Below are positions 1 through 36,346 of a stretch of DNA of 36,346 nucleotides, piece by piece. The stretch is taken from IMG/VR virus record IMGVR_UViG_2529292882_000022, positions 1 through 36,346 of that record; one strand, 5' to 3'. The notes under the pieces are model-generated. The model ran no database searches, had not been told where the DNA came from, and worked only from the letters and a program-made list of their open reading frames with translations. The number at the start of each line of letters is the position of its first letter. The first letter of the stretch is position 1. Both the position numbers and the translations under genes were made by a program. The DNA comes from a virus. Lineage: Duplodnaviria > Heunggongvirae > Uroviricota > Caudoviricetes.

Positions 1-9569: not shown

Positions 9570-9892
9570 CTGGTTCCGTTAAAAAACACAACATCGATGT
9601 TATAGGTGGGGTTCTCTGCCCCATCTACCTTTGAAATGGCCAATGATGCAAAATACCCGGCAAACTGTTGCTGAACCATGTTCACATAGTAGTCCGGGTA
9701 AATCTGCTGCACGATGCACTGCTGCGCAGGAATACCGTAATTCGCGTAAAATGGCGACTCCCCCAATCCCAGCTTTAACGTCTGAATGAGCGTCGTCAGC
9801 CAGCCGTAGGAGAAATCACCGTTGGCGTCAGATTCTACTGCAACCCATTTTTTGTTGCCGTTCGCGTCGGTGACGCGGCCCCATGTTCTCAT
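9545..9892 (-). CDS. small tail/baseplate-associated protein (115 aa), function unknown
   Basis: ATG at 9892 with AAAGG upstream; lies in the tail operon between the terminator-like hairpin and the opposite-strand island. Confidence 0.35.
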   Translation of the reverse strand: MRTWGRVTDANGNKKWVAVESDANGDFSYGWLTTLIQTLKLGLGESPFYANYGIPAQQCIVQQIYPDYYVNMVQQQFAGYFASLAISKVDGAENPTYNIDVVFFNGTSYRTQVPV

Positions 9893-9895
9893 ACG

Positions 9896-10111
9896 TCAAC
9901 CTTTCAAGTAAATTAAGGTGCCGGTAACCAGAGCGGTGCAAATGATCCACGCTACTGGAGTCAGAATATGCCGAATACCCCGACATACTGCGATTATTCT
10001 CGCAGCCTTATCAGCCCCTTGTGGGGTTGTCTCAGCCTTAATCATCAAATCGTCTCCAAATTTATCTTTAGGTGCGCTAGAATTTGGCTGCATGAGTAAT
10101 CTCCATGCCAT
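9896..10111 (-). CDS. small membrane protein (71 aa), function unknown
   Basis: C-terminal hydrophobic stretch ILTPVAWIICTALVTGTLIYL; ATG at 10111; immediately downstream (minus sense) of the hairpin at 10134-10172. Confidence 0.3.
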   Translation of the reverse strand: MAWRLLMQPNSSAPKDKFGDDLMIKAETTPQGADKAARIIAVCRGIRHILTPVAWIICTALVTGTLIYLKG

Positions 10112-10133
10112 TTCAAATACTGTTCTGTTGATA

Positions 10134-10172
10134 CAAAAAGCCCCGAACTGTTGCAGCAGCCGGGGCTTTCGC
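10134..10172 (-). terminator. hairpin terminator-like element (GCCCCG...CGGGGC, T-run on minus strand)
   Basis: Stem gccccg(10140-10145)/cggggc(10161-10166); on the minus strand it is followed by TTTTT (10135-10139). Near-identical hairpin recurs at 29951-29985. Confidence 0.45.
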
Positions 10173-10202
10173 TTTATGGATGTAATTTAAAGTGAGCCGG
10201 TA

Positions 10203-10916
10203 TTAACCCGGATTTGGTTTCTTCGACGTGATCGTGCTGCCGCCGCTTTGAACGCCAGTCACATCGTGGCTGTGGCCGCTGGCGCTCACGCCGTTGATAA
10301 CTGCATCTTTCTCGACCTTGAGAGGGCCAATCAGCGAAGCGGTTGTATCCTTCATTTGTTCTTTGTCCTGTACGATTGGACCGTTGAGATGAATTTTCCC
10401 GTTCATGAAGATATCTTCGGCCTCGAGGTAAACAGCTTTCGACTTTAGCCTGATTTCTTCCGGTGCCACCGTTACCGAGCTACTGCCGCCCTCTGTTTTG
10501 AGGATCGCGCCATCCGGACCGTACAAAACTATTTTTTGCGGATCTTCGTCGGACCAGTCCTTGTTTGCCAGTGGCACGAAAAACAGTGGAGTGAGCGACA
10601 TCGAGTAAGAGAGCGTCGCCATACCGGTTCCCAATCCAGACACACCGCGCAGTGATACATCAGCGGCAATTGTTACTCCTCGATCGCCCGGCTGTATCGG
10701 GTAACGAATATACGGGAATGTGGCGACAGGGATTGTTATCTGCGGAAAGTTGATCCCCTCCGGCAGCATATCAAACTGAACTGTCACTATCTGCCCGCTG
10801 ACATCGACAACATGGCAGGGCAATTCACGGCCTTTAAGCTCGGCTTGCTGGTTACCAGAACTGGTCATCATCTCTGACAGCGTTCGGAGAAACGGTATTT
10901 TTTGAGCGTTTGACAT
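10203..10916 (-). CDS. baseplate/spike-region protein (237 aa), putative
   Basis: Position in tail operon downstream of the tape measure and hub-region genes; no motif recognised with certainty. Confidence 0.4.
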   Translation of the reverse strand: MSNAQKIPFLRTLSEMMTSSGNQQAELKGRELPCHVVDVSGQIVTVQFDMLPEGINFPQITIPVATFPYIRYPIQPGDRGVTIAADVSLRGVSGLGTGMATLSYSMSLTPLFFVPLANKDWSDEDPQKIVLYGPDGAILKTEGGSSSVTVAPEEIRLKSKAVYLEAEDIFMNGKIHLNGPIVQDKEQMKDTTASLIGPLKVEKDAVINGVSASGHSHDVTGVQSGGSTITSKKPNPG

Positions 10917-11923
10917 TACACCCTCGCCCAGTTCTCAGCATATGCCTCGAATACCGTCACCCAGGCATCGCCATCGGCTGTCAGATACGAACCAATATGT
11001 CTGACCGATTTCACAAGAAATTTCCCGGTAAACGTGGTCGAATTTTTTGCGATAACGCTGGGTGCCGTTGTATTAGCCATCACGATCGACGCAGAGCCAG
11101 AATAAAGCCCCTCTGGCAATTTGATCACATCACCACATCTTATGTCGCCCCTCATGGGGCATTTGAAACTGACGGTAAACGGCGCTATCCATGTCGGCTG
11201 CCCGACCAGTTCATGGGCATGAATTGTTTTTGGCTCACCCCAATTTGCCGATACGTTATCGTAGATTCGTATCCTGTCGGAAAGAATACTGATAGCGACT
11301 CCGCTATACCTTTCATTACGCATCATTGCGATTGAAGCACTACGGACTACCATCGCCAACGACCCAATATTGTCGTAGGTTCCCTTCCACGGCTCTGGTA
11401 AAACCAGACTGTCACTGACTGTGCAGTCGATCAATTTATTCGGAAATGCCTTTTGCAACGCACGGGAGATTACATCACTAACCTTTTCCCCTTTAAGCCC
11501 CTCTCCCTCGATAGAGAACGGTTTACCATCATCTGTTTTGCGTACGGTTGGATTTATTACCAGGTTTAAGGTCTGGTTCGTGCCGATCCAGTTGGCATAG
11601 GCCAGATAAATTTCGCCATAAATTACCTCACCCTGTTGCTGTGGATTTGCCAAAGGCAATCCCTCAACAAAGCCCGCTTTCATACGGACCAGACACCCCT
11701 GCAAACTCACGCTTTGCTTCAGCATGTCGATAGGCAAACCGTATATTGTGAGCATCGTTCCTGAATTCACTACATCAAGCCCAGCCACCTCCACATCAAA
11801 TTCAACATGTAGCCCGCATCCCGGCGTTCTGCTGGTATCAAACGGACCAATGGTATTTCCGTTGCTATCCACTGGCGGCTTGCCTGTTTTAGGGTTAATG
11901 ATTTCCAGTCGGTAATAACGCAT
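10916..11923 (-). CDS. tail/baseplate protein (335 aa), putative
   Basis: Start/stop overlap with neighbours (operon-like coupling); call by position only. Confidence 0.4.
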   Translation of the reverse strand: MRYYRLEIINPKTGKPPVDSNGNTIGPFDTSRTPGCGLHVEFDVEVAGLDVVNSGTMLTIYGLPIDMLKQSVSLQGCLVRMKAGFVEGLPLANPQQQGEVIYGEIYLAYANWIGTNQTLNLVINPTVRKTDDGKPFSIEGEGLKGEKVSDVISRALQKAFPNKLIDCTVSDSLVLPEPWKGTYDNIGSLAMVVRSASIAMMRNERYSGVAISILSDRIRIYDNVSANWGEPKTIHAHELVGQPTWIAPFTVSFKCPMRGDIRCGDVIKLPEGLYSGSASIVMANTTAPSVIAKNSTTFTGKFLVKSVRHIGSYLTADGDAWVTVFEAYAENWARV

Positions 11924-12189
11924 TACGAAACCTCAAACTGATTCGTACTTTCGCGAAAAATGAGTTTCCCCGGCGAGCAAGGCAGCGCCAGATTAATATC
12001 GTAACCATCAGGGGAAGCAATCAGAGGCGTATATACAATGACCTTGCCAGAACTGTCTTTCAGTTCCAGATAGTAACGGTTTGCGTACAGATTAAACGGA
12101 ACGCGGGCGAATGCTTCATATTCTCCGATTCTGGCCGTGAACTGAAACGGACCTCGCCCGTCTGGTTTAAAAGGAATTAACGTTGTCAT
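11923..12189 (-). CDS. small tail protein (88 aa), putative
   Basis: Tightly coupled ORF within the tail operon. Confidence 0.35.
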   Translation of the reverse strand: MTTLIPFKPDGRGPFQFTARIGEYEAFARVPFNLYANRYYLELKDSSGKVIVYTPLIASPDGYDINLALPCSPGKLIFRESTNQFEVS

Positions 12190-12854
12190 AAGCCAATACC
12201 AAACTCCTGCACGACCTGGTTCTTAATACCTGACCACGATAGCGGCCCGTCTGACGGCATCCCTTTATCAAATTTATCCAGAACGCTCGCCAGCGTCTTT
12301 ACTGTTTGTTCGACAGACGACAATGGTTGCTCAAACTCAATCTGCCAGGTGTGCTGCACTTGCTTGTTCTGCTCAGAGAAACCGGATGTATCGATAAACG
12401 ACCGCATCAGGCAGCGCGTGTAGATAAACGAGGGAGTCAGAACGGTGTAGCAACCGCCATAATGGTTATGCATATCAAGCGCCATTTTCAGCGCCGTGAA
12501 CGTCATTCCCTTCGCGGTGTAGCCACCGTCCTCCGTAGATGCCGGACGGATCATCTGCATGACTACCCGGTTAGGCTTCCTGACGGTCGCATTCGCTGCC
12601 GTTACCTGGTTATAGAAATTCAGGTTGCAAATATCCTGCTGGACTAACGTTGTCCCCGCCATTGGCGTGAATGCCGCCATCGAACGTGTACGAATCTCTC
12701 CATGCAGCAGACCGTTCGCGATGCTTAGTCCTTCGGTCAGAACAGCAATCGGCATCACCCCGCCAGGAATTTTCGACGCTATGCCATCAACTAAAAGAAT
12801 GGGCGATACTTCAAACGCCAGTTTGAAAGCTTGTCCAAAGTAATTAAGTGACAT
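12186..12854 (-). CDS. tail protein (222 aa), putative
   Basis: Immediately downstream of the tape measure gene, with 4-nt overlap to the next gene. Confidence 0.4.
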   Translation of the reverse strand: MSLNYFGQAFKLAFEVSPILLVDGIASKIPGGVMPIAVLTEGLSIANGLLHGEIRTRSMAAFTPMAGTTLVQQDICNLNFYNQVTAANATVRKPNRVVMQMIRPASTEDGGYTAKGMTFTALKMALDMHNHYGGCYTVLTPSFIYTRCLMRSFIDTSGFSEQNKQVQHTWQIEFEQPLSSVEQTVKTLASVLDKFDKGMPSDGPLSWSGIKNQVVQEFGIGL

Positions 12855-12857
12855 CTT

Positions 12858-14846
12858 TTACCCCGGTATTTGTTGCGTTCCGGCGAGTTGTGCCAGTATG
12901 TCGGAACCTGGCGATTGTCGCACCTGAAGCTCAATTATTGCGCGGGCATTTTTGCCAGCACCCTGAAGGTTATCTTTGGCATTTCTTAGCTGATTCATAA
13001 TACCAGGGTGTTGATCCAAGGCTCCCTGTATCTGAGGCAATAATTTAATTAAATATTTTACAGTCTCCATTCTCAAACTTAGATTTCCATCTCTATCAAT
13101 ACGACCTCCGTTATATGCCGTAAGCATTTTTGCCACATCGCCTTTATAACGCCGATTCAGATCATTTAAAAAGCGGCCAGCCGCAAGAGTGGATTTATTT
13201 GGGTCATAAACATCATCTCCCACCAGACCATACTGTTTTGCGGTGCTATCCCAGAATTGCCACAACCCCTTAGCATAATTGCCATTTTCATCGGGGCTTC
13301 CTTTCGCTAGGGGATTCCACGATGATTCGGCTTCTGCAATTGCAGACATCATATTTTTAGGAAGTCGATAAGTATTATTGGCTTGCTCTACAAAGTTCTG
13401 AATATTTCTCTTTAAATCATTAGGCATACGGTAATTTTTATATACATCATCCTGTTTATAAAACTCACCCGTATACTGATTTGTCATCGGGTTTGCTCCC
13501 GGCAACGCACCGCCGAGATATTTATCCCCAAATGCCACAAGAACTGGATCTGCCTGTTCAGCACCAACTCCGGTTCCGGGGAGATATTTATCTTTCCCGC
13601 CGATCCATTTGATAGCTGACCATATTGCTTTTGCAATACGGCTCACCGCCAGAGAAAAATCATCAAGATCATTTTTAAACTGTTCACTATTTAGCCACTT
13701 ACCAAGTTTCTCCAGCCCTTCTCCAGCCTCAGTGAGAATTTGTTTAAAATTTCCACCATTCAGAAAACCTTCAATATTGGATGTCAGCCCATCAGATGCA
13801 CCTCTGATTAATGGGTTATATCTGGCAAGAGCTGCATACCAGGAATTTGATATTCTGTTTCCATTTACCATCAGGTTACTCACCGTATCCTGATAATCTG
13901 ACTGCATAGCTGGCGTGAGGTAAGCGCCGAGTAACCTGGTATTTGCTGCAAATTTCTCATTCAGTTGGGGGATCTTGTCCAGATTCGCTTCCGCCTGGTT
14001 AGTTGTCGCGACATCAACAAATCCAAGTCCTTGTCCGTTGAGAATCCCCTGAGTAAGTCCTGAACCTTTATATTGCTTAACTAGAGATGCAAGCGCACTC
14101 ATAAGTTTGGGCAGATTCTTTGCTGCACCATCTCGCGGATCAATTCCAAGACTAACCAGACCAGCATAGTTTGGATCGTTTGGATTTTTCTGTGCGTTCG
14201 CCAGATGCTGAACCAGTTCTTCTGTGCCAGAAAAATATGGAGAATAGGTGGCACGTGCAGCCTGCATTTGGGCGGTTTCCATCCCTAACCCCTGAGCCAC
14301 GCTATACTGTGCCGCGACTTTACTTGCCATATAGCCGTAGCCAAACGGCCCCGCAACCCCTATTGCAGCTATCTTCGCCCCCCACGCAACCGTGGTTTTA
14401 AACAGGCTTTTTAACCGGGAATTAGTCGTTTTAAGCGTTGAATTGATCTGTTTGTAAGTTTTCAGCGTCCCCTGAGCGTTTTTACCCAGCCCGTTGAGAT
14501 ACTTATCAAACATCGTTTCGCCGCGACCTTTATAGTTGCTCACCAGCGAATCAGGTGTTTTCCCGCTTCCAACAAAGCGCCCTTTTTCATCCCTTAAACG
14601 TCCATCAGTGGAAGCAGCCGAAACTGGCTCGGGTGAAGATGGTTTCCTGGGAGCCTGATTGGCTTCTCCGCCTGCGGTTGTCTGCCGGGCGCCACCTGCC
14701 GGACCTGTATTTGAAGGTATTTTAAGCGGCGTACCGGCAGGGCCAATCATCAGCCCGTTGCGATACTTTTCAAATATCGCCTCAAGTCGCTTAAGATGTT
14801 CTTCATTAACGTCCAGTGTCAGAACTGGCATCTGATTACCTGACAT
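12858..14846 (-). CDS. tail tape measure protein with C-terminal lytic transglycosylase (SLT-like) domain
   Basis: Lies directly after the frameshifted chaperone pair; C-terminal region carries SLT-like motifs AIAEAESSWNP, GLWQFWDSTAKQYG and AYNGG. Confidence 0.7.
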   Translation of the reverse strand: MSGNQMPVLTLDVNEEHLKRLEAIFEKYRNGLMIGPAGTPLKIPSNTGPAGGARQTTAGGEANQAPRKPSSPEPVSAASTDGRLRDEKGRFVGSGKTPDSLVSNYKGRGETMFDKYLNGLGKNAQGTLKTYKQINSTLKTTNSRLKSLFKTTVAWGAKIAAIGVAGPFGYGYMASKVAAQYSVAQGLGMETAQMQAARATYSPYFSGTEELVQHLANAQKNPNDPNYAGLVSLGIDPRDGAAKNLPKLMSALASLVKQYKGSGLTQGILNGQGLGFVDVATTNQAEANLDKIPQLNEKFAANTRLLGAYLTPAMQSDYQDTVSNLMVNGNRISNSWYAALARYNPLIRGASDGLTSNIEGFLNGGNFKQILTEAGEGLEKLGKWLNSEQFKNDLDDFSLAVSRIAKAIWSAIKWIGGKDKYLPGTGVGAEQADPVLVAFGDKYLGGALPGANPMTNQYTGEFYKQDDVYKNYRMPNDLKRNIQNFVEQANNTYRLPKNMMSAIAEAESSWNPLAKGSPDENGNYAKGLWQFWDSTAKQYGLVGDDVYDPNKSTLAAGRFLNDLNRRYKGDVAKMLTAYNGGRIDRDGNLSLRMETVKYLIKLLPQIQGALDQHPGIMNQLRNAKDNLQGAGKNARAIIELQVRQSPGSDILAQLAGTQQIPG

Positions 14847-15539
14847 TCAATACACCTCCCGGCGTCGTGCATTTACGCAGCTCACGAAACTGAGCTGCTG
14901 TTTTTACATTCAGGCCGGAATTTGCCCAGATGTCGCTGAATCCGTCTCCGGCTGAGTAGTCGAGGATGTCACTGATGACGTGTTCGCCGTCGCGCCAGAA
15001 CTGGCGGCAGGCTTCAATGTCGGCAAGGAAGCAATCCAATCCGTAAGACTCAAGGATGAAGTGCGACTGTTCCACATTCCACTGACTGCCAGCATCATCT
15101 GCTCCGTCTGCTCCGGTGTGTTTATCGACGAGACGCATGTAAAAAAAACGAGTTCACCTGCCACATCATCAAATTCAACGATGCCGCGCTCCAGCGCCAT
15201 ATCAAGCGGGATCGTGTCATAACCTTTCCCTTCGACTGGGTAAACCAGATTCGCAAGGCGAATGATTTCATTCACGAGCGTATTGCGAACGCCCTTTTCG
15301 CCATCCCAGATGTTCATATCTGAGGAGATCCGTTCCAGCATAAGGCAGGCGATACGCGGCCCCGCAACGACGCCAAGACCTTCAGAAAAAATGGCAGAAA
15401 AAGTTTTACTCAGAATGAAGAAATGCTCTTTAAACACCTCTTTGCTGATCGGCGTGGCATGGATCCAGCCGTTACCCTTTTCTGTCCGGACAGGAATAAT
15501 CAGATTCAGATTTCGGGAGATTTTCATACCAGATCCCAC
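14836..15539 (-). CDS. tail assembly chaperone frameshift fusion (GT-like) via programmed -1 frameshift at 15141-15148
   Basis: Minus-strand sequence GAA CTC GTT TTT TTT ACA: a -1 slip on T TTT TTT continues into the frame of the 100-aa ORF (TAC ATG CGT...) ending at 14836; conserved arrangement upstream of tape measure genes. Confidence 0.55.
14910..15539 (-). CDS. tail assembly chaperone (G-like, zero-frame product)
   Basis: 209-aa ORF between tube and tape measure genes, overlapped in the -1 frame by a second ORF (15138..14836) at a T8 slippery run. Confidence 0.6.
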   Translation of the reverse strand: MGSGMKISRNLNLIIPVRTEKGNGWIHATPISKEVFKEHFFILSKTFSAIFSEGLGVVAGPRIACLMLERISSDMNIWDGEKGVRNTLVNEIIRLANLVYPVEGKGYDTIPLDMALERGIVEFDDVAGELVFFTCVSSINTPEQTEQMMLAVSGMWNSRTSSLSLTDWIASLPTLKPAASSGATANTSSVTSSTTQPETDSATSGQIPA

Positions 15540-15967
15540 ATTTCAGAGTTGATGTAATACGTACCGGTAATGGTGATGGCCACACCCGGCTCGCCCCCGG
15601 CGAAGGTCATATCCTGCACGTTGGTGATCGCCGTGTTATAGATATCGAAGTCACCGAACACCGTGCTGTCGCTATACACTTTTGCGTCGCCGATCGTGGC
15701 GTTCTTTTCCCATTGAGCCTTGAATTGTTTCCCCAGCGCCTGGCTACGCAGCAGATGAACACGCGCCTGTAAAATCATGTATGGCTGCGGCGACTGCACG
15801 GCTCCCGTCATGGCGGGTAAAAACTCCGTGATATTGCCCTGAAAGGACAATTCGACGCCTTCTTTTGCCAGAAATGAGGCGGACACATTCAGTTCGGAAT
15901 GAGAGGTGAATTTAACGCTGGCGCGAACCCGGTTAAGGGTGCCAACGGGGATCATTGGATTAGGCAC
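15524..15967 (-). CDS. tail tube protein, putative
   Basis: 147-aa ORF immediately after the putative sheath gene and before the chaperones; call by synteny and size. Confidence 0.55.
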   Translation of the reverse strand: MPNPMIPVGTLNRVRASVKFTSHSELNVSASFLAKEGVELSFQGNITEFLPAMTGAVQSPQPYMILQARVHLLRSQALGKQFKAQWEKNATIGDAKVYSDSTVFGDFDIYNTAITNVQDMTFAGGEPGVAITITGTYYINSEMWDLV

Positions 15968-15978
15968 GGTTCAGTCCC

Positions 15979-17316
15979 TCACGAAAGCTGCATTGTCACA
16001 TTGATGTTAAAAATGATTTCGACAAATCCGCGCATCGGCGTATAGGAGGCCGAAAGGCCCGCATAACGCCCAATACCGTAATCATTCGGATTCGTGTTGA
16101 TATACTGGCGGAAAGGCACTGCATCTACGACAGGCTGGCCGTTGACCAGGCCGTAAGATACGCCCGTATTGAACACCGCCTGTGCGACCTGCTGCAGACG
16201 GTCGATCCCGTCCTGGTTGTAGTAAAGCGGGTTAATTGGGTTATTGCAGCCGTTGATCACCGCGTTGGCGAGCTGCATATCGACGTTAATCTGCACCCAA
16301 TCCACGGAATACCAGTACGTCATATCGTTACCGTCACTGGTAACGCCTTTCACCAGGATCGTGTTGGAGATTCCACCCTCAGCACCCGTTTCGATGTAGT
16401 TAATATTCTGCTTCGTCATCGTGGCCAGAATGGAATTTTTGCCCTTGTGGGCGTTTACCGCCTGTAAATAGCGAAATGCCATCGGCGGCACCTTGTTGAT
16501 TTCTGAAGGTGATGCGGAAACATAGTTCCACATTACGGCTGCTGCCGCGTTTGTCGCCGGGTACGTATCATCCGCCGTTGCAATAACCGACTTAATACCG
16601 GCATAAGGCGAAACGTAATTCGTGTCGTCCGGCGTTTTCGTCAGCACGAAGAAATACTGCATCGCTTCGTTGGCGGTGTGGAGTTTTGCCAGACTGATAA
16701 ACTCTGCGTCACCATCCCACGGCTGCGGCACCAGATACGCATAAAAACGCAGGAGCGGATCTTCCATATAAGCTTTCAGTGCAGCGATTTCCTTACTGAC
16801 TCCGCCTTTCTGTACTCCCAACTCCAGCAGGTAAATCCCCACTGAATTTCCCTGGGCAAAAAACGTGTTTACTGCCGTCACCAGATTTTCACTGCCAGCA
16901 ATAGAAAACTGCCCCAGCGTCACTGGAGAACCGGAAAGCTGAGAATCAGTAATAGTCCAGGTCAGTGTTTTTTCATCCGTGACGGTAGCAGTATATTCGC
17001 CATTCCACGCGTCGGGCGAACACCCGGAAACAACAATTTTCACCTCAGAACTGTTTTCGCGTCGGATGTTGCTCCCTTCCGGAAGCGTCATCGTAACGGT
17101 GACGCTTGCCGCAGATCTTCCTACGGCAGCCGCCGACAAGCCAGCAATCGGATTTTTAACCAGTTCGTTAATATCCTGATTACGGGTGAGTAATACGGGT
17201 TTTCCCGGCTCATGAGTCGTGGAACCAAACGAGAGAACCGCAGACATCTGCTGCAAATTCGAGGGAATGGCCCCGATGGTCTGGGACACATTCACCGTGA
17301 CGATATTAAATCCCAT
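15979..17316 (-). CDS. tail sheath protein, putative
   Basis: 445-aa ORF preceding tube, chaperone and tape measure genes; call by synteny and size. Confidence 0.55.
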   Translation of the reverse strand: MGFNIVTVNVSQTIGAIPSNLQQMSAVLSFGSTTHEPGKPVLLTRNQDINELVKNPIAGLSAAAVGRSAASVTVTMTLPEGSNIRRENSSEVKIVVSGCSPDAWNGEYTATVTDEKTLTWTITDSQLSGSPVTLGQFSIAGSENLVTAVNTFFAQGNSVGIYLLELGVQKGGVSKEIAALKAYMEDPLLRFYAYLVPQPWDGDAEFISLAKLHTANEAMQYFFVLTKTPDDTNYVSPYAGIKSVIATADDTYPATNAAAAVMWNYVSASPSEINKVPPMAFRYLQAVNAHKGKNSILATMTKQNINYIETGAEGGISNTILVKGVTSDGNDMTYWYSVDWVQINVDMQLANAVINGCNNPINPLYYNQDGIDRLQQVAQAVFNTGVSYGLVNGQPVVDAVPFRQYINTNPNDYGIGRYAGLSASYTPMRGFVEIIFNINVTMQLS

Positions 17317-18260
17317 TATTTAACCTCATATTTACAAATAACTTTTTCAATCAACTGCCGGGACATTTCCTGGGCGGTGCTCTGGTAGTAATTCACGTCA
17401 AAATCGACAATCTTTTTCTTCGCCAGAGCGTTGATTTCAACCTGTCCCGACTTTGCGTCCTGAACCACCGGAATATTGGTTACACCAAACTTTTCCTCCT
17501 CCAGCGCCCTGTTCACCACCGAGTCGACAAGATCCAGCGCCATTTTGTTGCTGAATCCGTAAAGCGTCAGGCGAACCGAATCCTGGACTAGCTGGAACCG
17601 CTCACCGCCGAAAACAACGGGAGCCACCTGCAACGGAATACTGTTGCGAACATCCACCGCGATATACGGAGGGCGAAGGTTCTGCGGTACTAGGTAAGAC
17701 GGATACACGGTCGCGGCATCTTTCATTTGCAGCCAGATCGGGATGCTGTTGGAGATGATCTGCTCGTCGCTGATATCCTCCTCGTAGTCGATAATCTGAG
17801 AACGCATGGTTGGTAAAATCGCCATGCCGCGATAATGAAAAATACCCGACTGCTGATAACGGCTCTCCATTCGTGAAAAAGCGAACTGGACGCCTCCGTA
17901 CTCACCGAGATAGATCGCATCGGGATTTTCCACATTAAAATCATCAACCTGCTGAACAGGCGTGAAAATAATGTTGTTCACATCCTTCGAGACAGACTCG
18001 TCCTGAATCGCAATAACCTGACGATGCAGGCTGCCTTTGATTTTCAGACGAGTTGGTGACTCAATATTCAGGCGACACAGTTCATCGCAACTGATGATTT
18101 CCGCATTAACCCAATAGACAAAGCCATCCAGCGGCAGAACCTGCCGGACATAGAGCCTGAACGTGATTTCCTGGTCTGACGAGATGGTTTCAACTGCGGA
18201 TTTAAGAACGGACGAGAGCTGCGAACTGTGCTGTTCGGCTAATTCCTCAAGACTCGGCAT
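17316..18260 (-). CDS. structural protein of head-tail joining region (314 aa), putative
   Basis: Position between capsid and sheath genes; overlapping start/stop with neighbours. Confidence 0.35.
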   Translation of the reverse strand: MPSLEELAEQHSSQLSSVLKSAVETISSDQEITFRLYVRQVLPLDGFVYWVNAEIISCDELCRLNIESPTRLKIKGSLHRQVIAIQDESVSKDVNNIIFTPVQQVDDFNVENPDAIYLGEYGGVQFAFSRMESRYQQSGIFHYRGMAILPTMRSQIIDYEEDISDEQIISNSIPIWLQMKDAATVYPSYLVPQNLRPPYIAVDVRNSIPLQVAPVVFGGERFQLVQDSVRLTLYGFSNKMALDLVDSVVNRALEEEKFGVTNIPVVQDAKSGQVEINALAKKKIVDFDVNYYQSTAQEMSRQLIEKVICKYEVK

Positions 18261-18687
18261 TATTATCTATCCACGCTATAAAGCTGCCCTTAAACAGGCC
18301 GCCGTCTATGAATGACGGACGCCGCTCTCCGGTATATTTGTCCTTAAGCCTGGAGTTAACGCCCAGTAGCGCGGCCTGAGTTGGCACAGGGTTTCCGTTA
18401 ATCGTCATCCCGGCCATTTCTTCAGTTTCAAGAAAAATATGGAAAATCTTCCCGGTCCCTTCCAGAAAATGCTCGCCAGGTAGCGGAGCCTTATACTTGA
18501 AGTGATTGACCAACTGGTACGCCAGTTCAGTACCTGCCTCCTGGATAATCTCGTCCTTATGCATTTCCCAGAAGTGCGTAAAAATTTCGTATCGCTCCTC
18601 GAGGTCACAGGCTACGTCAAACGTGGTTTTTCCCGGTTCGTCGCCGTAGTCATACGGCTGGTCGATAACCCCAAAACAAAGTTTCAT
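18247..18687 (-). CDS. head-tail connector / tail completion region protein, putative
   Basis: ATG at 18687 overlaps the upstream stop (ATGA coupling); alternative ATG at 18702. Confidence 0.35.
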   Translation of the reverse strand: MKLCFGVIDQPYDYGDEPGKTTFDVACDLEERYEIFTHFWEMHKDEIIQEAGTELAYQLVNHFKYKAPLPGEHFLEGTGKIFHIFLETEEMAGMTINGNPVPTQAALLGVNSRLKDKYTGERRPSFIDGGLFKGSFIAWIDNNAES

Positions 18688-19124
18688 GGCGTGTAACCCC
18701 ATACCGTGCCCATCTGCATCAGCACCGCAACAACCTGTCGTCCATACGGATCCTGTAACATCTGCAAATCCAGCAAAGACAGATTACTCAGCGCATCGCT
18801 GATGGTGATCGAACCCGATGTCCCCTGGTCTGCTGCCGCACTGACAAGCCCAGTAGCCAGTTTCCCAAGGTTGAGTTTTTTTCTCAGGTCGGCAAACCAC
18901 GAGCCGGGAGCGAAATTCAGGAGAATTGAGGCGGCAGCGTTATAAACCGTTCGCACATAGATGATGGGTAAACGCTCCAGCCCCTGATCATGAGGGATTA
19001 GCTCCATCGCAGACTGAAAGCAACATTCCAGCGTCGGATCATCGTCAGCAATAGCGTGAACCGGTACTTTCATGTCGTCACGAACAAAGCGAATAAATCC
19101 CTCCAGTGACGGACGCAAGGTCAT
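18684..19124 (-). CDS. head-tail connector region protein (146 aa), putative
   Basis: Operon position only. Confidence 0.35.
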   Translation of the reverse strand: MTLRPSLEGFIRFVRDDMKVPVHAIADDDPTLECCFQSAMELIPHDQGLERLPIIYVRTVYNAAASILLNFAPGSWFADLRKKLNLGKLATGLVSAAADQGTSGSITISDALSNLSLLDLQMLQDPYGRQVVAVLMQMGTVWGYTP

Positions 19125-19594
19125 TATTTTTTAACCTTAATATTTCGCTTTGTGCTGGGCGGATTTTCCTGTTCAGTGTTAATCGCTTCCCCGGTGATTT
19201 CCATTTCAATACCACCCGGTTGAGGTTTTTCGCCACTCTGAATCACTGCCTGATCCACTGCGTTATTCAGCGATACGGCGCTGGCTGCGAGAATTTCTTC
19301 TGACAGGGATTCCAGATTTTCCGTTTTCTGCTCCGCGCAATCCTCAATGCGACCGACGCTCACAGGTTTATCGATGGAATAGCAGATACCGGAAAAATTC
19401 TTGTCCACCTTGTCACAACGCTGGAATCCGTAAGGCTCATGCTGTCGGATGATGTGGTCGATAATATCGGACTGATTTTCGATCATATGCTGACGTCCGG
19501 ACGGAATTGTCACACCGAACGACTGCGTTTTTTCGGGGAGTTTGTAGTTGAACGTGTGCGGCTGACGTGAGCAGTTAGCGATGTAGAGCTTCAT
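19124..19594 (-). CDS. hypothetical structural protein (about 157 aa)
   Basis: Track start 19636 lies inside a terminator hairpin; ATG at 19594 (MKLYIANCS...) downstream of that hairpin is the likelier start. Confidence 0.35.
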   Translation of the reverse strand: MKLYIANCSRQPHTFNYKLPEKTQSFGVTIPSGRQHMIENQSDIIDHIIRQHEPYGFQRCDKVDKNFSGICYSIDKPVSVGRIEDCAEQKTENLESLSEEILAASAVSLNNAVDQAVIQSGEKPQPGGIEMEITGEAINTEQENPPSTKRNIKVKK

Positions 19595-19607
19595 AAATTT
19601 TTCCCAC

Positions 19608-19632
19608 AAAAAAGGGGAGCATTTAGCTCCCC
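19608..19632 (-). terminator. rho-independent terminator after the major capsid gene
   Basis: Minus-strand GGGGAGC-TAAAT-GCTCCCC followed by TTTTTT, directly downstream of the capsid stop at 19652. Confidence 0.55.
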
Positions 19633-19651
19633 GCATTATCAGATTGAACGT

Positions 19652-20680
19652 TTATGCGTATTTGGCAGACAACAGGGTGATCCCCTCAGGGCGGAAGTTC
19701 CAGCCCGGCGTCGCGCGCATCGTATACAACGTGGTCAGGCCGCCATCCGGCATAGGGGACGGAATTTCCGTCGGCGCTGCCATATCACAGAACATCACGT
19801 TGACGGCCTGCTGGTTAGGTACCAGCGTGGAGAAAATATTGGTGTTAATGGTGTGACGCGCTTCCGGAACCTCAATCGTCGGGTTCGTAACGATGATCAG
19901 GTCATTACCACCAGCGCCTTTACCGATCAGCGTGTCATCCTGGCAGAAAATGATGTCGTCGCCTGTCGCCTTATCGGCGACGTCTTTAACCATCGTTCCC
20001 ACCGTTCCGGTACCACCACCAGGACGCTGGTAACTGGTCAGCTCAACAATTCCTGTCCACTCCAGCGCCTTCATGAATCGCTGTGGGCTCAGAATAACAG
20101 TCGTTAATGGCTGCCCCAGCAGCAACATGCGGGTTTTCTGGTCAGCAATCAGGCCAAGCATAAATTTAGCCATCTCGCCGGAATCCCAGGTGGTGTATGA
20201 ATCGTTACCTTTGCTGTCGTTGCCCAGATTCAGTGTCACTGCATTCGGGGAGTTGGTGATCCCTTCGTTATTCTTCGCTTCAACACCGTACAGCAGCATA
20301 TTACGCAACATTTGAGCGTGTCCCTGGCGGTTAGCCAGGCGCAGGCCTTCAATCAGAGAATAGCCCCAGCGATCTGCTGCATCAGTATCGAGATAGCTGT
20401 ATTGCGAGCGGGAAGAAATTCGGTAAGTCATCATCCCGTCATAGCCACCAGAGATACTGGAAGACGGTAACTGGCCCGGCAGAGACTGGCTGACCTGCGC
20501 CTGCGAGGTCATGCGCAGATATTTCTGATAGACCATCAAATCACTGGAACTGATTTTTACTGCCGGAGCACCACCAGCCAGGACTTCAAACGCACCGGAA
20601 GCCATGCTCTGTTGCACGATCATTTCCGGCAGCACCATTGACGGCGACACAATAGTAGTCGCAGGAGTAAATGCGCTCAT
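19652..20680 (-). CDS. major capsid protein, putative
   Basis: 342-aa ORF downstream of the scaffold-like genes and followed by a strong terminator; call by synteny. Confidence 0.55.
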   Translation of the reverse strand: MSAFTPATTIVSPSMVLPEMIVQQSMASGAFEVLAGGAPAVKISSSDLMVYQKYLRMTSQAQVSQSLPGQLPSSSISGGYDGMMTYRISSRSQYSYLDTDAADRWGYSLIEGLRLANRQGHAQMLRNMLLYGVEAKNNEGITNSPNAVTLNLGNDSKGNDSYTTWDSGEMAKFMLGLIADQKTRMLLLGQPLTTVILSPQRFMKALEWTGIVELTSYQRPGGGTGTVGTMVKDVADKATGDDIIFCQDDTLIGKGAGGNDLIIVTNPTIEVPEARHTINTNIFSTLVPNQQAVNVMFCDMAAPTEIPSPMPDGGLTTLYTMRATPGWNFRPEGITLLSAKYA

Positions 20681-20694
20681 TAATTAATATCCCC

Positions 20695-21312
20695 TTAAAT
20701 TAAAAACAGGCCGCACGGTTTGCCGATTTCCCAGACAACGTTACCGCCATCCTCTTTTTTCACCGTCAGGTTTCCGTCAACTGAAACCATCAGCAGCTTA
20801 ATATCCACTTTCGGATTAGTGCCGGGTGATCCCGAATAAACATCAACCATGTTTTTCGTCAGATCCCACACAAAACCACTGGCAGCAACGGTGTTATTTC
20901 CATCAGCCAGCGCAACAACTTCTGCACTGACAGGGAGAGGAATGCGGGCACCTGAACCGACGCGGTAATAGTGAACAAAGCCACCCGCGAGATATAACGG
21001 CACCGGATTATCCGGCGTGGTAATGCCATGAAATGCCTGATTAAAGACTGTAAATGCGTTACAGGCGTCCTTCGTGGCCTGCTTGATAACCGCCCCGTTA
21101 ACGCTGTCTTTCGCGGGAGCGATGCACTCAATAACACCGACACCACCCCATACCGGTTCACTGATTTTGCTGTCCAGTCGTCCGGAGCAAAGTTGCAGAC
21201 GAATTGCCGGATCATCCTGCGCATCCCCCTGCATCAGCCCACGGGATTCGACGTTAAAAAGGCCACCAAATGCTCCACGGTTTTTAAACGGATGAAAGTT
21301 AATATCAGCCAT
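20695..21312 (-). CDS. head protein (205 aa; decoration or scaffold-associated), putative
   Basis: Position between scaffold-like gene and major capsid gene. Confidence 0.35.
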   Translation of the reverse strand: MADINFHPFKNRGAFGGLFNVESRGLMQGDAQDDPAIRLQLCSGRLDSKISEPVWGGVGVIECIAPAKDSVNGAVIKQATKDACNAFTVFNQAFHGITTPDNPVPLYLAGGFVHYYRVGSGARIPLPVSAEVVALADGNNTVAASGFVWDLTKNMVDVYSGSPGTNPKVDIKLLMVSVDGNLTVKKEDGGNVVWEIGKPCGLFLI

Positions 21313-22627
21313 TGTTCAGGCTCCCTTGAGTGTTAATTTTTGCCAGACGACGCCCCGGAATTTTGAAGGCACTCAGCCAGACGTTCGGATCGCCCTGATA
21401 TTCAGTAATGCGACGCCCGGCTTCATCGTTACGGATACGTTTATGCAGTTGCCCCTGCGTACTCATCATTTCTTTTTCGATGGACTGACGGGCGGCACTG
21501 AAAATTGCGTCCTCAAGCACAGCCAGCGTTGCAGAATCCGCAATCGCGCGAATATTGACGTCCTTATGTGCTGGAGAGTGTTTCTGCATAGCGATTAGCG
21601 CACGCTTGCGGTAGTCCAGCGCATTTTCACCAGAAAACGGTGCTGGCGCGTTTTTACCGCAGGCACTGAATGCGGAGTCGGCTTTTGCCTGCGCTTCTGC
21701 CAGGGCAGAATCATTGCGTTCTTTTTCTGCCTCCTCGTCGGCCTTACGCTGTTCTTCTGCTTCGGAATCAGCCTTTGCTTTCTCCTCAGCATCTTTGGCT
21801 GCTGCCTCGTCAGCTTTGGCTTTTTCTTCCGCCTCCTTTGCCGCAGCTTCATCAGCTTTACGCTGTTCCTCTGCGGCTTCATCGGCTTTGGCCTTTTCTT
21901 CGGCCTCTTTTTTCGCCTGCTCTTCGGCATCCGCCCGCGCTTTGTCCCGCTGCTCCAGTGAGTCCATGCGCGTAACGACACCATCGATTTTCTGATTAAT
22001 GCCTTGCAGGGCATCGCTCACAACCCCCTGTAACAGGGCCTGGAGTTCTTCTTTTTCCATCTCGATTTCACCTGTGTTTGTCACTTCAACCCCTGCGGGG
22101 ATCCGGTCTTTATCCCACACGCCCAGCGAGCCGTGGGCTTTCGTCACCAGGGCGATGTGATCAACCAGGAAAGGAACGCCCTCGATTAAAAAATTGGTGT
22201 CACCTTCCTGTACTTCCACATTTCCTGATGTGCTGTTGAACACCACCGACGGGCTTGTCGAAACATCCCCCTCAGCGATTTCTTCAACAATGCTCTGGAG
22301 GTAAACGCGGCACACCGCCCATACCTCATCACCCCGGATATACGGCAGCATGACGCTACCGACGATCCGCGATTTAAAATCCTCCTCCGTCAGAACTGCG
22401 TCGTCAGGATGGTTTGCGATAACCGGAAGGCCATTGCATCGCCTTAAAAACTCCTCGTTCAGATAGAGCTTTGGATCACGCCAGACGTGCTCTTTCAGCC
22501 CGGCGCGATAGGCAAGCCCGGTTCCGGTTATTCGCAAATTCACCAGCCACATGTTGGAGAATTTCACCGGAGACGGTACGGTTCCGTCCCTGATGCGTTC
22601 TGCCACTTCAAGCTCGGTTAAACTCAC
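21305..22627 (-). CDS. scaffold protein with acidic/lysine-rich repeats (possible N-terminal protease-like domain)
   Basis: Central low-complexity repeats (EEKAKADEAA..., EEQRKADE...), typical coiled-coil scaffold character; lies between head morphogenesis and capsid genes. Confidence 0.5.
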   Translation of the reverse strand: MSLTELEVAERIRDGTVPSPVKFSNMWLVNLRITGTGLAYRAGLKEHVWRDPKLYLNEEFLRRCNGLPVIANHPDDAVLTEEDFKSRIVGSVMLPYIRGDEVWAVCRVYLQSIVEEIAEGDVSTSPSVVFNSTSGNVEVQEGDTNFLIEGVPFLVDHIALVTKAHGSLGVWDKDRIPAGVEVTNTGEIEMEKEELQALLQGVVSDALQGINQKIDGVVTRMDSLEQRDKARADAEEQAKKEAEEKAKADEAAEEQRKADEAAAKEAEEKAKADEAAAKDAEEKAKADSEAEEQRKADEEAEKERNDSALAEAQAKADSAFSACGKNAPAPFSGENALDYRKRALIAMQKHSPAHKDVNIRAIADSATLAVLEDAIFSAARQSIEKEMMSTQGQLHKRIRNDEAGRRITEYQGDPNVWLSAFKIPGRRLAKINTQGSLNNG

Positions 22628-23441
22628 GTTTGCCCTTCTCCGTTAAAAATTCGTCGGGTAGTTTCTGAGGGGCGTAGATCGGCAGTGCATCGCAACTGCA
22701 ATAAACCTCCTCCCCGGCAGCAGTGATTTCGTCATAAAAACCATATACGGGCTTAATCAGCCCCTGCTCCAGCGCCCACGAATCGCGGAGGAGATAAATT
22801 TTCTCGTCGCGCTCTTTGTGGTCCTGTCGGTATTTGTAGCCCGGACGCCGCCAGTTAGAATGCCAGCGCAGAGCAATCGCTCCACTCTGAACAGCCAGCA
22901 GATACTTAACGTTGCTTGCCAGCTTATGCCCCTGGTCAATTGCCACCCGACGACTGATAAAATCCATATCCTTCAGGGATTTCTGAAACCCGGCCTTCAC
23001 TTCCCGGCGATCAATTTCGCTCACCCCGTCAGGCGGAATGGACGTAACCCAACCCTGAAAACGCTGTATGGTTTTCTCGATGGCCTGTTCTCGGTTGAGT
23101 TTTATCAGGTTGGCACTGGCGAAAATTCGCCTGTCGAGTTCCTTGCGAAACTCAGGTTTCAGTTTTTCAACAGTGATTTTTTTAGGGCCGTCAGGAGGCT
23201 GATCCCGTAATGCCCCGCCGTCGATGACAAGACGGCTGTAGATAGCGGTGAGGTGTTTTCTGGCTACGGTATCATCAGGGGTTTCTCGTTGAGCGGCTAC
23301 ACGGAGTTTCCGGCACCATTCGAGCAATGATTTTTCGCTATCCCACCCGTGATTTACGTAGTAGTTAACGGCATCCGTCAGAACCTCATACAGCGTCCTG
23401 ATCCGTTTCTTCTTCCTCACCGCCCGGCTGGAAATTGCCAT
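22608..23441 (-). CDS. head morphogenesis / minor head protein, putative
   Basis: Follows the portal gene; track start 23579 overlaps the portal by ~190 nt, whereas ATG at 23441 has an AGGAG upstream and gives MAISSRAV... Confidence 0.4.
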   Translation of the reverse strand: MAISSRAVRKKKRIRTLYEVLTDAVNYYVNHGWDSEKSLLEWCRKLRVAAQRETPDDTVARKHLTAIYSRLVIDGGALRDQPPDGPKKITVEKLKPEFRKELDRRIFASANLIKLNREQAIEKTIQRFQGWVTSIPPDGVSEIDRREVKAGFQKSLKDMDFISRRVAIDQGHKLASNVKYLLAVQSGAIALRWHSNWRRPGYKYRQDHKERDEKIYLLRDSWALEQGLIKPVYGFYDEITAAGEEVYCSCDALPIYAPQKLPDEFLTEKGKREFNRA

Positions 23442-24825
23442 CAGGCGTCTCCTGCTTCGGTGGTTCATAATTCGCCAGCGCGTCCACATCAATGATGAGT
23501 GGAGCTTCGCCATAGGTTTGCGTGGCATTAACAAGGCTTGCCAGCCATTCAGTGACGGCGGCACGGTTTTCAGGATCAACCTGTGGCGACACGGCAGAGA
23601 AAAGTGCTATCGCCTGTTGAATCACTTTACTATCGCTTTCCCGGCGTTTGTCCGGCGACTCCTCCACCAGCTCCTGCCATGTCGCGGTAAATTCACGTCG
23701 CCACTGGTAAAACGTGGTTTTATAGTCATCAGTTATGATGTCCGGGTAATCATTTTTCAGCGACTGATAAAATTCCTCGTTCCAGGCGATGTACTGCACC
23801 AGGCGTTCGAAATAATCCATCACGGGTTCAATCTGCTGGCGTACACCATCGATATACTGGCTGATGGCTTTCGAATCTTCGGTCCCCTCACCGAAACCAT
23901 TCGAAAAGGCTTCCTCTTTGATGAGGATCGCCGGAACGTCACTCCCTGACGCAATATCGGAAATAATATTGTCGCGTGCAGCGTTTAGCGCACCATCGAT
24001 GTTTTGTAGATTTAGCGAGGTAACGTCCTCATCCTTCCCGATACTAAGCACACCTTTATTTTTTGCCTCTTTGACGTTTTCCCTTTTTCGTCCCGTGGCG
24101 GCAGCCATGATCCCGTCAAGTTTCGAACCGTACTGCACAACTTTAGCTACCAGTACGCCCGCCTTCTGGCTGACGAGATCATTCGCCTCCATCGTGTTGA
24201 TATAGGATTTCAGGGAATAAAGAACGCGCTGAAACACACTTCGTCCGGTGAATCCGAACGATGAACTCTGAAACTCCAGATAAATCGGTGTGCCGTTGAA
24301 GATTTTCAGTGTGCGTGACGGATGCCAGTCTTTCCCACCAATCTTCAGTTTTTTATTGGCTTCCTGGAAAAACGGGCTGTTGGGGTTCTGGTCAGTCACC
24401 ATCGAACCGGAAGCGTTCAACGGGTCCCACGCGTTGATATACACGTCATCTTCTGTCAGTCCGAACGTCGGAAGCGGTTCACGACATGGAACGCTGTCGG
24501 TGCCCACGCCGATCGCTGCAGCACCGTAGCAACGAGACAGAAAAAACAGATTTTTAATCTTCTCGTTGACCTTCATGCGTTCCCATACCTCCTGAAAACG
24601 CCTCACAACCCTCTCGTCAGGGTCTGTCTCCACGTTATACTGGCGCGGCTTACACATCGCCATCAGTATGGGTTTTTCGACAAGTTTTCCGCCCAGAGGA
24701 TGGAATTGCCACAGCTGCTTACACAATTCATAGCCAATGTCGGTTCCCGGCTGAATTTCTTCAGCCTCAAGAATATGCATCAGTGCTGAACCGAGGCCGC
24801 CAGTAATCTCGATCTCTGCCATCAA
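23386..24825 (-). CDS. portal protein, putative
   Basis: 479-aa ORF immediately downstream of the large terminase gene; size and position typical of portals. Confidence 0.6.
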   Translation of the reverse strand: MMAEIEITGGLGSALMHILEAEEIQPGTDIGYELCKQLWQFHPLGGKLVEKPILMAMCKPRQYNVETDPDERVVRRFQEVWERMKVNEKIKNLFFLSRCYGAAAIGVGTDSVPCREPLPTFGLTEDDVYINAWDPLNASGSMVTDQNPNSPFFQEANKKLKIGGKDWHPSRTLKIFNGTPIYLEFQSSSFGFTGRSVFQRVLYSLKSYINTMEANDLVSQKAGVLVAKVVQYGSKLDGIMAAATGRKRENVKEAKNKGVLSIGKDEDVTSLNLQNIDGALNAARDNIISDIASGSDVPAILIKEEAFSNGFGEGTEDSKAISQYIDGVRQQIEPVMDYFERLVQYIAWNEEFYQSLKNDYPDIITDDYKTTFYQWRREFTATWQELVEESPDKRRESDSKVIQQAIALFSAVSPQVDPENRAAVTEWLASLVNATQTYGEAPLIIDVDALANYEPPKQETPDGNFQPGGEEEETDQDAV

Positions 24826-24840
24826 AAATATCCTGATTTT

Positions 24841-26169
24841 TTACAACGCCGCGTAATTACCGTGCGCGATAATCAATCCATAGGTATAACAATCGAAAAG
24901 GTCATCAGCACGTTTATGCGCGTCTTTGTCTGCCAGGTGGAACCCGGCGATTTGTTTAATGAGGTGGTTTGCGGTGGTACGTTTGAATGAAACGGTCTTG
25001 TCGTAAGCCTCCCGGACGATTTTGCACATCCCCTGATAGTGGTAGCTGGATGCCATCACCGCCCGTTCGTCTTTACCTTTGCTGGTCAGTGCCGATTTAA
25101 TCGGCGTCATATCCCAGCCTTCGGTTTCCGCCTTCTGGTTGAGGATTGCCCCCATCGCGGCGTCTTCCATAAAAATTCCCTGGCTGCCCAGACGCGGACG
25201 GCATAATTTCGCGAGGCGCTCGAGGTTGTCATAAACGCCGGGGATATATTCAGGAAGCAATGACGCTTTAATTTGCGTCACATCCCAGTCAATAATCGTC
25301 AGTTTTGGCTCGTCCGAATACGTTGACTCATAAGCGAAATACACCACGCCAGTACCATCATTTTCGGTCCCGCCTTTCAGCGCCGTATCCATCACTGCGA
25401 AAATCATGTCGCAGTACGGCGGCATCTCAATTGGTTGACCGTCCACCAGCAGCTTATCGACATCGAGTAACGCGTCTTTGGACCAGTCTACGAACTCTGC
25501 AAGATATTCCTGCTGCCAGACGCGCGGATCGGATTTCTTCTCCGTTTCCTCCAGTTCTTCTTTCGGAATATACGGATTCGATGAAGTTGGCGCATGGTGC
25601 ATAACAAATCCCAGGGATTCATCGTGGCATATCGCGTAGAAAAAATTGCTCTCGTCGATACCGTTTGGTGTGGAAAATACCCACGCACAGCCACGGTAAT
25701 CGACAAGCGTCGGGCGTATCGCTCGGGGCCAGATTTCCTCGAGCATTTCCGGCGATTTAGTGAATGCGGCCTCATCAATCAGCACAGCGTGATATTTACG
25801 CCCACGCCCGGCCAGTTTGTTATTGTCCGTTACCCAAAAGTCGATGCGCCCCCCATTGCGGAGAATGATGCGCTTTTCATTTTTTGACTGACTGAGGATC
25901 AGCGGTTGCAGAACGGCGCTAATTTCATCCCAGATTTCCTGGTACTGGCGGTATTGCGCGGTAAAAATCCCCACCCTACCCGCGATAAGTTGCCCGGTGG
26001 TAGGAACGGCAAATTTCCGCGTAGCGAAACTGGTAGCGATGTTCACCAGCATCACCGTTTTACCCCAGCGACGACCACAGCATACCGCGTGGAAGCGTTC
26101 TTCTATTGCCGCCGTCCATGCAGCTATTTGCCCCTCATGAGGTTTTGGGAGATAGATTTCAATCGACAT
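24841..26169 (-). CDS. terminase large subunit
   Basis: N-terminal Walker A-like CGRRWGKT, acidic ...VLIDEAAF... Walker B-like segment, 442 aa, followed by portal. Confidence 0.7.
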   Translation of the reverse strand: MSIEIYLPKPHEGQIAAWTAAIEERFHAVCCGRRWGKTVMLVNIATSFATRKFAVPTTGQLIAGRVGIFTAQYRQYQEIWDEISAVLQPLILSQSKNEKRIILRNGGRIDFWVTDNNKLAGRGRKYHAVLIDEAAFTKSPEMLEEIWPRAIRPTLVDYRGCAWVFSTPNGIDESNFFYAICHDESLGFVMHHAPTSSNPYIPKEELEETEKKSDPRVWQQEYLAEFVDWSKDALLDVDKLLVDGQPIEMPPYCDMIFAVMDTALKGGTENDGTGVVYFAYESTYSDEPKLTIIDWDVTQIKASLLPEYIPGVYDNLERLAKLCRPRLGSQGIFMEDAAMGAILNQKAETEGWDMTPIKSALTSKGKDERAVMASSYHYQGMCKIVREAYDKTVSFKRTTANHLIKQIAGFHLADKDAHKRADDLFDCYTYGLIIAHGNYAAL

Positions 26170-27250
26170 TATCCACTCCCGGCATCGGCAGAGAGTTGTG
26201 GATAATTATTTCGTTATTCTCACCACCCACGCCTTTTTTGAGGTTTTCAATCTCAGTGCGCAGCTTTTCGTTGCGAAGCCTCAGTCCTTCAAGCTCCAGA
26301 TCATTGCGACTGTCAGTTGCACCACCAGCAGAACTTCCTTTCGTCGCCATTATCAGCTTGATAAGTTCGCGCCGGGCGGCAGCCTTATCCTCCAGCAGGA
26401 TCTCAACACCAAATTTCCCGAGCTTTGCCCCTGCATATAATTGCCGCGCCTCCCCATCAAGCAGAGTGGTATCAGCCATATAAAGCTGCCCCGTTCCCTC
26501 ACCGCAGCACTTCGGGCAGTCCGGATTGGGTATGGCGTTATCAACAAAGCCGAGGCCTCCATATTCCGGCTCGGGTTTGCCATCTCTGGAGGCCTGTGCC
26601 GCTGCCTTATCGAATTCTGCAATATCACGCCACTGGTAGAGATGATTCTCGCCCCAGCAATAACGGCAGTTAACACGGCGAAATTGTGCCAACTGATTGG
26701 GGTCGGCCTGGACAATAGCCATCAACTGGCTCACCAGTAAATCCAGATCTGCGGTATAGCGTTTCTGGTACTGATTGCGGAAGTAGCTAATGGCACGATA
26801 AACCCTGGCATTTCTAAGCATACGGCTGGCGTTGCTGTTAGCTGTCGCACCTTGCCCCTCATAACCAGCCAGTCGGTATGCCTCTGTCGGCTTTTTCCCC
26901 TGAGCAACCAGCATCGCAAACTTAGCCTGCTGGTCAGAAATGCCGAATTCATCGGGACAGAATGAAATTTCCTCTGCGTCGCCCTCATTCAGGCACGCAT
27001 CGGATACTGACTTTTTTATCTGAGATTTTCCGTTCCGCTTTTGCGCAGTCTGCGCAGATTTTTTCTGCGCACTTTTTTGCGCAGTTTTGCGCATTTCTGT
27101 CTGCGCATTTTTCGGAGGTTTTTTGATGTAACGACGGGCTGTTGCGTAATTCAGTCCCCTTGCTTCACACCATGCCACCGGAGATATACCGGAGCGGGTG
27201 TATTCAGCAATATACTCCTGCTGCAACGCCCCCCAGTCCGGTCTGCTCAT
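26159..27250 (-). CDS. terminase small subunit-like DNA-binding protein (with Cys-rich and coiled-coil C-terminal region)
   Basis: N-terminal HTH-like segment; central ...KFAMLVAQGKKPTEAYRLAGYEGQGATANSNASRMLRNARV... resembles the small-terminase signature as remembered; 10-nt overlap with the large terminase gene. Confidence 0.5.
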   Translation of the reverse strand: MSRPDWGALQQEYIAEYTRSGISPVAWCEARGLNYATARRYIKKPPKNAQTEMRKTAQKSAQKKSAQTAQKRNGKSQIKKSVSDACLNEGDAEEISFCPDEFGISDQQAKFAMLVAQGKKPTEAYRLAGYEGQGATANSNASRMLRNARVYRAISYFRNQYQKRYTADLDLLVSQLMAIVQADPNQLAQFRRVNCRYCWGENHLYQWRDIAEFDKAAAQASRDGKPEPEYGGLGFVDNAIPNPDCPKCCGEGTGQLYMADTTLLDGEARQLYAGAKLGKFGVEILLEDKAAARRELIKLIMATKGSSAGGATDSRNDLELEGLRLRNEKLRTEIENLKKGVGGENNEIIIHNSLPMPGVDNVD

Positions 27251-27253
27251 CAG

Positions 27254-27505
27254 TTAGTCCTGATTTTTATCCACCCTGAGTAGTTCGCGCAGGGCAAAGG
27301 CATCCCCTTTTCTGGCAAGCTTAAACAATGCCGCCCGTAGCTCGGCTTCACCTTTCGCTCTGCCCTTACGGATGGACGCATAAAAATTTGTCATTGCTTC
27401 CCGATTTTCTTTCAGTCGGTTCAGATCAACATCCAGAACGTCAGCTATTTGTTGTGCAGTCATCCGGCACGCTGCCAGAGACTCGACTTTCGAATACGGA
27501 ATCAT
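27254..27505 (-). CDS. small hypothetical protein (83 aa)
   Basis: ORF between the GT-A-like gene and the small terminase gene; overlaps the upstream gene end. Confidence 0.3.
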   Translation of the reverse strand: MIPYSKVESLAACRMTAQQIADVLDVDLNRLKENREAMTNFYASIRKGRAKGEAELRAALFKLARKGDAFALRELLRVDKNQD

Positions 27506-28373
27506 TTGTCACCCCCATTGATATGCAGGGTGTCTTCTTCCTGTATTTTTCGTGAAGGATTTTTACTGCAGCGTTGTTCCAGGTGACCTGATGGTGAATG
27601 CGTTTATGGCTGGCACCCATCAGTGAGATTTTTACGCACGACGGCGCATACATGACGGAGTAAAAACTTTTAACGTAGGTTCCGGAATCCAGATACAGCT
27701 CGGTCATTCCGCCGCTGTTTTTCTGCGTCTGTTTCTGCCCTAACTGGACAGCACCGATCGTCATAAACAATTCACCACGGCGACCGAGATTCGTGTACGT
27801 ATTCACATCCTCGTTAATGCGCCCCATGAATGAGAACGGTCGCTCGACCGAACAGATAAAGCTGTTCATTGCCTTGCGTTTCACCCATGAAGCATGGCCG
27901 CCATTGTCACCAAGAAAATCCCCGCCCTGCGACATAGCGATGGAAAGAGCAGGTATTGATTCGTAATACGCCAGCATTTCAGAAAGGATCGCATCCAGTT
28001 TCCTTATCGGAAAATAGGCCTGGTCATAGTTGCGATCCACCCGAAACTGAAACTCGTGATAATCATCATCGAGCTGAATGAAGTATTTACACCCGACCAG
28101 TTTTGCCAGGTCGAAACAGGCATTACGGGCGTAAAAAATTGAGCGGCGGTCACAGAAATTATCGGCTTCGTCAAAACGACTGGCGATATCGGCTTTGGAA
28201 AACACCAGCACCTGTTCACCAAATTCAGCCATGTACTGATGCCGTGTCTTATCTTCATCATCAACAACGATAAAAATTTTCCCGGTATAGCCAGCACGAC
28301 GCAACGTCCGGTAAGTCAGAACTTTGTCCGGTCGCCCGTGAGTCAGAATAAAGGCGCAAAAATCATCACGCAT
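27441..28373 (-). CDS. GT-A-like (DxD-containing) protein of unknown substrate
   Basis: Motifs FILTHGRP, IVVDDEDK and IQLDDDY are reminiscent of a GT-A nucleotide-sugar transferase fold; ATG at 28373 overlaps the ParB-like stop inside a GGAGGAGGAGGA run (translational coupling). Confidence 0.35.
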   Translation of the reverse strand: MRDDFCAFILTHGRPDKVLTYRTLRRAGYTGKIFIVVDDEDKTRHQYMAEFGEQVLVFSKADIASRFDEADNFCDRRSIFYARNACFDLAKLVGCKYFIQLDDDYHEFQFRVDRNYDQAYFPIRKLDAILSEMLAYYESIPALSIAMSQGGDFLGDNGGHASWVKRKAMNSFICSVERPFSFMGRINEDVNTYTNLGRRGELFMTIGAVQLGQKQTQKNSGGMTELYLDSGTYVKSFYSVMYAPSCVKISLMGASHKRIHHQVTWNNAAVKILHEKYRKKTPCISMGVTNDSVFESRVSGSVPDDCTTNS

Positions 28374-29157
28374 ATTCCTCCTCCTCACCACCATGCATGA
28401 TCTCCACCATGCGCTGCGTCATCCGGACAAATCCATTTTCAATAGCCTGCTGATAATCAATGATCACCAGTGCCGACTCCTCGAAAAAACACTGAATTTC
28501 AGCGGGGGCGTGAGCGTAATAGTCCGCAATTCTGCTGAAATTAAACACTGTGTGGCGTTCTGCCGCACACAGGAGGAATTTTTCGATATCAGGATCAAGG
28601 GACGCCGAACGTATCCGGCTGACCAGCTCCTGAGTTTTCGTATCGTCGTACAGTTCGCCGATATCCGGTTTATCGCCTGACGGCTCATAAACAGGTGTAT
28701 CAATTTTCGTCGTATACGGCTCCTCCTCATTTTCTGTACCGGGCAAAACATCCGTCAACAGTTCATCAATTTCTGTCGGGCTGAAGCCTGTCAGGGAGAC
28801 ATCAAAATCAGCATTGATTAGGTCCGACAGCTCCATCCGTAACAGATCTTCATCCCAGCCAGCATTCATCGGCAGGCGATTATCTGCCAGGCGGTACGCC
28901 TTTTTCTGATCATCCATCAAACCAGACAGAACGATGACCGGAATGGAATCCATTTTGAGCACTTCAGCCGCCATAACGCGACCGTGACCAGCAATAATTT
29001 CGCCCTTTTCATCAATCAGCACCGGATTAGTCCAGCCGAATTGCTTAATGCTTTCTACCAGTTGTGCCACCTGCTCAGTGCTGTGTGTCCTGGCGTTGTG
29101 TGCATACGGAGACAGTTCTTGTAAAGGGCGATAGACGATCTTCAATTTCTCGCTCAT
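28366..29157 (-). CDS. ParB-like nuclease domain protein
   Basis: N-terminal ...KIVYRPLQELSPYAHNARTH...PVLID..GEIIAGHGRVMAA... matches the ParB/sulfiredoxin-like N-terminal domain pattern; acidic C-terminus. Confidence 0.6.
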   Translation of the reverse strand: MSEKLKIVYRPLQELSPYAHNARTHSTEQVAQLVESIKQFGWTNPVLIDEKGEIIAGHGRVMAAEVLKMDSIPVIVLSGLMDDQKKAYRLADNRLPMNAGWDEDLLRMELSDLINADFDVSLTGFSPTEIDELLTDVLPGTENEEEPYTTKIDTPVYEPSGDKPDIGELYDDTKTQELVSRIRSASLDPDIEKFLLCAAERHTVFNFSRIADYYAHAPAEIQCFFEESALVIIDYQQAIENGFVRMTQRMVEIMHGGEEEEYA

Positions 29158-29280
29158 ACAGACTCGCTTTATGAATAAAAAAGCCCGCTATCGGCCAGTG
29201 CGCTGGGTGCGCGGCGGGTGCTGATAACGAGCTTTGACATTATCGCAGCCCCTCACACTGAAGGGCTGCTGTAATGCCTG

Positions 29281-36346: not shown

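Follow-up and report, generated by a model that had tools for sequence, protein, structure and literature searches.

Genes at the Locus

The window, i.e., the entire 36,346-nucleotide stretch of DNA that was analyzed, contains two overlapping genes just ahead of the genes for DNA packaging. The first encodes a 263-aa ParB-like protein of the ynaK family (28366..29157, minus strand), which was identified from its ORF and from Pfam, PHROG and RefSeq, and the second encodes a 310-aa GT-A glycosyltransferase of the TAGT family (27441..28373, minus strand). The minus-strand orientation of the two genes was not mentioned in the initial annotation. The 3' end of the TAGT gene is overlapped for 23 nt by a small gene of 69 aa (27254..27463, minus strand; phrog_309, 2.5e-22; a CDS in RefSeq). 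The genes for the small terminase subunit, terS (26159..27250, minus strand), and the large terminase subunit, terL (24841..26169, minus strand), follow directly; these two were recognized by Pfam Terminase_2/Terminase_6N and phrog_51/phrog_2. A terminator-like hairpin lies on the same strand at 29695..29670, about 0.5 kb upstream of the pair, and therefore the pair heads the packaging genes, as was originally proposed. Searches of the window for tRNAs and Rfam families gave no match.

The interval had been described as a two-gene unit, which overlooks the 69-aa gene as a third gene. Judged from its sequence, however, this gene resembles part of a small terminase subunit and probably belongs to the packaging genes and not to the module. 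The locus L100 has an 83-aa counterpart of it.

The coupling junction between the ParB-like and TAGT genes is at 28366..28386 (minus strand). The ParB-like ORF ends in ...GGEEEEYA*, and its stop codon and the TAGT start ATG (28371..28373, minus strand, beginning at 28373) share an 8-nt overlap (ATGCGTGA, 28366..28373), so the overlapping ATG had been read correctly. The run in front of this ATG was also rightly taken as a ribosome binding site, since it has overlapping GGAGG cores 3 and 6 nt away from the ATG, but its letters are GAGGAGGAGGAA (28375..28386, minus strand) and not GGAGGAGGAGGA, which is one base off. The TAGT frame is open as far as an upstream ATG at 28394, which would give an alternative protein of 317 aa. 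The 310-aa start is preferred because 30 TAGT homologues begin with MRDDFC... in the alignment and because RefSeq also has the 310-aa start.

The TAGT Glycosyltransferase

The 310-aa protein contains the three GT-A-like motifs that had been noted in it (ILTHGRP, VVDDEDK and QLDDDY), and both the GT-A fold and the active-site motif, R..DDD..ED(Y/F), are confirmed. It had been placed in no recognized family, but this is not the case: a profile search, which had been suggested as a check, assigns residues 15-229 to a known phage glycosyltransferase family, Pfam PF20691, with 123.6 bits (E 1.3e-35), the cut-off being 27.5. PF20691 is the TET-associated glycosyltransferase (TAGT) family of phage GT-A DNA glycosyltransferases, which was reportedly defined by Iyer et al. 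in 2013. The protein also matches phrog_842 (E 2.5e-103), and the newer RefSeq name for the product is 'GREB1-related protein'. Neither NCBIfam nor PADLOC has a match for TAGT or for the 69-aa gene, and a PDB sequence search with TAGT had no match. Among viral structure models, TAGT resembles TAGT-domain proteins (E 5e-26, TM 0.77-0.84) as well as the T-even-type beta-glucosyl-HMC-alpha-glucosyltransferase (E 2e-6).

The DDD of the motif corresponds to D102-D104 (28062..28070, minus strand). In an alignment with 31 close and 10 distant TAGT homologues, R14, D102-D104, D189 and H260-H261 are invariant, and position 188 is E except in two distant homologues, which have D. A conserved C-terminal region, GTYxKSFYS ... 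RIHH, falls outside of the Pfam model, and a 22-aa C-terminal extension occurs in the E. coli lineage only. The same R..DDD..ED motif is found in phage GT-A enzymes for which glycosylation of 5hmC in DNA has been demonstrated (bioRxiv 10.1101/2023.12.21.572611), and PF20691 also includes the T2/T6 enzyme by which glucosyl-5hmC receives a second glucose (PMC13216743, PMC13390438).

The ParB-like Partner

The description of the first protein as ParB/sulfiredoxin-like, with an AGHGR motif, is borne out. The protein matches Pfam ParB_N (1.8e-6) and phrog_620 (4.9e-89), its RefSeq name is 'ParB/Srx family N-terminal domain-containing protein', and AGHGR, a box II variant, is at residues 56-60 (28978..28992, minus strand). 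The ParB_N profile, the fold and the GxxR-type box II place it in the ParB/Srx (ParB-CTPase fold) superfamily. Residues 1-142 (28732..29157, minus strand) consist of a ParB/Srx NTP-binding-type head and the helices that follow it. The nearest relatives of this head are phage ParB-DNA-methyltransferase fusions (PADLOC 1.1e-38, phrog_498 1.7e-50), and in tblastn its identity to the heads of DNA adenine methyltransferases of phages is 44-54%. The partner is very acidic, with a pI of 4.4 and a net charge of -27 (its homologues have pIs of 4.0-4.8), and it has no match to an HTH family in Pfam.

In induced E. coli phages, the GenBank name of the protein is 'chromosome (plasmid) partitioning protein', which would make it a partition ParB of the plasmid or chromosome type. 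The chance that this name describes its function is close to nil. The protein scores 35.6 bits with TIGR00180, far below the cut-off of 58.45, and it lacks an HTH domain; there is no ParA among the neighboring genes, and the gene itself sits in the late operon of an integrated prophage. A canonical ParABS ParB was rejected on the domain architecture, the TIGR00180 score and the lack of ParA.

Residues 146-263 (28369..28722, minus strand) comprise a linker motif and an all-helical C-terminal domain. No methyltransferase domain was matched in these residues, which are the TAGT-partner domain. The linker motif, YTxKIxxPxYEPxG, is conserved, the domain itself has the motifs FLxxAAERHTVFxF..IADYY..SALVIID..AIENGF, and conservation of the C-terminal region extends from E. 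coli to phages of Haloarcula and Porphyromonas. Profile searches with the domain (about 110 aa) found no Pfam or PDB family; a match to PF23887 recurs below the Pfam threshold and is a lead only. No fold was assigned to the domain because the confidence of its AF2 model is low (pLDDT 35-80). At 50% identity, its family comprises 1174 clusters. The domain is always at the C-terminus in the best 150 of them, and about three quarters of these 150 have the length of ParB-fused proteins.

The Pair Is a Conserved Cassette

The initial annotation had proposed looking for the pair in other phage genomes, and it is indeed present far beyond this lineage. Ninety-one loci, which form 37 clusters at 90% identity, were taken into the comparison. 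In 90 of the 91, the last 4-17 nt of the ParB-like gene lie within the TAGT gene, and 87 of those 90 have a nearly full partner profile that includes the C-terminal domain. The overlap is 4, 8, 11, 14 or 17 nt in all 35 non-redundant pairs, and since the arrangement is the same in each of them, it is not due to chance. The hosts of phages with the pair include Proteobacteria, Firmicutes, Actinobacteria, Bacteroidota and Haloarchaea. For example, Lactobacillus phages phi jlb1 and c5 have the same overlapping order, ParB-like gene and then TAGT, together with terminase genes, and in c5 the pair comes right after cos. Porphyromonas phages likewise have an overlapping ParB-TAGT pair followed by terminase genes, and the same overlapping order is found on metagenomic contigs. 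The haloarchaeal virus HHTV-2 has the pair too, with terL following after about 2.9 kb. Among the 32 non-redundant loci whose upstream flanks were compared, no further gene family accompanies the pair repeatedly. The co-occurrence of the ParB-like and TAGT genes is near-obligate, and the two form a conserved cassette.

The position of the cassette would suggest a second function that had been considered for it, i.e., an accessory role in packaging. The terminase would be helped by the ParB-like protein, which would bind the pac or cos site or cut it, like the HNH proteins with HK97-type terminases, and TAGT would be a passenger. In about 31 of the 37 clusters, terL is 0.3-3 kb downstream, with the pair immediately before terS/terL; in Nocardia phage NTR1, the pair adjoins terL with no terS between them; and the historical name of the Pfam domain is 'ParB-like nuclease'. 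However, the terminases next to the pair are of both the cos and pac types, and the downstream terL proteins belong to at least five Pfam families, e.g., Terminase_6N, Terminase_3, GpA and TerL_ATPase, some of which already have an HNH partner. The pair is strictly coupled within itself and to no terminase, and variants without the ParB head are found in replication modules (see below). We consider this function quite improbable, and the reading of the ParB-like protein as a nuclease or terminase helper was rejected because the protein is acidic, lacks a DNA-binding domain and is coupled to TAGT.

The slot itself is not restricted to this cassette. In Psychrobacter phage pOW20-A, a ParB-DNA-methyltransferase fusion fills the same place before terS and terL.

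The C-Terminal Domain without the ParB Head

The profile search also found many proteins that consist of the C-terminal domain on its own. Vibrio phage pv27, for example, encodes a 139-aa protein that has the linker motif and the C-terminal domain, lacks the head, and is directly 5' of TAGT; this standalone domain is 44% identical to the E. coli domain. On phage contigs of 96-145 kb, the standalone domain adjoins one or two TAGT genes in the middle of the replication module, where the neighbors are DnaB, primase, DNA polymerase, clamp, RecA and clamp loader. An enterobacterial prophage has the standalone domain in place of the ParB-fused form before terS. By sequence comparison, then, the C-terminal domain is the TAGT-specific part of the partner. 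The occurrence of the standalone domain with TAGT in replication modules indicates that the system is tied to DNA and not to a single packaging protein.

The Missing Precursor Pathway

The characterized members of PF20691 all require a 5-hydroxymethyl-pyrimidine, or a sugar that is already attached to it. No TET/JBP or thymidylate-synthase-like hydroxymethylase gene was found in the window or in the full E. coli prophage, and there is also none in the complete genomes of phages c5 (32 kb) and phi jlb1 (38 kb). A scan of the unassigned proteins longer than about 140 aa in these two phages and in the E. coli prophage brought no hidden dioxygenase or hydroxymethylase to light. The Pfam-labelled metagenomic loci have no TET/JBP or hydroxymethylase gene within 8-10 kb on either side of the pair. 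The 32 upstream flanks contain no recurrent dioxygenase or hydroxymethylase family (84 ORF families; best 25 of 53); the families were ranked by number of members and then by E-value, and so a weak singleton TET match may escape. An association with a dioxygenase or hydroxymethylase that makes 5hmC or 5hmU was thus not found for the TAGT here.

Because no source of hydroxymethyl-pyrimidine was found, TAGT may have a new acceptor on DNA, may depend on an unrecognized hydroxylase or may act on a substrate other than DNA. A similar situation has been met on a larger scale. About 65% of the phage contigs in a survey of glycosyltransferases had neither 5mYOX nor ThyS and were left unexplained, and the authors regarded such contigs as less likely to act on DNA (bioRxiv 10.1101/2023.12.21.572611).

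Regarding a substrate other than DNA, TAGT might be a protein glycosyltransferase like GREB1, whose related GT domain O-GlcNAcylates ER-alpha (PMC7968844). Its target for O-glycosylation would be the partner itself, for example at the PxYEPxG linker, or else a protein of the virion or the host, with the partner acting as substrate or adaptor. The lack of a hydroxymethyl-pyrimidine source fits a protein target, as does the presence of a conserved linear motif within the low-confidence linker of the partner, and one locus (L010) has other glycosyltransferase genes near its capsid genes. However, several homologues of the partner have Lys or Arg in place of the Ser/Thr that follows YEP. Furthermore, since the downstream terL proteins are of at least five families, there is no conserved protein target in the packaging machinery, and both the placement of the C-terminal-domain and TAGT pairs within replication modules and the sharing of the ParB head with DNA methyltransferases argue against this explanation, which we regard as unlikely.

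A second possibility of this kind, which we rate lower and consider rather remote, is that the target of TAGT is a nucleotide or another small molecule, whose glycosylation might change a nucleotide pool or inactivate an immune signal of the host, with the ParB/Srx head binding the nucleotide. As noted above, PADLOC is blank for TAGT and for the 69-aa gene. The standalone-domain variants, which have no nucleotide-binding head, still keep TAGT, and the neighboring genes are always those for replication or packaging and not early or anti-defence genes.

Proposed Function

We lean toward the view that the module is a late-expressed, two-subunit DNA glycosyltransferase that works like the ParB-dependent 5mYOX. 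Thus, where the initial annotation had proposed a candidate DNA-modification or packaging-accessory module, the first part would hold in the form of DNA glycosylation and the second would probably not. Catalysis would be the task of the 310-aa TAGT, with an NDP-sugar as donor and DDD as the metal site, and the 263-aa ParB-like protein would be its obligate partner. We predict that TAGT is docked by the C-terminal domain of the partner and is loaded onto double-stranded DNA, or activated there, by the ParB/Srx head, in the manner of ParB176 with 5mYOX176. The overlapping stop and start codons would ensure that both subunits are made together. The sugar would be put on replicated phage DNA just before or during packaging, where it probably would blunt host nucleases in the next cell.

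What is constant among the loci is the GT-A enzyme, the partner domain, the co-translation and a gene setting in which new DNA is made or packaged, while the terminases vary, and it is this combination that points to DNA as the common substrate. The same constant features point to a heteromeric enzyme in which the C-terminal domain holds TAGT. We infer that the ParB-like protein and TAGT form a complex, that DNA is the substrate, that an NTP is used and that the role is protective. Against DNA as the substrate are the failure to find a hydroxymethyl-pyrimidine source, the strongly acidic nature of the partner and its lack of an HTH domain, together with the fact that GREB1, a relative of TAGT, glycosylates a protein. 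We found no experiment or functional study on the ParB-TAGT module in the literature searched.

A more specific proposal is that this clade glycosylates DNA that has no hydroxymethyl-pyrimidine. The acceptor would be a canonical base (e.g., an exocyclic amine) or a DNA hydroxyl (e.g., at a genome end), and the C-terminal domain would serve as a specificity or activation factor. We offer this as a tentative suggestion that has perhaps one chance among several of being right. If true, an acceptor other than a hydroxymethyl group would be a new kind of DNA modification, present in temperate phages of both bacteria and archaea.

Comparison with Known Systems

That the TAGT enzyme belongs to a known family is, as its profile matches indicate, not new. 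It shares its family, GT-A fold, R..DDD..ED motif and phage origin with the 5mYOX-associated glycosyltransferases (Burke 2021, Pyle 2023/2024) and with the T2/T6 enzyme; the trypanosome base-J glucosyltransferase and GREB1 are distant relatives. However, unlike the 5mYOX-associated enzymes, the module here has no TET/JBP, C5-methyltransferase or hydroxymethylase partner, and unlike the known PF20691 glycosyltransferases, its TAGT has a near-obligate, translationally coupled partner made of a ParB head and the C-terminal domain.

A parallel in architecture is 5mYOX176/ParB176 (O'Toole et al. 2026), where, as is proposed for the module here, the gene for a ParB-fold protein adjoins that for an enzyme that modifies DNA after replication. 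ParB176 combines an NTP-binding head with a C-terminal domain and lacks a DNA-binding domain, it is required by 5mYOX176 on dsDNA, and glycosyltransferase and terminase genes are frequent neighbors of the 5mYOX/ParB176 loci (PMC13229309). The likeness rests on architecture and adjacency, 5mYOX176 being a dioxygenase and TAGT a glycosyltransferase. The phage ParB-DNA methyltransferase fusions (phrog_498; PADLOC MTase_II type) have a homologous head and occupy the same slot before terS/terL. They carry a fused SAM methyltransferase, however, whereas here the enzyme is a separate GT-A protein that would be recruited via a dedicated domain. In the DpdA/DpdB system for 7-deazaguanine DNA modification, a ParB-like NTPase also assists an enzyme that modifies DNA bases, as is proposed here, but the enzyme class and chemistry differ from those of the TAGT module.

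Steering of DNA-modifying enzymes by ParB domains at packaging is an idea that has already been published. In the literature searched, we found no description of the ParB-plus-domain/TAGT pair as a unit of its own, although Iyer et al. 2013 may show the linkage, nor of the partner domain as a separate family, nor of a ParB-TAGT pair that lacks a precursor pathway. Phage DNA glycosylation is otherwise known only downstream of 5-hydroxymethyl- or 5-hydroxy-pyrimidines. The module represents a large and coherent subset of the orphan phage glycosyltransferases, with a dedicated partner domain and a fixed setting in replication or packaging genes, and it is a concrete candidate for an unrecognized DNA modification or else for a protein modification. 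Glycosyltransferases would also join dioxygenases and methyltransferases among the enzymes to which a ParB helper is ascribed, and the module has a bearing on how temperate phages evade restriction and on the type IV enzymes that target sugar-modified DNA.

Occurrence in E. coli

Among 5426 complete E. coli genomes, 1566 (about 29%) carry DNA of the module, and 867 (16%) have at least 80% of it covered. In E. coli, it is found in lambdoid prophages of the Rac-like type, flanked by the lysis genes and by terS, and ynaK of strain K-12 is the same gene as that of the ParB-like partner. Because the module resides in inducible E. coli prophages, its function is open to standard genetics and nucleoside mass spectrometry.

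The copy in the window and that of E. coli SC418 are identical (100%). Upstream of the module, the window differs: from 30223 onward there is a Mu-like prophage, which interrupts the GH108 endolysin gene of the lambdoid prophage and cuts the packaging operon and the pair off from the lysis genes and the late promoter. Because the operon is separated from this promoter, the pair may be silent in this particular strain.

The partner domain, TAGT arrangements and methyltransferase genes

At its C-terminus, the ParB-like protein carries a domain (window 28369..28722, minus strand) that forms an independent family of 1174 clusters at 50% identity, for which there is neither a Pfam model nor a PDB match. 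Five diverged members each gave the same sub-threshold match (E 0.004-0.25) to PF23887, which is mycobacteriophage L5 gene 47-like, and these matches fall on the FLxxAAERHTxF region of the domain. Besides the window copy, the family is represented at the comparison locus L012 (6459..6878) and by the proteins P0338, P0244 and P0279.

The domain is also encoded as a separate gene. For example, in large phage contigs of 96-145 kb, a standalone partner-domain gene adjoins two paralogues of the TAGT glycosyltransferase (L096 10001..12211 and L098 9105..11387), and the surrounding replication module encodes DnaB, primase, PolA, clamp, RecA and clamp loader. Such an arrangement suggests sequential glycosylation steps. 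An enterobacterial prophage (L100) likewise has a standalone partner domain and TAGT; a C5 cytosine DNA methyltransferase of 658 aa (3989..5965) is encoded 4 kb upstream, but no dioxygenase gene was found up to 10 kb away.

One viral contig (L089) combines TAGT and a class-I SAM methyltransferase domain in a single protein of 572 aa (7001..8719), with a ParB-like gene that is not adjacent to the fusion but 3 kb upstream of it. In Psychrobacter phage pOW20-A (L101), the slot occupied by the gene pair in the window is filled by a ParB-DNA methyltransferase fusion (4492..5706), the head of which is 53% identical to the ParB head in the window. In this phage the fusion follows the Q-like antiterminator gene and directly precedes a small terS-like gene, after which come terL and the portal gene.

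The E. coli TAGT has a C-terminal extension of 22 aa (window 27441..27506, minus strand) that is absent in homologues of other genera. The coding sequence of the extension runs 23 nt into the following gene, so the extra residues may be a side effect of that overlap.

The packaging genes

The palindromic hexamer TGCGCA is present six times in 66 bp inside terS (window 27042..27107, minus strand) and 15 times in the remaining 36 kb. This cluster is a candidate pac site that the small terminase may recognize. The same repeats encode an SAQK-rich stretch of TerS.

Directly after terL, where a portal gene would be expected, is a gene encoding 479 aa (window 23386..24825, minus strand). In the identical prophage of E. 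coli strain SC418, RefSeq labels it 'anti-CBASS protein Acb1 family protein'.

Two nested prophages

A Mu-like transposable prophage begins at the 30222/30223 junction and occupies window 30223..36346 (first bases TGTATTGATTCACTTGAAGTACG). It encodes a c repressor (30562..31080, minus strand), Ner (31269..31496), transposase A (31493..33499) and transposase B (33538..34476). Its insertion site lies in the lambdoid prophage, inside the GH108 endolysin gene, of which a remnant is left at 30086..30222, and so the two prophages are nested. The insertion probably makes the lambdoid prophage lysis-defective, and the Mu-like prophage separates the lambdoid packaging operon from its late promoter.
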